From assembly GCA_000165345.1 (NCBI GenBank), contig CM000432.1, positions 352,001 to 416,000 of the forward strand: 64,000 nt of DNA, in the 5' to 3' direction. The translations under genes were made by a program, and so were the position numbers. The notes beneath the pieces were generated by a model. The model made no database searches. It had not been told where the DNA came from and saw only the letters and a program-made list of their open reading frames with translations. How positions within the stretch are numbered: position 1 is the first letter of the stretch; every line of letters starts with the position of its first letter. This document shows, piece by piece, positions 1 to 64,000 of this stretch.

Positions 1-2861
1 TTAAAGTTAATTACAAATGAGATAATTATAAATGCGATAATTTTGTTAACTTGGTGAAGAATTTGTCCAATTCTTTTTGTGATACAATAGTCAATTACTA
101 GTTGGTCATTTGAAAGATGACTAATTATACTGGATACTGGAATTATCTTTATTATTGAATAACTTGTTAGGTACCCATATAAAATTGTATTATGAATATA
201 ATTAGCAGATTTCAATCCAATATAGATCTCTAGAAAAATTGTTACCACAAAGTTTAATAAGATTATTGAGCAATAATGCATGTACTTAGCTAAGTCCTTA
301 AGTATATTTGAAGTTTTCTTCAAGTTATTAATTATCTTGTACTCAATTATCTTAAATGACAACAAAGGAACTGTTGATAATAATAAATAAACAAAGATTA
401 AGGACTTATTTCTCTTAATGCTTGAGGTCTTATTCATTTTTGTATCAAATTTATATCTTATTTTATCATTTGTATGAAATAAATAATAGTTTAAAGAATT
501 TGAGATCAATCCACTATTTCTTATTGATATTAAGCTATCTAAATCCCTCTTTATTCCCATCTTTCTGTTCTCCTTTTTTAAGCTAATTGATGAATTTGTC
601 TCGGGTATTAAATTCTCATTCATATTATTATTATTAATAAAGTATATTATACTCTTCAAAAGTTCCTCATTTTCACATGGATCTTCACTAATTAAATCCT
701 TTATCCCAAGAATGTATTGACTCATAATCTTAGAATCCTCACTAATATCAGTTACTTTTATTGTACATGTTTTGTTATATTCTAATATTGTCTTATATCT
801 ATCTTCAAATATCAAACTTTTACAAGAATTTAAATAAACTGTGAAAAAAAATAAGTTAAGTAAATCTGGACTTATTGAGATTATTCCAAAACTAGAACTC
901 AATATTCCTGAAAGTTTGTCATCTTTATTGAAAAGTGAATAAATCATTCTACAACTTGTCTCTCTATCCAATGAGTCAAAAATATTCTCTATAAAATATA
1001 TTACACTGTAATTTCTTCCTAAAGGACCAGTTGAAACTAATGATGAAGTTGAATAATCCAAGCTTTTTGTATTTTCAGAGCTCCCAATACGATACACTGA
1101 ACTTTGAATTAGCTTACAATAAAGAGACCTAGCAAAGGATATTCTGATTCTTTGACCGGTACTTATTTGCTTGCTATTAATAATATCATTCAAATTAATG
1201 CTTTTATTGAATATATCAGTATCTAACTGGCAAATATTGATAACTAAATTCCATAAATGATAGTCAAAAGGTTGATCACAGATAATCATTTCTTCAAGCT
1301 TAGAATTATCTAGAATCCAAGATTTCTTACTAATATAACAGGATAATTTGGCCAATTCTCTGTTATTATTTAAAGAAACAATGTTCTCTGAATCTTTCAT
1401 TTTACATCTAAGCAGGAATCTTGAGTTATATATATCTTGACCTGTTGAAGTACTTGCAATATCCTTAAAGAAACTTGGGATTTTTTGATTTGGATTATCT
1501 CTTTCATAATCAAAAACTATGTTTAGACATCCTTTATTTAATATTATATTTTCACCAGAACATAAGTCCTGAATCTCAATTTGTTCTACATTATCCATAT
1601 TAGTTTCATCTAGATCATGGAAATCTATATCATTAATACAAGAATGAGGATCAAATTCTGAAAGGACATCTTTAATTCTATTTACAGCATTTATTGCTTC
1701 AGTGATATAGTAGATCATGTAAGCAATTAAAGAAATTGGTTTCACTAGAATTGGTATAATGAAACTAGAATTTGTTAATATAGACAGAACCTCAGATCCT
1801 GTATGTTGATTACAATAACAATAGAAGGAAATTGCCATAAAACAAAGAATTTCCATCCAATGAGATCCAATTTCTCCAACACAAAACCATAATTTTCTAT
1901 ATTTATTGAATTTCATCTCTTTGAGTCTATATTTCTTAACCAAATTCATAAAAAGAGTATCATTAATATGAGTAAGTATAAAGTCATCATTCTGTGAAAT
2001 TGACTTGGTTAAACATGATATTCTTTCTTCTCTAGCTTCCATAAAGTATTTCTTATAGCTACTACTTAACCATTGAGATATTATACTTATTAAACCAGTA
2101 ATTATAAGTATTATAATACAAAGATAAATAGATTTAGCATCAACAAACATATTTGATATTCCAAATAAGAAAAGTAAACTAAATGGGAAAGTGATAAGTT
2201 CCATTCCATAAGATACAATATATTCAGCAAATTCTCCATCAACTGATACAATATTTTGAATCTTGGAGAAATCTTGGGTATCGTCAAATAAAGATTTGCA
2301 ATTTTTCTTATTTAACCTCTTATTCTTCAACATCAAGTTCATTAGAAACAAAGTAAGAGCTCCTCTAACACGTATATGAAGTGTTTCTGTATAGTAATCA
2401 ACATAAATATTAAACAGAATTTCAATAATCTGATTGATAATTAGACTAACTCCTTTTACATATTCTGATCCAATTCCAAAACTTTCTTTGAACTTTTTCA
2501 AAGAGTAAGCAAGAAAAAACATTGTAAGCATTAATGAAATTTTTAAAATAAATAAAATAGTGTAACTGCTTTTGAAAGCAGAGAATATCATCCAAGCAAC
2601 TTTCCAAGTTGAAATTTCAGATTCAGGCCTAACCTGTTTATCATTATGGACATATTCAATATCTTTAGTAATAATACCATGTTGATTTCTTTTAAAGCAT
2701 GATTTGTATTTTTCATCGAGCCTTTTCGAGTCTACCTCCACTTTGTATTGCTTTCCAACATAATTCTTTAGCTTTTCTACATCAAACTCAGCACTTTCCC
2801 ATATCTTCACATTAAGTTTGTTGATTCTAAAGAAAAAAGGATCTCCTAGTAATGTATACAT
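1..2861 (-). CDS. ABC transporter, 3'-truncated at window edge (start ATG about 2861; continues past position 1)
   Basis: Open reading frame on the minus strand across 1-2861 that the track lacks because it has no stop inside the window. An N-terminal hydrophobic TM region is followed by the ABC signature ISTGQRIRISFARSLY (LSGGQ-type) near plus 1150-1100. The first ATG lies in the palindrome ATGTATACAT at about 2852-2861. Confidence 0.6.
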   Translation of the reverse strand, partial: MYTLLGDPFFFRINKLNVKIWESAEFDVEKLKNYVGKQYKVEVDSKRLDEKYKSCFKRNQHGIITKDIEYVHNDKQVRPESEISTWKVAWMIFSAFKSSYTILFILKISLMLTMFFLAYSLKKFKESFGIGSEYVKGVSLIINQIIEILFNIYVDYYTETLHIRVRGALTLFLMNLMLKNKRLNKKNCKSLFDDTQDFSKIQNIVSVDGEFAEYIVSYGMELITFPFSLLFLFGISNMFVDAKSIYLCIIILIITGLISIISQWLSSSYKKYFMEAREERISCLTKSISQNDDFILTHINDTLFMNLVKKYRLKEMKFNKYRKLWFCVGEIGSHWMEILCFMAISFYCYCNQHTGSEVLSILTNSSFIIPILVKPISLIAYMIYYITEAINAVNRIKDVLSEFDPHSCINDIDFHDLDETNMDNVEQIEIQDLCSGENIILNKGCLNIVFDYERDNPNQKIPSFFKDIASTSTGQDIYNSRFLLRCKMKDSENIVSLNNNRELAKLSCYISKKSWILDNSKLEEMIICDQPFDYHLWNLVINICQLDTDIFNKSINLNDIINSKQISTGQRIRISFARSLYCKLIQSSVYRIGSSENTKSLDYSTSSLVSTGPLGRNYSVIYFIENIFDSLDRETSCRMIYSLFNKDDKLSGILSSSFGIISISPDLLNLFFFTVYLNSCKSLIFEDRYKTILEYNKTCTIKVTDISEDSKIMSQYILGIKDLISEDPCENEELLKSIIYFINNNNMNENLIPETNSSISLKKENRKMGIKRDLDSLISIRNSGLISNSLNYYLFHTNDKIRYKFDTKMNKTSSIKRNKSLIFVYLLLSTVPLLSFKIIEYKIINNLKKTSNILKDLAKYMHYCSIILLNFVVTIFLEIYIGLKSANYIHNTILYGYLTSYSIIKIIPVSSIISHLSNDQLVIDYCITKRIGQILHQVNKIIAFIIISFVINF

Positions 2862-2932
2862 TTCAATAGTTTTGTAACTTTGCTCTATTACTTTGAGTTT
2901 ATTTTATATTTCTAGTACATATTCCGATACAG

Positions 2933-3024
2933 TCAATATATCTATATATATATCTATATCTATTTATATCTATATATATATATATATATATAGATATATA
3001 TATATATATATATTTAATATATAT
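2933..3024. repeat. Compound microsatellite (TATC/TA)n
   Basis: Direct reading: tatctatatatatatctatatctattt...(ta)n. Confidence 0.9.
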
Positions 3025-3707
3025 GATCCTTTTCAAACTAGTTTTTGTTCATAATTCACTCTGATAGTAGTAATTATTAGTATTATTATTAAAATGTAAT
3101 TGTCTGTCAGTTCTCGTATATTAAATTGTTACAAACAATAACACAAGTAATAAGACTGATAGTATTTGTACTTAATTGCAATGATGACTCTAATATAATA
3201 TAAATAAATTTAATTAATTAATTTCTTTAAATTCTCTTTAAATACGACGAGTGCAATTTTAAAGATACGTATATTAATCTTTTAAGTTCCTTTTTATCCT
3301 CTCCAAAGAGTAATTTTTGCAAAAAAAAGCAAAGAAATTAAAAAATGTAAAAAGAGCTAATTTTTTTCGTTTTAAAGGAAAGGATTTGTTTTAATGATAA
3401 CAAGTTTTTGAGAAAGAAAATTCTAAAGAATAGAAGCTAAATCTAATTTATAACAATCCACATTAAAATTAATTAATTAAAAACCCCATCTTTTATTTAA
3501 AACTAACCCTAATCTATATAAATTAGACAATTAAGTAGCTTTACCTTTATTTCTATTACTATTTATTTTTTTTAATATTTATTTCCCCACAACTTAATTG
3601 TCCATTAAATTCAAATTGCAGTACCGGCATTCCCGCCATTTCCCGCCAAGTCAAATAATATTATAAGAGACGAGTATTTCAAGGCAAAAAAAAATTATTA
3701 AAAAAAA

Positions 3708-3733
3708 CTGTTGGGGGTATTGGCGCCAAAAAC
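3708..3733. promoter_or_regulatory. G-box plus E2F-like element CTGTTGGGGGTATTGGCGCCAAAAA
   Basis: A GC-rich island in AT-rich intergenic DNA between the divergent ABC transporter and pyrophosphatase genes. Nearby at 3621-3650 is GTACCGGCATTCCCGCCATTTCCCGCCAAG, which holds two tandem TTCCCGCC E2F cores. Confidence 0.5.
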
Positions 3734-4271
3734 AGATTTATTTATTAAACAAAACGTAGTGAATGAAATTAAAAAAGTTGAATATTTTAGACTGGAAATA
3801 TATATCTATATATATATATATATATTAATTTAAAATGATTAATTAGAATAATCAAAAAAGAGGGGGAAAAATAAAGCATTTAAGGAAATAAATTCAAAGT
3901 TGGAGGGTGAATTTGTAAATAGCGGGTAATGGATTACTATTAATATTGACATTAGACTAAATGATAACGAATCAAATTAGAGAGAAAGCAAAGGAAAAAA
4001 AAATAATAGTCAAGAAAATATTAGTATTAATAAATTAAAATAGAATTTTGGTTTAGACCTTTAAATTGGTTTGTATCATCTTTCTGAATCCCCCCCTAAG
4101 CTAAGAAAGAAGGCTAGGTTTAGGAATAATAAAGGATTGATTAAAAGATTAAATTGTGAATAAAAATCTTGAATTGAATCCTTTTTTTATATTCGATTTG
4201 GTATTTTACAAGGTACTAGATCAGAAATATAATTGAAATTTTTTAAGAAAAGTACAAATCTTCAAGTAAGA

Positions 4272-5423
4272 ATGAGTACTGAATACAGAGTGGGTTTTGC
4301 CTCGAAAGAGGATATTATAGAAAAAAGTACTTATGGAGAATGTGAGGATAGGACAAAAAGCTTGAGCTTCAGTAGTGATGTGAATAGTATTACTTATGAT
4401 GAAGCATCTTCATCAAGTGAGGAATATCCAGAATATAGTTTATTACGCACTCAAAGTTCTTTAGCTCCACCAATTGAGGCTTCTGCAATAGTAGATGTAG
4501 AAGAAGCATGGAAAGCCTTATCTAAAGAATTAGAAGAAAGTCATTCTAAACCAACAATTCGTACTCTTGGGACAGTTTTTGTAACAAGAGAAGAGGTTGG
4601 AACAAAAGATTCAATTGAATATAGATTATTTTATAAGAATGAAGATGGCTATAAGATTTCTCCATGGCATGATGTACCATTATGGTTTTCAGAAACACCT
4701 CTTTTATATAATATGATAATTGAGATTCCAAAATTAACAAATAAAAAATTTGAGATAAATACAAAAGAGGAATATACACCATTATATCAGGATCGAAAGC
4801 TGGAAAGACTTAGAACCTATCCAGGTCCAATTCCTTGGAACTATGGTGCTTTTCCACAAACATGGGAAGATCCAAATAAGAAGGGAGATGAGAATGTTGA
4901 TTTTAGTCATGGTGATAACGATCCACTGGACGCTGTTGAAATTGGAGTTGGACCTCTTCCACGTGGAACAATTATACAGGTAAAAATTTTGGGTTGCCTT
5001 GCTTTAATTGATGATGATGAATTGGATTGGAAAGTTGTATGTATTCGTGTTTGTGACCCACATGCATCACAGCTAAATGATATTACTGATGTTGAGAAAT
5101 ATTTCCCTGGTACTATAGATAGAATTAGGAGATGGTTTGGGCTTTATAAAGCAGTTGAGAATAAAGATGTTGCAAAGGTTAATATGTATGGACATTTTGG
5201 AGAGCCTCAATCAGCAGAGTTTGCTCATTCAGTAATTTTAGAAACTCATCATTCGTACTTACGTCTTATTAGAGGAGAGGCAATGAATTCATCATCATTA
5301 TGGATACCAAAAAGTCTTTCGAATAATGGAGAAACAGAATTGTGTCATACAGTATGTTCCACAAATAGCACTGCTACAGTATCTAGCAATGATATTGGAG
5401 GGCTTTCTGTAAATGATGATTAA
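4272..5423 (+). CDS. Soluble inorganic pyrophosphatase (family I) with N-terminal extension
   Basis: The track ORF 4233-5423 starts at a TTG; the first ATG is at 4272. The core motifs of a eukaryotic PPase are present: ...YNMIIEIPKLTNKKFEI...DNDPLDAVEIG... Confidence 0.9.
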   Translation: MSTEYRVGFASKEDIIEKSTYGECEDRTKSLSFSSDVNSITYDEASSSSEEYPEYSLLRTQSSLAPPIEASAIVDVEEAWKALSKELEESHSKPTIRTLGTVFVTREEVGTKDSIEYRLFYKNEDGYKISPWHDVPLWFSETPLLYNMIIEIPKLTNKKFEINTKEEYTPLYQDRKLERLRTYPGPIPWNYGAFPQTWEDPNKKGDENVDFSHGDNDPLDAVEIGVGPLPRGTIIQVKILGCLALIDDDELDWKVVCIRVCDPHASQLNDITDVEKYFPGTIDRIRRWFGLYKAVENKDVAKVNMYGHFGEPQSAEFAHSVILETHHSYLRLIRGEAMNSSSLWIPKSLSNNGETELCHTVCSTNSTATVSSNDIGGLSVNDD

Positions 5424-6019
5424 ATGATAACATTATATTTATCACAATTTTTAAAGTTCAAAATTCACTATAATATGACACTTCTTTCTTTATTTTCATA
5501 CGAATATTGTATTGAGCTGTATTTAATTATCATTTTAACCTTAATATTACTATTCAATAAGAACTACTTACTAATATTATAAATTCACTAAATTTACGTT
5601 CATTCTTATATTTAGATTGTCAAGATTTATGAAATATCAGGACGATTATCCATATACTTTAACTTTTTTTAATAGATTTTTATCATTTTATTGTTATATA
5701 TACTTAGATTACTTATTCAATATCCAATTGTTTACGCTGCCGACAAATTAAACTTCATTTAGCAATAAAAGGAAATATATTTATATAATTATTTGGCGCT
5801 AATTACACGTAAATTATTTCTTGTTAGAGTAAATGAGAAAGAAAATTAACAAAGAGAAGAATGTTGATCATTGAATGAAAAAAAAATTTTGTAGAAATTG
5901 AATAGTTTGTGTATATTAGTTTTGACAAAACTAAATGATGATTTTTTTTCCTTTTTTTAAATTTAGTAATAAACACTATTTAAAAATTGTTCGTGAATTT
6001 TTAATTTACATGCATAAAA

Positions 6020-6044
6020 CTGTGGGGAATTGGCGGGAATTTTG
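6020..6044. promoter_or_regulatory. G-box plus E2F-like element CTGTGGGGAATTGGCGGGAATTTT
   Basis: Same architecture as 3708-3733, about 90 bp upstream of the 6133 gene start. TTGGCGGGAA is a classic E2F core. Confidence 0.5.
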
Positions 6045-6132
6045 AATGAAGGATAGGGATCGGATATATTTAATTAATTGCTGTAATAGAATTTTCATTG
6101 TTTTTTAATTATTCTTTTTTCTTTATTTAACA

Positions 6133-6837
6133 ATGAATAAGGTATCAGATTATAGTACAAAAGAAGAATCTCAGGACTTAACAAAAGTGAAGAAGGAAAA
6201 ATCAACTAAATCGGGTATATTAAAGCATGTTTTATTAGGATCTATAATTGCGGTAATCTTTGGATGTGTATCTAAATATTACTTTTTTGATAAGATAGTT
6301 TTAACAGAAGAGAATTTACCAAATATATCATCAATTAACCAAAATGAAGTGAATATTGGAAATAAAGAAAAAACCTTAACAAAAGGAACTTTTGGAGAAG
6401 AAGAATATATGGAGTTGCTTCAAGATGATAAAACTATTACTTTAGAACAGATTACACAAGATGATTCTTTAGAAGATAATGATGAATTAATGTTTAATCA
6501 TGAAGATGAAGCTTTATATGATCAAATAGAGGACGATTATCGTGATGATGAAGCTGAAGATGAGAGCGAAGATGGAGAAAATGAGTCGCAAATAGATTCT
6601 GAAACTTTAAAAAGAATGTTAAAAGAAGATGTACAATTGGAACTAGATGAAGGTTTTGCTGCAAAAGATTTTGAAAATGAAGAGAGTATTGATGTTATTG
6701 ATGATGCAGAAATTGATGAGTATGAACATGAAACTGATGATGACATAACTGACAACAACTGGTCAGATGATGAAACTGAACTAAAAAAAATGGAGAATCA
6801 AAAAGAACAAGAACAGAAACAAGAAAAACAACAATAA
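6133..6837 (+). CDS. Hypothetical single-TM protein with highly acidic C-terminal region
   Basis: ORF of 234 aa with one hydrophobic segment (LLGSIIAVIFGCV) and a D/E-rich tail. No family recognised. Confidence 0.55.
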   Translation: MNKVSDYSTKEESQDLTKVKKEKSTKSGILKHVLLGSIIAVIFGCVSKYYFFDKIVLTEENLPNISSINQNEVNIGNKEKTLTKGTFGEEEYMELLQDDKTITLEQITQDDSLEDNDELMFNHEDEALYDQIEDDYRDDEAEDESEDGENESQIDSETLKRMLKEDVQLELDEGFAAKDFENEESIDVIDDAEIDEYEHETDDDITDNNWSDDETELKKMENQKEQEQKQEKQQ

Positions 6838-7026
6838 GCTCAACATTATTCACTTCAACATAAGTAGAATTAATATAATTTATTTTATTAGACTAAATTT
6901 ATGACCACTTTTCTTATTTCTTTCTTTTTTCTGCTAATTCTCTAAATTTCTATACCGGTATTAACATAATAAATGCATGTTTTGCCGCCATACGTGTCAA
7001 AGAAAAAAAGTAAATCAATGGAATAT

Positions 7027-8340
<1,314 letters not shown>

Positions 8341-8584
8341 TTTTTCTTTTTATTTTTCCTTATAAATAATCTTTTAAATTAACAATAGGTTTGTAAATTA
8401 GTCAAATTTAAGATTAATTCAATTCTTTATAATATATTATACTCGGAAATAATAACATTATACAGATTATTCTTGGAGATAAAAATATACTCTAAAATTA
8501 TATTTACTTTGGTTCATTTGTTAATATAATTTTCTACTTTCAAGATTGAGATTTGAATCTTGTTTAACTCAATAAAATTCAATA

Positions 8585-8708
<124 letters not shown>

Positions 8709-8872
8709 CTAAGAAGAATTTAAAATTTAATCCTTTTCACAAATTTATTCAAAATTCTTTATTTTATTTCGAGGTTAATTTTATTAACTAGAAAAAAATT
8801 ATTTATAATATATTACCTTTAATCATTTTATTTAATTTTATTAATTAATATAATTTTATTATTTAATTAATT

Positions 8873-8897
8873 CGGTACCATTTTTGGCGCCAAAACG
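8873..8897. promoter_or_regulatory. Composite CGGTACC plus perfect E2F palindrome TTTTTGGCGCCAAAACG
   Basis: About 70 bp upstream of the TAP42-like start, in the divergent promoter shared with the methyltransferase. A near-identical composite occurs at 25017-25038. Confidence 0.6.
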
Positions 8898-8965
8898 AAT
8901 AATTATGATCACAAAATTAAATTTTTGAAAAAATAAAAAAGAAGAAATATAATGAAATTAATATA

Positions 8966-10105
8966 ATGGACTTCCATCAAATATCTGAGAAGTTTTTAAA
9001 CTTATTGAAAAGATATTATAAAGAAATTTATGACGATTTTTCAGAGTCAGATTTGGATGAGATAATTAAATTGAGGGATGAAATTTTAGATTTTGGGAAT
9101 GAAATAGATTTTTCCAATATAATTTCAAAGAATGAAGAAGTTGAAGATTTGAATACAAATGACATAAAATATTTATTATATTCATATATAAAAGCAGAAA
9201 CAACAAGGTATGTAAGAGATCATAATGTACCAAAAGAACGTGTAGAAAGAAGAAATGATTTAAATGAAATAATGGAATTATATTTACAATTTTTTAATAA
9301 TACCCTTGAAATTAGAAATACAATTTTTAAAGATACCTTGGATTTGGTTGACAATTCCCAAATTAAAAATTTATTTATTGAAGAAAGTGAGAAAAAAATA
9401 ATAAAAGACACCAGGCAAATAAAGATTATGAGATTTAAAAAAATTAAAGAATTAAAATCCTCATTATCGTTATTTTTTAAATCTGGATTTAATTTAACAG
9501 ATGAAAGTGAAAATAGAGATATGATTTTGAAAGCAATTAACTTATTCTTTTTAGAATCTATTGAACAAGTTTCTATGATAAACAACGAAATTAATATATT
9601 AAATTATGCAATTAAAGAAGAATTTACAAAGACTTCTGAAAATGGAGACAAAAGATATGGAGATAATAACATTAATAATATAAATAACAAGATACAAAAA
9701 AATTGTCCTCCATTAAATATAAAACATATTGCACCAAATATTCGCTATTTAACATCCAAAGAAAATACTAGCAATACAGGATTTACATTTAAAGATATTA
9801 ATAATGGAACAGCTGGAGTTGTAATAAATGATAGAGAAAACTTCTATTCAAAAGTGTTTGGGCCAAGCCATACTCTTCCTACAATTTCTATAGCAGAAGC
9901 TGCTGATATGGAACTTAAAGAAGCTTTGGAACAAGAAAAATCTTCCAATATTGCTAGAAAGAATAAAGAAGAGAGGGATCAGATTTTACATGATAAAGAA
10001 TATAGTAAAGAAGAAGAAGAAGATGAACTTAAAGCCAGATCATGGGATGACTGGAAAGATCTAAATCCAAAAGGTCATGGAAATACTATTAGAAATCGTG
10101 GCTAA
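8966..10105 (+). CDS. TAP42/alpha4 (IGBP1)-like PP2A regulatory subunit
   Basis: The C-terminal motif ...RSWDDWKDLNPKGHGNTIRNRG resembles the conserved TAP42/alpha4 C-terminus (..EWDDWKD.NPRG.GN). Overall length and charge fit the family. Confidence 0.7.
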   Translation: MDFHQISEKFLNLLKRYYKEIYDDFSESDLDEIIKLRDEILDFGNEIDFSNIISKNEEVEDLNTNDIKYLLYSYIKAETTRYVRDHNVPKERVERRNDLNEIMELYLQFFNNTLEIRNTIFKDTLDLVDNSQIKNLFIEESEKKIIKDTRQIKIMRFKKIKELKSSLSLFFKSGFNLTDESENRDMILKAINLFFLESIEQVSMINNEINILNYAIKEEFTKTSENGDKRYGDNNINNINNKIQKNCPPLNIKHIAPNIRYLTSKENTSNTGFTFKDINNGTAGVVINDRENFYSKVFGPSHTLPTISIAEAADMELKEALEQEKSSNIARKNKEERDQILHDKEYSKEEEEDELKARSWDDWKDLNPKGHGNTIRNRG

Positions 10106-10366
10106 GCAAATTCTTTTTTATAGTTTAGGCGGGAAATTCATTTAAACTAATATTAATGATTATTACTAATTATTATTAACGTTCTATTATTATTTATTAT
10201 AAACAAAACCTAAATAAGTTTTATTTGTACAAAATATTTGTGTCATCAGTTAATGTGTAGAATTTTCAAGTCTTTATGTGTGTTAAACACTATCTTAATG
10301 CACAACTTTTATTGATAATGATTAACTTGAGGCTTTGAATATATTGTTTAATATTAAGAGTGAATA

Positions 10367-11224
10367 ATGAATAAAAGAGATTATTCAGAAATTGAAAATA
10401 GCTTTGAAGGAAAAGAATTTCAAGAAAAAGAATCAGAAAATAAATCAAGTATTATAGTTGAAACTATTCTAAATTCCAAGGAAGGTTTAAATCCTACCAT
10501 TTCTCAAGTAAACTTAGTCTTAGATTCGGAATTAAAATCTAAGTCTAATTTGACAAATGAAAACAATAATACGTTGGAATTGGGATATGAATCTGAACCT
10601 GAACCTGAAAATGATAATGATAATGAAACTGAAGATGATGAGGATGGATATGAGCCATATATCAAATATTTGCAAGCTTTAAGCTTGTCTTGGAGTAGTT
10701 GTCAGGCTTCATCAATGCTTACTAAAGACTTGGTTGAATACATGGTGCCAAGATTTCAAGACTGTAGTACTCCTATTAAAGTGAGAATTATTATGAGTAT
10801 ATTATATATTAGTGATTCTCTTCGTGAATCATGTAAACAAGAATTTATGAATATTTTAAATTTTGGAGAATTAGATAGAGATGATTGGGTAAGAAAATTA
10901 TCTAGATTAATGATACCATATGTACAAAAAGGAGTTTTAGATTTGGGAGAAACTGATACAGAAACTGCCTTCAAAATTTTACGATATCTTGATGAATTAA
11001 GAATGAGAGAAAACATTGATTTCAGGTTAAAGCCTCCATTAGAATCTATTCATATGTGTGATCCTCTAACTGATGAATCTATAAATAATGAGCTTCCTTG
11101 TTATAATGTTGATTATGACAATTTTGCTCCTCAGAAAGATTTTGAATTATTGCTTGCTGAAGTTGAAAAAGATGGCTTACATAAAATGAGGATTGCTAGC
11201 AATTCATTTACCAATAATAAATGA
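10367..11224 (+). CDS. Hypothetical protein (acidic N-terminus and helical C-domain)
   Basis: ORF of 285 aa. No confident family assignment. Confidence 0.55.
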   Translation: MNKRDYSEIENSFEGKEFQEKESENKSSIIVETILNSKEGLNPTISQVNLVLDSELKSKSNLTNENNNTLELGYESEPEPENDNDNETEDDEDGYEPYIKYLQALSLSWSSCQASSMLTKDLVEYMVPRFQDCSTPIKVRIIMSILYISDSLRESCKQEFMNILNFGELDRDDWVRKLSRLMIPYVQKGVLDLGETDTETAFKILRYLDELRMRENIDFRLKPPLESIHMCDPLTDESINNELPCYNVDYDNFAPQKDFELLLAEVEKDGLHKMRIASNSFTNNK

Positions 11225-12147
11225 ATTACAACTTGTAATGTACTTGTTACTTTGTTTACAAACAAGACACTATTTCAGGAAACTATTGAAAGATAGATAA
11301 ATGAGAAAACACTACACAACTATTTTACTATTATTATTATTACCATTTTTCTTTTTTTTCCAAGTATTAAATACCCAAACTGAAATTATTCATTATTAAT
11401 TCATTCCACACGTTGGCGCCTAAACTATTTTTCACTGCATCACTGCAATACCGGTAATGTGGGGGGGTACGCGCCAGATATTTAAACATTTTATTTTTTA
11501 ATTCAAAAGAAATTATAAATATCTTAAAACAAAAGAAAAAAAGAATCTCACAAATTAATGATTTCAATTCAATTATATTTTTCTTCTTACTCATTCTTTT
11601 CTCACTGAAACAATATTCTACCCTTCCCAGTTTTTTTCTCTTTCAATAACCCTATCTCTAAAATTCATACTCAGTCGCCACCGTCTCGTCTCCACGGTCA
11701 TCGCTCGACAATGTATAGTGGTTGCAGCGTAAGGCAATACGTAACAACATGAAATGAAATCGTAATCTCGATCTTTGCAACGATATAGTTAGAAAGAAAA
11801 AGAGTTAAATAAGTGATGGGGAATAATAAAAAAGTTGAGAAATAGTATTTTGTATTTAATATTTAATAATAATTAATTAATATTAATAATAATAGTAAAT
11901 TAACTGATAACTTAAACTTTAAAGTTTTTATTCTTGAATAACACACTGGATTAAAGCATATTTTAAACAATTTGAAAACATAGATTTTTAAAAATAGGGC
12001 TTTTTTTTTTTAAAGAGTTATTAATGAAATAAAAGTGAAATATTGGAAAAATTACATTAATATTACAATATAATCATTATAATTCAAATTAAAATTAATT
12101 TAATTATAGGAATTAAATAATACTATGTTTAATGATAAAATCTAATA

Positions 12148-14844
12148 ATGACAGGAAATTCTTTATTGGTACCTCCTAGATCAGCATTTGGATCTAGAGA
12201 AGAATTATGTGCATTTGTATCATATAAAATGAGAAGAGCAACTGAATTATTTACATTTAAATGTTCTTTATATCAAAGAGAACTTAAGTTATATTTACCG
12301 GAACCAGTTCCAAAACATAGAAGATGGATTGATACTTTTGATTCGGAAAGTATCGTTACTATACCAATTAGTAAGATAGAAAAAGATGAAATTGAATTAT
12401 TTAGAAAATATTTCCCAGATAATATGGATTTAGATTCGATTTTTCCTGGTGATCTATTACAAAGATCTTTTAAAAAAAGGATTTCTAGTTTATTAACTTC
12501 TTTAGTTAATAAAATAGTATTTTTACTAGTTTTAAAACATGATACATGGTATGTACATCAAGAAGCTAGGGATGGACTTAGGGAGTATTTGGTTGAAAAG
12601 ATTTGGCCAAGACAACCAAAGTTAAGGTTATTATATAGAGATCATGTTACAACTTTTGTAGATACAAGAATTCGCCATTTTAGAGATTCTGTGGGAAGAT
12701 ATTTTAGAGATCTTCATGCAAATAGTAAGAATGGAGAGATTATTGCGAATTTAATAGTAACTTGTGATTATAAGCAATCAGAATTGGATGATATGATTAA
12801 AAAAGCTTTAGAAGAGCAAAAAGTTATGCTTGAAAATGAAAGAAAGATGGAATATATTGAATCTCCAAATAAAAGTAATATTGAAAACTATAATGGAAAA
12901 TCATCATCACTTTCTTCTCAAATTGAGAAACTTAAAAGTAAAAGTCATAAGATTTACAAAAATGATGATAGATCTTCTTTTAATCATAGAAATATTCTAG
13001 ATTTTAAATATGAACTTGAAGATGAGTATGAAGGTAGGAGTAATAGTATTAGAGAAGAAAATGAAGATTCTCAAATTGAGGAGGATCTAGAATATCATAT
13101 TCAAGATCTTGAGAAAGAATTGGAATTATATGAAGATCTAGAGAATGATATAGAACAAAATTTAGAACAAGAAATTGATGAACAGAATACATATCAAATT
13201 CAGGAGCAAAGACTTAAACAAAGATTGAAACAAAAACAAGTACAAAAAGAAAGATTGAAATCAAAATTAAAGTACGAGAGTGATAATGATAATGAATTTG
13301 AATTGGGACTTGAATGCAATAACAAGGAGGAATTAGACAAGGAAAATGAAAATAAAAGATATGTGAGAGATTATGTTCAATATAATCATGAAATAGGAAA
13401 GAATGTAAAATCTATGAAAAGGATGGATGAAATCCAAAAGGGTAAAAGAATGATTCACTCATCAGAAAGAAGTGATAAAGAATTAGATCAAGAAAGGGTA
13501 TCAAATGGTGATGTTGAGAATGAAAAAAATACAGTTTATCCTCCTCTTAAGAAGAATAACAATAAAAATGATGAGAACTTGAAATATATTCCTCTTAATA
13601 ATATAGGGATATCCAATAGTAGTAATAATTCTCCATCTATGGTTTCAATACCATCAATACCATCAATTCAATCAATTTCTACCAGTCTTACATCAACAAT
13701 GTCATCATCTTCTTCATCCTCTTCCTCATCGTCCTCTTTAGTTTTACCTCCAGCCTTATCTTCTGAATTAAATGTAATTCCAGGTATAGGATATTATCCG
13801 GGCCAAATTCAAATAAACTCTCCAATAGATAAATCATCCATTTATGCTTCACTAATTTATCCTCAGTCAAGTTCAGCTTTCACAAGAGAGAATATAAAAA
13901 ATCTGGAAAGCTCTTCAAACTCTAATATACTGGCAGAAAACAACTCCTCACTTTCTAATATTGTTTATAGAAACATACAGATTGATACAAATAACGTTTC
14001 TTCTAGTGCAAGTTCTCTTTCAAATTCATCTATTTCAAGTTCTTCTCCTGTATCAAAAACTTACTCTAGGTCTGATATTTTAAGCAGTGGATCTATTGGG
14101 AGTGGATCTATGCTAAATAATCACTTTCCAAGTTCTATTTCTGATTCTGGGCTCGCTACAAATCCAGGGTTTGGCCTAGGTTTGGGTATAGGAACAGGAA
14201 TAGGAGCAGGAATTGGAACAGGAATAGGGGCAGGAATTGGCCCAGGGATAGGCCTAGGAATAGGAATGGGGCCAGGCCTAGGAGTGGGTCCAGGATTAGG
14301 AATAGGCATGGGGATGGGAATAGGAATGGGAATGGGAGTTGGCTTAGGATCTGGATCCGGATCTGGATCTGGATCAGATTCGGGCTTGGAAATGAAAATG
14401 GGATCTGAGACTAGTTTGGATTCAAATTCGAATCCAATCTCAAAATCAAGCTCAAATCCAAGTTCAAACTCAAACTTTAATACAAATTCAGTAATATTAA
14501 AGCCCCAAGGATACCATCCAGCTCCAATAACAAACTATCCATATAGCTTTGGATCAATCAAAGACTGTAATTCAATGTTCGGAAACCCATTAATCTATTC
14601 TCAACAACTTAATCCTAATATTCAATCAGCTTTCAATTTCCAAGCTTCTCCAGCCTACTTTATAATTCCAAATTACAACTATGCATTCCAATCCTTCTAT
14701 CCCTCACAAAGTGGATTATTATCTCAATTTAATCCTTCTTTGTTCTCAACTACAAATTTAAACAGTTTTTATCCTATTGATCTAACTAAAGTTAATAGTC
14801 AATCATCTAATATAGATCATATAAACTCTAATAATACAACTTAA
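12148..14844 (+). CDS. Hypothetical protein with structured N-domain, poly-Ser, a (Gly-X)n repeat and a Y/N/Q/F-rich prion-like C-terminus
   Basis: ORF of 898 aa. The GLGIGTGIGAGIGTGIGAGIGPGIG...GSGSGSGS repeat is encoded by a GC-rich island at about 14160-14400. Confidence 0.7.
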   Translation: MTGNSLLVPPRSAFGSREELCAFVSYKMRRATELFTFKCSLYQRELKLYLPEPVPKHRRWIDTFDSESIVTIPISKIEKDEIELFRKYFPDNMDLDSIFPGDLLQRSFKKRISSLLTSLVNKIVFLLVLKHDTWYVHQEARDGLREYLVEKIWPRQPKLRLLYRDHVTTFVDTRIRHFRDSVGRYFRDLHANSKNGEIIANLIVTCDYKQSELDDMIKKALEEQKVMLENERKMEYIESPNKSNIENYNGKSSSLSSQIEKLKSKSHKIYKNDDRSSFNHRNILDFKYELEDEYEGRSNSIREENEDSQIEEDLEYHIQDLEKELELYEDLENDIEQNLEQEIDEQNTYQIQEQRLKQRLKQKQVQKERLKSKLKYESDNDNEFELGLECNNKEELDKENENKRYVRDYVQYNHEIGKNVKSMKRMDEIQKGKRMIHSSERSDKELDQERVSNGDVENEKNTVYPPLKKNNNKNDENLKYIPLNNIGISNSSNNSPSMVSIPSIPSIQSISTSLTSTMSSSSSSSSSSSSLVLPPALSSELNVIPGIGYYPGQIQINSPIDKSSIYASLIYPQSSSAFTRENIKNLESSSNSNILAENNSSLSNIVYRNIQIDTNNVSSSASSLSNSSISSSSPVSKTYSRSDILSSGSIGSGSMLNNHFPSSISDSGLATNPGFGLGLGIGTGIGAGIGTGIGAGIGPGIGLGIGMGPGLGVGPGLGIGMGMGIGMGMGVGLGSGSGSGSGSDSGLEMKMGSETSLDSNSNPISKSSSNPSSNSNFNTNSVILKPQGYHPAPITNYPYSFGSIKDCNSMFGNPLIYSQQLNPNIQSAFNFQASPAYFIIPNYNYAFQSFYPSQSGLLSQFNPSLFSTTNLNSFYPIDLTKVNSQSSNIDHINSNNTT

Positions 14845-14900
14845 GCAATATAATAATTAAGTAAAAGATTTAACCAATAATAACGATTAGACTAAATATA

Positions 14901-15326
14901 TTATCCACAACATTTTTTACATGGGTATCTTTTAGATACTGATGGTTTGTAAGTTGATAAATGACTAAAGTGTGGATTTAAATGGCTATTAGAATTAGCG
15001 CTCATCCAACTTAATTTACTCTTCTTTTTCTGTTTATTCTCTTCTTTTTGATCCTCCTCTAAACTACTTTCGTTTTTTGAATTAGCGCTAGTATATTCAC
15101 TTATATCTTTCTCCCAAACCTTTATTTGATTTTCTCTGATTTTTCTCATTCTCATATCATTCAACTGTTTAGCTTTTTCTTGTTTTCTTTTATTGAAATA
15201 ATAACTTCCAAAACCTATTAACATTACTAATTTCAAAAGAAATAAGATATATAAAGCTTTAGATAATAATTCAGAGCCTAATTTCTCTGTAATTACTGTG
15301 TGTAAAGTTTCTATTTTCTCCTTCAT
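14901..15326 (-). CDS. Hypothetical small membrane protein (141 aa) ending ...CKKCCG
   Basis: ORF convergent with the previous gene across a 56-bp spacer. One TM segment. Weak support only. Confidence 0.4.
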   Translation of the reverse strand: MKEKIETLHTVITEKLGSELLSKALYILFLLKLVMLIGFGSYYFNKRKQEKAKQLNDMRMRKIRENQIKVWEKDISEYTSANSKNESSLEEDQKEENKQKKKSKLSWMSANSNSHLNPHFSHLSTYKPSVSKRYPCKKCCG

Positions 15327-15938
15327 TTCTATTAGATCATTTCTTCAAGTTTGTATTTTAATTTATTCCTATATTATTATGATGGAGCCCGCGCAATTGT
15401 TTTGCATGAATAATTTTTTTTTTTCAGTTTAAAAAAATAATAATTTACAAAAAATCTAAAAATTCAGTATTTATTTGACTTTCAAGGGAAATAAGATGAA
15501 TGTCTTTTCTAATAATAAATAATTAAGAATAAAAACATAATTCATTTTCCTTTAAACTATTTTTTAACCTCTCCTTCCCCCCCTCCTCATTTTACTATTT
15601 TTCGATACCTGTGTGCTCATAAGTTAATTCTCCTCTTCACCCCCACCCCCCATGAATAATTTTTCTAAAACTAATAAAAAAAATTGACATGCAAATTGCG
15701 CACTATATATTTATGAATTCAAAAATTATTTGAATTCACACTGTTTATATATTAATCTATTGATAATTTACATATTATTTAAGCTTTCGTATACATATTT
15801 CTTATTCAAAATTCTTAAAAAAAAAAGAACATTTATCCATTTTACTTGTATTCTAGTAATTATTTCCATTAAATATTATTTTCATGATCAATCGCCGGCG
15901 CCAAATATGAGACTGCGCCAATACCCTTATGGATAGTG

Positions 15939-15958
15939 CCCGCCTGAATTAAAGCGGG
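15939..15958. promoter_or_regulatory. Inverted CCCGCC...GCGGG element (CCCGCCTGAATTAAAGCGGG) next to the GGCGCC cluster at 15893-15922
   Basis: GC-rich motifs (CGCCGGCGCCAAAT, CTGCGCCAAT) sit in the divergent promoter upstream of the V-ATPase gene. C-rich G-box complements lie at 15540-15655. Confidence 0.45.
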
Positions 15959-16525
15959 AACATGTAAGCAAATATTAATAACATAATTGAGGCCAAATAA
16001 TAAAAAAAAAATAAGGCCAGCTATTAATTAAATAAAAAATAATATAAATGTTTAAAAGTGAATTTTTTTTTCTTTTTTTTTAAATAGTTATTGGATGGAA
16101 ACAAACAATAAATAATTGAAATAATAATTATCTGGTAAATATATATTTGGAGGTTTATTTTAAAAAATTCCCCAATAAAGGAAGAAAAAAAAAATCAACA
16201 TAATTATTACTAAGGTAATAAAAGCAAGGAAGAGGAAGGTTCAGGGGGAAAATTATTTAAATATTGTTTTATATTAGTAATAATATAAAAAGTTTTTTCC
16301 TTGAATGTAATGTGATTAAGAGTGAGAAGAAAATATATCAATAATATATATTTATTCTTTTCGCTAAATAGATTTGTAATAATTTTTGAAAGGAGAAAAA
16401 GAATAAAAGCGAATTAGGAGAAGAGTGGAAATAAATTTATATAGAAATTCAATAAAGAATTGGAGTATAAAAGAAAACACTTTTATTTTTAGACGAAAGA
16501 AGAAAAAAATATTAACCTCATTAAA

Positions 16526-19255
16526 ATGGGTATATTAAGGTCGGAATCTATGTCCCATGGGACTCTGGTCCTTCCAAATGACCGAGCAAGAGAATATATT
16601 GATATACTCGGAAGAGAAGTAAATTTGCAATTTGTAGATATGAATTCAATTACAATGAATCGACAATATAAAAAGTATATTCAAAGAATCGATGAAATGG
16701 AACGTATACTTCGTGTACTATTTTCTGAGATTGAGAAACTCCCAGATGTGAAAGTATTAAAAGGGAATTATGAGAATTTTTTGGATCATGATCATGTTTA
16801 TCAATTAGATAAAGTAGAAGAATCTCTTCAAAGTTTATATGGCCAATTTATCAGTTTTAGAGATAATAATGCAGATTTAATCCACCAAAAAAGTTCTGCA
16901 ATTGAGGAATGCGCTGTAGCAAAAGCAGCAAGCCTTTCATTTGCTCCAATATCAATGTACAACAATGAAAGATCAAATAGTGACTTTTACATGACAAACG
17001 CAGTGGAAAGAGGGGAGGGTGGAATGCATGGAGGAAATCCCACACCATCATCTCCTTTAATGAATCCAGGTATTATGGATGGAATTAATAATGTTTCCGG
17101 ATTTGGAGATATGATGTTCAGTAGTATTGCTGGAGTGGTGAAACATGAAGATCAAGAGAAATTTGCTAGAGCTCTTTTTAGAGCCACAAGAGGTAACACA
17201 TTTACCCATTTCCAATCAATAGCTGAGAATATTATGGATCCAAAAACAAGTAAAGATGTTCAGAAGGTAGTTTTTGTAATTTACTTCCAAGGTGCAACAA
17301 CTTCAGCAGTTTATGATAAGATTAGTAGAATTTGTGATGCATTCAATGTATCGATTTATCCTTGGCCATCAAGCTATGAACATGCAATTCAAAGAATTAG
17401 TGAACTTAATACTTTAATCCAAGATAAGGAAAAAGCACTTCAAGCTTATGAACAATATATCACTCTTGAGATTGAGACTTTACTTCAACCAGTTAACTCA
17501 AATAATGGAAACTCATTAATAGAGGAATGGAGATTATTTTGCATTAAGGAGAAATCCATTTATGCAACATTGAACTTATTTGAAGGGTCAGATATAACAC
17601 TAAGAGCTGATTGTTGGTATCCAACAGAAGAGGAGGAAAAGATTAGAAAGATTTTGATAGCTGAAAGTAGCACTCAGCATGTTGGAGCATTTTTACTGAC
17701 TAATACATCAAGTGGAGGTCATGGAGTAGCTGGAATCCATATTTCAGAAGGTGGCTCACATGATGATGAGGCAAATATATCCAACACACCTCCAACATAT
17801 ATTAAGACTAACGATTTTACTGTTGCATTCCAGGACTTTGTAAATTCTTATGGTATTCCAAGATACCAAGAAGTGAATCCAGCTTTATTCACTTTAGTTT
17901 CATTCCCATTCCTTTTTGGTATTATGTATGGTGATGTAGGTCATGGTTTCATAGTTTTCTTGATTGGTTTGGTTTTAGTTTTGAATTATGGAAAACTTAA
18001 AAAGATTAACGATGAAAATATGAAGATTTTAGTTTCTGGTAGATATATGATTACAATGATGGGTTTCTTTGCGACTTATTGTGGATTAATTTACAATGAT
18101 TTCTTCGCTGCTGGTTTGGATATATTTGGATCCAGATACACCCTATCTCATGATAAATTACCGGATGGAAGTCACGTATTTTTACCAAATAACAATTCCA
18201 CTTCAGCTTCTTTTCCATATCCATTTGGATTTGATCCAGTTTGGAAAGGAGCTGTTAATGAAATGTCATTTTTGAATAGTTTCAAGATGAAATTCTCAGT
18301 TATTATTGCCTTCTTCCAGATGACTCTTGGTGTAATACTTAAAGGTTTTAATAACTTGTACTTTAAAAATTATGTTGATTTCTTTATGGAGTTCATTCCT
18401 CAATTTATTTTTATGGTCGGATTTATTGGATATCTTAACTTTTTAATCTTCTTTAAATGGTTAACTCCAATTGAAGGATATAATAAGCCTTCTATTTTGA
18501 ATGCATTAATTGGATTACAAAGTTCTTTATTTGGAGCTGATATTCCACTTAGTGATAGATTTTATCTATCTCAACCTGTCGTACAGAAATATATTACATT
18601 GGCCTTATTAATTTCTGTACCTTGGATGTTCTTCCCTAAACCACTTTATCTTATTTACAAGAGCAGAAAACAAAAGAAAGCTAGTGAGGAAGAATCTAGG
18701 ATCAGACAACAACATCTCTCATCATACTCATCTGTCTCAAGTAGATTCACATCTTTCACTAATAGCTCTAAGAAGATAAGCAGATCCAAGAGTAATCTTC
18801 TTTCTGAGGATGATCATAATCTCATTGGTCATGAAGTAGAAGAATCATCTGGTCACTCTGATCCAACTGAGATTTTTATTCATCAACTTATTGAAACTGT
18901 TGAATTCCTTATTGGTTCAATTTCCAATACTGCATCATACCTCCGTCTTTGGGCACTTTCTCTTGCACACAATATGCTTGCATTGGTAGCTCTCCAGTTT
19001 ACTATTATGAAGGCCTTAAACTCAAAACTCCTTATTGTTAAAGTTGTTCAACTATTTAATTTATTCTTCATGTTCTTTGCATTCACTTCATTTATCATGA
19101 TTCTCATGGACTCATTGGAATGCTTCTTACATGGCCTTCGTCTACAATGGGTAGAATTCCAAAACAAGTTTTATAAGGGAGATGGTATTCTTTTTGCCCC
19201 TCTTAACCATATGAGAATTATCTTAGAAACTGAAGAGTTATTAAACTCATCTTAA
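16526..19255 (+). CDS. V-type H+-ATPase subunit a (V0 116-kDa subunit)
   Basis: 909 aa. The N-terminus aligns to Vph1/ATP6V0A (LRSE.M....L.....A.E....LG.....QF.D.N) and the C-terminal multi-TM domain is conserved. Confidence 0.92.
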   Translation: MGILRSESMSHGTLVLPNDRAREYIDILGREVNLQFVDMNSITMNRQYKKYIQRIDEMERILRVLFSEIEKLPDVKVLKGNYENFLDHDHVYQLDKVEESLQSLYGQFISFRDNNADLIHQKSSAIEECAVAKAASLSFAPISMYNNERSNSDFYMTNAVERGEGGMHGGNPTPSSPLMNPGIMDGINNVSGFGDMMFSSIAGVVKHEDQEKFARALFRATRGNTFTHFQSIAENIMDPKTSKDVQKVVFVIYFQGATTSAVYDKISRICDAFNVSIYPWPSSYEHAIQRISELNTLIQDKEKALQAYEQYITLEIETLLQPVNSNNGNSLIEEWRLFCIKEKSIYATLNLFEGSDITLRADCWYPTEEEEKIRKILIAESSTQHVGAFLLTNTSSGGHGVAGIHISEGGSHDDEANISNTPPTYIKTNDFTVAFQDFVNSYGIPRYQEVNPALFTLVSFPFLFGIMYGDVGHGFIVFLIGLVLVLNYGKLKKINDENMKILVSGRYMITMMGFFATYCGLIYNDFFAAGLDIFGSRYTLSHDKLPDGSHVFLPNNNSTSASFPYPFGFDPVWKGAVNEMSFLNSFKMKFSVIIAFFQMTLGVILKGFNNLYFKNYVDFFMEFIPQFIFMVGFIGYLNFLIFFKWLTPIEGYNKPSILNALIGLQSSLFGADIPLSDRFYLSQPVVQKYITLALLISVPWMFFPKPLYLIYKSRKQKKASEEESRIRQQHLSSYSSVSSRFTSFTNSSKKISRSKSNLLSEDDHNLIGHEVEESSGHSDPTEIFIHQLIETVEFLIGSISNTASYLRLWALSLAHNMLALVALQFTIMKALNSKLLIVKVVQLFNLFFMFFAFTSFIMILMDSLECFLHGLRLQWVEFQNKFYKGDGILFAPLNHMRIILETEELLNSS

Positions 19256-19758
19256 TAATAACTTAAATCTCTTTTTTTTTAATTCGAGGAAAAAAAAGAG
19301 TTCCAAATTATTATTAAATTACTGAAATTTTATACAATTGAATTCTTTTGAATTTACATATTTTTTAATAATAAAGATATATGAAGAAGAACATACATTA
19401 ATAATATTTAGTATATAACCAAACTAGTGTGTAATCTTTTTTCTTTTTTTTTCAATTTTGATAATCTTCTCTAATTTGTTTTTATATTTAATTTGCATGC
19501 GCTTGTCCACATTGAAATAAAATGTCAACTGCAAGCATTGCCGGTATCAACTTCAATAAATGCAAGTATTTTTTTAGGAAAAAATATAACAAAGGCGCCA
19601 AATAAATAATAAAATGACGTGGCGAGCGCCAAGCAAGGTTTGCAGTTTTATTTTGACATTGAGAAAAAAGATTAAAAAAGAAAAAGAAAGAACAAGGAAA
19701 AAAAATAAGAAGTAACCTTTAAATGAAAAAATAGGTCAAGCTTCAATTTCTCATCAAA

Positions 19759-22700
19759 ATGGAGGAAATAGATAGGAAAAAGTCTCACAAAACTCACCTA
19801 TCTAAAAGAAAGGTATTAAAGAAGAAATTAAAAAAGGAAGGAGCGGATAAGAAAGAGAGACATAATCCAAAGGTAAGTTTAATCATATTTATACTTTTTA
19901 AGATAGAATTTAACTCTGAGCTTTATCTCAATTACACTCTAGGCTTTCACATTTTCTGGAGGAGTTAAAAGTGTACAAAGAAGGGTACAAAGAACCCTTG
20001 ATATAACATCAAAAAGAGAAAAAGCACCAGGAATTGATAAAAGTAATGTAGAAGATGAGTCTACACCTCCATATATTGTTGCAGTTCAAGGTCCTCCTGG
20101 AGTAGGAAAAACAACTTTAATACGTTCTTTGGTGAAAAATTATACAAAATATAATTTGAATGTAATTGATGGAACTGTTACACTTGTATCATCGAAAAAT
20201 CGTCGTTTAACATTTATTGAATGCCCAAATGATATGCATGGTATGATAGATGTTGCAAAAGTTGCAGACCTCGTATTACTATTAATAGATGCAAGCTTTT
20301 CATTTGAAATGGAAACTTTTGAATTCTTAAATATATTACAAGTACATGGCTTTCCAAGAGTTCTTGGTGTTTTAACCCATTTGGATAAAATTGAAGATAA
20401 TAAGACTGTAAGGAAGACAAAAAAGAAGCTTAAAAATAGATTTTGGACTGAAATCTATAATGGAGCTAAATTATTCTATCTAAGCGGAATTCATAATGGT
20501 TTCTATAATAAAACTGAAATACGTAATTTATCCAGATTTATTGCAGTTCAAAAGTTTGAAAATCTATCATGGAGAAGTTCACATCCATATATAGTTTCTT
20601 TAAGAATTGAAGAAATTAATGATGATGATTATCATCAAAACAATAAGCAATCTTCTGAATCTAAAAATCCTGAAACAAGTGTCTACTTTTATGGATTTGT
20701 TAAGGGTGGAATAATGAGAAAAAACCAAAGTGTTCATATTCCAGGTCTTGGAGATTATTTGATTAATGATATTGATGAGTTTAATGATCCATGTCCTTTA
20801 CCAGAAACTAGTATAAAAAAGAATGGAACTAATGCAGGATTAAGAGTATTAAAGACTAAAGAAAGAAATATTTATGCTCCATATTGTGATGTGGGAAACG
20901 TTCAGATTGATTCTAACTCTATGTATATTCATATTCCAGACAATACTGTTAATTTTACCAGAAGAAAGGTTCTTTTTAACGATGATAACTCAGATTCAGA
21001 TTCAGATGTAGAAAACAATTCTCATAGTGAGGGAGAAGAGAATCTAGATGATGATATTCAAGATATTGATGAGTCCTTTGAAGAAGAAGAAGAAGATGAT
21101 GATAACTATTATCACAACGACATTAATCCAAAGAGTAATTCTTCACATTCAAGCTCAGAATCTAACTCTGAGGATGAAGAATATCTCCCAGAAGCTGTAA
21201 AATATGTTAGAAAACTACAAAAGTCTCAATCTGTTTTAAACAAAAGGGTTAATAATCTATCACTGAAACTACTTCCATCTTCAGAAGTTAGCCTAGAGAA
21301 CTCTATACTTTATGAAGAAAGTTCTGAAGCTGGTAAAAATAAAGGCTTTAGTAATGATGATGATCTTATGGAAACAGAGTATAAAGAAACTAATAACCAA
21401 AGTTATTACTCTGAAATTAAAAGTAAAAATAGTGATAACTTCCTATTCAGTAAAAATGTTAATTATTCATTAAAGGACTTGGTATACGGACGAAATGCTA
21501 AGGCTAGACAAGTATTTAAAAAGATGGTTTCTCAAAATAATGATAAAAGTATTAACTCTAAAAAAGCACTTTTCGATGATGATCTTGAAGATAGCCAAGA
21601 CGAGTTAAGTTCTGATACAGATGATATCGGTGAAATTCTTGATACTTTCAGAATAAATGATGTTTATATATATCCTACAAAACCTAAATCTATTCGAGAA
21701 TTAGTAAGTTACTGGACTGAAGAAAAGTACTATACTTTGAAACAAGAAAAATTCATCACGGGTGGAATAGATAATAGTGATGATGAAGAAGATCATCATA
21801 TTGATGGAGGATTAACAAACAAAGAAAATGAAGCTTCTGGGAATACTGAAGATATTAATGATTCTATCAATGATCAGAATAACGATTCATATTCTAATCA
21901 AGATAATTCAATGATGGATCTTGAAAGTAAAATTTTTAAAATAGGAAGGTATGTTCGTATAAGAATTGATAATATTGACAAAGAGTGGATCCGAAATCGT
22001 CAAGGGATTACTATTCTAGGAACTTTATTACCAGGAGAATCAGTTTTTGGTAATATTAATATTCGAATAAAAAAACATCGTTGGTATCCAAAAATACTAA
22101 AATCTGATGATGTATTAACATTTAGTATTGGTTGGAGAAGATTCCAGTCTATACCACTATATTCAATTGAGGATAGAAACGAAACAAGATATAGAATGCT
22201 TAAGTATACTCCTGAACACATGCATTGTTACTGTACAACTTATGGTCCTATCATACCATGTAACTTTGGTATATTGGCTATTAGAAGTTCAGAAAGAACA
22301 AGTAATTTTAGAATTGCTGCAACAGGAGTATCAGTGGAAATGCAAGCAAAAAGTAATATTGTTAAGAAATTGAAGCTTGTTGGTGAACCTAAGAAGATAC
22401 ATAAGAATACAGCATTTATTCACAAAATGTTTAATAGCGATTTAGAAGTTTCAAAGTTTATTGGAGCTAAAATTCAAACGGTTAGTGGAATTAGAGGACA
22501 AGTTAAAAAAGCTATTAGTACTCATGGACTTTTTAGAGCAACTTTTGAAGATAAAATACTTTTATCAGATATTGTATTTTGTAAAACATGGGTTTCTATG
22601 ACTCCAAGAGAATTCTATAATCCAGTAATAGATTTACCAACATGGAGAAGAATGAGAACTCAAGCTGAATTAAGAAGAGAATTAAATATTCCTTTAGCAA

Positions 22701-23098
22701 TTAAAGCAGATTCTGAGTATGTAACTAAACAAGATAGACCTGAAAAGAAGAGATTTAATAGTGTACCAGTACCAAGTAAATTAGAAAAAGAATTACCATA
22801 TGCTTCAAAAACAAAGAATGATTCTAAGAAGATAAAAGATAAGAATCAGGTAGCTGTAATAAAGAGTACATTTGAAAAAAGAGTAGCTAATTTATTCCAA
22901 AGACTATCAACTATTCAAAAAGAAAAGACTGCTAAACGTATTGAGAAGAAGAGAATTAAGAGAGAAATTAATATTAAGAGAAGACAACCATTAGAAAGAA
23001 TAAGAGAAGCCAAGAATGAGGAGAGGAAGAAGAGAAGATATGCATTACAAGGTATAAAGATAGATAAACAGAGAAGAAAATTGATGATGAAGGATTAA
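19759..23098 (+). CDS. BMS1: Ribosome biogenesis GTPase BMS1, two exons (19759-19872, 19943-23098; intron 19873-19942)
   Basis: The track shows a 69-aa ORF at 19759 and a 989-aa ORF from a TTG at 20129. After coding ...HNPK the intron runs GTAAGTTT...CTCTAG (70 nt, phase 0). Exon 2 continues AFTFSGGVKS...PPYIVAVQGPPGVGKTTLIRSLVKNYTK (P-loop) in frame. The conserved N-terminal GTPase domain of BMS1 is ...RRLTFIECPNDMHGMIDVAKVADLVLLLIDASFSFEMETFEFLNILQVHGFP. Confidence 0.85.
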
Positions 23099-23150
23099 TA
23101 AGAATATAAATGAGATCAATTTAATCTATTTAGTAATCTTTAATTATTTA

Positions 23151-24713
23151 TTAATGAATTAGTTGTAACATAATATTGTATTCTTCTTGTTCTTTCTTAG
23201 TATCTTGAATTAAATTATCAACAAAATTATCCATAAATTGAATATATTTACTTATACTTGAAGGTATTGTATAAGTTGTTGTATTTGATTTAATATCTTT
23301 TTGACAAACATTATTGTCATAATCATTTCTAATACTAGTAAGTGTAGGAACAGTTTTTGGATTAAAATTAAAATTTTGACTTGTATCAATAGGAATACAA
23401 AGTCTACCAGTAGAATGATGAATACAAAAAGGAGCTTTTAAAAGATGTCCAAGATCTTTACTGACATTAATATCTAATCTTGGATAACTATAAGCAAATA
23501 CAATTTCTTTAAGAAGAGTAAGATGGGATTTATCGGATGATTTTTGTAAAGTATTAGAAAGAAAATCCCAGAATTCAAGACATGTAAAATCAGATGTTTT
23601 TTGAATCCAATTTTGAACAGTTTGATATACTTTAGTATCTTCAGAAAGATGATTTAATACTTTTTCAATATGAATAGAATTGTGATCAAAAATTTGTTGG
23701 TTTTCTAGTATTTGATCAAAATATTGCATGCATATATTAAAACATCTATCTATAAATGGATGAGATTTAATCCCATTTTGATTATTTGAAGTCTTTAAAT
23801 TAACTTTCTTTTTTCTATTTTCATTACCAGTAACTAATGTTAAATAATCAATAATAGCAGTTCTTGCTTCAGAAGGTAGAAGTCTGGCTTTAGTATCACA
23901 AACCCAACAATGTACTCCTCTTCTTCCAGAATAAAGCCAAAGTATATGTTTAAAGCCAAAATCTTGTCTTAAAGAAGTATCTATAAGACGAATTGCTACA
24001 GTTACATAAAGCCAACATTTTTCACAAATAGTTTTCTCTTGACAACATGTTCGAATATCATCATAATCATTCATATCAATATCAAAGACTAATTCTCTTT
24101 GTACAGGCTTAAATCCAAGAGGGGAGATTTCTTTTTCAGAAATGGGGATATTGTAGATTGCTCCAATATCAAATTTATGTGGAGTTCTTGCAACAATTTC
24201 TTGTTTTAGTTGATCAATTGTTTTGAAATGTTGCCATCTGAGATATATTTCATCCTGATCAATTTCAGATTTAATAGTCATAGAGAATTCTCTGTTTTGA
24301 ATTAAGTTGTTTTGTCTTGAATTATCTAATTGGATAATAATATAAGAAATAAAGTTAAGTTATGTTTTATTCAATATAATTGAGTTAGGATGATTCATAG
24401 TAATGAATTAAATCATTAATTTATGAATGCATTGTTCCTAGAAATTTTACTTAGCTTACCTCCTATAGTTCCTACATTATATGAAAGCCATTTTCCCAAT
24501 ATATTGAATGGATAAATTTTATCTAAACAAAATGAATTATGAATATTCAAATGATTATACAGCCTTATTTCTCAATTTCTAATTTATATTTTAAGGCTGT
24601 TAATTATATAATTTAAACTTACTATAAAAGAACTTCAGATCAGCTTTGTCAATAAAGCTGTCATCAGCAAATATTAAAGTTTCATCTTTTTCAAAGTTAT
24701 CTTCAAGTACCAT
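23151..24713 (-). CDS. PRI1: DNA primase small (catalytic) subunit, at least 3 exons (exon1 about 24713-24623; exon2 about 24522-24460; exon3 about 24289-23151)
   Basis: The track ORF (23151-24281) carries the catalytic core ...ELVFDIDMNDYDDIRTCC...LWLYSGRRGVHCWVCD. Upstream on the same strand, exon 1 codes MVLEDNFEKDETLIFADDSFIDKADLKFFY followed by GTAAGT, and exon 2 codes NKIYPFNILGKWLSYNVGTIG followed by GTAAGC. These reproduce the conserved primase N-terminus (yeast EYYYKSLYPFKHIFNWLNHS; human LKLYYRRLFPYSQYYRWLNYG). The exon2-exon3 junction is placed at an AG 8 nt before the track ATG and is uncertain. Confidence 0.75.
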
Positions 24714-25016
24714 TTTAATGAATAAATTATTAATTTATTTTTTAATAATTTTGTTATTGTCTTTGATATAAAATAATAATAATTGAATTAGGCGTACAAG
24801 TATCACTTTCTCAAAAATATTCACCTTTTTGTATATTATTTGAAAAAGAGAGATAATGAGAAAGAAAGAGAGAGAGAAATAAAGATCTGTAGAAAAGGGA
24901 AGGGAGATAAATAGATTAAATATTTATTATCGTATTTTTTATTTCCTTCCTTTTTTTTTTTTTTTACCTCACAAATTTGTGAGATCTTAATTAACATTTA
25001 TTTAAACAAAAAATGG

Positions 25017-25038
25017 GTTTGGCGCCAAAACGGGTACC
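25017..25038. promoter_or_regulatory. E2F palindrome TTTGGCGCCAAAACG plus GGTACCG
   Basis: About 300 bp upstream of the corrected primase start and about 170 bp upstream of the 25206 gene. Its reverse complement, CGGTACCCGTTTTGGCGCCAAA, matches 8873-8897. Confidence 0.6.
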
Positions 25039-25205
25039 GAAAATTATTTTGAAATTTTTATATTGGTTATTATTTGCAGGTTAAATTTCCAAGTTAGGTG
25101 AGCAAGTAGATAGGATAAAAAAAAAGAGATCATTTTTGGTTTATTATAGTATAACTAAATAATATAAGAGTGGTGTGTGTAGAGATTTTTGATTAGTTTG
25201 AATAA

Positions 25206-25583
25206 ATGGTAGAAATATATGCATCTGAAAGCTCGGAAGTTGGTAAGCAAGTGAATTGGAATTATATTAATAAGGATAGTCTTTCAAATATAAACGAATT
25301 AGATGTTACGGTATTGAAGGAGATATATAGTGAGATAATTGATTTTGCAAATAAGCTTGCAGAATCGAATAGAATAATGGAGGATTATAAAGATGATGAG
25401 GATATTGTGGATGCAATTGATGAGAATGAGGGAATAATTAAGAGAAAAAAGGAGATAATTGAATTAATTGAGAGTAGATTTAAGCAATTGAATAGGGAAG
25501 ATTTAATAAACGAATCAAAACTTGAAATAGATGGTAAAGATTGCAAAAATAATGAAGATAATAATATGGAAGAATATTTGTAA
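25206..25583 (+). CDS. Hypothetical small acidic protein (125 aa)
   Basis: ORF sharing the E2F-bearing bidirectional promoter with the primase gene. No family recognised. Confidence 0.5.
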   Translation: MVEIYASESSEVGKQVNWNYINKDSLSNINELDVTVLKEIYSEIIDFANKLAESNRIMEDYKDDEDIVDAIDENEGIIKRKKEIIELIESRFKQLNREDLINESKLEIDGKDCKNNEDNNMEEYL

Positions 25584-25745
25584 GAAGAATGAATATTCTC
25601 ATATATTTATCTTAAGTTTTATAACATATTGATATATTTATTTTTTCTTAAAGAAAAAAAAATAATGAAGAAGTTATCGTACTAATTTTTAAACAAAATT
25701 TAGGATATTTCCAATGATAACTAATTTTCTTAAAAAAGTATTAAT

Positions 25746-26504
25746 CTATAGGTAAAATATAACATAATGTAGAATAACTATAAGAATATTTAATGGATTT
25801 ATTTGAGGCCAAAGAGTTTTAACAAAATAAATTCTTGTATTGTGACAAACTTGATAAATTAAAAAATCAGAAAGACGTGTTTCCCCTGAAGTTCTTATCA
25901 ATATATTAGGAAATGGTATTTCAGGATTATATATAAAAGATTTAAATTTTTCATCAGAAAGAGTAATATCTTGAATTTGGTTAATATTATTAGAATTAAC
26001 ATTTTTATAATTTTCAAGATACTTTTTTGATGCCATTTCTAATTCTGCTGTCCATGAATAAGCACAACAAATATTAAGAACAATTCCATTATTTTCTTTT
26101 GTTTTAAGTTCTAAATCTTTTAAAGTATCTAATAATTCTTTTGGAAGCATTTCAATTTTCCCAGAAATAACAACTTTAGAATTCTTTTCATTTAACCAAT
26201 TTCCTTCTTTTAAAATATAATCCTTAATTACATTAAATGTATCATCTACATTTTCTTGATTTCTAGAAAAATTCTCCATTGAAAAAACAAACATTGAAAT
26301 ATATTTTACTTTTAGCTTTATAAATAGTGGTAATATTTTCTTTATTAAAAGTGCACCTTGTTTATGTCCTTCTAACTGTGATATTCCCATTGCTTTTGCA
26401 TATCTCCTATTTCCATCTAATATTATTGCTACATGATTGATCTTAAATATGCTTAAAAAACGAGTTAACACTATTTCTAATACTCTTTTTATTAATGATA
26501 TCAT
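25746..26504 (-). CDS. cis-Prenyltransferase (undecaprenyl/dehydrodolichyl diphosphate synthase family)
   Basis: HVAIILDGNRRYAK...GH..G... and ...FVFSMENFSRNQENV motifs of the UPP-synthase family. Confidence 0.85.
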   Translation of the reverse strand: MISLIKRVLEIVLTRFLSIFKINHVAIILDGNRRYAKAMGISQLEGHKQGALLIKKILPLFIKLKVKYISMFVFSMENFSRNQENVDDTFNVIKDYILKEGNWLNEKNSKVVISGKIEMLPKELLDTLKDLELKTKENNGIVLNICCAYSWTAELEMASKKYLENYKNVNSNNINQIQDITLSDEKFKSFIYNPEIPFPNILIRTSGETRLSDFLIYQVCHNTRIYFVKTLWPQINPLNILIVILHYVIFYL

Positions 26505-26806
26505 TTTAATTAATTTCTTGATAATTTATTAAGATGTTTAATTCACTTCACTATTACATAATATTACTTTACTATAAAAAGATAATAAAAGAAAGGAAAA
26601 AGAATAAATAAACATTTATATTATTTGTTTTACCTCCCCCTCAAATCCTCGACTTGTTAAAAAAAATATATATATATATATATATATATACAATTTTTTT
26701 TTTTTAAATTAATACCATCTACTATCTCAAATATAATAAACTATTGCATTATTGACATAAATAATCTGATAAAGTCAGATGCCCGCGCGCGGCACAGCGC
26801 ATGTAT

Positions 26807-27371
26807 TTAATATAAAGAAAATGTTGATTTTCCACCTGGAGGATTATGTACTTTAACATTTGTTTTAAAAGAATTACCAGTAGAAGTTTTACCTAAAGAA
26901 TTATTATCAACATTTTTTACTTCACTGGTTTCAGAGTTATTTTGATTTACATTAAAACTATCATTTTCAATATTAAGATTATTATTTGTTGCATGTAAAT
27001 TTGTTATTTGTTGTTTATTAGTATTTGTTTCATTGTTATTAGTATTAGAGGAATTGCATGTATCTGAAAAGGCGCCTAAATTTGTGATTATTTAAATAAT
27101 GTTGAAATAAAATAATTTGTTTAAAACTTACTGAATCCAAGTCCAAGGGAAGATGAGCCACCAGGTGGATGGTGGATTCTTGTACTTGGTTTACTTCTAA
27201 AGAATTGATTATCTTGAGCGTCTTTTTATTATTATAAAGTTTTATTTTTCAAAAGTAATATTTTATAGAAAATATAAATATATTAATTTATTAATTTCAG
27301 TAAAGTTTATTCGTAATTTAAAAATCAGTTAGATTAATACCAAATAATTGTAATATATTGAACTAACCCAT
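26807..27371 (-). CDS. HN1/Jupiter-like small protein, predicted 3 exons (27371-27368 ATGG; 27221-27132; 27075-26807), about 120 aa
   Basis: No long ORF exists here. Minus-strand exon 2 codes DAQDNQFFRSKPSTRIHHPPGGSSSLGLGF, ended by GTAAGT. Exon 3 begins after ...AATTTAG and codes AFSDTC...KVHNPPGGKSTFSLY then stop. The two PPGG(S/K)S-hydrophobic motifs are the hallmark of HN1/JPT proteins. The 4-nt first exon (ATG+G, donor GTTAGT, acceptor AAAAAG) is inferred from phase. Confidence 0.55.
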
Positions 27372-27591
27372 TATTTATTTGTTTTAGTTAGATTCTTTTT
27401 TTTTTTTTTTAATATTATCAACTTTAAATCACTTTTTGAATGAAATTCTAAGAATCTGTTTGAGTATTATTAATAATACAAAAAATAAAGAAAATTAAAT
27501 TATATAAAATGATGATTGAAGAAACAATTATATTTTACCCCTTACCTATTTAATTTATTAATATTTAAAATAAATCTCAATAATATATATA

Positions 27592-27623
<32 letters not shown>

Positions 27624-27704
27624 AATTAATTCCCATGTAATTTTTCCCTCCACTAGAATTTATTTAAAAATTAATATATTCAATTTTATTACTATCCCCA
27701 CGCA

Positions 27705-27723
27705 GTGGCGCCAAAAAACCCGC
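27705..27723. promoter_or_regulatory. E2F-like GTGGCGCCAAAAAACCCGC with adjacent C-box ATCCCCACGC
   Basis: Lies between the divergent HN1-like gene and BRX1. Confidence 0.45.
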
Positions 27724-28393
27724 TTTAGTTTGAATATTTATAATTATATATATATAAATATATTATACTATTAAAAGACAAATAATGATAAGTAACATCA
27801 ATAACTGCCAAAAATTGATAATTGAAAAATATTTACTAATATAGTAAAAATATTGATAATAGTAGGAAATACGTATATAGATATTATTATTAATATTTAT
27901 TTAAAAAAAAATTAATATTAAATAACTTTGACAGACGAGTTATTATCTGTGTATGTCAAAACACTATAAGAATATTTGTTAAAAAAAAAAAAGAATTATA
28001 TTAATGTACTAATCTAAGATTTTACTAGACTTTTTTTTTAAAAAAAGGAAATAAACAACAGTATTCAAGGTCAAGGGTTTTTTTTTTTTTTTTACTTTTA
28101 AAGAGATTAAGGAAGGTATTTGTTTTTATGTAAGTAATATACTGTAGATATATACTTTTGAATGCAACAGGTTAAAAAGATTTAAAGGTGAAAAAATAAG
28201 ATTTCAAATTTTATACAAGGTAAATAAAGACAAGTTATACTTACATATATAAATGTATATGTACGTATAATTGCAACTATAATCATATTTTCACGTGAAT
28301 TTGGTCAAATAATAATCTTTAAGATAATTAATATTGCAAATATTAAATATTAACAATTTAATAAAAAGTAATACAATAATTTATTAGTAAGGT

Positions 28394-29455
28394 ATGCCAT
28401 CTAAAGACAATAATACAAATATGTCATCATCTTCATCATCCAGAATTGCTAATGCAAGTGAAGATAATGAAATAAAAATGGATATTGAGGAAGGTCATAT
28501 AACTTCTAATAATAATAATAATAATATTAATACCGATCCATATATGATGAAGGGTGCAGAATATCTCAACAAAGAATCAAGATGGAAAAATAAACAAAGA
28601 GTATTAGTATTATCAACAAGAGGAATTAATTTTAGACATCGTCATTTAATGGAAGATATTAAAAAGTTATTACCACATCATAAATCTGAGGTAAAATGGG
28701 AAAAGAAACAACCATTTTCTGAAATCTCTGAAATGAGTGAATTACGTTCTTGTAATAATATTATATTATTAGAAGCAAGAAGACATGAAGAGTTATATAT
28801 GTGGGTAGCAAAATGTCCAAATGGTCCTAGTATAAAATTCCAAATATTAAATATACATACTTTAGGTGAATTAAGACTTGCAGGAAATTCACTTTTAGGT
28901 TCAAGACCATTATTATCTTTTGATTCTGCATTTGAATCTGATAATTATGTTCATAATATTAATTTTTCTCAAGAACAAAAACATTTGAAATTACCATTAA
29001 AATTAATTAAAGATTTATTTATTCAGGTGTTTGGTACTCCAAGATATCATCCAAAAAGTAAACCATTCCATGATCATGTTATTAGTTTTAATTTTCTAGA
29101 TGGTAAGATTTGGTTTAGACATTATCAAATTGCTCCTACAACAGAAAGAGATCATAATAATGTTGATAAGCAGGTATTAATTGAAATTGGTCCAAGGTTT
29201 GTATTGGAGCCAATACTAATATTGGATGGTACTTTTTCTGGTCAAGTTTTATATAGAAATCCTGATTATAAATCACCTACTTTACTTAGAAATATTATTA
29301 AACAAGGATATTCTTCATCATATTTACAAAGAGTACAAAGTAAACAGAAAAGATCAGACTATAAGGATGATTTGGATTCAAGTTTGATGAATGTACCTGA
29401 GAAGAAGATGCAAATATTAAGAAGTGACAATGTTGATGATTTTCTATTAGAGTAG
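28394..29455 (+). CDS. BRX1: Ribosome biogenesis protein BRX1 (Brix domain)
   Basis: KQRVLVLSTRGINFRHRHLMEDI...CNNIILLEARRHEELYMWVAKCPNGPSIKF...GSRPLLSFD matches the BRX1 Brix domain. Confidence 0.88.
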   Translation: MPSKDNNTNMSSSSSSRIANASEDNEIKMDIEEGHITSNNNNNNINTDPYMMKGAEYLNKESRWKNKQRVLVLSTRGINFRHRHLMEDIKKLLPHHKSEVKWEKKQPFSEISEMSELRSCNNIILLEARRHEELYMWVAKCPNGPSIKFQILNIHTLGELRLAGNSLLGSRPLLSFDSAFESDNYVHNINFSQEQKHLKLPLKLIKDLFIQVFGTPRYHPKSKPFHDHVISFNFLDGKIWFRHYQIAPTTERDHNNVDKQVLIEIGPRFVLEPILILDGTFSGQVLYRNPDYKSPTLLRNIIKQGYSSSYLQRVQSKQKRSDYKDDLDSSLMNVPEKKMQILRSDNVDDFLLE

Positions 29456-30531
29456 ATATATCAAATAGAGTATGAAATGGAAGAATAATCACTAATATTT
29501 AGTGTATTTAAATCACTTGAGGATGATTTTTCTTCTTTTTTTTTTTCTCTCAAGTACCAGTATAATATACTGAAGATATTATTATTGTTATTATTAATTT
29601 ACATTGATAATCAAAGATAATTAATAACTAATATGGAAGATTATTGGAATTATGAAAAATAGTTGTATTAAAATGATTGTTATTATTATCATTATTTTGC
29701 TAATTATTATCAAATTTTATAATAAATAAAGAATTAAATGTGTATTAACCGAAAGAATCTTTAATACATTAAATTAATAATTTAAAAATTTAATAGGTAT
29801 AAATATATGAATATAACATGGAAATAACAAAGCAAAACAAAGGAAAATCAAACAAAATAACAGAAAGAAATGAAAAATCGTATCCAGGCTATCAATGAGT
29901 CGCAATGTAGCAGACATACACGACTAACTTTTTAAGTTGGTTGTTTATTAGAATATTTATTCTAATATATAAACTATAGGGAAAGTCCCCATGTGAGAGT
30001 AAGAATTCTCTATATGGCTTTAGTTATATAAGAATATACTTACTAATCTAGAGGATCATCATTAATTTGGAGTATCTTTATTTATTTAGATTCTTTAATG
30101 TGAGGTACCTTTCTTATCTATCCTCTTTATTGGATGGATAAAGATAGTGATACTGATATTATAGTGAGAGATTTCTCTTACTATGGAATCTTATATAATT
30201 GATACTGGCAGTCTCATTATTATTGAATGAGTGTAAAATGTGATCGTTAAGTTAATAGCGACTGGTATCTTTTTAAGTAGGATACAACAGAATGGGGCTT
30301 ACACTTGATTTGCTTGGTAATTTTACTTTGATATCCCAATGTTACTATTTTCTTTTTTTTTTTTCTCCTCCCTCTTGTTCTACCTTTATGTAAGTTTAAA
30401 TAGTAGTAATAAATAGTAGATATTAAAGTAATTAAAGATAGAATTTGGAATATTAAAAAGAAAGAGAAATGAAAGTATATATTATAATATAATGGACAAA
30501 ATATACAAATTATATTAATATACAAGTTAAA

Positions 30532-32061
30532 TTAAAGACCAAAAATACGAGTAAAATTTTTAGGTTTTCGACAATTACCAGAATACATATTTGCATGTAA
30601 ATTAATATTATCATCATATATAGATACACCATAGACAACTTGATCAGATATTTGACAATTATTTCCAGAAGAAGGAGTTTGATAAGCACTATTTAGTGTT
30701 TTAGAATAGTAATTATGTGAATGAGAATTGTTTGAAGTATTTGGATGGTATGTATTCGAATGAGTAAATTTTGACTTGGAAGAAATTGAAGAATTAGAAA
30801 TAATATTATTTTCTTCTATTTTCATTCTAGAAGATTGATTATTAAAGTACTTATTGGATGATTTTGTTGTATTGTGATAATTTAAATGATTATTTGTATG
30901 GTTTTTTGGGATAGGATATGATTTTTCTCTATAATAACAACTATCTTTATTGTTATTAGTATTATACTCATGACTTGTAGATTCATATTCTTGATAATTA
31001 TCGTAAATATTATCATCATCATCATCATTATCGTCATCATCATCTAATTCATGATATAAGTTTTCAAATCCTTGACTAGACAATGTAGATATTCTAGATA
31101 TTGATAAAGTGTGATCATGAGTCATATAAGAAGATTTAGATGATTGAATTTTAGGCTTTGGAGATAAATAAAGAATAAATTGTCTAACTTTTGAAATAAG
31201 TTCATCTCTCCAATTAAGTTCAATATTACAATGGTTAGCACCATTTACATACCATGGAGTGTATTTATTAGGAGAAAGCTTATAAAGCATTTCACCATGG
31301 TTAAATGGAATAACAGTATCAGCAGTACCATGAATAACAAATACTGGACATTTAACTTTTTGTATTTTTTCTAAGTTCTTAAATGCATCATACCATGGTA
31401 ATGATTTACTATTAGTATTATTACATATAACAGAGACTGCACTTTTAATACCAGAATGAATAATAATTCCTGCGATATTAATAGAATTATAAGTTGAAGC
31501 AAAATGTATAGTTGGTGCTGATCCAATTGATTGACCATATAAAATTAAGCTAGAAGAAGGTAACTTTAAATGATTAATAGAATAATGAACAATAGTTTTA
31601 ATATTTTCATATAAAGATTCTTCAGAAGTTTTTTTCTTGGATTGTCCATATCCATTGTATTCATAACTAATAATATTAACACAAGCTTTGTGAGAAAAAT
31701 CTAATAAATGACCAAATAAATAACCAATATCTGTGGCATTTGAATGAGAATATATTATAGTAAATTTTGCAGCAGGATTTTTATAATAAAAGAAATCAAT
31801 AGAATTAATAGAAGAAAATTTTACTTGAATTTGACATCTTCCTGGATCAATATTAATTAGATTCTTTTTCATTTCATTTAAAGTAACATATCTTTTTCTA
31901 TGAAAATCAAATAATACAATAGAATTACCACATTTCGAATATTTATAACCTTTAATAATTGGTGGATGAAATGACATACTATTAACTAATTGATTTTTTA
32001 TACCAGGTATTACAGAAATACATCCCAAACAAAATAACATTCCTTTCTTTTCTGATGGCAT
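30532..32061 (-). CDS. ABHD17-like alpha/beta hydrolase (putative protein depalmitoylase) with N/S/Y-rich C-terminal extension
   Basis: An N-terminal Cys cluster (FCLGCISVIPG) is followed by ...SYEYNGYGQS..., the nucleophile elbow GQSIGS and HGTADTVI. The protein is colinear with ABHD17/FAM108. Confidence 0.8.
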   Translation of the reverse strand: MPSEKKGMLFCLGCISVIPGIKNQLVNSMSFHPPIIKGYKYSKCGNSIVLFDFHRKRYVTLNEMKKNLINIDPGRCQIQVKFSSINSIDFFYYKNPAAKFTIIYSHSNATDIGYLFGHLLDFSHKACVNIISYEYNGYGQSKKKTSEESLYENIKTIVHYSINHLKLPSSSLILYGQSIGSAPTIHFASTYNSINIAGIIIHSGIKSAVSVICNNTNSKSLPWYDAFKNLEKIQKVKCPVFVIHGTADTVIPFNHGEMLYKLSPNKYTPWYVNGANHCNIELNWRDELISKVRQFILYLSPKPKIQSSKSSYMTHDHTLSISRISTLSSQGFENLYHELDDDDDNDDDDDNIYDNYQEYESTSHEYNTNNNKDSCYYREKSYPIPKNHTNNHLNYHNTTKSSNKYFNNQSSRMKIEENNIISNSSISSKSKFTHSNTYHPNTSNNSHSHNYYSKTLNSAYQTPSSGNNCQISDQVVYGVSIYDDNINLHANMYSGNCRKPKNFTRIFGL

Positions 32062-32374
32062 TTTTATTTTGATTAATTAAAGTTTCAATTATACTTATAA
32101 GCTTTACAAAAATACTCGAAATAAATTTTATATTTACTTTGCTTTAATTTTAAAATTACTTAAATATATATATATGTATATATTAATATTTTTTTCTTTA
32201 AAAGTTTCTTGAATTAAAATAAATTAAAAATAACTTAAAATTAAAAATTTAAAAAGAAAAGTCAAGATTAAAAACTTTTTTTTGTAAAAATTTGCTTTTT
32301 TCTTTATTTTTCAATTCCACATTTATTATTGCTCTTCTTCTCTCTTTTAAAGACCCCAGTCTAATAGTGACATT

Positions 32375-32474
32375 NNNNNNNNNNNNNNNNNNNNNNNNNN
32401 NNNNNNNNNNNNNNNNNNNNNNNNNNNNNNNNNNNNNNNNNNNNNNNNNNNNNNNNNNNNNNNNNNNNNNNNNN
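32375..32474. other. Assembly gap (100 N)
   Basis: Run of n characters. The track ORFs 32292-32564 and 32347-32535 are artefacts spanning it. Confidence 0.99.
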
Positions 32475-33512
32475 GAGACCCCATACGGTACTCATATGTA
32501 TTTGGTGTTAATATTGCATATGTGCCTGCAAACATATGAACAAGTTTCCTATCAATTAAATTAAATTAAATTGTATAAAGTTATAATGTAATTCATAAAA
32601 TTCTTTTTTCTTTTAATAACCATTAAAAAAAAAGAATAAGAAGAAAATATACTTTGGATAATAAATGTATTGGTATGGGTAAGTAGTAGAAATTCAATTA
32701 TCAATATTTGAAATGAATTTGTGAAGAATTAAAAAAAAAAAATGTTTTCTTTTAATACAAACAAAAAAATGAATATTAGATCTCTTTTTTTATTTTGCCA
32801 TTTTTTTTTTTCAATAAATAAATTATTTTATGTACTGATGAATATATGAAAAATATATATATTACACTATTTTATATTAATCAATTTTTATTCACTCAAT
32901 CTCATCTTATTGTTGAATTAAATCCTATACCTTAAACATTATTATCAATATCTTATATATTTTCTCCATAATACAGTAATTTACCTTGTATGCATTATAG
33001 AAAAATAATTCGTATACTGTAGAAACAATATTACGAAGACAAAGAAAAGTGCAAGTAGATAAAATTCCGAATCCATTTTTCTTTTTTTGAATGTTAGATA
33101 TATCTATATCTATATATATTAGATATATAAGATTTAAGAATTGTTTAATTAATTGGTACCAATACTTGACTCATTTCCCCCCCCCCCCCTTAGTTATTTG
33201 ATTTTTGACATATTTAGTAATTACATTAATAAATAAAATAAAGTTGGCGCTCAAAATATTCCAAATAATTAATAAAATTCTATTTACGTGCAAATATTGA
33301 GTCAAATATTACATTAAAATTTCATTACAATAAATTCTTTAATTTTTTTTTGAAAAATACTCATTAATATTATAAGTATAGATATATACATATTCATAGC
33401 TGTATTGAATAGTCTTAATCAAGTATAAAGTATTTCAATTAAGAATTTTATAATAAAATTGGAATTATTTATTATTATTTTTAATTAGTTATTAAGAAAG
33501 AAGAATATTACT

Positions 33513-34283
33513 TTGGATATAAAAAAAAATATTATAAATATGACAGAAAATATAAATAAAACTCAAGTTTTATGGCTAATTAAGAATTATTTATGTGGAT
33601 TAGAAGCTAATAAAGCAGTAAAATATATTGAAAAACATTTTCCAGAAATTAATGAGTTAGATAAAAAAAATATCAAAAAGCTCAAAAAGTTACCTGATTT
33701 ACATGAAATTTTAAAACAATTTTATAGATTTAATGAAAAAAAAACAAATTTAAAAAAAAGTGATTTAGATGATTTTTCCCAGTCAAATAAATCTATTGAA
33801 AAAATTACAATTGAATCACAAGCTAAAGATAATTCTAATATAACCAATAAAAATGTTACTCAAATTAATACAAATAAAAAAAGTAAAAAAAGAAAATCAA
33901 CAGAAATTTTAGAAGAAAGTAATATAGTTGACGAAACTAATCCCAATGTTAATAATCAAATAGAGAATGACGAGAATTTAACGTCTACTTTTAATCAAAA
34001 TTCTTCAAACTGTGCATCTATTCAAAATAGATTTAAGAGAATTGATGAAAATAAATACAAAGAAAAGCTTTCAGATGAAAGATTGAATGATAACTCATAC
34101 TGGAATATGAAGAAATATAGCAATAATTCAGATGATTTTGCCTCAAAAGCTGCATTTGAACTCGGCCAAGTTAGAGGAAAGGGATTCAGACAAGAAAAAG
34201 CTAAGAAAAAAAGATGTTCGTGGAAAGGTAATGGAACTATTTCCACAGGTGTTAGTTCAATTCAATTTAGTGATTCTGATTAA
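33513..34283 (+). CDS. Nopp140/SRP40-like nucleolar protein (LisH-like N-terminus, K/S-rich middle, SRP40_C-like C-terminus)
   Basis: N-terminal ...VLWLIKNYLCGLEANKAVKYIEKHF resembles LisH. The C-terminal ...FASKAAFELGQVRGKGFRQEKAKKKRCSWKGNGTIS resembles the SRP40 C-terminal domain (..RGKGF..EK.KKKRGSYRGG.I). Confidence 0.65.
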   Translation: MDIKKNIINMTENINKTQVLWLIKNYLCGLEANKAVKYIEKHFPEINELDKKNIKKLKKLPDLHEILKQFYRFNEKKTNLKKSDLDDFSQSNKSIEKITIESQAKDNSNITNKNVTQINTNKKSKKRKSTEILEESNIVDETNPNVNNQIENDENLTSTFNQNSSNCASIQNRFKRIDENKYKEKLSDERLNDNSYWNMKKYSNNSDDFASKAAFELGQVRGKGFRQEKAKKKRCSWKGNGTISTGVSSIQFSDSD

Positions 34284-45562: not shown

Positions 45563-48500
45563 ATGATTACTTCCGAGGGTAATCACAATAATTCAATTAA
45601 TTCAGAATCCCTACAAAATGGGAACCTTAACCAAACAGATTCAGTAATGCAAGGTTTCCCCACAAATTCAAACATAAATTCTGAAGGTATCTCTAATCTG
45701 GGAGAGGGGCTTGACACTTCAAACACTGGAGAAAGTCTTAATAAAAAGCCTAGAATGGATGAGCAAATTGGGATAGGTTTGAGCAATGAAATAACCTCTA
45801 ATTGTTCAAATTTCGATCAGAATAATAACTCACAATATACATCAGCAATAGAAACATCTGCATCAGTAGTGCCAGGATCTATAGAATCTACAAATCAACA
45901 AAATATAAGTACTGTAGATGCCTCTTCATCTTTGGCAGTTTCTTCAAATTCCGGAGTTGATTCAACACAGACTCAAGAAGCTCCCCCAGAGCCTCCCAAG
46001 AAGAGAGGAAGAGGACGTCCAAGAATTAATAGAGAAGCTTTGGCAGCAGCAGCTGCTGCTGCTGCTGCAAATAATGCAGCAAGCAGCACTATCCAAAATA
46101 ATAATATTATTCAGAGAGAACCAAGTACAAGGAGAAAAGGAGCTGGTCTCGGAAGTTTGATAGCAGCGGAGGTAAACTCCAGAAGATCTTTTGCAGATGA
46201 CGATGATGATGATGATGAAGATTTTGAAGATGGAGATTTACGTGCAGATGGTGAGAACACTGATAATGATGATGGTGAAGAGTTACCTCAAAGATTTGTA
46301 TTAACTCCAATTGTTGAGAAGTTTCTTAAAAGACGTCCTCAAATGAAGCATAAAGAGAAGGAAGGCGCTGAGCACGATAAAGCAAAAAACGCACATTCAA
46401 CTGGAGATACAGTAGTAGCTGGAGGTGCTGAAGAGAGAGATTCAGCCTCACCATCAATCAAAAGAAGAGTATTACACACCAATACAAGCCAGAGGCGCAT
46501 TCCAAGAGGAAAGATTCCCTATGAATACCTTGTAAAATATCATCATCAGAGCTATTCTCAATGCAAATGGATAAGTGAGGACGATATAGATAACGATCCT
46601 GATCCAAAAGTCAGAATAAAATATCTCAGGTATATACAGAGACTAGAACAAAGAGGTGTTGAGGGGATAGATGCTACCGCATATATTGAAGATGTCCCAG
46701 AATTGCAATATATTGATGGAGATATTGAGAGAATTGTTGATTGTACAGACGTTTTCAGATCATTATATCCAATGAAAGCAGCAGAGATTGGTAGAAATGA
46801 ATGGTACATCTATTGTCTAAAGATTATTGACGCTTTGGTATGCTTTGATAGGAAAGGGGTAAAGTATGGTATTCCATTTTTGCGTCCTGTAGACCCGAAT
46901 ATGGATGGGGCTTCTGATTATTATTCAGTGATTTCTCGTCCGATGGATTTTACTACAGTACAGACAAAGCTTTATTTACGTATATATTCTCAACCTCAAG
47001 AATTTTGGAGTGATGTTCAACAGATCTTTACGAATTGCTTCCATTATAACTCTGTAGATAGTGATATCTATGTTCAGGGGAAGTTACTAAAAGCTCTTTT
47101 TGATAAGTTATATGGAGAATGGGCTTTACTCTCCAGACAAACTCAGGAGGATCTGGTTAAACAGAAGAGTGAAGAATCTCCAAAAGAATGGCTTGATGAT
47201 CAGACAGTTACTATAGAAACTGCAATCCAACATGTAACATTCAGAGATTTACTTGCCTTACCTAAGAGACCAATTATGTACTTTGCAAAATGGAAACATC
47301 TTTCATTTGCTGATAATACTTGGGAACACGAGGTCGATATTACAGATAGTAGTAAGATTCTCCAGTTCCATCGTTTCGTTAGAGTTCCAGAATATATCAC
47401 AACAGCTCATAATGGGCCAGCAGCCATAGCTTATGACCTTTATAAGCGAATGATTTCTGAAACTTATACCTATATTAGACATACATTTTCATGGATGAAT
47501 AACCAATTTGGAATGAAACTAATAGCTCCTCAGGCACCAGCCTATATTACTCCAAATAGTGGAGGCGGAAATAACCAAGATTCTGATGATTCTGATGATG
47601 ATAATCATGTTCCATATGCTACAAAGAAGAAATCTAAGAATAGATATTCTATTAGAACATATGTACCAACAACATTCTCCAATCTCCCACAGTTAACTAG
47701 TGCAATTTCTATTTATGGCCATCACCATAGTAACCACCAACCTCAACAAAATAGAAGTAATTATGGACAAAGACAGCAAAATTATGGAGGCCATCAGAAT
47801 CTACAAAGGCAATTTCCAAGCCAGAATTTGGGTAATTCCTCATCTTCCTCAAATATGGCTCAAATAAACAAGATTATTGATAGCAGCATTTTGGACGAAA
47901 TTAAAGTTAGCTCTGATGGAACCATGAACAAGAATGCCATAGCTGCAACTCAAAAACTATTACAGATGATCACAACAAACAATTCAAATGCAGCTAATGC
48001 CTTGAGTATGGCAATGAATAACCCAGCAGTTGCTGGACTTGTTGGAAAACTTCTACAGAATATAAATCAAAATAACTCGCAAACCCAAGCTAAGAGCGAG
48101 CCGGAAAACGCTCAATCATTATCTACCTCTACTACTGGATGTTCTTCTTCAGCACAAGTTTTACCAAATAACTCTTCCAACACTATGGTTGATAAACTTT
48201 CTGTTTCAAATAGCATTACAAATAATACATGCAGCATAAATAATAACATTGTTCATTCTGGAATAACCTCTGAATCCTCTACATGTTTCAATAATGGCAA
48301 TATGGTTATTGCACCAAACCAAGGAGAAGCTTCAGGCCAACACATAGACTCTGGAAACTATAACACCGAAAGTAACATGCCAATGCAATCTTTCTCAAAC
48401 CACGATCACAAACATGAGCAGTGGGGTGGCTCAAATATTAGGGATAATAATAGTAATAACAATTCAGTAATCAATAGTGATATCTCTACAAATCTATGCA

Positions 48501-51500
48501 AGAATCCAAACCCTGGATTTATGGAGTCTAACTCTCAAATGAAGATAGACAATTTTGACTATAAAATTTCGATTGATCAAATGGGTAACAACACTTCTAA
48601 TAACAATCAAAGTAATCATACAAATTACGTGTCAAATGTGATGGGTGGTAACCACACACACCAAGAAAGTTTGGCGCCAGATTGCGTGGAGGAGAATATA
48701 AATAGAGGAGAAGCATATATAATAAGAGATGATAGCTTAGTAGGAAATCCAGGCGCTGATAATTCGGGAGTTGGGATAAGTAGAGAAGGAATTTTAAGCT
48801 TTGGACAAGGTGGTGCAATCGATCAGGGGGAAGACATGATTATAAACCAGAAGGAGAATTATAATATGGTGTCGAGTACAATGACTGACCATCACGATGG
48901 AAATGGTTGTGACAGTATGACAAAGACAATTAATGATACAGATTTGTTTTTCAATGTGAATACGGATAATCCAGATGTAATTAAGTGTATGCCTCCAACT
49001 GATGACTCAAATGTTCCATTATGCGATGGAGAAGTTAAGCTTAGCAATGAGAGTTTGGAGTTGATGGTTTTCAAAAATATTGAGATACCCTCCAGTATGG
49101 AGCTTTATGATAAACTAGAGTTAGAGGAATTCTGTGGGATAGTGTCTCTGGAGAATGACTATCAATCTGATGGGAACGAAGAAATTCTCTCATATAGAAT
49201 TCTGGATAATGTACAAGACTTTTGCGATGGTATGGTTTATAAGGAAGATACTGGGAATGTAACAAAAGTCGATGATACTAATGCTTTAATTCAAGCAAAA
49301 GCTGAAGGAGTCTCTGTGGTGGGAGATATGTCTTCAAGTGTCGATCAAGCACAAGTTAAGATTGATGAAAATGAAAAAGATTTGAAAAACGTATCAGAGC
49401 TCAAAGATGAAACAAATGGTGAGAATATTGTAACTGAAAATACAAACCATCCAATGGGTCTTGCTAGTTTGCTTGCAAATAATAAGATTGCAGAACTTTA
49501 CTGCAACCAGAAACGCCCTCCCCCGCCTCCTCCAGGAGTTTCCCGACATTATCCAGTCTCCCCAATTTTCAAAAATGGATACCAACTTTTTGATTACCAA
49601 TTAGCAGGTCTAAACTGGCTTCTACAACTTTGGTCAGAAGGAAGAAATGGTATATTGGCAGACGAAATGGGTTTGGGAAAGACAATGCAAACAATGTCAT
49701 TCGTTTGGCATTTAGTTTACAAGGAGAAACTTAGGGGTCCTTTTCTGGTTGTTGCTCCACTTTCTACTCTAGATCACTGGAAACGAACTTTTGAAGATTG
49801 GACTGATCTAAATGTGGTTTCATATTATGATGAGGGTGGTAGAAATGGACGAGATTTGCTTCGTCATTATGAGTTTTACCATCAATGCCTTCAATTTGAT
49901 ATGAGAGGAAGGGGAAGAAGTAGTAGCTATAATAGTTTTGGTGGGAATATTAAACATTATGGCTATTCTAACGAACCTCGTCTAGTTCAGACTCAACATT
50001 ATAAGTTCCATGTTTTACTTACTTCATATGAAATTCTCCTTGCAGACGCTGATATTTTATGCACAATGCCCTGGCAGTTTGTAATTATAGACGAAGCTCA
50101 CAGACTAAAAAATAGAGGCGCCAAAACTCTACAAGTCTTTAAGAGTATTGCATGCAGACATATTCTTTTACTTTCCGGAACTCCTGTCCAAAATAACACA
50201 GAGGAGCTTTGGCCTCTACTTAATTATATTGAGCCTATTAAATTCGCAAGTATTGAGGCCTTTACTCAAGAATTTGGAGAACTTCAAACAAGTGGTCAGG
50301 TCTCTGCTCTACACGAACTTTTACGCCCACATCTACTCAGAAGAGTCAAAGAAGACGTTATGAAGGAAATTCCTCCTTTAGAGGAGACAATTATTGATGT
50401 TGAACTTACTACTGCTCAGAAAGCTTATTATAGAGCTATCTTCGAGAGAAACCGTGCTTTCTTGTGCAAAAATGTGGGATTAGGCGGGAAAAGGTCAGGA
50501 AGCAATGCACCAATACCCTCTTTAATGAATGTTGAAGTAGAGTTGAGGAAATGTTGTAATCATCCTTTCCAGGTTGTTGGAGTAGAAGAGAGAGAAGTTG
50601 CTTTATGTAAGACTTCAGAAGAAAGGTATAAGAAAATGATAGAATTGAGTGGAAAGATGGTATTAATGGGTAAACTTTTACCAAAGCTTAAAGCAGAAGG
50701 ACATAGAGTGCTAATATTTAGTCAATTTATTCAAACTTTGACTTTATTAGAGGAGTTAGTGGAACATCATGGATGGGGATATGAAAGACTTGATGGTAGT
50801 ATTCGTGGTACTGACAGGAATGCAGCAATTACAAGATTTAATGCAGAAGACTCTGACAAATTTGTATTTTTACTTTCAACTAGAGCTGGAGGTTTAGGAA
50901 TCAATTTAACATCTGCCGACACTGTAATTATTTTTGATTCTGATTGGAACCCACAAAATGATGTTCAAGCCTGTGCTAGAGCGCATAGAATTGGACAAAC
51001 AAGAGATGTTAAAGTTTATAGATTGATAACAGCAAGAACATATGAAGCTGAAATGTTCGAAAGAGCTGGTAGGAAATTAGGACTGAATACTGCAGTGTTT
51101 CATAAAGGAGCATTTAGAGAGGAGAATAATTCTAATACTGTCAATGGTATTGGTACAAGTGGTGAGCCAACAAAACAAGAAATTGAAGATTTGCTTAAAC
51201 ATGGAGCTTATTATCTATTAGAAGGTAGTGAGGCTTCAAGGCAATTCCAAGAAAGTGATATAGATGAGATTTTGAGTAAAAATTCTCGTCTTGTTAGATA
51301 TCAATTAAGTGGAAAGAATTCTTCATTTAGTAAAACAAGCTTTAGAAGTGATAATGCACTTCCTGATTTGGATGTTAATGACCCAGATTTTTGGAAGAAA
51401 GTATTAGGAGATAGCAGTGTTTCATCATTCCTAGTCCAGCTACAAAGTGGAAGTGCTATTAGGGATGATGAAAGTAGGGAAAAGTTTATTCAGGATCTTG

Positions 51501-52375
51501 CTGATGCAGTTGATGGTGCAGCAGCTTTAGATAGTTTGGATCCACTAATTGAAGCTTTGGTCCAAGTTACAAATATGAGAGAGTTTTCTGAGCTACAGCG
51601 TCAAAAGGCTGAAGATTTACTTGCTAATGTTCAGGATATTGTTAAGACTTTGCAGCCAAATAATGAGAATATTGATGAAAATGATGAAGATAACTTGGAG
51701 ACTGATGGTAGAAGTAAGTCCCGTAAAAAATCAAGAAGAGCTACCAGAGCTAAAGAGTTTACAATTGATAACTATGTTCTTGATGAATATATTGATGGGG
51801 AAATGGAAGATTCTATGAATGGTCCAGGAAACCACGTCGATGGAAGAGGTAGGAAATCGAAAGGAAAGAAAGGTGGAGGAAGAAAAAGCAATGCTTCAGC
51901 TTCAGGAAAGTTTAATAATTATGATATTTCTGATGAAGACGATGATGATTTAAATGATGAATCGTTTGAACCTGTTAAACCAACAAAATCTAGAGAGAGA
52001 AAAGGTACTGGGAGAGGGGGAAGAGCTAATTCATCTAAAACTTCTTCAAATAATGCAACAGGAGGTAATAATAGTAGTGGCGAACAAGATGGTAATCAAA
52101 ATTTTGCAGAAACATCAGTAGACGGAACGAATACTCTGTCAAATGGAGCAAGACAATCAAAGAAGAGAAAGTCAACGAACTCTAATAATCTAAATACTGG
52201 AGATGATATACTGGAAGAGAAGGAACAAACTTCCAATAATTCTCCTGCTAATAATACTGTAGCAAAACGAAGAAATAGAAGAGATTCTGCTGCTGCTATG
52301 CTTGCATTACTTACTGCAAAAATTGCAAAAGATGAAGATGAAGATGAAGATGAAGCTGATGAGGATGAATTATAA
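45563..52375 (+). CDS. SNF2-family chromatin-remodeling ATPase with AT-hook, bromodomain and helicase domains (2270 aa)
   Basis: AT-hook KKRGRGRPRI. Bromodomain ...YYSVISRPMDFTTVQTKL...EFWSDVQQIFTNCFHYN. SNF2_N LFDYQLAGLNWLLQLW..GILADEMGLGKTMQT and DEAHRLKN. Helicase_C ...STRAGGLGINLTSADTVIIFDSDWNPQNDVQACARAHRIGQ. Confidence 0.9.
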   Translation: MITSEGNHNNSINSESLQNGNLNQTDSVMQGFPTNSNINSEGISNLGEGLDTSNTGESLNKKPRMDEQIGIGLSNEITSNCSNFDQNNNSQYTSAIETSASVVPGSIESTNQQNISTVDASSSLAVSSNSGVDSTQTQEAPPEPPKKRGRGRPRINREALAAAAAAAAANNAASSTIQNNNIIQREPSTRRKGAGLGSLIAAEVNSRRSFADDDDDDDEDFEDGDLRADGENTDNDDGEELPQRFVLTPIVEKFLKRRPQMKHKEKEGAEHDKAKNAHSTGDTVVAGGAEERDSASPSIKRRVLHTNTSQRRIPRGKIPYEYLVKYHHQSYSQCKWISEDDIDNDPDPKVRIKYLRYIQRLEQRGVEGIDATAYIEDVPELQYIDGDIERIVDCTDVFRSLYPMKAAEIGRNEWYIYCLKIIDALVCFDRKGVKYGIPFLRPVDPNMDGASDYYSVISRPMDFTTVQTKLYLRIYSQPQEFWSDVQQIFTNCFHYNSVDSDIYVQGKLLKALFDKLYGEWALLSRQTQEDLVKQKSEESPKEWLDDQTVTIETAIQHVTFRDLLALPKRPIMYFAKWKHLSFADNTWEHEVDITDSSKILQFHRFVRVPEYITTAHNGPAAIAYDLYKRMISETYTYIRHTFSWMNNQFGMKLIAPQAPAYITPNSGGGNNQDSDDSDDDNHVPYATKKKSKNRYSIRTYVPTTFSNLPQLTSAISIYGHHHSNHQPQQNRSNYGQRQQNYGGHQNLQRQFPSQNLGNSSSSSNMAQINKIIDSSILDEIKVSSDGTMNKNAIAATQKLLQMITTNNSNAANALSMAMNNPAVAGLVGKLLQNINQNNSQTQAKSEPENAQSLSTSTTGCSSSAQVLPNNSSNTMVDKLSVSNSITNNTCSINNNIVHSGITSESSTCFNNGNMVIAPNQGEASGQHIDSGNYNTESNMPMQSFSNHDHKHEQWGGSNIRDNNSNNNSVINSDISTNLCKNPNPGFMESNSQMKIDNFDYKISIDQMGNNTSNNNQSNHTNYVSNVMGGNHTHQESLAPDCVEENINRGEAYIIRDDSLVGNPGADNSGVGISREGILSFGQGGAIDQGEDMIINQKENYNMVSSTMTDHHDGNGCDSMTKTINDTDLFFNVNTDNPDVIKCMPPTDDSNVPLCDGEVKLSNESLELMVFKNIEIPSSMELYDKLELEEFCGIVSLENDYQSDGNEEILSYRILDNVQDFCDGMVYKEDTGNVTKVDDTNALIQAKAEGVSVVGDMSSSVDQAQVKIDENEKDLKNVSELKDETNGENIVTENTNHPMGLASLLANNKIAELYCNQKRPPPPPPGVSRHYPVSPIFKNGYQLFDYQLAGLNWLLQLWSEGRNGILADEMGLGKTMQTMSFVWHLVYKEKLRGPFLVVAPLSTLDHWKRTFEDWTDLNVVSYYDEGGRNGRDLLRHYEFYHQCLQFDMRGRGRSSSYNSFGGNIKHYGYSNEPRLVQTQHYKFHVLLTSYEILLADADILCTMPWQFVIIDEAHRLKNRGAKTLQVFKSIACRHILLLSGTPVQNNTEELWPLLNYIEPIKFASIEAFTQEFGELQTSGQVSALHELLRPHLLRRVKEDVMKEIPPLEETIIDVELTTAQKAYYRAIFERNRAFLCKNVGLGGKRSGSNAPIPSLMNVEVELRKCCNHPFQVVGVEEREVALCKTSEERYKKMIELSGKMVLMGKLLPKLKAEGHRVLIFSQFIQTLTLLEELVEHHGWGYERLDGSIRGTDRNAAITRFNAEDSDKFVFLLSTRAGGLGINLTSADTVIIFDSDWNPQNDVQACARAHRIGQTRDVKVYRLITARTYEAEMFERAGRKLGLNTAVFHKGAFREENNSNTVNGIGTSGEPTKQEIEDLLKHGAYYLLEGSEASRQFQESDIDEILSKNSRLVRYQLSGKNSSFSKTSFRSDNALPDLDVNDPDFWKKVLGDSSVSSFLVQLQSGSAIRDDESREKFIQDLADAVDGAAALDSLDPLIEALVQVTNMREFSELQRQKAEDLLANVQDIVKTLQPNNENIDENDEDNLETDGRSKSRKKSRRATRAKEFTIDNYVLDEYIDGEMEDSMNGPGNHVDGRGRKSKGKKGGGRKSNASASGKFNNYDISDEDDDDLNDESFEPVKPTKSRERKGTGRGGRANSSKTSSNNATGGNNSSGEQDGNQNFAETSVDGTNTLSNGARQSKKRKSTNSNNLNTGDDILEEKEQTSNNSPANNTVAKRRNRRDSAAAMLALLTAKIAKDEDEDEDEADEDEL

Positions 52376-53100
52376 ATGAGAAAATAAAATGTTATTGAAG
52401 CTTAATTTCTTTTTTTTTTTTTTGTCGTAACTTCTTTAACCAACATAAATGTTACGAATAATAGGAAGAGTAATAAGTTATCATATAATATCAACTTGAA
52501 GTTATTATACTTTGAAGAGATATAGTGAGATTAAGATACATACATAGAAAAATAGAGTGTGAAAGGCTGAAACGAGAACATGTATTAGGAGAAAAGGCTA
52601 AACTTGATATTTATTTTATCAAATAATATATTTCACCAGTTAATAATTTTTGATAAACTTTAAATAGAAGAAAGGATTTAATTATGTTAATGAAGAGACT
52701 TATTCTATTATGATAACTTATAAATTAGATCTAAAGGTTACGACAAGTTAACCAAATAAAATAAATTATATTAACTAATATTTATGTTCGTTAATATAAA
52801 ATAATAATGGTGAGATTGAATGCTTAAACCTTTAAATTCATTTGCAATCAAATTATTTAAAAAGTTTTAATAAAAGTGTAATTAAGTTTAATTTGGCATT
52901 AAGCCAAACCATTATAAATTTAGAAATACAATTCGAACTACTTTACAGTTTCTTTTTTAAGATAAATTAATTAATTATTAATAATTTCATACATATTTAA
53001 AATAAATAATCTTTTTTGTTTCTTTATTTATTAGAATTTTTTTCTTTTTACTATCTTTTATTACAAATCACAATTTGAATAATAGAAAAATTAATGAAAA

Positions 53101-53137
53101 TGACGTCAGTTTTTTACCCGCCACACGTGTGGCGGGT
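53101..53137. promoter_or_regulatory. CRE palindrome TGACGTCA plus a 22-bp perfect palindrome ACCCGCCACACGTGTGGCGGGT (CACGTG core)
   Basis: Two perfect palindromes within 37 bp, about 460 bp upstream of the 53598 gene. Confidence 0.5.
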
Positions 53138-53597
53138 CATAAGTAACAGATTGAATTGAAAATACATGTATAATGTGGGGAAAAAATAAGAAAGAAAAAT
53201 AACATATTTTGTAATAAGGAAAAGAAAGAAAAAATAAGGTAATAAGGGAATATAATTGCGAAGATAAATGTGTATTAATAGATGATAAGTTTGTTATTTG
53301 CAGAGATTAAATAATAAAGAGAAAATAATTTGAGCAGTAATTTAGTGAAGATTAATTGAAAGGACTGAAGATAAATAAGGTTTATTAACCTTTTATTTTT
53401 CTTCCCTTATTCTCTTTCATCTTACGAAATAAAGGTGACAATTTTTTTTTTGATTAATAAAGTGGAATAAAGTATATTAAACGTGAAAACGTATTAAGTA
53501 AAAAATAAGGGATTAAACGACTAATATATAATCAGAAACTTCCAATAATTAAACAAAAAACAGAAAATTAAAAAATTTTTAATAAATAATTAATGAA

Positions 53598-56500
53598 ATG
53601 GAACAAGAAAATACAAAAACTTTGAATACAATCAATAGCACGCCAATTAGAAATGGTAATTTGTCATCAAAGGATGTGAACTTGGAAACACCAAATAAAA
53701 GTTCATCAAGAAGTATTGGCAGTGCAGGTGGAAGTTCATCAGTTAGACGTAGTAGTAGATTATTGAAAAAAAATGATGAAAAATCCGGAGGAACTGGACC
53801 TTTAACTCCTCAACTGGGTGCACCAGGAGGAACACCATATCTGTTGAGATCAAAATCAAGAGAAACATTATCATCAACAGAAGCAAATTTAAGGAAGAAT
53901 GCAATGACCATGCCACCATTGAATTTGAAATCAACCAATGATTTGGAAGGAAGTAGTGAGTTCTATCAGACCAATGTAGAAACAAATAATGAAAATAGTA
54001 ATAAGGTTGGAGATGTATATAATATATATTCGACTCCAAGAAAGAGAGTTAGAGGTACTGAAAATGGCTTCAATAGTAGTAACAATAATAATAATATCAA
54101 TACTGGATTAGATTTGGATAGAGATCCAGGCTCTGAAAGCCAGATAAGAAGCTCATCAAGAAGAAAAGGAAATATAAAGAATACGCCTGTGAGCAAAAGT
54201 AGAAGAGTAATTGATGAAGACTCTGCTGTTAAAGATAGGAAGAGTATATTAAAACAGTACGATCCTGATGGTATTAATACATCAACTATGAATATAAAGA
54301 CCCCTAAATCTCAGAAGAAGGTTCAGTTTGGTACAAAAAATTTGATAATAATAGACGAAAATAAACAAGATTTGAATATTGATAAATTGATTACAGAGAG
54401 TGATAATGATGAAAATGGTAATATTCAAGACAAAAGATTTGCGGATGATCTGACAGTTGATAGAATGAGTATATTAAGTGAGCTTGATGATGCTGGTACT
54501 GGTCAGATATATAATTTCCCATCATTGGAGGAATTGATAAATACAAAAAAGACTGAAAATACTTCAACACAAAAAGTTTATAACAATGATATTGTTGATA
54601 GTGAAATTTCTAATCGATTTGCAACTGTTAATAATATTCATAATTATCATCATCGTGAAAATAACCAAGATAATAAAGCAACCAATCCAAGTGATTTATT
54701 CATCCAAAATGAAAATTCTGGAAAAGATAAATCTATAACTGATCAAGATGGAATTATTGATTGCAATGATCAGAAAAATCTTGATAGTGAGTATATTAAA
54801 ACAAATCGTAATCAAGTTCAAGATGAAAATAATATAGAGAAGAATATTGAATTGACTGATCAGATTAATATATCTGATTATTCAATAAATTGTAGAGATT
54901 CAATAGCTCCAAATTTGCCTGGAGCATTTTTATCAGTAGTTATGCAAAATTTATCTTCTGTAAATTTTCCAGAAGAAAAAAAACCAGAATCAGATGAAGA
55001 TATTAAAATTCCTAAATTAGAATTTAATGATGATAACATTGAAGATACTATAAATAAGAAGAATGATTTAGATCAAGATGTTAGTCTTAAAGAACAGAAA
55101 CCTGATCAAGAACCAACTATGGAAAATCAATCAGTATTTGAAGACAATGAAATTTATATTGAGGCTAAGAAACAGATAAATAAGGAAGACGAAATTATAT
55201 TAGAAGAGAATAAAGAAGATATTCAAAATCAACAAGAACAGGTACAATTTGAATTTGAAAGTGAAAATGTAGAGAATCAAATTCAAGAACAATTGATCAG
55301 AGAAGAAAATAAAGAATTTACTACAGTAGAAATAGTTACAGAAAAAGAATCGATTAATGAGAAAAATCATATTGAAGAGAGTTTGTGTCATCAAAATGAT
55401 AATTTTGAGACCCAACAAATAGTTTTAACAGAAACTTTAACAATCTTGAAAGATAATAACAATAGACTGTCAAATATTTTAATTACTCCAAAAAGAAATA
55501 ATATTAGCAGCATTGGATACATTAATAAGTTATCCCCATCATCTGAAACACTTTTAAAATCATTGAATAATACAAAATCTATTTTGAATATTACACCACA
55601 AGGTTATACATGGGAGGAATTTCAATCAATTTTGAATTTGAATTATACAATGGAAAATTATTTTGGTATTTTGGAATTTGATGAAATTGAAAACAATCAT
55701 CAAATCAAGGATAAATATATTGAAGAAGAAAGTATGGATAGTAAGTTATTATTAGTACATATACAAAATATTTTAAAAGATGATGGAAATTCTGAGAAAA
55801 TTCAAGAAATAGTGGCTAAGTACTCATCTGAAATTATTAATTCAATAAAACATCAAATTTGGGATGAAATAGAAAAGAATATATTAATTAAAGAGTTTAA
55901 TGGTGAAAGTCATGAAAGATATAGTGAAAATCTATCAAAATTCTCAACTAGTGAAATAGCAACATTAATGGCAATTATTGTGAATAAAAGTAGATATGGA
56001 AATAAAAATGATGAAAAAATAAAGAATGAGTTATTTGAGAGAATATCTGGATACTTTTTTGGAGAAGGTAGAAATATTTTTCTTAAAAAAGCTATAATAG
56101 ATTGGAAAGAAAAAGTAATTTTTCCATTAAAGAATTCAATAATTAATAAATTTGAAGAAATGATCAAGATATTTATGTTAAAAAATGAACAAATTATGAA
56201 TAATAAGAATAGAATTCAGAATTCAAAAGTATTATTATCAACTTTAGAATCTTGTAAGATTTCTGAGATGCATGTATATGAAACTTATTGGAATGCAATG
56301 AGAATTGTACATGAAAATATTGTTAATTATAAAGAGGAAATTGAAAGAGTTAAGAATTATTTAAATATGATGGATAAGAAAAAGAGAAATATTTCAAGAT
56401 TATTATTAAAAGAAGAAGAATTGTATAATAGTTTAATAATGGAATTAAATGATTGGAAAGTAAAAAAAGATAGTTTAAGAAATAATTTAAATGATTTACG

Positions 56501-57584
56501 AATAAAAGAAGAATTTGCTGGATTTACATGGGATTTATTTACAATTAATAAATTTCAAACAATTATAATATTAAATAATAATTGTCATAATCGTAATAAT
56601 CTAGTTAAAGTAAAAGTATCTATTGAATGGAATATGAATGATGATATAATGGATAATCCACCAATTATTTTAAAGATTGAATTATTATTGGATAATATAA
56701 TATTAATAGATGATTCATCTTCATCAATTAATTCAAAATATAATGATCTACAATTACAATTATCTTTGGTTAATAATCAAAGATTAGAAGATAAGATTTA
56801 TAATGCATATATTAAAGTAATTGAAAGGACATTAAATTTAAGATTAATAGAATTATATTTAGATTATAAGAAAAAAAATAAAATGAATAATAATATACTG
56901 ATTGAATTAATAAGAGGAATATTCCAAAGTTGTATTGTATTATTATGGAGATTAGAATCAATAGTATTTGAGATATTGAATATAATTAAAGTTTTTAACT
57001 TGGCAATTTTAGATATTATTGATGAAAATAAATTAATTTTAAATATTCCAATATTAGTTGGAATTAATGGAAAAAATGATATTGAAATAAATAATAATAA
57101 AAATGAAAATCAAAATTCTAATTTTACTTATTCTTCATGTACTTCAAATTCTCCAATAGCAGCATCTCCAATTACTCCAAATTCATTAACATCAAGTACC
57201 CTTTCTCCTCATTTATTAATGGCATCAAGACCAGTAATAACTATTACATTTAATATCACCAATTCACTTTTTATGTCTGTAGGGACCTTAGTGAATTCAA
57301 TTGAAGATATTTCAGTATATAATATGAGTGATGAAATTACTAAAGATATGATTTGTGTTTTCAAAGATCAGATCAATGAAATTGAGGGAAAGGTTAGCAA
57401 TAATAATAATAATATTAAAAAAAATTCTGCTGTATATGTTGGTTATAATTGTTTACTGTCAGTAATACAAAATACAATACAAGAAGGTGGACATAATCAG
57501 TTAATATGGAAAAGACCGTTAGAAAAATTTGCTCCAAGATTGCTGAATGCTGTCCAAATTAGTAAATTACATCAGAATTTCTGA
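53598..57584 (+). CDS. Hypothetical large protein (1328 aa) with S/T-P-rich N-terminus and N/I/K-rich low-complexity C-half
   Basis: Long uninterrupted ORF. No family recognised. Confidence 0.65.
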   Translation: MEQENTKTLNTINSTPIRNGNLSSKDVNLETPNKSSSRSIGSAGGSSSVRRSSRLLKKNDEKSGGTGPLTPQLGAPGGTPYLLRSKSRETLSSTEANLRKNAMTMPPLNLKSTNDLEGSSEFYQTNVETNNENSNKVGDVYNIYSTPRKRVRGTENGFNSSNNNNNINTGLDLDRDPGSESQIRSSSRRKGNIKNTPVSKSRRVIDEDSAVKDRKSILKQYDPDGINTSTMNIKTPKSQKKVQFGTKNLIIIDENKQDLNIDKLITESDNDENGNIQDKRFADDLTVDRMSILSELDDAGTGQIYNFPSLEELINTKKTENTSTQKVYNNDIVDSEISNRFATVNNIHNYHHRENNQDNKATNPSDLFIQNENSGKDKSITDQDGIIDCNDQKNLDSEYIKTNRNQVQDENNIEKNIELTDQINISDYSINCRDSIAPNLPGAFLSVVMQNLSSVNFPEEKKPESDEDIKIPKLEFNDDNIEDTINKKNDLDQDVSLKEQKPDQEPTMENQSVFEDNEIYIEAKKQINKEDEIILEENKEDIQNQQEQVQFEFESENVENQIQEQLIREENKEFTTVEIVTEKESINEKNHIEESLCHQNDNFETQQIVLTETLTILKDNNNRLSNILITPKRNNISSIGYINKLSPSSETLLKSLNNTKSILNITPQGYTWEEFQSILNLNYTMENYFGILEFDEIENNHQIKDKYIEEESMDSKLLLVHIQNILKDDGNSEKIQEIVAKYSSEIINSIKHQIWDEIEKNILIKEFNGESHERYSENLSKFSTSEIATLMAIIVNKSRYGNKNDEKIKNELFERISGYFFGEGRNIFLKKAIIDWKEKVIFPLKNSIINKFEEMIKIFMLKNEQIMNNKNRIQNSKVLLSTLESCKISEMHVYETYWNAMRIVHENIVNYKEEIERVKNYLNMMDKKKRNISRLLLKEEELYNSLIMELNDWKVKKDSLRNNLNDLRIKEEFAGFTWDLFTINKFQTIIILNNNCHNRNNLVKVKVSIEWNMNDDIMDNPPIILKIELLLDNIILIDDSSSSINSKYNDLQLQLSLVNNQRLEDKIYNAYIKVIERTLNLRLIELYLDYKKKNKMNNNILIELIRGIFQSCIVLLWRLESIVFEILNIIKVFNLAILDIIDENKLILNIPILVGINGKNDIEINNNKNENQNSNFTYSSCTSNSPIAASPITPNSLTSSTLSPHLLMASRPVITITFNITNSLFMSVGTLVNSIEDISVYNMSDEITKDMICVFKDQINEIEGKVSNNNNNIKKNSAVYVGYNCLLSVIQNTIQEGGHNQLIWKRPLEKFAPRLLNAVQISKLHQNF

Positions 57585-57603
57585 TGAATAACTATTATTG
57601 TTT

Positions 57604-59409
<1,806 letters not shown>

Positions 59410-60629
59410 ATTTATGACTTAGATTAAGTTAAGTTTAAATAAACTTTTATTCATAAAATTATTATTCAAATATTTATATTATTAGTGATAATTTTTTATT
59501 CTTAACTATTCTTTTGCTTAATTTATTTTACTGGAATTTCAGGTATTTTTTAAAAACCTTTGAATAATTATTCTGTTTCAGATTATATTTCATAATCAAT
59601 AAGAAAATATTCTTTTTTTACTATTTATATATATTGAATGATATCTTACCACTTTTATATGCCATATCATAATTTAATTAGTATAGGAAATTTTATATGC
59701 CAATAATACAGGAAAAAAAAAAATCAAGTAATTCCATAAAGTAGGTATTAAGGATCCTTTTGTATTTGAATTCAAAGAAAAGTTTCTTGGTTCATATCTT
59801 TAATATAGTCTGAAAATTATATAATAAACATTTATATTAAGTGTGCAATATTGACGCATAAATTTTAATTTAATATTATATATTAAATAAAATAAAAATA
59901 TATTGCTAATTTTATTTCAAATAATACTTCAAAATATTATTCCCATCTTATTCTATTAGCTTTAATTTGGTTGATTTGAGTTAATCAATTTCTTTTAATG
60001 AATCTTGCAAATTCTTCAAAAAGAACAATAATTCTGTTATAAATACAAATCTGTTGATGGAAATTAATTCATTTATTTATTTGAATGAATTAACATTAAA
60101 TTGTTAGTTTTAATTTATTAAATAAACTCAATTTTTATATTTTATTATAAAAATAAAATTGTATTGAAATAATTTTTTTTTTTTCATGCACAAAATTAAT
60201 ATTTTGGAAAATTACGTGTAAATAATTTTAATACCGGCACATCCACATGTAAAAATAATAAATAATACGAGCAAAAAAGAAAAAAAAGAGAAATTAGTAA
60301 AGATAAATTTAAATAAATATTTTGAAATAAACTAATTGAAAACGTTGAAACTTCCTATGTAGGATTTCCTTTTTATTTACTTAATAATCATAATTCTTTT
60401 TTTAAATAAAATACATCTTTTTTGATGGAAATCTGGCCATTACTTTCTTGTAGTATATGGTTAGTAATTAAGGCTTAATTTTGAATCATCATTGTTTCAT
60501 GAAAATAAGTATCATAGTTGTTTAAAAAAATTTATATCAAGTATAAATAGAGAAATCATTTAAAAAATTTTAACTATAAAAATTATAGGTTACAGAATAA
60601 GTAAATGAAGATGATAGTAATATCTGCAA

Positions 60630-61832
60630 TTAAACGTGTTCAAATTCGATAGAAACTCCAAACTGTGATACAATTCTTCTAATTTTCATTCTTGTTTCCC
60701 AATCGTTTTCAATTGTAAATCCTTTCTTAATATTATCTCCATATTGAGTATCCCATACTTCAAGTTCTGTGATTTTTTCATTCAAATAAACAAAAGTATC
60801 CTCACTTGGAAAGAATGATTGAAAGGCATCATGTAACATCTTTGCATTAATTTCATCAACAGTCTGACTATTTTCCTTATTATTATTATCTGCATATAAT
60901 TTTTTGATATTTGAGATAAATCTTAAAGCAATACCTGCAGATAGATAATAGCATACCCAATCTACAGTATGTGAAATAATAATATAATTAGCATTATATT
61001 GACTCCTATTATCATCTTTTTGATATACTCCAAGTTGGTTTTCTGATGAATCTGAAAAAGCAAAAATTGGAATTTTATTCTCTTGTTGCATAATCTTAAT
61101 GTAAATCCCTTCCAAATTTGAGCAATAATGGTTAATTCTTAATCCTCTTGAATTTCGATAAATCCCAGTATCTAATTCTCTACTTGGTCTACCTAATACC
61201 ATTAGTAAACTAAACTTTTTCTGAATATTATCCAAAAATTCTTCCCATTCAGAATCTATACCTGGATCTGGAACAACACCTATTACGTATGTTTTTCTTT
61301 TTTCTAAATTTAAATCTTTAGGTGCATAACCTACTTCTTGATTAATATCCACGTAATGTTTGAATAATTCATTATTGCTTAAAATACTAGAAATTACTGG
61401 CTGATTTATTGAATCTGTCATAATTACTACAGTAAATCCCAAATTAGAAAGTGCATTTGAAAGTACTGCTAACCCTGACAAACCATCTTTTTCTGTAGGT
61501 GGTAAATGGCTTACATTATTTGGAGATAATGCGAATAACCCTATTACATTATTTGTGTCTGAATCATTATTCAAACTTATTTCATATAATGTTTTACTTA
61601 CTTCGGCTATACTTGATAATTTAAGTTTATCTGCATATTCTTTGATGCTTTTTCTAGGAGAAATTGTATCTTTTAACTTTAATTGGTCGTATTGTTTTAA
61701 AGCTTCTTCTAATGTCAATACTTGGCTCATATCGCCATAATAGCTTGGTAATGGCTTTACTTCCTCCAATTTACTTATCTCTTTGTTCTCCACTATTTGA
61801 ACATTTGCAATATTAATGTTATTTTCAGTCAT
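60630..61832 (-). CDS. Hypothetical protein (400 aa)
   Basis: ORF with balanced, non-repetitive composition. No family confidently recognised. Confidence 0.6.
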   Translation of the reverse strand: MTENNINIANVQIVENKEISKLEEVKPLPSYYGDMSQVLTLEEALKQYDQLKLKDTISPRKSIKEYADKLKLSSIAEVSKTLYEISLNNDSDTNNVIGLFALSPNNVSHLPPTEKDGLSGLAVLSNALSNLGFTVVIMTDSINQPVISSILSNNELFKHYVDINQEVGYAPKDLNLEKRKTYVIGVVPDPGIDSEWEEFLDNIQKKFSLLMVLGRPSRELDTGIYRNSRGLRINHYCSNLEGIYIKIMQQENKIPIFAFSDSSENQLGVYQKDDNRSQYNANYIIISHTVDWVCYYLSAGIALRFISNIKKLYADNNNKENSQTVDEINAKMLHDAFQSFFPSEDTFVYLNEKITELEVWDTQYGDNIKKGFTIENDWETRMKIRRIVSQFGVSIEFEHV

Positions 61833-63289
61833 TATCCTTCTATTACTCCTTTTTCTTTATTTCTTGATTCCAAAACAGCTAATTAGCGATATTTTTAATT
61901 GAGAAAACTAAATTACTTTATTGTACTCTTCTTTCGTAAAGATTAGTCCTTAAAAAAGTTGTAATTATTTTTTTTTCAATTAATAATAACTTTATAATAT
62001 TTTCAAACTTATTATTTTACTGAATTTTCTATGTTAAATTTACTAATAAATTAACTTATTATTTATTTTTGCTCGAAATTATTTAGAGATGTTTTTTCTT
62101 TTAATTTATTTTTATATATTAACTATTAATAATATATTTACTTAAGTTAAATTTTTCTATTTTATTGAAATATTCTGATAATGCAACTTTATAATTTAAT
62201 ATTTATAATTTAATTTCTCTATATATTATTGTTTGACTGCCCCCACTTTCTTCGTTTTTCTTCAATCACACACTAAATCAATTATTATTTACTTTTAATA
62301 TTACTATTTACATTCACTTCAATTAGATGTACGTATTTTATTTGCGCATTTTTTTCACTTTTCAGAAGTTGATTATATATATTTATATATAGATTACTTA
62401 ATAGACGTATTAATTTTAAAGATTATTTTAATCGCTCGAAATTGCATTTCAAAAAATCATTTTTTATATTGGAAATAACACTCAATTACTTATTGCAAAA
62501 ATGCAATTGGCGCCTATTTTGAAATGAAAACCAACGAAATTGTTGTATATTGAGAGTAATTTCAGTCAAATGATTGATGGCAAAATTGTAATTAGTTACT
62601 AAAATAAAGAGTGATTTAGCAGGAAGAAAACAAATACAAGTTTTAAGCGAACAAGATAATATGTGAAGTGGTGAATATATTTGCTATGTAACTTTGTATT
62701 CAGTTTGAAAGAAAAATAAACAATACTAAATTCAGAGTTCCACTCTTTCTCCATTATATTAACAATAATATTTGTTAGTAGTCAGTAGACCGTCGTGATT
62801 GAGTAGAACATAAATCATCACAATAAAGTATTGTTTTTTTTTTTTTTTTAAATAATCATCAAATTATGTTTATATATTTATTATAGCATTTTTTTTCAAT
62901 TGAATTAAATTAGGTTTTATTAATAAGTACATATATGAATATATTGCAAATAGAAAATGTCATATTCTTTAAAAAGTTGATATAATCGATTTTTTATAAA
63001 ATTAGCTTTAATATAAGGCTCATAGTATATAATTTATAATTCTCTCTTCTGAATAGTCCTAAAATTATATTCAATAGATAAATTTCTTCATTCTGAAAAA
63101 TGGATTTTTTAATATATTTATAATATATTAAAAATAATAAAAGTGATTTACGAAAAATAAACAAATAATATTGATTTTAAATATTTAAACACTTTGTTAA
63201 TATTATTGTTAATAAACAATCCTTAAATGACTATACTAGAATAAAATAAATTAATGTCTCACGCGCCTAAATTATTTATTTTAATTTAT

Positions 63290-63318
63290 GTCATGCATGA
63301 CTTTAACAATGTGGACAA
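63290..63318. promoter_or_regulatory. GTCATGCATGAC palindrome plus CAATGTGGACAA (reverse complement of TTGTCCACATTG at 19503-19514)
   Basis: The same 12-mer and a GCATGC core co-occur upstream of BMS1 (19495-19514). Confidence 0.5.
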
Positions 63319-63489
63319 ATTAACAATATTAGAAAAAAAATAATTTGCATGTATTTTCCTCTTTTTAATAAATTTGAAAATTGAATAAAATGAAATTCGA
63401 CAAAAAATGTTTTAATTGCATGTAATGATTTAATGCTTTGTATTAATGCTAAATAATTAAATATATAAATAGTGCTAATTTAATTGAAA

Positions 63490-64000
63490 ATGAACGAAAT
63501 TTATAAATGGTTGATACTAAAAAGGTTATTTGGAGAAAAAAAGAAGAGTTTAAATGATAATTCCAAAAACTTAGAAAAAACAATGAATAAGAGTGGCTAT
63601 TGCAGTGAAATTGCGAAGAATGATTATAAAAAGATGGAAGTTGAAATATTAGGTGAACCAAGAATAAGAAGAACATGCTTATCACCCAGGTCTACACCAA
63701 TTGTATTGGAAATTAACTTTTGCCCCAAATTACTTAGTGAGGAAAAAAGTTTATCAAAATCATTGAAAGTAGAATGGGGAGCAACTCATGATGAAATAGT
63801 TACAAAAAAATGTTTTTATTTTAATAATAAACAAGAGGAAAATAATTGTGAAAATTTACAAAACTATGAGAATGAATTAAGTGTGGCATATTTGGGAAGA
63901 CAAAATAAAAGAGTTTATTTGGAGAAAAATGAGTCAATCGAGATGAAAATATTAGCTAGAAATGACGATTTTGATTCAACAAAAGTTAATTTATCTAAAA
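63490..64000 (+). CDS. Hypothetical protein, 5' partial gene running off the right edge
   Basis: The ATG at 63490 opens a frame with no stop up to 64000 (MNEIYKWLILKRLFGEKKKSLND...). It is absent from the track because it has no in-window stop. Confidence 0.5.
   Translation, partial: MNEIYKWLILKRLFGEKKKSLNDNSKNLEKTMNKSGYCSEIAKNDYKKMEVEILGEPRIRRTCLSPRSTPIVLEINFCPKLLSEEKSLSKSLKVEWGATHDEIVTKKCFYFNNKQEENNCENLQNYENELSVAYLGRQNKRVYLEKNESIEMKILARNDDFDSTKVNLSK

Follow-up and report, generated by a model that had tools for sequence, protein, structure and literature searches.

Gene control in Cryptosporidium is, to our knowledge, little understood, and almost no cis-element of these parasites has been functionally tested. 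The locus studied here raises the question of whether two classes of promoter motif that lie side by side in it, a G-rich G-box and an E2F-type core, form one cooperative unit with a fixed syntax, or whether each is read and maintained separately. An initial annotation of this DNA had reported three promoters with a G-box placed shortly upstream of an E2F core and suggested that, if the juxtaposition was fixed, it would point to a cooperative module. Should E2F sites indeed carry a partner at a preferred short distance, this would be the first promoter-syntax rule for Cryptosporidium and would suggest how one very common motif, E2F, gives many expression patterns.

The canonical E2F/DP site is TTTSSCGC. 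Both motif classes are over-represented upstream of C. parvum genes, as the initial annotation stated (PMC3734150; PMC4117751). [quoted passage not shown] The sequence G[T/C]GGGG is bound in vitro, on protein-binding microarrays, by the ApiAP2 domains of cgd8_810, cgd2_2990 and cgd1_3520 (PMC4117751). Furthermore, E2F is the dominant motif of ATAC-seq open-chromatin peaks at C. parvum promoters, whereas the open chromatin of sporozoites yielded no AP2 motifs. Both classes and their over-representation are thus already published, and the sites described below are new, well-conserved instances of them. A rule for the spacing of G-box and E2F was not encountered in the literature searched, and the texts of Mullapudi 2007 and Cohn 2010 do not mention adjacency of the two.

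The window and the loci compared with it

The DNA analysed (the window, 64,000 nucleotides) is AT-rich, with 27% G+C, and its ORFs encode housekeeping proteins typical of Cryptosporidium: pyrophosphatase, TAP42, V-ATPase subunit a, Tsr1/BMS1, DNA primase, Brix, Spb1 and an SNF2 helicase. It also encodes a carnosine N-methyltransferase-like protein (CARME, Pfam PF07942), which is 97% identical to its C. hominis orthologue. Positions 3133-9837 showed 100% identity to CP029783.1, and the 234-aa ORF at 6133-6837 is coded identically on CP029783.1 and CM109964.1. Judged by its sequence, the window is C. parvum-type DNA.

Intergenic DNA of the window, with ORFs running off its ends counted, comprised 23 intervals and 22.6 kb in total. 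Cross-species comparison was done with loci of 21 kb each from C. meleagridis, C. ubiquitum, C. canis, C. felis and C. xiaoi; the loci available for C. serpentis (13.7 kb) and chipmunk genotype I (11.5 kb) were shorter. Gene order is kept across the orthologous loci, and the per-site alignments included up to six other Cryptosporidium species. Independent parvum-type sequence of about 30 kb was taken from two regions that had not been chosen for composites, namely 8.3 kb past the right end of the window (L014) and 21.8 kb around HSP60 on another chromosome (L015), and was complemented with two orthologues of the HSP60 region (C. ubiquitum and C. canis). The three sites of the initial annotation are referred to as sites 1, 2 and 3, or the discovery sites.

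Several structural features of these loci should be added. In C. xiaoi synteny breaks directly past the orthologue of the 234-aa gene (L011, 11983-21437), where a hydrolase-HSP60-kinase region replaces the pyrophosphatase and ABC genes; in C. hominis-type assemblies this region lies on a different, 1.3-Mb chromosome. The window itself contains a scaffold gap of 100 N at 32375-32474, the left side of which maps to approximately 354-361 kb of CM109964.1 and the right side to approximately 925-946 kb, in opposite relative orientation. Since the two sides are 570 kb apart on that chromosome-level assembly and oppositely oriented, the window crosses a scaffold join, which represents a misjoin or else an inversion of about 600 kb relative to CM109964.1. 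A homopolymer of 13 C is found in intergenic DNA at 33177-33189, and two divergent tRNA-Pro genes (35545-35617, minus strand, and 36166-36238, plus strand; anticodons AGG and TGG) lie about 550 nt apart within an intergenic region of 2.25 kb.

The three sites and the fate of their halves in other species

All three sequences were found in the window by direct reading (Table 1). The start of site 3 had been placed 4 nt early (at 11455). The sites are intergenic and upstream of plus-strand ORFs, at 546, 101 and 678 nt before the next ATG, respectively, in agreement with the promoter-like setting claimed for them. The claimed distance of 2-4 nt between the halves was likewise confirmed: TATT separates the G-run from GGCGCC (3722-3727) at site 1, AATT separates TGTGGGG from GGCGGG (6032-6037) at site 2, and TA lies between the end of the G-run (11467) and CGCGCC (11470-11475) at site 3, which makes gaps of 4, 4 and 2 nt.

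Table 1. Positions of the sites, their halves and neighbouring motifs (window coordinates unless a locus is named)
Feature	Position	Strand	Sequence or remark
Site-1 cluster, G-box	3585-3591	-	TGTGGGG; 41 nt to closest E2F core; kept in C. meleagridis, C. ubiquitum and C. canis
Site-1 cluster, TACCGG and two tandem E2F sites	3622-3649	-	TTCCCGCC, TTTCCCGCCAA; conserved across species
Site 1	3708-3733		CTGTTGGGGGTATTGGCGCCAAAAAC; direct reading
Site 1, G-rich half	3713-3717	+	GGGGG within CTGTTGGGGG; G-box-like
Site 1, E2F half	3720-3729		palindrome TTGGCGCCAA; fits Motif 3 DTTGSCGCCH
Site 2	6020-6043		CTGTGGGGAATTGGCGGGAATTTT; direct reading
Site 2, G-box	6021-6027	+	TGTGGGG, Motif 2 core; ~106-112 nt before ATG at 6133
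Site 2, E2F half	6030-6039	+	TTGGCGGGAA, Motif 4-like
Site-3 cluster, second E2F site	11413-11420		TTGGCGCC after CACACGT; kept in 5 species
Site-3 cluster, palindrome	11449-11456		TACCGGTA; 1 nt upstream of site-3 TGTGGGG, within same conserved block
Site 3	11459-11477		GTGGGGGGGTACGCGCCAG; direct reading
Site 3, G-box	11458-11467	+	TGTGGGGGGG
Site 3, weak E2F-like half	11470-11477	-	CTGGCGCG on minus strand
Extra close pair	27696-27712		CCCCACGCAGTGGCGCC; G-box on other strand; window scan, absent from initial annotation
Loose pair	44870-44885		whole-window scan
Palindrome, 20 nt	53117-53136		CCCGCCACACGTGTGGCGGG; two E2F cores flank CACGTG
[AG]TACCG[GA] sites	3621-3629, 6952-6960, 11448-11456, 19541-19549, 60231-60239		19541-19549 as reverse complement
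[AG]TACCG[GA], further sites	8873-8880, 25032-25039, L015:1488, L015:20235

The G-rich halves were less uniform than had been claimed. The TGTGGGG type, in which they resemble the C. parvum G-box-like motifs and the Plasmodium heat-shock G-box, is present at sites 2 and 3, but not at site 1. There GTTGGGGG, a 5-G run, does not match G.GGGG, G[T/C]GGGG or DTGTGGGG; it lies outside all published G-box patterns, missing each of them by one base or one insertion. Among the E2F halves, all of them candidate E2F/DP binding sites, ATTGGCGCCA of site 1 fits Motif 3 exactly (10/10) and ATTGGCGGGAAT of site 2 agrees with Motif 4 in 10 positions out of 12. These two resemble the published C. parvum motifs also in being intergenic, A/T-flanked and conserved in orthologous promoters. 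Site 3 differs from them, its half CTGGCGCG being a weak match (8/10 for the reverse complement TCTGGCGCGT).

Site 1 belongs to a conserved cluster halfway along the 1.4 kb that separate the divergent ABC-transporter and pyrophosphatase genes. The cluster starts with TGTGGGG in reverse orientation, continues with TACCGG, a tandem pair of TTCCCGCC and GAGACG.G, which is invariant, and ends with the G-run and TTGGCGCC. The TTGGCGC columns were invariant in all five species aligned, and the G-run was retained in three of the five, as GTTGGGGG in C. meleagridis and GAGGGGG in C. canis; it is degenerate in C. ubiquitum (GAGGG) and absent in C. felis, which therefore has the E2F site without a G-run. 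It should be added that GAGACGAG at 3667-3674 is invariant in five species and recurs as GAGACGAGACG (11682-11692, reverse strand, tandem) at the start of an ultra-conserved block near site 3; the element resembles the published 'unknown' motifs RMGACG and VYGTCBC. A (TA)n-type microsatellite (3800-3826) lies directly downstream of site 1.

At site 2 the opposite half persists. TGTGGG(G/T) has stayed at the same position, some 100 nt before the ATG, in five species (the window species, C. meleagridis, C. ubiquitum, C. canis and C. felis), and the E2F half in the window species and C. meleagridis only (2/7 species). In the remaining three of those five the position of the E2F half is taken by G/A-rich sequence, leaving a G-box without E2F. 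The AAAACT prefix of the site is not conserved in the alignment. Site 2 is the cleanest of the three candidates for reporter or binding assays.

In having another element within a few nucleotides of an E2F-type core, the sites recall the metazoan CDE/CHR tandem element, in which an E2F-like CDE, a 4-nt spacer and the CHR TTTGAA have strict spacing and order. By eye, TGGCGG-GAAT-TTTGAATGA of site 2 resembles CDE-N4-CHR. Unlike in that element, spacing, order and strand vary here and either half can be lost; moreover, TTTGAA is not kept even in C. meleagridis (GGCGGGAATGATAATGA), and we therefore treat the resemblance as chance.

At site 3 the G-box was retained in five of seven species (window, C. 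meleagridis, chipmunk genotype, C. ubiquitum and C. xiaoi), changed to TGTGTGG in C. canis (TGTGTGGCGC) and absent in C. felis. The E2F half corresponds to TTGGCGCG in C. meleagridis, to GGGGGCGCCAAA in C. ubiquitum and to GTGGGGTTTGGCGC in C. xiaoi, so that an aligned GCGCC/GGCGC core is present in four of seven species including the parvum type; C. canis and C. felis have a shifted GGCGC, and the chipmunk genotype has lost this half. The gap is 2-3 nt in the parvum type and C. meleagridis and 3 nt in the distant C. xiaoi, and the halves overlap in C. ubiquitum (GGGGGCGCC). The whole block ACTGCATCACTGCAATACCGG(T/C)AATGTGGGG..GCGCCA is highly conserved, with CACTGCAATACCGG(C/T)A identical in the parvum type, chipmunk genotype, C. 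ubiquitum and C. canis and one base off in C. meleagridis (CGCTGCAATACCGGTA).

Approximately 200 nt downstream of the site-3 cluster, past a CT-rich tract, lies a non-coding block of about 115 nt (11676-11790) that is nearly invariant in all seven Cryptosporidium species compared, even in C. xiaoi and C. felis, in which the flanking DNA can hardly be aligned. Its sequence is GTCTCGTCTC..GTCATCGCTCGACA, followed by about 20 variable nt and AAGGCAATACGTAACAACATGAAATGAAATCGTAATCTCGATCTTTGCAACGAT. The block had no match in Rfam even at E<=5, RNAalifold returned compensatory pairs on neither strand, single-sequence folding was not unusual (z-scores -0.1 and -0.8), and an exact-pattern scan of metagenome contigs gave zero matches; these searches lend no support to a known or structured RNA. 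The block may be part of an unannotated transcript driven from the site-3 promoter.

At each of the three sites, at least one species has one half without the other. Taken together, the separate retention of halves and the drift of spacing in orthologues indicate elements that are functional-looking and conserved, each half being maintained on its own. This conservation bears directly on the reading of the G-run and GGCG as one extended site of 16-18 bp for one factor, for instance a zinc-finger protein or a variant of E2F/DP with extended specificity. Sites 1 and 2 do share a long similarity, AAAACTGT(T)GGGG..ATTGGCG, but the halves are conserved separately, the spacing shifts between orthologues, the AAAACT prefix is unconserved and about 34 of 40 E2F cores have no adjacent G-run. 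We consider a single extended site highly improbable and reject it on the independent conservation of its halves.

Recurrence, order and spacing of the pairs

Close juxtaposition recurs as had been proposed, with 3-4 pairs in the window. At 27696-27714 the G-box is on the minus strand (CCCCAC) and is followed by a 5-nt gap, GCAGT, and GGCGCC within TGGCGCCAAA. The sole pair in L014 (L014:3804) reads GGCGGG-CTTT-GTGGGG, in reversed order, and pairs of differing order or strand were also found in C. felis (GGGGG-ATTT-CCCGCC, L010:8417) and C. meleagridis (L007:6917). The discovery sites agree among themselves in order, strand and gaps of 2-4 nt, but across all instances, including site 3 of C. 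ubiquitum with its overlapping halves, neither order, orientation nor spacing is constant. In the HSP60 region (21.8 kb) there were no composites among 10 intergenic E2F cores, and its orthologues contained one overlapping case in C. ubiquitum and gaps of 2, 9 and 19 nt in C. canis. Lineage-specific G/C-runs have arisen 4-5 nt from orthologous E2F sites in C. meleagridis, the chipmunk genotype and C. felis, each independently. In the first two they are separate gains of C-runs next to the E2F site at 11413-11420, on opposite sides of this shared site.

Both motifs were concentrated in intergenic DNA (E2F cores 22/26, G-boxes 19/29), which accounts for 35% of the window. To assess chance, G-runs were placed uniformly, either across intergenic DNA or within their own intergenic region; 3-4 close pairs (<=10 nt) were observed against 0.36-1.1 expected, with p of 0.007-0.058 depending on motif definitions. 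Under local-jitter nulls (+-50 or +-100 nt), which are conservative by construction, the excess was not significant (p 0.08-0.37). Evidence from the window alone is thus suggestive at best; moreover, the pattern had been picked after the fact.

Gaps were then pooled for all G4/C4 runs within 60 nt of the nearest E2F core. In parvum-type DNA including the discovery sites, 6 of 13 gaps measured 3-7 nt, where 1.05 would be expected (p=3e-4), and the range of 8-20 nt was empty. Exclusion of the three discovery sites left 3 of 10 at 3-7 nt (p=0.04), and with unselected loci of other species added the count was 3 of 19, which is not significant (p=0.19). These counts come from a small sample, with about 30 kb of intergenic DNA of the parvum type and loci of about 20 kb from other species, which leaves little power to reveal a modest spacing rule or to rule one out. 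The pile-up of gaps at 3-7 nt and the independent gains of G-runs are a hint of a real preference for abutting, which could reflect direct protein-protein contact and not mere packing.

Such contact is the essence of a true composite, in which an ApiAP2 G-box binder and an E2F/DP heterodimer would touch at 2-5 nt. They would bind cooperatively or, as a stage switch, in mutual exclusion, and abutting pairs would then be favoured by selection. The shared order, strand and gaps of the discovery sites, the excess over uniform placement, the void at 8-20 nt in parvum-type DNA, the retention of both site-3 halves as far as C. xiaoi and the gains of G-runs in three other species all speak for it. It is nevertheless unlikely, because single halves persist in orthologues, spacing ranges from overlap to 5 nt in both orders and on both strands, and the G-run of site 1 is not a consensus G-box. 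Furthermore, the excess is not significant in independent data, the gaps of 9 and 19 nt in the unselected C. canis locus fill the apparent void, and the tendency to abut E2F is no weaker in other motif families (see below).

The same figures have to be weighed for pure coincidence, i.e. two common GC-rich motifs that happened to be adjacent three times in 23 intergenic regions and were picked post hoc. The local-jitter nulls, the empty HSP60 region, the pooled independent test and the location of all discovery sites within the first 12 kb of the window are in its favour. Every site, however, lies within a block conserved across species, and together with the composition around E2F cores described in the next section this makes coincidence quite unlikely.

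Neighbours of E2F cores and the organisation of the promoters

G+C content near E2F cores was 23.5% at 1-5 nt (the A/T flank) and 34% at 6-10 nt, vs a background of 22%. The peak at 6-10 nt was reproduced in the independent loci alone (36% vs 24%, p=0.006) and in C. meleagridis, C. ubiquitum and C. canis (p<0.005); C. xiaoi and C. felis showed the trend less strongly. Among 5-mers located up to 16 nt from E2F cores, enrichment was highest for ACGTG, ACACG and ACGTC (p ~4e-6 to 6e-5), followed by GGTAC and CGGTA and then by CCCAC and CCCCA. The G-box is therefore one of several E2F neighbours and not the most enriched one. Both the reproducible GC peak and the approximately 12-fold enrichment of CCCAC count against coincidence. 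Individual cases of other neighbours are TCGGTACC-N-TTTTGGCGCC at 8873, which is repeated on the reverse strand at 25021, and TGCATG-TTTT-E2F at 6974, L015:7923 and L015:13610.

With these results the idea that a fixed juxtaposition marks a cooperative module did not hold up: orthologues keep single halves with changed spacing, order and strand vary elsewhere, the excess weakens outside the discovery sites and the G-box shares its position with several motif families. The elements are real and known; a fixed cooperative module is not shown. Probably, the sites are separate known cis-elements tightly packed around E2F hub sites in very compact promoters. The three sites would then be ordinary cases of two known classes, E2F/DP-type sites (TTGGCGCC, TTGGCGGGAA) and G-boxes (TGTGGGG). 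Core promoters of Cryptosporidium would be very compact and built around E2F sites, and it is for this reason, we propose, that the sites stand side by side. GC-containing elements would tend to adjoin the A/T flank of the E2F core at a distance of about 4-10 nt, with G-box, ACGT-core motifs, TACCG/GGTAC and TGCATG as neighbours in that position. The halves would be recognised and maintained separately, adjacency being common, not obligatory, and free of a fixed order, strand or exact spacing. As to the proteins binding the sites, we can only infer their identity.

A more specific organisation may tentatively be considered, although we regard it as doubtful: an E2F-anchored grammar with the E2F/DP site as a hub and, adjoining its A/T flank at some 4-10 nt from the core, a 'partner slot' that is filled by various factors. 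Occupants of the slot might be a G-box ApiAP2, an ACGT-core binder, a TACCG/GGTAC binder and a TGCATG ApiAP2. If so, the partner would set stage specificity, and the pairs of G-box and E2F would be its first recognised case. The idea that E2F and a partner element keep a preferred short distance is absent from the literature searched and is weakly supported here. The present yield consists of three well-conserved, precisely mapped candidate sites, and no new mechanism is established.

The TACCG-containing neighbour belongs to a recurrent intergenic motif, [AG]TACCG[GA], which is often palindromic (TACCGGTA or GGTACC) and absent from the 25 published motifs. Of its approximately 13 distinct sites, five have an E2F core no more than 10 nt away and two share TCGGTACC-N-TTTTGGCGCCAAA; at sites 1 and 3 the motif shows conservation between species. 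Another dense cluster is located at 53095-53181, some 420-500 nt before the ATG at 53598, and consists of TGACGTCA (a perfect CRE-like palindrome), the palindrome CCCGCCACACGTGTGGCGGG and, 38 nt further, TGTGGGG. Finally, a promoter-like cluster at 6950-7000, TACCGGTA .. TGCATG-TTTT-GCCGCC-AT-ACGTGTCA, falls within the 189 bp between the convergent stop codons of the 234-aa ORF and CARME, a position which, with this motif content, suggests a putative start of an antisense or non-coding transcript.

Follow-up and report, generated by a model that had tools for sequence, protein, structure and literature searches.

Three unrelated promoters within a 64-kb stretch of Cryptosporidium DNA (referred to here as the window, meaning the whole stretch analyzed) carry a GGTACC-type element 6 nt from an E2F-type core, with the T-tract of the E2F site facing it. 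The composites occur in excess of expectation, and both halves show purifying conservation in the intestinal clade of the genus. The explanation that we consider probable is a bipartite promoter module, in which an E2F/DP site and an adjoining GGTACC bound by a second factor exert combinatorial control over a subset of E2F promoters. E2F/DP binding of the GGCGCC half would be expected from the literature and from the motif class; a distinct protein may bind GGTACC, and the two may interact. Most Cryptosporidium genes have upstream E2F-like sites, and these genes have very different expression profiles (PMC3734150; 10.1101/2025.01.17.633476). Combinatorial control could come from a conserved second element kept at a constant distance from the E2F site, a concrete idea that would be cheap to test. 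The evidence comes from three promoters in one 64-kb region and from the orthologues of that region.

The window belongs to chromosome 4 of C. parvum, a placement given by the C. hominis locus tags CHM_4g1400 and CHM_4g1430 and by cgd4_1400. The gene order begins with an ABC transporter gene (-), an inorganic pyrophosphatase gene (+; 4272-5423; cgd4_1400, annotated as inorganic diphosphatase), a 235-aa gene (+), a carnosine N-methyltransferase-family gene (-; 7027-8340; Pfam PF07942), a TAP42-like gene (+; 8966-10105; about cgd4_1430; Pfam PF04177, E = 7e-45), and a NELF-A-like gene (+). It continues with genes for an 898-aa protein (+), a 141-aa protein (-), V-ATPase subunit a (+), a Tsr1/Bms1-like protein (+), the DNA primase small subunit (-; 23151-24713), a conserved 125-aa protein (+; 25206-25583), and a cis-prenyltransferase (-). 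The same order is found, in full synteny, in ten other Cryptosporidium lineages. The methyltransferase and TAP42 genes are divergently oriented, as are the primase and 125-aa genes. The pyrophosphatase, TAP42-like, and 125-aa proteins exactly match C. parvum Iowa II proteins, and orthologues of the last have a weak TMA17_helical match. The primase gene has three exons, and its first exon ends at the ATG at 24713; this position is the start codon once two short 5' exons are included, tblastn of the primase protein (P0001) having placed residues 1-37 at 24713-24603, residues 28-52 at 24532-24458, and residues 52-442 at 24326-23154. The available part of PMC3734150 assigns cgd4_1400 to expression cluster 46 and cgd4_1390 to cluster 91. 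Elsewhere, the window contains two tRNA-Pro genes (AGG and TGG anticodons), at 35545-35617 (-) and 36166-36238 (+), and a 100-N assembly gap at 32375-32474, in the upstream region of a hydrolase gene.

The first composite is CGGTACCATTTTTGGCGCCAAAACG, at positions 8873-8897 of the plus strand, and the second is TCGGTACCCGTTTTGGCGCCAAAC, the reverse complement of positions 25017-25040. A preliminary description had drawn attention to both, and both were recovered from the sequence at these positions. They have in common the pattern TCGGTACC-N6-GGCGCC, which can also be written (T)CGGTACC-N6-GGCGCC. In composite 1, the CGGTACC partner element (GTAC box) occupies positions 8873-8879 (+) in the promoter of the TAP42-like gene, 6 nt upstream of the E2F core, and the E2F/DP-type site TTTTTGGCGCCAAAA occupies 8881-8895 (no strand assigned; core, 8886-8891), its T-tract facing the GGTACC element. 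In composite 2, which lies in the divergent promoter of the primase and 125-aa genes, the partner element is at 25033-25039 on the minus strand (GGTACCG on the plus strand), and the E2F/DP-type site TTTGGCGCCAAAA is at 25018-25030 (no strand assigned; core, 25021-25026). In both composites, exactly 6 nt separate GGTACC from GGCGCC. The near-identity and fixed spacing that had been described are thus borne out, with the correction that the alignment needs no indel (ungapped identity, 22/26). Both composites had also been described as central in divergent promoters, and this does not hold for composite 1. Composite 2 lies between its two genes, with 307 nt to the primase ATG (24713) and 166 nt to the ATG at 25206. 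Composite 1 is TAP42 proximal: it lies 74 to 92 nt upstream of the ATG (8966) of TAP42, the nearest downstream gene, with 74 nt between the E2F core and the ATG, versus 532 nt to the methyltransferase ATG.

Thirty-nucleotide blocks flanking the two composites match at 6 to 14 of 30 positions, which is the level of AT-rich background. Since the similarity of the promoters ends at the element, we concluded that composites 1 and 2 are not a duplicated segment. An AAAACG flank on the plus strand is common to both, is not conserved in the TAP42 promoter of other species, and was taken as a coincidence. TTTGAA (CHR-like) words downstream of both elements were likewise set aside; by hand estimate, such words are expected about every 570 bp at this composition. 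Rfam and tRNA scans detected no known RNA at either locus.

The GC content is 27% for the window overall and 22% for its non-coding DNA. CGGTACC was found twice on the two strands of non-coding window DNA, versus 0.11 expected. These are the only two exact CGGTACC composites in the 64-kb window. GGTACC was enriched in non-coding DNA (4 observed versus 0.49 expected) and not in coding DNA (2 versus 2.5). GGCGCC was found 10 times in the 22 kb of non-coding DNA, versus 0.04 expected, and twice in coding DNA, versus 0.45 expected; its non-coding over-representation was also seen in other intestinal species. The expectation for GGTACC-N6-GGCGCC is approximately 2e-6. The remaining two non-coding GGTACC sequences (30104 and 33155) are far from any E2F core. 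A GGTACC at 12168-12173 lies 20 nt inside the 898-aa open reading frame (start, 12148), and the same offset is kept in C. bovis, C. ubiquitum, C. canis, and the species assembled from Logan data; it reads TTG GTA CCT (Leu-Val-Pro), so its conservation is probably coding rather than regulatory.

A third composite, cAGTACC-ggcatt-CCCGCC, is located at 3619-3637 (+) in the intergenic region between the ABC transporter and pyrophosphatase genes, upstream of the latter. Its gap is also 6 nt, and a second TTTCCCGCC follows at 3639-3647. The C. felis orthologue, AGGTACC-cagttt-CCCGCC, again has a gap of 6 nt, and the C. ubiquitum orthologue is degenerate (GGTAAC-N7-CCCGCT). Among the 23 non-coding E2F-like cores of the window, 3 have GTACC at a gap of exactly 6. 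When the flanks were shuffled (n = 20,000), no shuffle reached three at any one gap, and the probability that any gap reaches two was 0.006. In a spacing histogram for 11 sequences (the window and loci L001 to L010), GTACC occurred seven times at gap 6 and at most twice at any other gap. An ungapped alignment of 11 composites had TAC, TT, and CGCC as invariant columns. Since the spacer terminates in a T-run in every gap-6 instance, the asymmetric E2F T-tract always faces GGTACC. The three window promoters thus have the same spacing and orientation, as expected of a constrained spacing (n = 3, from one 64-kb region). GGTACC-type composites are present in about 3 of roughly 24 window promoters, at distances of about 75, 307, and 634 nt from the start codons.

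Conservation of the partner element in the TAP42 promoter extends to all eight intestinal-clade lineages, in which it is exact or one mismatch off. It reads CGGTACC in C. parvum, C. ubiquitum, and the Logan-assembled species, aGGTACCg in chipmunk genotype I, CGATACC in C. canis, and CGGTACA in C. felis, in each case with a gap of 6 nt; in C. bovis and C. ryanae, GGTACC lies 15 and 16 nt from a CCCGCC core. In a five-species alignment of this promoter, CG-TAC and TTTTTGGCGCC are invariant and form a conserved island, and the flanks average 58% column identity. The TAP42 proteins of the compared species are only 47 to 83% identical, yet both composites are conserved. A hexamer scan of 12 orthologous intergenic regions placed GGTACC among the strongest non-E2F footprints in both promoters: it was found in four of six other species for TAP42 (0.19 expected) and in three of five for primase (0.17 expected), and GGCGCC was found in four of five for primase (0.05 expected). 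GGTACC is therefore retained above the level set by composition, between flanks that have diverged, as a phylogenetic footprint should be.

For the primase promoter, we compared anchored extracts and shorter alignments, because whole-intergenic MAFFT alignment misplaced the motif. The partner element was present in five of six lineages. C. ubiquitum has an identical TCGGTACCCGTTTTGGCGCC, and its 21.5-kb orthologous locus contains no GGTACC besides this one. In C. canis, the copy in place has decayed to CGATACT, and an intact CGGTACC lies another 22 bp upstream, which corresponds to the location of CCGGTACC in C. bovis and of CGATACC in C. ryanae; judged from these sequences, the C. canis pattern looks like binding-site turnover under selection. 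No recognizable partner site was found in the C. felis primase promoter, and the partner element was absent from the gastric species (C. serpentis and C. andersoni). GGTACC is retained 15 to 33 nt from the E2F site in three species: at 15 to 16 and about 33 nt in C. bovis and C. ryanae, and at 28 nt in C. canis. With spacing this variable, direct contact between the proteins cannot be a general requirement. A metagenome-wide scan for CGGTACCNNTTTTGGCGCC returned at least 120 stretches, among which there were no additional Cryptosporidium loci; these were on contigs of 35 to 71% GC, none as AT-rich as the Cryptosporidium sequences compared here (window, 27% GC), and were taken as chance matches.

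The gastric loci (C. serpentis L003, 18.3 kb; C. andersoni L132, 21.5 kb) are almost without canonical E2F cores. The C. serpentis locus has no GGCGCC, GGCGGG, or CCCGCC, and that of C. andersoni has two GGCGCC and two GGCGGG. GGCGCC occurs 12 times in the window and one to eight times in each intestinal-clade locus (four to eight in C. ubiquitum, C. canis, C. felis, and the Logan species; two to three in C. bovis and C. ryanae). What the gastric primase promoters have in common instead is GYGGCGGTAAA. These counts suggest that the usage of E2F sites may differ between the intestinal and gastric clades.

Several other features were noted in these promoters and their vicinity. A TGATCA(C/T) element at 8906-8911, about 15 to 25 nt downstream of the E2F core of the TAP42 promoter, is a third conserved element of this promoter, retained by C. 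ubiquitum, C. canis, C. felis, chipmunk genotype I, and the Logan species. A mini upstream open reading frame at 8953-8968 (ATG AAA TTA ATA TAA) has a stop codon that overlaps the TAP42 start codon (TAATG), and ATAATGAAATT, at the upstream ATG, is conserved in all five aligned species; the frame may serve translational control or reflect an error in the annotated start. Upstream of the composite, the methyltransferase/TAP42 intergenic region contains a (TA)n/(TATATA) microsatellite in at least five species (8620-8710 in the window, 9680-9745 in L007, 1820-1865 in L131, 1-15 in L008, and 1-25 in L010). Between the E2F site and primase, a perfect palindrome, CTCACAAATTTGTGAG, occupies positions 24968-24983. 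C. ubiquitum and C. canis retain its arms, CACA...TGTGAGG, and five of five species have ACCTCA; the palindrome may be a CACACA-type AP2 site. The NELF-A/898-aa intergenic region contains a GC-rich block, ccgtctcgtctccacggtcatcgctcgac, at 11680-11712, several hexamers of which are found in six of six other species, and which could represent an exon missing from the annotation, an RNA, or a strong regulatory element.

A second family of elements, TACCGGYA, was found five times in the whole window (3622, 6953, 11449, 19539, and 60232), versus 0.66 expected. The preliminary description had listed six TACCGG-type cores in intergenic DNA; those at 3621, 6953, 11449, 19541, and 60231 stand, and the one at 44990-44998, which reads GTTACCCAG, does not. 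Across the species, TACCGG is about 4-fold enriched in non-coding DNA and depleted in coding DNA. TACCGGTA occurs at 11449-11456, between a G-box/E2F-like cluster and the GGCGCC at 11415, and at 6953-6960, where C. ubiquitum has CCGGTACT at the corresponding place; TGCCGGTA occurs at 19539-19546, in the V-ATPase/Tsr1 intergenic region, and TACCGGCA, found in the window scan, at 60232-60239 (no strand assigned to any of these). CCGGTA is kept in five of six species at the 11449 element, in the NELF-A/898-aa region. In the V-ATPase/Tsr1 region, CCGGTA is kept in four of six species and ATACCG in five of six. The spacing of TACCGGYA to E2F sites is variable. The two motif types are exchanged at some orthologous positions: C. 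bovis has GGTACCGG in the primase promoter, C. felis has CCGGTACA in the TAP42 promoter, and upstream of pyrophosphatase C. parvum has GTACCGG versus GGTACC in C. felis. In view of these exchanges, a single factor with a CGGTA(C) core may read both GGTACC and TACCGGYA.

If the composite is a bipartite module, its first half, TTTT-GGCGCC-(AAA), would be a standard Cryptosporidium E2F/DP-type site, with E2F/DP predicted to bind TTTTGGCGCC. The second half, (Y)CGGTACC, has a palindromic GGTACC core that abuts the T-tract side, 6 nt from core to core and 12 bp from center to center, and would be the site of a second sequence-specific DNA-binding protein, probably a dimer. Since the two sites touch, the partner would sit beside E2F/DP, either helping or competing, and would distinguish a subset of E2F promoters among the many that have such sites. 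We more tentatively raise a broader possibility, that GGTACC-N6-E2F is a genus-level composite element defining a sub-regulon of intestinal E2F promoters. The partner would then be restricted to certain lineages, being absent or diverged in gastric species, and could be, for example, a Myb, C2H2, or ApiAP2 protein; it would dock by the E2F subunit, in the manner of the CHR-binding LIN54 in animal DREAM complexes. Were this so, it would offer a first concrete explanation of how many expression profiles can arise when most genes share one upstream E2F motif.

The main rival explanation, which we regard as unlikely, is that two independent elements lie side by side without functional coupling. 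GGTACC would then be a genuine site, possibly for the TACCGGYA factor, that shares a short nucleosome-free promoter core with the E2F site, and the 6-nt spacing would be historical rather than mechanistic. Independence would fit the departures from that spacing in C. bovis, C. ryanae, and C. canis, the conservation of TACCGGYA near E2F sites at variable distances, the swapping of motif types at orthologous positions, and the fact that G-boxes, too, abut E2F cores. Against it stand an identical gap and T-tract orientation in three unrelated promoters, the failure of the shuffles to reach three instances at one gap, and the retention of the TAP42-promoter gap in six lineages despite diverging flanks.

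Known E2F-DP structures contact only a site of roughly 12 bp. This counts against the proposal that GGTACC belongs to an extended site for a particular E2F/DP pair, such that an extra DNA-contacting region of one subunit, for example, would select among the two E2F and two DP proteins with no third protein involved. Fixed spacing and orientation relative to the T-tract would suit such a site, and C. parvum encodes several E2F and DP proteins, but the retention of GGTACC at 15 to 33 nt from the core fits an autonomous binding site better, and we consider an extended site improbable. It is similarly improbable that GGTACC is a core-promoter, start-site, or DNA-structural feature rather than the site of a regulatory factor. 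The location 74 to 92 nt upstream of the TAP42 ATG is plausible for a start-site region, and conserved TGATCA and palindromic elements lie just downstream; however, only about 3 of roughly 24 window promoters have the composite, their distances to the ATG differ widely (about 75, 307, and 634 nt), and a palindromic hexamer is, as we infer, typical of a dimeric binding site. Chance or local duplication of a segment of roughly 26 bp, the alternatives raised by the preliminary description, would fit the presence of only two exact CGGTACC composites in the window but can be dismissed as extremely improbable, given a composite expectation near 2e-6, flanks at background identity, a third instance in which both the flanks and the E2F core differ, and, across species, conservation of both composites where the TAP42 proteins are just 47 to 83% identical.

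The E2F half of the composite is an already known motif. Bankier et al. (2003) are said to have first noted a Cryptosporidium E2F-like motif, in the first description of over-represented non-coding words. The C. parvum E2F motif, TGGCGCCA or DTTGSCGCCH, is the most over-represented upstream motif (PMC3734150); Oberstaller et al. (2013) list DTTGSCGCCH as motif 3 and TTTGGCGGGAAV as motif 4 (PMC3734150). [quoted passage not shown] The E2F motif dominates sporozoite ATAC-seq peaks, many of them at bidirectional promoters, and C. parvum peaks typically have one E2F motif (10.1101/2025.01.17.633476). According to the literature, C. parvum has two E2F and two DP proteins (cgd1_1560, cgd6_1430, cgd7_3650, and cgd8_1850). 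TTTTTGGCGCCAAAA and TTTGGCGCCAAAA match the consensus TTTSSCGC / [A/T][C/G]GCGC[G/C][A/T], and the identification of the palindromic half as an E2F/DP site, which had been made before, agrees with the published C. parvum motif (PMC3734150) at the level of a motif match. The further suggestion that E2F upstream of primase fits cell-cycle control of replication genes is weak. E2F-like motifs occur in most promoters of the window, as they do upstream of those 163 clusters, and a site this close to universal reveals little about replication-specific control when it turns up ahead of primase. G-box elements (TGGGG/CCCCAC, a published AP2-bound motif) were found 2 to 5 nt from E2F cores at four window sites: ttGGGGGtattGGCGCC (3712-3727), tgTGGGGaattGGCGGG (6022-6037), tGTGGGGGGGtaCGCGCC (11459-11475), and CCCCACgcagtGGCGCC (27696-27712). 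An immediate one-sided partner is thus common at window E2F sites, and GGTACC is not the sole kind.

What is new is GGTACC, which, together with the conserved TACCGGYA, is absent from the C. parvum motif catalogues and lists examined. Oberstaller et al. (2013, Table 1; PMC3734150) catalogued 25 motifs over-represented upstream of C. parvum genes, none of which matches GGTACC, and the available part of the text and supplement of that paper contains neither GTAC nor GGTAC. There was no match to GGTACC in the table of a 2025 review, in the ATAC-seq preprint (10.1101/2025.01.17.633476), or in the study of Mullapudi (2007). The supplement of the last includes one MEME pattern beginning cggtACC, from a nucleotide-metabolism subset, which is non-significant (E = 5500) and at most a weak hint. 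A full-text search for GGTACC or TACCGG together with Cryptosporidium returned no title on a regulatory motif, and the matches are probably cloning sites or primers. The earlier statement that the CGGTACC partner could not be assigned to a motif holds for the published C. parvum lists examined, and the element is real and conserved. An AP2 protein had been named as a candidate factor; the published C. parvum AP2 protein-binding-microarray motifs include no GGTACC or GTAC, and none of the published AP2 binding motifs backs this suggestion.

Comparison with known systems places the composite closest to elements that it resembles in part. The Cryptosporidium E2F-like motif is matched exactly by the TTTTGGCGCCAAA half, which is enriched in non-coding DNA and conserved, as published (PMC3734150); the published descriptions, however, treat the E2F site alone and mention neither a GGTACC neighbor nor a fixed spacing. 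The published C. parvum ApiAP2 motifs (TGCAT, CACACA/GTGTGT, the G-box, GCGTGCA, and GGTGCACC, the last for cgd4_3820) are, like GGTACC, short and often palindromic. The nearest of them, GGTGCACC, has the same outer GGT...ACC but carries two additional central bases. Motifs with a GTAC core include the plant and algal SBP-box site and the Plasmodium AP2-G site, GnGTAC. Both have this core in common with GGTACC, but their flanks do not fit: SBP sites favor CGTAC, and the AP2-G motif requires a G two positions before GTAC. In animals, CDE/CHR promoters have an E2F-like CDE with a CHR, TTYGAA, 4 nt away, and are bound by DREAM via E2F4/DP and LIN54. As in the composite described here, an E2F-type site and a second short element lie at a fixed, very short distance and set apart a subset of E2F targets. 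The partner here, however, is GGTACC rather than TTYGAA, and the spacer is 6 nt rather than 4. OrthoMCL yielded no C. parvum orthologues of pRB or of most other components of the E2F/pRB/Myb complex (PMC3734150). The resemblance of the GGTACC-N6-E2F composite to CDE/CHR is one of analogy, not of membership.

What the first reader, a model, noticed from the sequence alone, without database searches (positions are those of the whole stretch)
19495..19514. Exact 12-mer TTGTCCACATTG paired with a GCATGC core in two unrelated promoters
GCATGCgcTTGTCCACATTG sits upstream of BMS1. Its reverse complement arrangement, GTCATGCATGACtttaaCAATGTGGACAA, sits at 63290-63318 upstream of the right-edge gene. 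A GTCCACA core also appears at 44898-44909 (GGTGTCCACAAG) and 60240-60250 (CATCCACATG). A 12-nt exact repeat in two promoters of a 64-kb window is unexpected. GCATGC is a known apicomplexan AP2-type target, so the 12-mer may be its partner site.
Basis: seen in the sequence. Interest (0 to 1): 0.5.

Follow-up and report, generated by a model that had tools for sequence, protein, structure and literature searches.

The report
Conserved ATGTGGA promoter motif in Cryptosporidium
The repeated 12-mer is real, but what matters is a 7-base core (ATGTGGA) kept at the same promoter positions across several Cryptosporidium species, often beside the known TGCATG site, so it is probably an unassigned transcription-factor binding site and not a new kind of element.

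Summary
The window is Cryptosporidium parvum chromosome 4. TTGTCCACATTG occurs exactly twice, at 19503-19514 (+) and 63307-63318 (-). The first copy is 245 bp upstream of the BMS1 (cgd4_1480) ATG. The second ends 171 bp upstream of the ATG of the right-edge gene (inferred cgd4_1630).

One repeated GC-containing 12-mer in 22 kb of noncoding DNA is what chance predicts. Site 2 carries CATGCATG, not GCATGC, and the two arrangements are not mirror images.

Comparison with six other Cryptosporidium species shows a constrained core, ATGTGGA/TCCACAT, usually followed by (C)A. It is kept at site 1, site 2, 44901-44908 and 60240-60249, while the flanking bases drift. ATGTGG and TGTGGA are the hexamers most often conserved in the aligned intergenic DNA. 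ATGTGGA occurs 6 times in noncoding DNA against 1.4 expected, and is not enriched in coding DNA.

TGCATG is conserved next to the core at sites 1 and 2 and overlaps it at the 60240 site in three species. It is absent at 44901.

The core fits an orphan motif, A[T/A]G[T/A]GGA.A, reported once upstream of late oocyst-wall protein genes.

Verdict: a probable binding site for an unknown factor, a modest extension of known promoter vocabulary. Genome-wide tests could not be run.

The parts
19503..19514 (+). Site 1: the reported 12-mer TTGTCCACATTG. The constrained core is TCCACAT at 19506-19512, which reads ATGTGGA on the minus strand. It lies 245 bp upstream of the BMS1 ATG (19759).
   Evidence: TCCACAT is identical in C. 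parvum, meleagridis, chipmunk genotype I, ubiquitum and canis, and reads TCCGCAT in felis. The bases 5' of it vary (TG/TT/TA), as do those 3' (TTG/TTA/TGA). It is an invariant block in the four-species comparison.
19494..19501 (.). TGCATGCG, an AP2_1-type site that fits the published TGCATG(T/C)(G/A). It sits 6 nt from the TCCACAT core.
   Evidence: TTGCATG is invariant in the four-species comparison (parvum, meleagridis, chipmunk genotype I, canis). TGCATG is also kept in ubiquitum and lost in felis. The next two bases are CG/TG/TA/TA/CA, all matching YR. The motif is from Hasan 2024.
19541..19547 (-). CCGGTAT (ATACCGG on the minus strand), a conserved block in the BMS1 promoter.
   Evidence: All 5 ATACCGG copies in the window are noncoding, and one is adjacent to the 60240 site.
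19594..19633 (.). E2F-type sites GGCGCC (19594-19599) and ACGTGGCGAGCGCCAAG (19617-19633) between site 1 and the BMS1 ATG. TTGACATT at 19653-19660 is also conserved.
   Evidence: The first GGCGCC is invariant in all six species. The second site is nearly invariant, with 1-2 substitutions in canis and felis.
63307..63318 (-). Site 2: the second copy of the 12-mer, CAATGTGGACAA on the plus strand. The core ATGTGGA is at 63309-63315 (+). The 12-mer ends 171 bp upstream of the ATG at 63490 of the right-edge 211-aa gene (inferred cgd4_1630).
   Evidence: AATGTGGACA is kept in meleagridis and chipmunk genotype I, and felis has ATTGTGGACAAAG at -174. The site is degenerate in canis (AAAGTGGGTAAAT) and ryanae (ACATGGACAAAA). 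Ryanae has a new CATGCAttttATGTGGA pair at -43.
63290..63301 (.). The palindrome GTCATGCATGAC, a TGCATG-type AP2_1 site 9 nt upstream of the ATGTGGA core.
   Evidence: ATGCATGACT at 63293-63302 is invariant in four species. TGCAT is kept in felis and TGCATGAC in ryanae.
63255..63270 (+). TGTCTCACGCGCCTAA, an E2F-like conserved block upstream of site 2.
   Evidence: Invariant in four species. Felis and ryanae have GTCTC(G/A)GGCGCCAC at the same place.
44901..44908 (-). Site 3: GTCCACAA, which reads TTGTGGAC on the minus strand. It sits in a dense conserved promoter cluster with a G-box, E2F-like sites and GGCGCC at 44915, 661 bp upstream of the CHD (cgd4_1590) ATG. It lies just upstream of a ~600-nt conserved noncoding stretch.
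   Evidence: Invariant in parvum, meleagridis, chipmunk genotype I, ubiquitum and canis, while the spacer to GGCGCC varies. There is no TGCATG in this intergenic region.
60240..60249 (-). Site 4: CATCCACATG, which contains ATGTGGA on the minus strand. It lies between the end of the GLUCM-like gene and the start of the kinase gene (inferred cgd4_1610).
   Evidence: It is one of only two invariant blocks of at least 7 nt in this 1.2-kb intergenic region. It is kept in parvum, meleagridis, chipmunk genotype I, canis and felis. In chipmunk genotype I, canis and felis it reads TCCACATGCAA, which is TGCATG overlapping ATGTGGA.
39282..39291 (-). TCCACATGCA (TGCATGTGGA on the minus strand), 23 nt after the SART-1 stop codon and just upstream of a conserved E2F-type promoter. 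Probably not constrained.
   Evidence: The ATGTGGA part is not kept in ubiquitum or canis.
3457..3463 (-). A further noncoding ATGTGGA copy in a divergent intergenic region. Conservation was not testable.
   Evidence: No orthologous locus was fetched.
32316..32322 (-). A further noncoding ATGTGGA copy, 53 nt left of the assembly gap. Conservation was not testable.

Best explanation
The two 12-mers are two instances of a short cis-regulatory element with core 5'-ATGTGGA-3', usually (A/T)TGTGGA(C)A. It is most likely the binding site of a sequence-specific DNA-binding protein that has not been assigned. It sits in upstream promoter modules of Cryptosporidium genes together with E2F/DP sites (GGCGCC type) and, at most copies, a TGCAT(G) ApiAP2 site. 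It works in either orientation.

Shown here: the sequences, the noncoding bias, positional conservation across species beyond that of the flanks, and co-conservation with TGCATG at sites 1 and 2.

Inferred: that a protein binds the site, that binding affects transcription, and that it cooperates with a TGCAT-binding ApiAP2.
For: (1) Conservation. TCCACAT at site 1 is identical in 5 species while its neighbours drift. TTGTGGAC at 44901 is identical in 5 species. CATCCACATG at 60240 is identical in 5 species and is one of only two conserved blocks in its intergenic region. Site 2 is kept in 4 of 6 species, and ryanae carries a replacement TGCATG+ATGTGGA pair elsewhere in the same promoter. Only 2.8% of noncoding 7-mer windows are invariant in the parvum-meleagridis-chipmunk genotype I-canis comparison. 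Three of 4 testable sites being invariant gives P about 1e-4, or 3 of 5 gives about 3e-4 when the unconserved 39282 copy is counted.

(2) Ranking of all hexamers. When all hexamers are ranked by independently conserved occurrences in 6.6 kb of aligned intergenic DNA, ATGTGG and TGTGGA come first (3 of 5 each). They rank ahead of GGCGCC, GTGGGG and TGCATG.

(3) Noncoding bias. ATGTGGA occurs 6 times in noncoding DNA against 1.38 expected (P = 0.003), and 4 times in coding DNA against 5.8 expected. TGTGGAC is 3 of 3 noncoding against 0.32 expected. The known motifs TGCATG, GGCGCC and GTGGGG show the same signature.

(4) Promoter context. Four of the 7 noncoding copies lie between divergently transcribed genes, where there is no 3' end.

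(5) Literature. An orphan motif A[T/A]G[T/A]GGA.A was reported upstream of Class II COWP genes together with AP2_1-like and E2F motifs (PMC3734150). ATGTGGACA, ATGTGGAAA (ubiquitum) and ATGTGGATA (canis) all fit it.
Against: The sample is only 64 kb plus orthologous loci, and no genome-wide count was possible. The motif was defined from two of the counted sites. Without them the noncoding excess is 4 observed against 1.4 expected, which is roughly borderline by my estimate and was not recomputed.

One copy (39282) is not conserved, and site 2 is degenerate in canis. ATGTGGA is not enriched in the whole window (10 against 6.9). The degenerate published consensus is not enriched either (17 against 13.6), so the link to the COWP motif rests on a sequence match alone.

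No binding protein is known. None of the 15 C. parvum AP2 domains with a published motif is reported to bind this sequence, and the motif is absent from the 25 genome-wide motifs and from the 2025 review table. ATAC-seq motif analysis in sporozoites reported only E2F and poly-T motifs.
Confidence: 0.6

Rival explanations
1. Obligate composite element: ATGTGGA and TGCATG form one bipartite site. It would be read by a multi-domain ApiAP2 or by two cooperating factors.
For: TGCATG is co-conserved 6 nt from the core at site 1 in 4 species (7 nt in canis) and 9 nt from it at site 2. It overlaps the core as TGCATGTGGA at the 60240 site in chipmunk genotype I, canis and felis, and at 39282 in parvum. 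Ryanae evolved a new CATGCA-N4-ATGTGGA pair in the cgd4_1630 promoter. Three of 7 sites are within 10 bp of TGCATG against a 1.9% background. TGCATG(T/C)(G/A) is the published macrogamont promoter motif. AP2 domain cgd1_3520 binds both TGCAT and a G-rich box.
Against: The fully conserved site at 44901 has no TGCATG in 2 kb. Parvum and meleagridis have lost the TGCATG at site 4 (TCCACATGT) but kept the core. Order, strand and spacing differ between sites. Without the discovery sites the association is 1 of 5 (P = 0.09).
Confidence: 0.25
2. It is a weak variant of the G-box-like motif (DTGTGGGG / G[T/C]GGGG), bound by the G-box ApiAP2s cgd8_810, cgd2_2990 or cgd1_3520.
For: It shares ATGTGG with the conserved ATGTGGGGAAAA at 53173 and with published Motif 2, DTGTGGGG. 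The canis version of site 2 is AAAGTGGGTAAAT. ATACCGG lies next to ATGTGGGGGGG at 11448 and next to TCCACAT at 60231.
Against: The defining GGGG run is absent. The A after GG is invariant in 5 species at sites 1, 3 and 4, and never drifts to G although that would improve a G-box.
Confidence: 0.12
3. Chance repeat: the two 12-mers have no shared function, and the conservation reflects generally slow-evolving promoter DNA or RNA-level elements (5' UTR or ncRNA).
For: About one repeated 12-mer of this composition is expected by chance in the noncoding DNA. Site 3 borders a 600-nt highly conserved noncoding stretch. Transcription start sites are not known here.
Against: The core is conserved more than its immediate flanks at four separate loci. 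It tops the ranking of all hexamers by conserved occurrences. It occurs in both orientations relative to the downstream gene, which argues against an RNA signal.
Confidence: 0.1

Closest known systems
Orphan 'unknown motif' 5'-A[T/A]G[T/A]GGA.A-3' upstream of Class II COWP genes (Oberstaller, Joseph & Kissinger 2013, PMC3734150)
   Same: ATGTGGACA fits the consensus exactly, and the species variants at site 1 (ATGTGGAAA, ATGTGGATA) vary at the one position the consensus leaves free. In that paper it also co-occurs with AP2_1-like (TGCAT) and E2F motifs.
   Different: It was reported for only 4-5 late, oocyst-wall genes found by MEME. Here it sits in promoters of BMS1, a CHD-type chromatin protein, a kinase and a small unknown gene, which fall in different expression clusters. 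The degenerate consensus as written is not enriched in this window. Sites 3 and felis site 2 begin with T, not A.
AP2_1 motif TGCATGCA / TGCATG(T/C)(G/A), bound by ApiAP2 domains cgd2_3490, cgd1_3520, cgd8_3230 and cgd5_4250
   Same: It is the conserved neighbour of the core at sites 1 and 2 and overlaps it at site 4 in three species. Site 1 fits TGCATGYR in all five species that keep it.
   Different: The 12-mer itself has no TGCAT. ATGTGGA shares only ATGTG with TGCATGTG and is conserved at a locus with no TGCATG.
[quoted passage not shown]
   Same: It shares (A/T)TGTGG, and both are noncoding-enriched and conserved in this window.
   Different: It has GGAC/GGAA/GGAT in place of GGGG, and the A is invariant across species.

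Membership tests
AP2_1 (TGCATGCA) ApiAP2 target site | Contains the TGCAT core, ideally palindromic TGCATGCA | tested here: not met
   The 12-mer TTGTCCACATTG has no TGCAT on either strand. The feature is met only by the neighbouring sequences TGCATGCG (19494-19501) and CATGCATG (63292-63299).
AP2_1 (TGCATGCA) ApiAP2 target site | Bound by a TGCAT-specific AP2 domain in binding-array or ChIP data | not testable with these tools
   Binding data exist only as published logos. No protein-DNA assay is available here.
G-box (G.GGGG / DTGTGGGG) | A run of four G after G-N | tested here: not met
   The core is GTGGAC, GTGGAA or GTGGAT in all species at sites 1, 3 and 4. Only the canis site 2 variant, GTGGGT, approaches it.
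E2F/DP site ([A/T][C/G]GCGC[G/C][A/T]) | A GCGC core | tested here: not met
   It is absent from the 12-mer. E2F-type sites are separate conserved blocks 7-100 bp away (19594, 19617-19633, 63255-63270, 44915).
Oberstaller 2013 Class II COWP 'unknown motif' A[T/A]G[T/A]GGA.A | Sequence fits the 9-nt consensus | tested here: met
   ATGTGGACA at 19504-19512 (-) and 63309-63317 (+) fits. The chance of a 12-mer fitting is about 4e-4.
Oberstaller 2013 Class II COWP 'unknown motif' A[T/A]G[T/A]GGA.A | Co-occurs with AP2_1-like and E2F motifs in the same upstream region | tested here: met
   Sites 1 and 2 have both, and site 3 has E2F only.
Oberstaller 2013 Class II COWP 'unknown motif' A[T/A]G[T/A]GGA.A | Over-represented upstream of late (48-72 h) oocyst-wall genes | not tested
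   No COWP locus could be fetched. The genes here belong to unrelated expression clusters 114, 66, 43 and 120.
Functional transcription-factor binding site (generic) | Positional conservation above that of the flanking noncoding DNA | tested here: met
   Three of 4 sites testable in the four-species comparison lie in invariant 7-mers, against a 2.8% background. The hexamers rank first by conserved occurrences.
Functional transcription-factor binding site (generic) | Genome-wide enrichment in promoters relative to coding DNA | tested here: inconclusive
   Within 64 kb there are 6 noncoding copies against 1.38 expected and 4 coding copies against 5.8 expected. Two of the six defined the motif, and the whole genome was not available.
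Functional transcription-factor binding site (generic) | Occupied by a protein, with mutation changing expression | not testable with these tools
   This needs EMSA, DAP-seq, ChIP or reporter assays.

The most novel reading that the evidence does not exclude
ATGTGGA is a widespread promoter element across the genus Cryptosporidium, read by a factor not yet linked to any motif (an ApiAP2 domain without an assigned site, or a C2H2 or Myb protein). It would act together with TGCAT-binding ApiAP2s and E2F/DP. It would have been missed by motif searches based on expression clusters because it is not tied to one expression profile.
Probability: 0.3. Interest if true: 0.5.

Novelty: new member of a known kind. 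Interest (0 to 1): 0.35.

Why it matters
Gene regulation in Cryptosporidium is poorly mapped. The 2025 review lists only six promoter motif families, and most upstream motifs have no assigned factor. A short element that stays fixed across species from C. parvum to C. felis, in promoters of unrelated genes, is a concrete handle with defined test sites. It could serve as a probe for pulling down its factor, and it could be used to test whether TGCAT-binding ApiAP2s act with partners. If genome-wide data did not bear it out, the finding would reduce to a coincidental 12-mer over ordinary conserved promoter DNA.

Tried and rejected
1. Segmental duplication or mobile-element remnant. Rejected, because the flanks of the two 12-mers share nothing beyond a TGCATG-type site.

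2. The 12-mer as the unit of function. Rejected, because its outer bases differ in chipmunk genotype I, ubiquitum, canis and felis.

3. A 3'-end or terminator signal. Rejected, because 4 of the 7 noncoding copies lie between divergent genes, and orientation relative to the upstream gene differs between copies.

4. An upstream ORF start (ATG-TGG-ACA-AAT-TAA at site 2). Rejected, because felis has TTG at that position, chipmunk genotype I has no equivalent stop codon, and site 1 is antisense to BMS1.

5. A dimer site TGT-NN-ACA. Rejected, because the ACA half is not conserved (TGTGGAAA in ubiquitum, TGTGGATA in canis, ATGTGGATG at site 4).

6. The Plasmodium AP2-FG/PFG ten-base motif TGTRNNYACA. 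I recalled this from memory and did not check it. Our word has two central bases, not four.

7. Rfam searches found only the two tRNA-Pro genes.

8. Full-text searches for TGTGGAC, GTCCACA, TGTGGA or TCCACA returned only primers and unrelated sequences. There was no mention in Campbell 2010, Mullapudi 2007, the 2014 ApiAP2 paper or the ATAC-seq preprint.

10. The copies at 3457 and 32316 could not be tested for conservation. The second lies beside an assembly gap where synteny with other species ends.

Full report
**Identity of the window**

Exact protein matches place the window on Cryptosporidium parvum chromosome 4. Expression-cluster tables give cgd4_1480 (BMS1), cgd4_1580 (Spb1), cgd4_1590 (CHD) and cgd4_1600. 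The IDs cgd4_1610 to cgd4_1640 used here are inferred from gene order up to cgd4_1650. The gene map came from ORFs and Pfam matches.

BMS1 starts at ATG 19759 (MEEIDRKK) and has a short intron after 19872. The intergenic region after the V-ATPase subunit a gene is therefore 19256-19758. The right-edge gene is a 211-aa protein with no Pfam match, starting at 63490.

**The observation**

The strings and coordinates are correct. Three details are not.

- Site 2 carries CATGCATG, not GCATGC.
- Relative to the 12-mer, the TGCATG lies on opposite sides at the two sites, so the arrangement is not a reverse complement.
- A repeated 12-mer is not surprising in itself. Shuffled noncoding DNA (22.2 kb, 21.7% GC) yields 0.9 +/- 0.95 repeated 12-mer events with at least 5 G/C.

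The real noncoding DNA has 14 such events. The other 13 are a tRNA-Pro pair, E2F-type GGCGCC sites, one G-box-like word next to a tRNA, and one short repeat flanking E2F-type sites that I did not classify. In this genome, repeated GC-containing noncoding words are therefore mostly functional. Even so, this particular one could be the single chance event that shuffling predicts.

**Comparison across species**

I fetched the orthologous loci from C. meleagridis, chipmunk genotype I, C. ubiquitum, C. canis, C. felis and C. ryanae.

- Site 1 (BMS1 promoter). TGCATG, then 6 nt, then T(G/T/A)TCCACAT is kept in parvum, meleagridis, chipmunk genotype I and ubiquitum. Canis has a 7-nt spacer. The spacer sequence and the outer bases of the 12-mer change. 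Felis has TGTCCGCAT and has lost the TGCATG.
- Site 2. The module GTCTC-N-GCGCC ... ATGCATGAC ... (A/T)TGTGGACA is kept in parvum, meleagridis, chipmunk genotype I and felis. Canis has AAAGTGGGTAAAT. Ryanae has ACATGGACAAAA at the old position, and a new CATGCAttttATGTGGA pair at -43 in the same promoter.
GTCCACAA at 44901-44908 is invariant in five species while the spacer to the adjacent GGCGCC varies. CATCCACATG at 60240-60249 is invariant in five species and is one of only two conserved blocks of at least 7 nt in a 1.2-kb intergenic region.
- A fifth copy, TCCACATGCA at 39282, is not conserved in ubiquitum or canis.

The constrained unit is therefore ATGTGGA, usually followed by (C)A, and not the 12-mer.

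**Statistics**

- In the parvum-meleagridis-chipmunk genotype I-canis alignments, 2.8% of noncoding 7-mer windows are invariant. Three of 4 testable sites being invariant gives P about 1e-4. Counting 39282 as a failure, 3 of 5 gives about 3e-4.
- I ranked all hexamers by independently conserved occurrences. ATGTGG and TGTGGA come first (3 of 5 each), ahead of GGCGCC, GTGGGG and TGCATG.
- In C. parvum noncoding DNA, ATGTGGA occurs 6 times against 1.38 expected (P = 0.003), and TGTGGAC 3 times against 0.32. In coding DNA both are at or below expectation. The known motifs show the same pattern.
- Caveats: two of the six copies defined the motif, and whole-window counts are unremarkable.

**The TGCATG partner**

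TGCATG is co-conserved with the core at sites 1 and 2. At site 4 in chipmunk genotype I, canis and felis, and at 39282 in parvum, the two overlap as TGCATGTGGA. Site 1 fits the published macrogamont promoter motif TGCATG(T/C)(G/A) in all five species that keep it.

Three of 7 sites are within 10 bp of TGCATG against a background of 1.9%. Excluding the two discovery sites this is 1 of 5 (P = 0.09). Site 3 has no TGCATG in 2 kb, and parvum and meleagridis lost the one at site 4 while keeping the core.

I read this as frequent but non-obligatory co-occurrence of two promoter elements, with no fixed geometry.

**Comparison with what is known**

- The 25 genome-wide C. parvum upstream motifs and the 2025 review table contain no ATGTGGA-type word.
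- The same 2013 paper mentions, for Class II COWP genes only, an unknown motif A[T/A]G[T/A]GGA.A found together with AP2_1-like, E2F and CCAAT-like motifs. ATGTGGACA fits it, and the site 1 variants differ at the position the consensus leaves free. The chance of such a fit is about 4e-4. However, the degenerate consensus is not enriched here, so the identification is plausible but unproven.
- The nearest defined families are the G-box-like DTGTGGGG, whose defining GGGG is not present, and AP2_1, whose TGCAT is absent from the 12-mer.
- No published AP2 binding-array motif matches.

**Mechanism**

The most likely mechanism is an orientation-independent binding site for an unassigned factor, in upstream promoter modules with E2F/DP and often a TGCAT-binding ApiAP2 (confidence about 0.6). 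Conservation, noncoding bias and co-occurrence are shown. Binding and regulatory effect are inferred.

The rivals are:
- an obligate bipartite site with TGCATG (0.25, a subcase of the main model);
- a weak G-box variant (0.12);
- coincidence plus generally conserved promoter or RNA sequence (0.1).

**Verdict**

The feature is real but ordinary in kind: further instances, with cross-species conservation, of a cis-element that has been described only in passing.

Noticed in passing
window 32375-32474: A run of 100 N (assembly gap). Synteny with C. ubiquitum and C. canis holds only to the right of it. To the left those species have ribosomal protein S17/S11 and a 114-aa gene, whereas the window has a 509-aa ORF at 30535-32061 (-). 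This suggests a scaffold join or missing sequence.
   Followed up: partly
window ~39700-40260, with a promoter at ~39305-39330: Between SART-1 and the end of Spb1, several blocks are nearly invariant in parvum, ubiquitum and canis and look like C boxes (TGATGA) and D boxes (CTGA). This is probably an unannotated box C/D snoRNA cluster. It lies downstream of a conserved ACGTGG..TTCCCGC E2F-type site and a conserved GGTAAGTT splice donor. Rfam gave no hit.
   Followed up: partly
window 44930-45562: About 600 nt upstream of the annotated CHD (cgd4_1590) ATG have no ORF but are highly conserved in five species, including the invariant GGAGAATGAGTAACCGGTTACCCA at 44974-44997. This could be a long 5' UTR or intron, or an unannotated ncRNA. 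Rfam gave no hit.
   Followed up: partly
window 62730-62828: About 100 nt are almost invariant in four species in the middle of the GLUCM-like/cgd4_1630 intergenic region (ATTCAGAGTTCCACTCTTTCTCCATTA ... AGTCAGTAGACCGTCGTGATTGAG ...). This may be a small ncRNA or a missed exon.
   Followed up: no
window 6952, 11448, 19541, 60231 (ATACCGG); 44983-44990 (AACCGGTT): ATACCGG occurs 5 times and never in coding DNA. It is conserved at 19541 and lies next to ATGTGG-type words at 11448 (ATACCGGTAATGTGGGGGGG) and 60231 (ATACCGGCACATCCACAT). It may be another unassigned promoter word.
   Followed up: partly
window 53101-53108 and 53173-53184: A perfect CRE-like palindrome TGACGTCA and a G-box ATGTGGGGAAAA are invariant in four species upstream of cgd4_1600, the Spc7-like kinetochore protein.
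   Followed up: no
window 35545-35617 (-) and 36166-36238 (+): A divergent pair of tRNA-Pro genes (AGG and TGG anticodons). They account for most of the repeated GC-rich 12-mers in the noncoding DNA.
   Followed up: yes
window 19873-19942: BMS1 has a short 5' intron, so the long ORF beginning at 20129 lacks the first ~109 residues. ORF-based maps misplace the start codon by 370 nt.
   Followed up: yes

Follow-up and report, generated by a model that had tools for sequence, protein, structure and literature searches.

Three exons on the minus strand of a 64,000-nt stretch of Cryptosporidium parvum DNA (the window; G+C 27%), at 24713-24623, 24522-24460 and 24325-23151, very probably encode the catalytic (small) subunit of DNA primase, a protein of 442 aa. 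The gene is already annotated, and is ordinary. Within it lies a long minus-strand ORF of 376 aa (24281-23151) that begins MTIKSE and carries the Pfam domain DNA_primase_S at about 184 bits; a first-pass annotation had taken the start of this ORF to be an internal Met and had placed two short exons upstream, with donors, acceptors, coordinates and peptides that are all present in the sequence as it described them. Removal of the introns restores the frame, and the spliced coding sequence, 1329 nt long, is open. The parts of the gene are these:

Exon 1, 24623 to 24713, minus strand: 91 nt, with the ATG at 24713; encodes MVLEDNFEKDETLIFADDSFIDKADLKFFY and the first base of codon 31 (phase 1).
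Intron 1, 24523 to 24622, minus strand: 100 nt, GTAAGT...TTTAG, 19% G+C, phase 1.
Exon 2, 24460 to 24522, minus strand: 63 nt, preceded by TTTAG; encodes (N)KIYPFNILGKWLSYNVGTIG and the first base of the next codon.
Intron 2, 24326 to 24459, minus strand: 134 nt, GTAAGC...ATTAG, 21% G+C, phase 1.
Exon 3, 23151 to 24325, minus strand: 1175 nt including the stop codon (23153-23151); begins (D)NSRQNNLIQNREFS.
Acceptor AG of the first-pass annotation, 24290 to 24291, minus strand: would start exon 3 at 24289; judged unused.
ATG of MTIKSE, 24279 to 24281, minus strand: codes for an internal Met, number 67 in the full protein.

No in-frame start was found upstream of the ATG at 24713. Read without splicing, this ATG opens an ORF of only 37 codons, MVLEDNFEKDETLIFADDSFIDKADLKFFYSKFKLYN, which ends FFYSKFKLYN and a stop; the GTAAGT donor at 24622 falls after ...FFY and one further nucleotide. 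Exon 1 is part of an exact 442-aa database match, and its equivalent was recovered in five other species. Exon 3, which carries the catalytic domain, begins upstream of the ORF Met at 24281: the acceptor ATTAG at 24327-24326 is phase-compatible and adds DNSRQNNLIQNR before EFSMTIK. Each intron has a GT donor with the GTAAG consensus, an AG acceptor and two to six stops per frame (intron 1 has stops in all three frames and a length that is not a multiple of three), and by these signals both are ordinary U2-type GT-AG spliceosomal introns. The first-pass annotation had called a three-exon structure notable in an intron-poor genome, which overstates the case: introns occur in about 10.8% of C. 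parvum genes, which then average 2.6 exons, and the introns average 99 nt and 22% G+C (PMC4637869), so that the two described here are typical in size and composition. A 5' intron with the same splice signals is present in the adjacent BMS1 gene too. The minus-strand transcript would start upstream of 24713 and, on losing the two phase-1 introns of 100 and 134 nt, would encode the 442-aa subunit, in which exons 1 and 2, together with the opening 44 nt of exon 3, supply an N-terminal element made of two helices and the start of the REFS strand.

Every open GT-AG model that places 0-2 introns of 25-400 nt ahead of the ORF was listed, which gave 102 candidates, and each was scored with an HMM built from 112 primase small subunits of non-Cryptosporidium origin. 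The models that matter to the argument scored as follows:

Three exons, acceptor 24327-24326, exon 3 from 24325: 442 aa, 508.5 bits, rank 1 of 102.
Three exons, intron 2 from the donor 9 nt further on (exon 2 to 24451), exon 3 from 24325: 445 aa, 506.8 bits, rank 2.
Three exons, first-pass junction, exon 3 from 24289: 430 aa, 489.1 bits, rank 10.
Exon 2 skipped, exon 3 from 24325: 421 aa, 477.3 bits, rank 31.
ORF alone, start at Met 24281: 376 aa, 462.8 bits, rank 71.

The N-terminal exons contribute 46 bits over the ORF alone. Scored by itself against the same profile, the 66-aa spliced N-terminus reached 31.1 bits, to be set against a top score of 5.1 bits in a composition-preserving shuffle control (1,355 of 2,000 shuffles scored). 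When the 3,055 stop-to-stop peptides of the window were scored without splicing, the exon-2 peptide gave only E=0.11 and exon 1 no match to the profile, so a plain TBLASTN-style check would be marginal. These figures agree with the earlier assertion that the resemblance exists only with splicing; by this measure the primase match of the upstream exons is beyond chance only in spliced form. The 66 aa found no primase at E≤10 in a single-sequence phmmer search of the PDB, being too weak as a single short sequence, and for that reason the family profile was used instead. With the whole protein, phmmer against the PDB aligned residues 26-430 with human PRIM1 residues 13-409 at E about 1e-88, unbroken over both junctions.

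The Pfam match to DNA_primase_S (PF01896) is 183.6 bits against a gathering cut-off of 26.8 and takes in positions 1-162 of the 163 in the profile; leaving off the N-terminus does not change the domain scores. Residue invariance was judged on a 36-sequence alignment of eukaryotic primases. Invariant throughout are D133 and D135 (the DxD, in LVFDIDM) and D336 (in PRLD), which align with the human catalytic acids, Asp109 and Asp111 of the DxD and Asp306 as the third (PMC5333051), as are C145, C146, C152 and C155, a cluster that may bind zinc by analogy with human structures in which Zn is listed. The DxD, third Asp and cysteine cluster are all encoded in exon 3. On this family assignment the gene is a PRIM1/Pri1 orthologue of the AEP superfamily, and its product would be expected to act as a primase.

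The same alignment shows what the upstream exons contribute: L26, Y30, P35, W42, Y45, R63 and E64 are also invariant in all 36 sequences, P35, W42 and Y45 being held by exon 2, and the LxxYYxxxxPxxxxxxWLxY helical element followed by the REFS strand is present only in the spliced product. The conserved motifs cited from other primases in support of this element are real, that of yeast being exactly Pri1 residues 16-35 and that of human appearing in the PDB alignment. The AlphaFold2 model of the 442-aa protein (mean pLDDT 88, pTM 0.89) leaves residues 1-13 disordered, then predicts helices at 23-33 and 36-43, with pLDDT 94-96 over residues 21-40, a low-confidence loop at 50-55 (pLDDT about 61) and a beta-strand at 63-70 that begins four residues before Met67. 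The coding sequence for these two helices lies at the end of exon 1 and in exon 2. A protein started at MTIKSE would, on this model, lack the two helices and the start of strand 1, and with them the seven invariant residues, as the first-pass annotation had supposed of any record that begins there.

We compared the window with syntenic loci of C. andersoni, C. felis, C. ubiquitum, C. canis, C. bovis, C. tyzzeri and C. hominis, which share the order prenyltransferase, small TMA17-like gene, primase and BMS1. Splice enumeration in the first five of these gave a three-exon model as the best in 5/5. Both intron positions, and phase 1, are common to six species, the distant C. andersoni and C. bovis among them; intron 1 varies between 60 and 126 nt and intron 2 between 64 and 146 nt, with GTAAG or GTACG at the donors and YAG or AAG at the acceptors of the orthologue introns. 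Exon 2 has accumulated third-position synonymous changes (ATT/ATA/ATC, CCA/CCT, TTC/TTT, TAT/TAC, CTT/CTG/TTG) that keep KIYPF..KWLSY. C. hominis departs from C. parvum at 10 of the 234 intron positions and at 1 of the 220 exon positions (1/91 in exon 1, 5/100 in intron 1, 0/63 in exon 2, 5/134 in intron 2), and the single exon change, AAC to AAT, is synonymous. The comparison with C. tyzzeri, at 7 exon and 3 intron substitutions and one 5-nt indel, a deletion in C. tyzzeri intron 2, shows no such exon/intron contrast. Across the genus, these comparisons indicate that the upstream exons are under purifying selection.

The 442-aa product is letter-for-letter that of C. parvum QOY42038.1 (CPATCC_001635), WKS77341.1, WRK31988.1 and UniRef A0A7S7LHF1; a single residue separates it from C. 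hominis OLQ18740.1/PPA65497.1, and it is close to C. meleagridis POM83609.1. This identity places the window in C. parvum and means that the three-exon model was already public; the exons cannot be called unannotated, as they had been, when NCBI and UniRef carry the exact product from C. parvum and, from C. hominis and C. meleagridis, products that are nearly identical. The paper on the CPATCC annotation states RNA-seq support for 100% of its introns and the repair of many N-termini, a general statement that is not specific to this gene (PMC8744675). The supplements of two reannotation papers held no gene-specific splice evidence for primase, and a literature search on the Cryptosporidium primase small subunit gave nothing relevant. 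The junctions proposed here rest on homology, comparative genomics and that general statement; splicing in vivo would be expected to take this form.

The position of the junction between exons 2 and 3 had been flagged as uncertain in the first-pass annotation, which pointed to a phase-compatible AG 8 nt before the MTIKSE ATG. That AG does exist, at 24291-24290, and a model that ends intron 2 there keeps the frame open and scores 489.1 bits, giving a 430-aa protein that reads ...GTIG-EFSMTIK...; it is nevertheless not the best acceptor, and exon 3 from 24289 is very unlikely to be right. This junction falls 19.4 bits below that at 24325, which lies 36 nt upstream, and ranks only tenth of the 102; it deletes the invariant R63 together with a conserved helix at 59-62, whereas the LxxNREFS segment that would be lost is kept in the best models of the orthologues of five species; and its 430-aa product is absent from a 15-billion-protein collection in which the 442-aa version is present. 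Our preference for 24325 rests on its advantage of 19 bits, on the invariant Arg of NREFS, which it retains, and on a product identical to the deposited protein. The profile has less to say about the other end of the same intron. With GTAAAA at 24450, 9 nt downstream, as the donor, exon 2 would end at 24451 and GKL would be inserted, for a protein of 445 aa, at a cost of only 1.7 bits, and since the insertion falls in the low-confidence loop (pLDDT about 61) homology discriminates poorly here. GTAAGC at 24459 is nonetheless nearer than GTAAAA to the GTAAG donor that this intron has in all six species, and the deposited proteins use 24460, not 24451; we give the downstream donor little credence, about as little as the 24289 acceptor.

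Two simpler products would dispense with one or both of the upstream exons. Translation from the ORF Met at 24281 would give a truncated 376-aa primase, the upstream resemblance being then a decaying relic; a product of this kind is deposited for C. hominis (CUV05526.1, PPS96355.1), and Pfam domain scores, being indifferent to the N-terminus, do not speak against it. It forgoes the 46 bits, however, would be without two confidently predicted helices and the beginning of beta-strand 1, and is at odds with purifying selection on the upstream exons across the genus. The Met itself is Ile (ATA) in C. tyzzeri, so it cannot be a conserved start, and its position is occupied by Phe in most eukaryotic primases (REFSFTL); that it is internal, as first proposed, is upheld, and we regard the truncated protein as extremely improbable. 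Exon 2, for its part, lies between two phase-1 introns, so that skipping it would keep the frame, and the 421-aa result might be a real major or regulated isoform; the skip model still scores 477.3 bits, and the deposited C. tyzzeri protein TRY52266.1 takes this form. The skip model scores 31 bits below the best, however, and exon 2 encodes the invariant P35, W42 and Y45 and is present whole in the DNA of C. tyzzeri. Only three genes are listed as putatively alternatively spliced in the reannotation paper, under identifiers that differ from that of the primase gene (PMC8744675), and there is scarcely any chance that exon 2 is a cassette in this sense. A slightly broader proposal, that a regulated exon-2 cassette or intron retention yields an isoform without the N-terminal helices, for instance in non-replicating stages, is highly speculative; were exon 2 a cassette, the C. 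tyzzeri record that lacks it would be a real transcript and not an annotation error. The 24289 acceptor, the ORF-only start and exon-2 skipping were all rejected, for lower profile scores and for loss of invariant residues or helices.

With the three-exon, 442-aa model as reference, several deposited Cryptosporidium records of the gene, from C. parvum Iowa II and from other species, all at the same locus and in the same synteny as the window gene, appear truncated or mis-spliced at their 5' ends, errors of the sort against which the first-pass annotation had cautioned:

C. ubiquitum, 432 aa, locus 2501-2890: acceptor inside exon 2; NKIYPFGILG lost.
C. canis, 461 aa, locus 2501-2819: intron 1 retained in frame.
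C. bovis, 375 aa, locus 2242-2496: starts MPNREFS; two exons, beginning 259 nt upstream, are left out.
C. tyzzeri TRY52266.1, 421 aa, locus 1501-1890: exon 2 skipped, though intact in the DNA.
C. hominis CUV05526.1/PPS96355.1, 376 aa: ORF alone.
C. parvum Iowa II XP_625745.1, 402 aa, 'partial': reads into intron 2.

Phylogeny, structure modelling or drug-target work based on those records would have the N-terminal element missing or corrupted. The significance of the analysis is otherwise little beyond quality control, its practical by-product being this list of records with apparently wrong 5' ends. It does carry a lesson: a track built from ORFs only mis-starts genes that have introns, even where the genome is compact, and short 5' exons can be recovered from conserved motifs by a reader of the sequence.

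Upstream of the primase gene lies one further feature:

Palindromic E2F-like motif TGGCGCCA, 25020 to 25027, no strand assigned: 307 nt upstream of the exon-1 ATG.

It sits in a 492-nt divergent intergenic region between primase and the small TMA17-like gene, and is one of six copies in the window (the others at 3721, 8885, 27706, 44914 and 48672) where 0.06 would be expected, an enrichment of about 100-fold. As a promoter motif of C. parvum the E2F-like sequence is already known, in connection with genes of DNA replication (PMC3734150). In C. felis, C. ubiquitum, C. canis, C. tyzzeri and C. hominis the same motif precedes the primase ATG by 183-307 nt; no exact match was found at the C. andersoni or C. 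bovis primase loci. The copy at 25020-25027 is probably a promoter element, and its placement would fit a transcription start upstream of exon 1.

Two neighbouring genes were noticed in passing. The divergent one (25206-25583, plus strand) is an acidic ORF of 125 aa whose orthologues have a weak Pfam TMA17_helical match and which is syntenic in all the Cryptosporidium loci fetched. On the other side, a BMS1-like ribosome-biogenesis GTPase gene (19759-23098, plus strand) has a short 5' exon that the ORF track missed: exon 1 (19759-19872), a 70-nt intron (19873-19942, GTAAGT...CTAG) and exon 2 from 19943 together encode 1089 aa; orthologue products have 1057-1114 aa. Splicing in this predicted form restores an N-terminal NPKAFTFSGG and would place the proper ATG well upstream of the P-loop, GPPGVGKTT.

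The nearest known counterpart of the window gene is CPATCC_001635, annotated as DNA primase, whose 442-aa protein is identical, implying the same three exons and both junctions; there is no protein-level difference between them, and the two are the same gene or that of a near-identical isolate. Further afield, human PRIM1 (p49) and yeast Pri1, the catalytic subunits in the Pol alpha-primase complex (PDB 4BPU, 4RR2, 8FOC and others), are about 40% identical over residues 26-430, and share with the Cryptosporidium protein the N-terminal LxxYYxxxxPxxxxxxWLxY helices, the REFS(F/M)T strand 1, the DxD, the Asp of PRLD and the zinc cysteines. The Cryptosporidium primase is set apart from them by the loop that joins the helices to strand 1 (DNSRQNNLIQ, pLDDT about 61), which is longer and poorly conserved, and by small insertions and deletions elsewhere.

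Follow-up and report, generated by a model that had tools for sequence, protein, structure and literature searches.

The window, the whole 64-kb stretch of DNA analysed here, belongs to Cryptosporidium parvum chromosome 4. Between a Brix-domain gene on one side and a cis-prenyltransferase gene on the other, its minus strand carries a three-exon gene (Table 1) whose spliced product of 120 residues contains two PPGG motifs, RIHHPPGGSSSLGLGF and KVHNPPGGKSTFSLY. We regard this gene model as almost certainly correct. On re-check, all coordinates and sequences of the original prediction were correct to the base, and its statement that ORFs of at least 60 aa are absent from the interval was borne out by the mechanical ORF list, which has nothing above 38 aa there. 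An in-frame TAA at 27228-27226, two codons 5' of exon 2, bars a start just before this exon; the Met therefore has to come from an exon further upstream, in agreement with the micro-exon that had been proposed. The exons have a GC content of 24 to 42%, compared to 13 to 14% for the introns. Full exon 1 also holds 5' UTR upstream of 27371.

Table 1. Features of the PPGG-motif gene, in positions of the window
Feature	Position	Strand	Description
Coding exon 1	27368..27371	-	ATGG, start codon plus base 1 of codon 2
Intron 1	27222..27367	-	146 nt, GTTAGT...AAAAAG, 13% GC
Exon 2	27132..27221	-	90 nt, residues 2-31 (DAQDNQFFRSKPSTRIHHPPGGSSSLGLGF) plus base 1 of codon 32
N-terminal conserved block, residues 5-31 DNQFFRSKPSTRIHHPPGGSSSLGLGF	27133..27213	-	SPIRAL1-C-terminal-type / JPT-N-terminal-type motif
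Intron 2	27076..27131	-	56 nt, GTAAGT...TTTAG, 14% GC, phase 1
Exon 3	26807..27075	-	269 nt including TAA; variable Asn-rich linker and C-terminal motif
C-terminal conserved block, residues 102-120 KTNVKVHNPPGGKSTFSLY-COOH	26810..26866	-	runs to the protein end

In the six-frame translation of the window, PPGG was found at these two sites and as their reverse-complement echoes, and nowhere else, with 0.04 occurrences expected from 200 Markov-1 simulations. The longer pattern PPGG[SK]S did not occur in any of the 200 simulations of the window. The motif pair is not a chance product. Both strands of 24500-29500 were also scanned with Rfam, and no intron-encoded RNA was found; a match to MIR6462 (25.8 bits, gathering score 96) was below threshold and was rejected as chance.

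The gene had been described as unannotated, which did not hold. Four or more C. parvum annotations in NCBI and UniProt already contain the identical 120-aa product under the name "uncharacterized protein" (CPATCC_0018640 / CPHLJ_4g1515, spanning the same 565 nt as the minus-strand model 27371-26807), and the annotations of C. hominis and C. meleagridis have nearly identical proteins. For C. parvum, the structure itself adds nothing new, the model being already public. The introns of the CPATCC annotation are reported to be 100% RNA-seq-backed (PMC8744675), a general statement rather than junction reads of this gene. An exact-protein look-up returned only four genomic contigs of more than 1 Mb and zero assembled transcripts; an ENA contig with P0008, considered as a cDNA, was rejected, as intron 2 is present and the contig is genomic. 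No mention of the gene identifiers cgd4_1513/1515, CPATCC_0018640, CPHLJ_4g1515 and cmbei_4001513 was found in the literature.

Conservation in Cryptosporidium and near relatives

The predicted three-exon model is the same in the deposited C. parvum models, down to its two junctions and the first coding exon of 4 nt, and is kept in six species. In C. parvum, the chipmunk genotype, C. ubiquitum, C. felis, C. bovis and C. ryanae, ATGG is followed directly by GT(A/T/G)AGT in an A-rich context, and both intron positions and phases are common to all six, as is synteny. Intron 1 varies from 79 to 178 nt at a fixed position and intron 2 from 56 to 118 nt at a fixed position and phase, while exon 2 has a length of 90 nt in all species except C. 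felis (93 nt). The layout of exon 2, intron 2 and exon 3 was also seen on a metagenomic Cryptosporidium-like contig (L009). An intronless homologue (L010) reads ATGGATGTT..., that is MDV(G)DNPF, straight across the position of the exon 1/2 junction, and apicomplexan transcript ORFs (Rhytidocystis P0206, TSA GHVS01) start with M-x-x-x-DN(Q/P)F in the same register as the C. parvum protein.

At the motif-coding ends, synonymous codon changes outnumbered non-synonymous ones in most of the species pairs compared. Exon 2 showed 8 synonymous and 3 non-synonymous changes against the chipmunk genotype and likewise against C. ubiquitum, and the C-terminal block 12 and 2 between C. parvum and C. bovis; for the N-terminus of C. 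ryanae versus C. parvum the ratio was 10:10. Purifying selection acts on the terminal motifs. The columns D5, N6, P13, S14, T15, P21, G22, G23, S25 and G30 are invariant at the N-terminus, as are T103, V105, K106, V107, H108, N109, P110, P111, G112, G113 and S115 at the C-terminus (alignment A1), and the Asn-rich linker is poorly conserved between species.

The annotated orthologue models of C. ryanae and C. ubiquitum are wrong, and a correction can be offered for both. The annotated C. ryanae start (MNLSITCL...) was rejected, as a conserved ATGG followed by GTGAGT, 52 nt upstream, splices to MDVSDNPFF. The exon-2-skipped C. ubiquitum product was rejected as a true isoform, exon 2 being intact and its splice sites canonical. 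Starts cut off by an intron after ATGG are reliably found only with transcript or comparative evidence.

Protein architecture and family membership

The two conserved modules read DNQFFxxKPST(K/R)(V/I)HHPPGGxSS at the N-terminal end and KTNVKVHNPPGGKS(S/T)FSLY at the extreme C-terminus. AlphaFold2 returned a pLDDT of 51 and a pTM of 0.11 with zero secondary structure, residues 30-95 having a pLDDT below 50. The protein is thus predicted to be intrinsically disordered, with two conserved end modules and a fast-evolving Asn-rich linker; the modelled disorder would be as expected for a disordered MAP. In a sequence-profile search of the PDB the best match was a hemopexin-fold protein at E=0.95, which was dismissed as chance, and no solved relative was found.

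To describe the relatives, an operational eukaryote-wide PPGG-motif family was defined by profiles built here, membership being given by a match to both terminal modules. The C. parvum protein matches over its full length, both modules included, and scores 53 bits against the ciliate-type profile. The profile search gave at least 783 matches at E<=1, and the exhaustive profile search at least 726 representative clusters at E<=1e-3, with 158 at E<=1e-10; the apicomplexan-type profile was run against 5.8 billion sequences. Among the matches listed were proteins of Rhytidocystis (E=5e-36) and Chromera velia (E=4e-15) as well as one carrying the NCBI name 'Protein SPIRAL1-like 2 [Diplonema papillatum]' (E=5e-11). 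By its profile scores, the protein belongs to a myzozoan branch (Cryptosporidium, Rhytidocystis, Chromera) of this family of small proteins, which extends to ciliates and diplonemids and of which animal JPT1/JPT2/Jupiter and plant SPIRAL1 are the characterised members. The 120 matches listed for the apicomplexan-type profile include no homologue named as from Toxoplasma, Plasmodium or Eimeria, and a conserved apicomplexan cytoskeletal role is therefore not implied. The automated name of the Diplonema protein indicates that pipelines already catch part of the link between SPIRAL1 and JPT.

Pfam scans of the product and 11 relatives gave noise only (TSC22, Herpes_UL32 and similar), without JUPITER, DUF4057 or the tau repeat. 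For DUF4057 (PF13266, gathering threshold 23 bits), two ciliate relatives pass, P0024 with 30.7 and P0019 with 24.8 bits; there was no match for C. parvum, and the C. bovis orthologue, at 10.7 bits, is below the threshold. The tau repeat (PF00418) had no match at E<=10 in any member tested.

Similarity to JPT and SPIRAL1

Human JPT1, human JPT2 and SPR1_ARATH were used as verified reference sequences. JPT1 and JPT2 scored 20-37 bits against the family profiles, with shuffles (2000 per protein) reaching at most 11.5 bits. With the apicomplexan-type profile the values were 28.3 bits for JPT1 and 20.9 bits for JPT2 (shuffles <=8.8), and JPT1 reached 37.1 bits with the ciliate-type profile. The JPT2 C-terminus was aligned by hhalign with 92% probability, and BLASTP matched the JPT1 N-terminal motif at E=5e-5 and the JPT2 C-terminus at E=3e-5. 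As in JPT proteins, a PPGG(G/E/S)S motif falls within the first ~30 residues, and residues 14-31, STRIHHPPGGSSSLGLGF, are identical to JPT1 17-34, SSRVLRPPGGGSNFSLGF, at 10 of 18 positions. NPPGGKS(S/T) stands five residues before the C-terminus. The last 13 residues, HNPPGGKSTFSLY, share 9/13 positions with the minimal microtubule-binding peptide of JPT2, LNPPGGKSSISFY, and have T and S at the places of S186 and S188. The JPT2 13-mer is sufficient for microtubule localisation, with S186 and S188 required, and its minimal microtubule-binding element is PPGGK*S (PMC12773733); HN1 and HN1L have been localised to microtubules (PMC11590752).

The product had been called HN1/Jupiter-like, with the Pfam JUPITER/HN1 model proposed as a check and the lack of a family hit held to count against it. 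PF17054 JUPITER (threshold 27 bits) gave no match at E<=10 for the product and 11 myzozoan relatives, whereas as a positive control human JPT1 scored 33.6 and JPT2 45.3 bits. An internal (M)ASNIFG block is present in JPT1 and JPT2 and absent from C. parvum and all Cryptosporidium orthologues; MASNIFG was found in 1/125 representative family matches. What stood of the claim is a similarity to JPT1 and JPT2 far above that of shuffles, what fell is membership by the JUPITER model; to plant SPIRAL1 the protein is equally similar. We consider it unlikely that the protein is a bona fide animal HN1/JPT/Jupiter orthologue with JPT2-like binding at the luminal taxane pocket and modulation of tubulin acetylation. 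The C-terminal 13 residues, their identical distance to the C-terminus, the Lys after GG, the resemblance of the N-terminal motif to JPT1 and the score of JPT1 with the ciliate-type profile would all fit such an orthologue. However, JUPITER and the MASNIFG block are missing, SPIRAL1 is as similar to the protein or slightly more so, and among the matches listed the sole named non-alveolate relative is SPIRAL1-like and none is a JPT. In addition, even for JPT2, binding at the luminal taxane site is based in part on an AlphaFold3 prediction (PMC12773733).

For SPIRAL1 there is no Pfam model, and the likeness is described by BLASTP, hhalign and profile bits. The best pairwise match of the C. parvum protein was to SPR1, FFRSKPSTRIHHPPGGSSSL versus FLTDRPSTKVHAAPGGGSSL, with 11/20 residues identical (BLASTP, E=3e-6); hhalign gave 92%, and SPR1 scored 28-29.4 bits against the apicomplexan-type profile (shuffles <=8.8). 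In Rhytidocystis, identity to the SPR1 block is 73% over 22 residues. The conserved SPIRAL1 block ...GNFLTDRPSTKVHAAPGGGSSL... is present, but at the N-terminal end in C. parvum. As plant SPIRAL1 is just as similar, the PPGG pair, put forward as the defining feature of HN1/JPT, is therefore not defining for HN1/JPT alone. SPIRAL1 proteins have been characterised by a direct repeat, GG(G/H)(Q/-)SSL(G/D/N/S/H)YLFG, at both ends (PMC9959322). The C. parvum protein lacks this repeat: its N-terminal GGSSSLGLGF keeps GG-x-SSL-xxx-F without YLFG, its C-terminal counterpart is GGKSTFSLY, and the repeat expression matched 0/125 representative family matches. SPIRAL1 has been called plant-specific, and autonomous plus-end tracking by SPR1 has been reported (10.1101/521047). 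A restriction to land plants does not apply here, as the protein comes from C. parvum and its profile relatives from apicomplexans, chromerids, ciliates and diplonemids.

A SPIRAL1-type autonomous plus-end tracker, in which the N-terminal module would read growing ends and the C-terminal module add affinity, is about as improbable as a JPT orthologue. SPR1 is the best pairwise match, also in view of the Rhytidocystis identity, and its architecture (~12 kDa, repeated end motifs, variable centre) is shared. Against this, the SPR1-like block lies at the opposite end of the protein, the N-terminal GGGQSSLxYLFG of SPR1, essential for +TIP activity, is only loosely matched by GGSSSLGLGF, and the consensus GG(G/H)QSSLxYLFG is found at neither end. 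The PGGG motif is dispensable for SPR1 plus-end tracking in vitro (10.1101/521047), and in some members of the family the decisive element may therefore be other than the PPGG core.

Homology of the protein to a JPT/SPIRAL1 superfamily is nevertheless what the scores very probably reflect. The likeness to JPT and SPIRAL1 is confined to motifs of ~15-30 residues, for which common descent and convergence of short linear motifs are not rigorously separable. In open-access papers, no literature link between the SPIRAL1 and JPT families was found.

Proposed function and comparison with known systems

In summary, our overall explanation, held with moderate confidence, is that of a real, expressed gene for a disordered PPGG-family protein that most likely decorates parasite microtubules. 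Microtubule binding by the C. parvum protein and its mode are taken by analogy from JPT and SPIRAL1 members, a reading towards which we lean slightly. Both PPGG modules would be putative tubulin-binding short linear motifs, and one protein would probably bind via both ends. It may decorate subpellicular and/or spindle microtubules. Binding could follow JPT2, for which a position along the lattice or lumen is reported, or SPIRAL1, which is reported at growing ends.

Still less likely than the two single-family readings is that the PPGG modules are convergent or generic motifs with a role unrelated to microtubules, e.g. as an adaptor or in NAADP-type ligand binding. The similarity is indeed limited to short motifs in disordered, compositionally biased proteins, and JPT2/HN1L is also described as NAADP-binding. 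However, the shared features exceed PPGG (KPST(K/R)(V/I)H upstream, S-S-(L/F)-x-L downstream), the N-terminal and extreme C-terminal placement, small size and variable linker recur in animals, plants, alveolates and diplonemids, and microtubule binding is found in both characterised branches, JPT and SPIRAL1. That the gene is a chance spliced ORF or an annotation artefact copied between genomes, as the lack of an ORF of 60 aa, an easily invented 4-nt coding exon and the disagreeing C. ryanae and C. ubiquitum annotations might suggest, is effectively refuted by a motif pair far beyond chance, synteny and exon/intron structure kept in six species with coding-type substitutions, complete homologous ORFs both in transcriptomes of independent origin and in a gene without introns, the reported RNA-seq support for the annotation's introns (PMC8744675), and a latent intact canonical structure that explains both discordant annotations.

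A microtubule-decorating PPGG protein gives a functional hypothesis, that of a JPT/SPIRAL1-type microtubule binder, for a product that all Cryptosporidium annotations list as 'uncharacterized'. The result is of use as functional annotation and does not amount to a new type of system. As drug targets in Cryptosporidium are few and its microtubule cytoskeleton is unusual and minimal, a conserved tubulin-binding factor would be of moderate practical interest. In a wider proposal, which we hold to be possible yet doubtful, the 'plant-specific' SPIRAL1 and the animal JPT/HN1/Jupiter proteins would be two branches of one ancient eukaryote-wide disordered tubulin-binding family, with the Cryptosporidium member as an unrecognised MAP of a very reduced cytoskeleton, possibly in the lumen at the taxane pocket. 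A family spanning animals, plants, alveolates and diplonemids would question the 'plant-specific' label of SPIRAL1.

Compared to known systems, the protein resembles JPT1 (HN1), JPT2 (HN1L) and Drosophila Jupiter in being small and disordered with a PPGG motif near the N-terminus, and in having NPPGGKS followed by exactly five residues to the C-terminus (JPT2 ...KVLNPPGGKSSISFY, JPT1 ...RRNPPGGKSSLVLG, C. parvum ...KVHNPPGGKSTFSLY). It differs in lacking the extra internal PPGGK repeats of JPT2, in a His before PPGG (KVH/RIH) where JPT has Leu (RVL/KVL), and in its DNQFFxxKPST extension, which is SPIRAL1-like and not JPT-like; JPT is metazoan, whereas the C. parvum protein is alveolate. With SPR1 it shares a size of ~12 kDa, conserved N- and C-terminal modules that repeat each other, a variable unstructured centre, and a (P)GGG/PPGG core with a putative part in microtubule binding. 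In SPR1, however, the block that is N-terminal in C. parvum is C-terminal, and 10 residues follow GGGS, where the C. parvum protein ends after 5.

The tau repeat core is ...HHKPGGG.... The His-x-Pro-Gly-Gly core shared with the tau/MAP2/MAP4 repeats (PF00418) covers only about 4-6 residues, which makes this an analogy and not membership; papers on SPIRAL1 and on JPT2 alike have drawn it. Outside Myzozoa, the PPGG proteins of ciliates, diplonemids and other protists are the nearest relatives in sequence. They have the size range (80-250 aa) and the modules TSVKVHHAPGGKSNFSLGW (N-terminal) and KTSVKVHNPPGGKSNFTLG (C-terminal) in common with the C. parvum protein, but many carry at least three motif copies, up to 12 in long ones, joined by Gln/Pro-rich linkers.

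Gene model and annotation status in C. parvum

The PPGG gene, named here for the two PPGG motifs of its product, was checked on the minus strand of 26500-27700 by assembling the proposed exons. The three-exon structure put forward in the original prediction, with both introns and the 4-nt ATGG exon, was exactly reproduced from the window sequence and yielded a spliced product of 120 aa (MDAQDNQFFRSKPSTRIHHPPGGSSSLGLGFSAF...FKTNVKVHNPPGGKSTFSLY). Within the gene interval no mechanical ORF exceeded 38 aa, and an in-frame TAA lies two codons 5' of exon 2, so that the Met must derive from an upstream exon. GC contents were 24-42% in the exons and 13-14% in the introns. In the six-frame translation of the 64-kb window, PPGG was found only at the two sites and as their reverse-complement echoes, against 0.04 expected from Markov-1 simulations; the observation is therefore real and not due to chance. 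We regard the gene model as almost certainly correct.

Features of the PPGG gene, its surroundings and other parts of the window
Feature	Position	Strand	Remarks
First coding exon	27371-27368	minus	ATGG, A-rich context aaataaataATGG
Intron 1	27367-27222	minus	146 nt, GTTAGT...AAAAAG
Exon 2	27221-27132	minus	90 nt
Intron 2	27131-27076	minus	56 nt, GTAAGT...TTTAG
Exon 3	27075-26807	minus	269 nt, TAA at end
Palindromic GC-rich element	26781-26793	minus	13-25 nt past TAA
cis-Prenyltransferase gene	25746-26504		downstream of PPGG gene
GC-richer stretch	46001-52000		GC 0.36-0.37 vs 0.19-0.31 in rest of window
MIR6462 precursor match (Rfam)	24849-24971	plus	rejected

The gene had been described as unannotated, which did not hold. 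Exact-sequence look-up in NCBI and UniProt returned a product identical to CPATCC_0018640 / CPHLJ_4g1515, an 'uncharacterized/hypothetical protein' (C. parvum records QOY42041.1, WKS77344.1, WRK31985.1 and KAL5369041.1), whose 90%-identity cluster includes the C. hominis and C. meleagridis products. Three C. parvum chromosome-4 assemblies give the annotated gene a length of 565 nt, equal in extent to 26807-27371. The window therefore belongs to C. parvum chromosome 4, and the gene was already in the annotation, 4-nt first coding exon included; what lacks a name is its function, and the Cryptosporidium orthologues are all labelled uncharacterised. The CPATCC annotation paper gives its introns as 100% RNA-seq supported (PMC8744675), which lends indirect support to both junctions. 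A divergently transcribed Brix-domain gene lies on one side, and beyond the downstream cis-prenyltransferase gene lie a TMA17-like gene and DNA primase. Elsewhere in the window, the GC-richer stretch is probably a long coding region, and the MIR6462 match (25.8 bits vs a gathering score of 96, E=0.24) was rejected as a chance match to AT-rich sequence.

Conservation of the locus across Cryptosporidium

Orthologous loci of C. felis, C. bovis, C. ryanae, the chipmunk genotype and C. ubiquitum were compared, and all five keep the order Brix, PPGG gene, prenyltransferase. Reconstruction of the exon structures gave ATGG followed by the donor GT(A/T/G)AGT in every species, an exon 2 of 90 nt (93 nt in C. 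felis) and the same positions and phases for both introns, the lengths of which varied (intron 1, 79-178 nt; intron 2, 56-118 nt). In the ends that encode the motifs, most codon changes are synonymous. Over the N-terminal 31 codons, 8 synonymous and 3 non-synonymous changes were counted against the chipmunk genotype and likewise against C. ubiquitum, and 10:10 against C. ryanae; over the C-terminal 21 codons, C. parvum and C. bovis differ by 12 and 2, respectively. In an AT-rich Logan contig, the sequence of an intronless relative, ATGGATGTTGGCGATAACCCATTC (MDVGDNPF), runs uninterrupted across the intron 1 position, and transcriptome ORFs start with MESSDNQFF or MDSSDNQFF (apicomplexan Rhytidocystis pertsovi; TSA set GHVS01). 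Together, the cross-species comparisons fix start codon and register without recourse to the C. parvum annotation. The exon 2/intron 2/exon 3 layout also matches in a 689-nt metagenome contig (ENA ERR2355630 k127_82637), a genomic fragment of a further Cryptosporidium-like organism. Its C-terminal motif is NPPVGRS in place of NPPGGKS, a difference at an otherwise invariant Gly that is either genuine or due to a sequencing error.

Judged by sequence against this conserved structure, two deposited models are annotation errors. C. ryanae FG386_002288 (L006:1449-2028) uses an ATG within intron 1 as its start and leaves out the ATGG exon at L006:1449, where the conserved aaaATGG with its GTGAGT donor, 52 nt upstream of the deposited start, splices to MDVSDNPFF. 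In C. ubiquitum cubi_01554 (L008:1501-2025), ATGG is joined straight to exon 3, skipping an intact exon 2 bordered by AAAAAG and GTGAGT. The corrected products have 127 aa (C. ryanae, MDVSDNPFF...) and 117 aa (C. ubiquitum, MDAQDNQFF...).

The palindromic element stands in a spacer of otherwise about 20% GC and was also seen right after the orthologous stop codons of four loci (L004, L005, L007 and L008), inside the spacer (131-302 nt) that precedes the cis-prenyltransferase gene. The C. parvum element is TGCCGCGCGCGGGCA; the chipmunk genotype has GCCGCGCGCGG and C. ubiquitum GCCGCGCGCGGG; that of C. felis, CATTGGCGCGCGCGCCAATG, is a perfect 20-nt palindrome, and C. bovis has the variant GGCGCGGGCGGC. 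It resembles an E2F-type GCGCGC box and may belong to the promoter of the cis-prenyltransferase gene or to the 3' elements of the PPGG gene.

Family membership and the JPT/Jupiter and SPIRAL1 ties

A single-sequence search returned Cryptosporidium orthologues, one ciliate transcript and unnamed environmental proteins. The profile of those matches gave at least 783 matches at E<=1 in a word-indexed search, and searching 1.84 billion representatives exhaustively returned 726 clusters with E<=1e-3, of which 158 reached E<=1e-10. Most members have 80-250 aa, with an N-terminal ...(T/S)SVKVHHAPGGKSNFSLGW and an extreme C-terminal ...KTSVKVHNPPGGKSNFTLG. Named members come from ciliates (Tetrahymena, Stylonychia, Euplotes, Paramecium, Blepharisma, Aristerostoma), Chromera velia and the diplonemids Diplonema and Lacrimia; among the 120 matches listed for the apicomplexan-type profile, there was no named protein from Toxoplasma, Plasmodium or Eimeria. 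Closest to the Cryptosporidium protein are relatives from Rhytidocystis, related TSA sets and Chromera, in which its entire N-terminal block, M-x-x-x-DNQF(F/V)(K/R)x(K/R)PST(K/R)(V/I/L), recurs; this places the gene in a myzozoan branch. Representatives P0181, P0184, P0186, P0191, P0214 and P0274 (700-1840 aa) contain 9-12 separate PPGG-module matches each; judged by these matches, the module exists also as a multi-copy array in larger proteins.

The original prediction of an HN1/Jupiter-like protein named a missing Pfam JUPITER/HN1 match as evidence against itself, and for PF17054 neither the C. parvum product nor any of 11 myzozoan relatives gave a match at E<=10, with human JPT1 and JPT2 scoring 33.6 and 45.3 bits (cut-off 27). 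Ciliate relatives pass PF13266 (DUF4057) rather than JUPITER; Pfam has no SPIRAL1 model. The references JUPI1_HUMAN, JUPI2_HUMAN and SPR1_ARATH, confirmed by exact look-up, were compared directly. Pairwise BLASTP gave motif-limited matches, comparable in strength, to the JPT2 C-terminus (3e-5), the JPT1 N-terminal motif (5e-5) and the SPR1 C-terminal block (3e-6). In profile HMM comparisons, controlled by 2000 shuffles per target, JPT1, JPT2 and SPR1 scored 20.5, 12.8 and 20.5 bits with the Cryptosporidium profile (shuffles <=9.5), 37.1, 20.6 and 20.4 bits with the ciliate-type profile (<=11.5) and 28.3, 20.9 and 29.4 bits with the apicomplexan-type profile (<=8.8); hhalign gave 92% for JPT2 (last 15 residues), 92% for SPR1 (20 residues) and 64% for JPT1. 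The JPT tie is therefore real and motif-based, but no stronger than that to plant SPIRAL1, so that the Jupiter-like assignment is partly supported.

Diplonemid proteins P0232 (Diplonema ambulator), P0249 (Lacrimia lanifica) and P0324 (Diplonema papillatum) carry an extended SPIRAL1-type C-terminal block, SSNAWASN.SQN.GN(V/M)(I/L)(S/T)(D/E)RPS(T/V)R(V/I/L)HAPPGGKSSITF. Their similarity to Arabidopsis SPR1 extends over almost the whole of SPR1 (Lacrimia, E=5e-14 in a 125-sequence local database; D. papillatum, E=4e-11 pairwise) and bridges plant SPIRAL1 and the protist proteins, which argues against SPIRAL1 being plant-specific. 'Plant-specific' SPIRAL1 and animal JPT/Jupiter appear to be parts of a single family spread across eukaryotes, with members in apicomplexans, chromerids, ciliates and diplonemids, and a single ancient PPGG-motif family with lineage-specific branches would be the most economical reading. 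Less probably, the short tubulin-binding motif is convergent rather than inherited by common descent. A SPIRAL1-JPT/Jupiter family link was not found in the open-access literature; the automatically assigned name of a Diplonema protein hints at it ('Protein SPIRAL1-like 2 [Diplonema papillatum]', matched at E=5e-11). This link, the two wrong orthologue models and the uncharacterised label of the orthologues are mildly new.

Proposed mode of action and comparison with known systems

AlphaFold2 predicted no structure for the C. parvum protein (mean pLDDT 51, pTM 0.11), with linker pLDDT <50 and the highest confidence in the C-terminal motif. The architecture is one of two conserved short linear modules on a fast-evolving Asn-rich tether. 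For microtubule localisation of human JPT2, its 13 C-terminal residues, LNPPGGKSSISFY, are enough, S186 and S188 being required, and direct, taxol-sensitive binding was reported in the microtubule lumen, with the pocket assigned by AlphaFold3 prediction (PMC12773733). HN1 and HN1L decorate interphase and spindle microtubules (PMC11590752), and the two conserved end domains of SPIRAL1 together suffice for plus-end tracking (10.1101/521047). The Cryptosporidium C-terminus HNPPGGKSTFSLY equals the JPT2 13-mer at 9/13 positions; the two critical positions are Thr and Ser, and Ser/Ser in C. felis, C. bovis and C. ryanae. From these microtubule roles and the C-terminal match we propose that, on balance, the parasite protein would act as a bivalent, disordered microtubule-binding protein. 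Binding could be to the lattice or lumen or, alternatively, by plus-end tracking; a non-microtubule role, such as the NAADP binding attributed to JPT2, is of lower probability.

Set against both known systems, the C. parvum protein looks like a mosaic of JPT and SPIRAL1 features. It differs from JPT in lacking the internal MASNIFG block and from SPIRAL1 in lacking the strict GG(G/H)QSSLxYLFG repeat, whereas its N-terminal block corresponds to the SPIRAL1 C-terminal block (FFRSKPSTRIHHPPGGSSSL vs FLTDRPSTKVHAAPGGGSSL) and its C-terminus, like those of JPT1 and JPT2, consists of NPPGGKS and exactly five residues before the stop.

Follow-up and report, generated by a model that had tools for sequence, protein, structure and literature searches.

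Head-to-head E2F-like cores as the probable centre of a conserved promoter module upstream of cgd4_1600 in Cryptosporidium parvum

Upstream of cgd4_1600 on Cryptosporidium parvum chromosome 4, a perfect 22-nt palindrome is probably the core of a conserved promoter module in which two E2F cores stand head-to-head and would be bound by E2F/DP. A probability of about 0.6 was given to this reading, which was drawn from sequence comparison. The functional unit is best read as the head-to-head GGCGGG hexamers (CCCGCC-N7/8-GGCGGG) and not as the 22-mer as such. Most likely, the element represents an unusual arrangement of a known regulatory site: no description of the paired arrangement was met with in the searchable literature, while the E2F-like motif 4 core, GGCGGG, was already known.

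The window, which is the whole 64-kb stretch of DNA analysed, originated from C. parvum chromosome 4 and had a G+C content of 27.0% overall, 30.0% in coding DNA and 22.6% in the remainder when ATG-started ORFs of at least 100 aa were used as the coding mask. The ORF at 53598-57584 on the plus strand showed 100% identity with the C. parvum Iowa II protein P0001, which carries the UniRef name Spc7 kinetochore-domain-containing. The ORFs at 45563-52375 and 40508-43543 were a chromo/bromo/SNF2 helicase (CHD/SNF2) and Spb1, respectively. In the supplement of PMC3734150 the SNF2 helicase is cgd4_1590, Spb1 is cgd4_1580 and the next gene is cgd4_1600, and the Spc7-like ORF was named cgd4_1600 because of these neighbours. 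The palindrome is located in the 1.2-kb intergenic region between the same-strand genes cgd4_1590 and cgd4_1600, 741 nt past the stop codon of the former and 461 nt upstream of the ATG of the latter. The features of this region, with conservation given for the seven intestinal-clade species compared below, were:

53101 to 53108, unstranded: perfect CRE-type octamer TGACGTCA, sole copy in the window.
53116 to 53137, unstranded: perfect 22-nt palindrome ACCCGCCACACGTGTGGCGGGT, with arms CCCGCC (53117-53122) and GGCGGG (53131-53136) and spacer ACACGTGT.
53164 to 53169, plus strand: ACATGT, matching the published AP2_1-like motif 7 (ACATGY); CATGTA is kept there in all seven species.
53173 to 53180, plus strand: ATGTGGGG, matching the published G-box motif 2 (DTGTGGGG); exact in six of seven species, with ATGTGGGT in the seventh, a species from a Logan assembly (locus L004).
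53286 to 53592, plus strand: ATG-free leader of 307 nt, putative 5'UTR of cgd4_1600.
53598 to 57584, plus strand: cgd4_1600, coding for a kinetochore-like protein of 1328 aa with an Spc7 domain; presumably the gene under regulation.

Other observations in the window included a 100-N run at 32375-32474, presumably an assembly gap in the source record, and a divergent pair of tRNA-Pro genes approximately 550 nt apart, at 35545-35617 on the minus strand and 36166-36238 on the plus strand, with anticodons AGG and TGG by ARAGORN and Rfam. Long (TA)n microsatellites were present in many intergenic regions (2965-3013, 26666-26690, 37337-37378, 43585-43602 and 45373-45392). A perfect 20-nt palindrome, GCAGCAGCAGCTGCTGCTGC, at 46043-46062 within the cgd4_1590 coding region was a GCA/GCT codon-repeat junction.

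All sequences quoted in an earlier sequence-only reading of this DNA (TGACGTCA, ACCCGCCACACGTGTGGCGGGT, CCCGCCTGAATTAAAGCGGG, CCCGCCTTGATTGAGCGGG and CCGCGCGCGG) were verified at their coordinates, including the perfect symmetry of ACCCGCCACACGTGTGGCGGGT over the 22 nt at 53116-53137, while the gap between the CRE and the palindrome, given there as 8 nt, was 7 nt. The non-randomness which that reading had claimed for these elements was borne out, as three inverted pairs of the pattern CCCGC-N6-12-GCGGG were seen in the window against 0.00 expected from 100 dinucleotide-preserving shuffles. With block shuffles of 300 bp, which preserve local composition, CCCGCC-N5-12-GGCGGG was observed 1, 2 and 0 times at 0, 1 and 2 mismatches and expected 0, 0.01 and 0.2 times, respectively; degenerate members with two mismatches were therefore absent from the 64-kb window. 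A perfect palindrome with at least 10 G/C was found in only 1 of 200 block shuffles. Neither the window nor any of the fetched loci had a pair in the opposite orientation, GCGGG...CCCGC. Apart from the promoter elements, the fetched loci matched CCCGC-N-GCGGG solely in copies of CCCGCCATTGCGGG (N4) in the coding region of the SNF2/CHD gene (L006 4715, L009 18972 and L010 19855), which showed protein-level conservation and were unrelated to the promoter elements.

Comparison with orthologous promoters, proposed in the sequence-only reading as a check, was carried out at the Spc7 loci of C. meleagridis, chipmunk genotype I, C. canis, L004, C. felis, C. ryanae and C. muris, where C. parvum and the first six belong to the intestinal clade and C. 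muris was the sole gastric-clade species sampled. The pair CCCGCC-N7/8-GGCGGG was kept at the same place, 450-760 nt upstream of the Spc7 ATG, in all seven intestinal-clade species. Its arms were identical throughout, even where Spc7 protein identity fell to 45% and most of the intergenic DNA was no longer alignable, which established the inverted arms as a real constrained feature. In C. muris the intergenic region was short (336 nt) and lacked the inverted pair, and a single TTTTGGCGG followed by GCATGC and GTGGGG started approximately 100 nt upstream of the Spc7 ATG. The combination of motif types is thus older than the pairing, since C. muris has the motif types without the pair.

The spacer between the arms showed a different pattern. 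Parvum, meleagridis and chipmunk I had ACACGTGT, canis had ACATAAAC, L004 had ATAATTAT, felis had ATACGTAT and ryanae had the 7-nt ACATGGA. The CACGTG that had been taken as an E-box/G-box core was limited to the parvum, meleagridis and chipmunk I clade; in its place canis had CATAAA, L004 had TAATTA, felis had TACGTA and ryanae had CATGGA as part of its 7-nt spacer. Since these four species, which are more distant, lack it, the CACGTG centre is not the constrained part, and CACGTG as a bHLH or bZIP site was rejected as unconserved in orthologous promoters. Judged from these alignments, the 22-nt symmetry with its CACGTG centre is a lineage-specific state of a variable spacer.

Perfect 20-nt dyads were nevertheless present in three lineages, each with a different spacer (ACACGTGT, ATACGTAT and ATAATTAT), and when placed on a neighbour-joining tree built from Spc7 proteins they required two or more paired substitutions that preserved the symmetry. 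Perfect dyads in three lineages thus point to paired symmetric substitutions, which two independent sites would not predict, and these may stem from a dimer that puts the inner flanks of both half-sites under selection. With odds only somewhat short of even, the symmetry by itself, as distinct from the arms, would instead be functionless. Quasi-palindrome correction is an established mutational mechanism, and template switching in a strong quasi-palindrome would perfect imperfect dyads. This agrees with the clade-specific CACGTG centre, with the lack of spacer symmetry in canis and ryanae despite intact arms, and with the asymmetric spacers at the two other loci of the window described below, although the tree is small and its two symmetric double changes, independent of each other, would fit selection on both half-sites equally well.

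The motifs flanking the palindrome were also compared. The CRE octamer TGACGTCA named in the sequence-only reading was kept in five of the seven species (parvum, meleagridis, chipmunk I, canis and L004) with diverged flanks and a fixed spacing of 6-7 nt to the left arm, and approximately 310 kb of window and loci contained only its orthologous copies. At the CRE position felis had TGACATGG and ryanae had nothing comparable. On this evidence from sequence, the CRE is constrained in part of the genus. On the 3' side of the palindrome, a block of CATGTA-N3-6-ATGTGGGG was kept in six of seven species and differed by one base in L004, and C. muris had GCATGCGTGGGG approximately 75 nt before the Spc7 ATG. 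In addition, CATGT(A) was observed 1-30 nt past GC-rich elements at several loci and species (15960, 26806 and 53164 in the window, L008 9588 and L009 9638; for example GCGGGAACATGTA, GCGCATGTA and GGCGGGTCATGT), and it may be a regular partner motif of the GC-rich elements (ACATGY, motif 7 of PMC3734150).

The 307-nt leader suggested a 5'UTR with a transcription start before 53286, as it lacked ATG entirely. This absence was matched by only 6 of 5000 shuffles, TGA occurred seven times and GAT five times in the same stretch, and the orthologous regions showed comparable ATG-poor stretches. The leader is silent on which side of the palindrome transcription starts, and the element could lie inside the transcript. 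A possible short 5'UTR intron of cgd4_1600 was noted at 53240-53305, from GTAATAAGG to TTATTTGCAG (GTAATA at 53240 to TTTGCAG at 53305). Two ATGs lie inside it, the sole ones from the G-box to the start codon, and conserved blocks inside it reach canis and L004; it was considered for placing the transcription start, and as a conserved feature it is a lead only, because the aligned position in C. meleagridis has no CAG. Out of frame and 5 nt ahead of the annotated start, a further ATG (53593-53600, ATGAAATGG) opens a 10-codon uORF which overlaps the cgd4_1600 start and was found at the same offset in six of seven species.

The sequence-only reading had placed the palindrome within a wider family of inverted pairs. 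Two further members and their neighbouring motifs were located:

37726 to 37744, unstranded: second member CCCGCCTTGATTGAGCGGG, CCCGCC-TTGATTG-AGCGGG, between divergent genes 36535-37110 (minus strand) and SART1 38135-39262 (plus strand).
37691 to 37702, minus strand: CCTGTCCCCCAA, minus-strand reading TTGGGGGACAGG (G-box-like), 24 nt from the second member; exact words common to canis, felis and ryanae, and collinear.
15939 to 15958, unstranded: third, weaker member CCCGCCTGAATTAAAGCGGG, CCCGCC-TGAATTAA-AGCGGG, between divergent genes 14901-15326 (minus strand) and V-ATPase subunit a 16526-19255 (plus strand).
15897 to 15920, unstranded: GGCGCCAAATATGAGACTGCGCCA, two E2F-like motif-3 cores directly 5' of the third member; GGCGCCA and CTGCGCCA are conserved in felis and ryanae.

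The family was upheld by conservation of the second member in canis (CCCGCCTTGATTGGGCGGG), felis (CCCGCCTTGATTAGGCGGG) and ryanae (CCCGCCTTTTTCAGGCGGG), where it lay 365-434 nt upstream of the SART1 ATG and was the sole CCCGC or GCGGG in those intergenic regions. The third member was partly conserved: ryanae had CCCGCC-N10-GGCGGG, and in the felis copy the left arm was degenerate (TGCCGC), while the right arm survived as GGCGGGAACATGT. The right arms at 37739 and 15953 were AGCGGG in parvum and GGCGGG in the orthologs. Both pairs were located roughly halfway along intergenic regions, 1.0 and 1.2 kb long, with divergent genes, an arrangement which fits bidirectional promoters. Spacers at both loci were asymmetric and the earlier description of AT-rich spacers of similar sequence did not hold, as spacers varied between loci and between species. 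Across the family they ranged from 7 to 10 nt, with 7-8 nt within the Spc7 and 37726 loci. A range of 7-10 nt is loose for a rigid protein dimer and counts against the reading as an E2F/DP-bound pair.

One element of a different kind, an all-GC palindrome, was also on record from the earlier reading:

26783 to 26792, unstranded: CCGCGCGCGG, which holds an E2F-like core [C/G]GCGC[G/C]; the prenyltransferase gene on the minus strand has its ATG at 26504, and the palindrome lies 279 nt upstream of it.

It gained a positional counterpart in C. felis, TGGCGCGCGCGCCA, located at the same place and 5 nt from a conserved CATGTATTTAATATAAAG, and nothing comparable was found at that place in C. ryanae. 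Palindromic canonical E2F-like sites of the motif 3 type were observed at 8882-8895 (TTTTGGCGCCAAAA) and 25018-25029 (TTTGGCGCCAAA); together with the 22-mer these were among the few intergenic perfect palindromes of at least 12 nt with at least 6 G/C. A direct repeat of the GGCGGG-type hexamer, CCCGCCATTTCCCGCC, was found at 3632-3647 with a 10-bp period, where the other strand reads GGCGGGAA in both copies, and a G-box was located at 3585, 47 nt away.

The label E2F-type, which the sequence-only reading had attached to the arms, agreed with published motifs. E2F-like motif 4, TTTGGCGGGAAV with the core GGCGGG, E2F-like motif 3 with the core [C/G]GCGC[G/C], G-box motif 2 (DTGTGGGG) and AP2_1-like motif 7 (ACATGY) are all over-represented upstream of C. 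parvum genes, and the G.GGGG core of motif 2 is bound by the AP2 domain of cgd8_810 (PMC3734150). In sporozoites, ATAC-seq peaks of open chromatin are dominated by E2F motifs, and bidirectional promoters make up over half the regulatory peaks (bioRxiv 10.1101/2025.01.17.633476). Both arms of the palindrome, at 53117 and 53131, carried the GGCGGG core of motif 4. GGCGGG-type hexamers in the window were intergenic in 9 of 11 cases (0.35 per kb, compared to 0.05 per kb in coding DNA), and the density of E2F-like hexamers generally was 7-10 times as high in intergenic DNA as in coding DNA, although intergenic G+C is lower. All four intergenic G-boxes of the window lay within 60 nt of an E2F-like motif. 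A search of the literature returned no description of the paired arrangement CCCGCC-N-GGCGGG in the searchable literature and nothing relevant on a CRE linked to Cryptosporidium or on cgd4_1600; bZIP was merely mentioned as a family present in Apicomplexa and Cryptosporidium.

Paired arms and single sites differed in their flanks. Intergenic GGCGGG that stands alone in the window read GGCGGGAA in five of five cases and paired arms did so in one of six (Fisher p about 0.013, hand calculation). Set against the T-rich 5' and AA(V) 3' flanks of motif 4, the paired arms departed from the published motif, being T/A-rich on the 5' side (TGT, TAT, ATT) with AA on the 3' side in one of six. Since the paired arms lack the AA 3' flank, the pair may be read differently or by another factor. 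It is accordingly conceivable, if unlikely, that a dimeric or two-domain sequence-specific factor other than canonical E2F/DP reads the repeat as one unit; the repeat would then be a distinct promoter element with no more than the GGCGGG core in common. Candidates are an ApiAP2 protein beyond those assayed so far, a zinc-finger protein of the C2H2 type and an atypical E2F. The missing GGCGGGAA flank, the strictly one-way orientation of the pairs, the narrow spacing of 7-8 nt within each of the two best-conserved loci and the symmetric inner-flank substitutions in three lineages all speak for such a factor. However, no AP2 domain in protein-binding microarrays is reported on GCGGG or CCCGC (PMC4117751), the C. 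muris Spc7 promoter has a single GGCGG only, and the third locus behaves like independent sites, with N10 in ryanae and, in felis, a decayed left arm beside a right arm kept as GGCGGGAA.

The inverted arms could also act as a folded nucleic acid, a reading judged quite improbable, more so than a different binding factor. This would be either a promoter DNA cruciform or an RNA stem-loop, with 6 bp of GC stem and a loop of 7-10 nt, that belongs to a long 5'UTR or to a transcript which is antisense or unannotated. The 22-mer had a predicted hairpin of -18.1 kcal/mol (z = -4.7) and most instances of the family ranged from -14 to -22.7 kcal/mol with z down to -5.8, so that the description of the elements as hairpin-capable stood thermodynamically, in terms of predicted folds. 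The stem was constant and the loop variable in length. In both parvum AGCGGG arms the exchange gives G.U wobbles in a minus-strand RNA, which folds better than the plus strand (-17.2 against -12.1 and -12.0 against -9.8 kcal/mol), and one C:G to U:A exchange was found at stem pair 8 between the parvum and the felis and L004 elements. A structural role found no support in covariation, which for the dyad as a helix across 11 instances was 0.089 compared to 0.088 in shuffles, 227 in 500 of them scoring as high or higher, and five dyad pairs never varied in this alignment. One stem sequence recurred at three unrelated loci and in all species, whereas structural stems usually evolve otherwise; at the V-ATPase locus felis lost the stem and kept GGCGGGAACATGT, and the element is surrounded by known DNA motifs. 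At the gathering threshold, Rfam matched only the two tRNA-Pro genes in the whole window. For the three intergenic regions nothing relevant was matched at E up to 1, with a spurious weak mir-297 match on a (TA)n run. A snRNA-type Sm site before the hairpin was considered and rejected because its T-run was not conserved, and the supplements of the lncRNA paper had no entry for the genes flanking the palindrome. Arms identical at three loci without covariation fit sequence-specific recognition better than a generic stem. The structural evidence thus favours sequence-specific recognition of double-stranded DNA, and an RNA or DNA hairpin role is unsupported.

Under the preferred reading of an E2F-core pair, each arm would be bound on double-stranded DNA by a putative E2F/DP heterodimer, and the pairing of the arms would allow cooperative or high-occupancy binding. 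The flanking sites TGACGTCA (possibly bZIP), CATGTA (AP2_1-like) and ATGTGGGG (G-box, AP2-type) would add further input, and the element would affect expression. A broader proposal is tentative and seems rather less likely true than false: CCCGCC-N7-10-GGCGGG would be a discrete, so far undescribed class of Cryptosporidium promoter element, which a dimer (a facing pair of E2F/DP heterodimers or an unknown factor) recognises as a single dyad. It would mark the middle of intergenic regions that are unusually long and often bidirectional, and in some lineages selection for dyad symmetry would reach into the spacer.

To our knowledge, Cryptosporidium is the only apicomplexan genus known to retain E2F/DP, and its regulatory sites are not yet validated. 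Functional validation is missing for most of the regulatory components (review PMC12246861). A dyad that is identical across species with Spc7 at 45% identity offers a short and precise probe for first binding and promoter-editing work. The dyad is also a simple pattern for genome scans and could split a promoter subclass, possibly cell-cycle or bidirectional, from single E2F-like sites. If it is merely two adjacent E2F sites, it would be an ordinary example of a known motif.

Among known systems, the adenovirus E2 early and mammalian E2F1 promoters carry inverted E2F site pairs, which are a known basis for cooperative E2F binding. The pair described here likewise consists of two inverted E2F cores in a promoter, with putative binding. 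In adenovirus E2 the T-tracts point outward (TTTCGCGC...GCGCGAAA) and the spacing is larger, whereas here the T/A-rich flanks point inward and the cores are 13-14 bp apart from centre to centre. The CRE is a bZIP (CREB/ATF) site, and TGACGTCA resembles it as a perfect octamer conserved in five species, with putative bZIP binding; it is lost in felis and ryanae. With C. parvum motif 4, TTTGGCGGGAAV (Oberstaller et al. 2013, PMC3734150), the element shares the GGCGGG core, the upstream and intergenic enrichment and the T/A-rich 5' run. Motif 4 is a single ungapped 12-mer, whereas here two cores are set head-to-head with 7-8 (up to 10) nt between them, and almost none of the paired arms has AA on the 3' side. 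Finally, the DTGTGGGG G-box adjoins the palindrome and is not part of it, and it differs from the unconserved CACGTG to which the name G-box had first been given. In its exact match, its conservation and its nearby E2F-like motifs, ATGTGGGG resembles the G.GGGG/DTGTGGGG G-box of the cgd8_810 AP2 domain (PMC3734150, PMC4117751).
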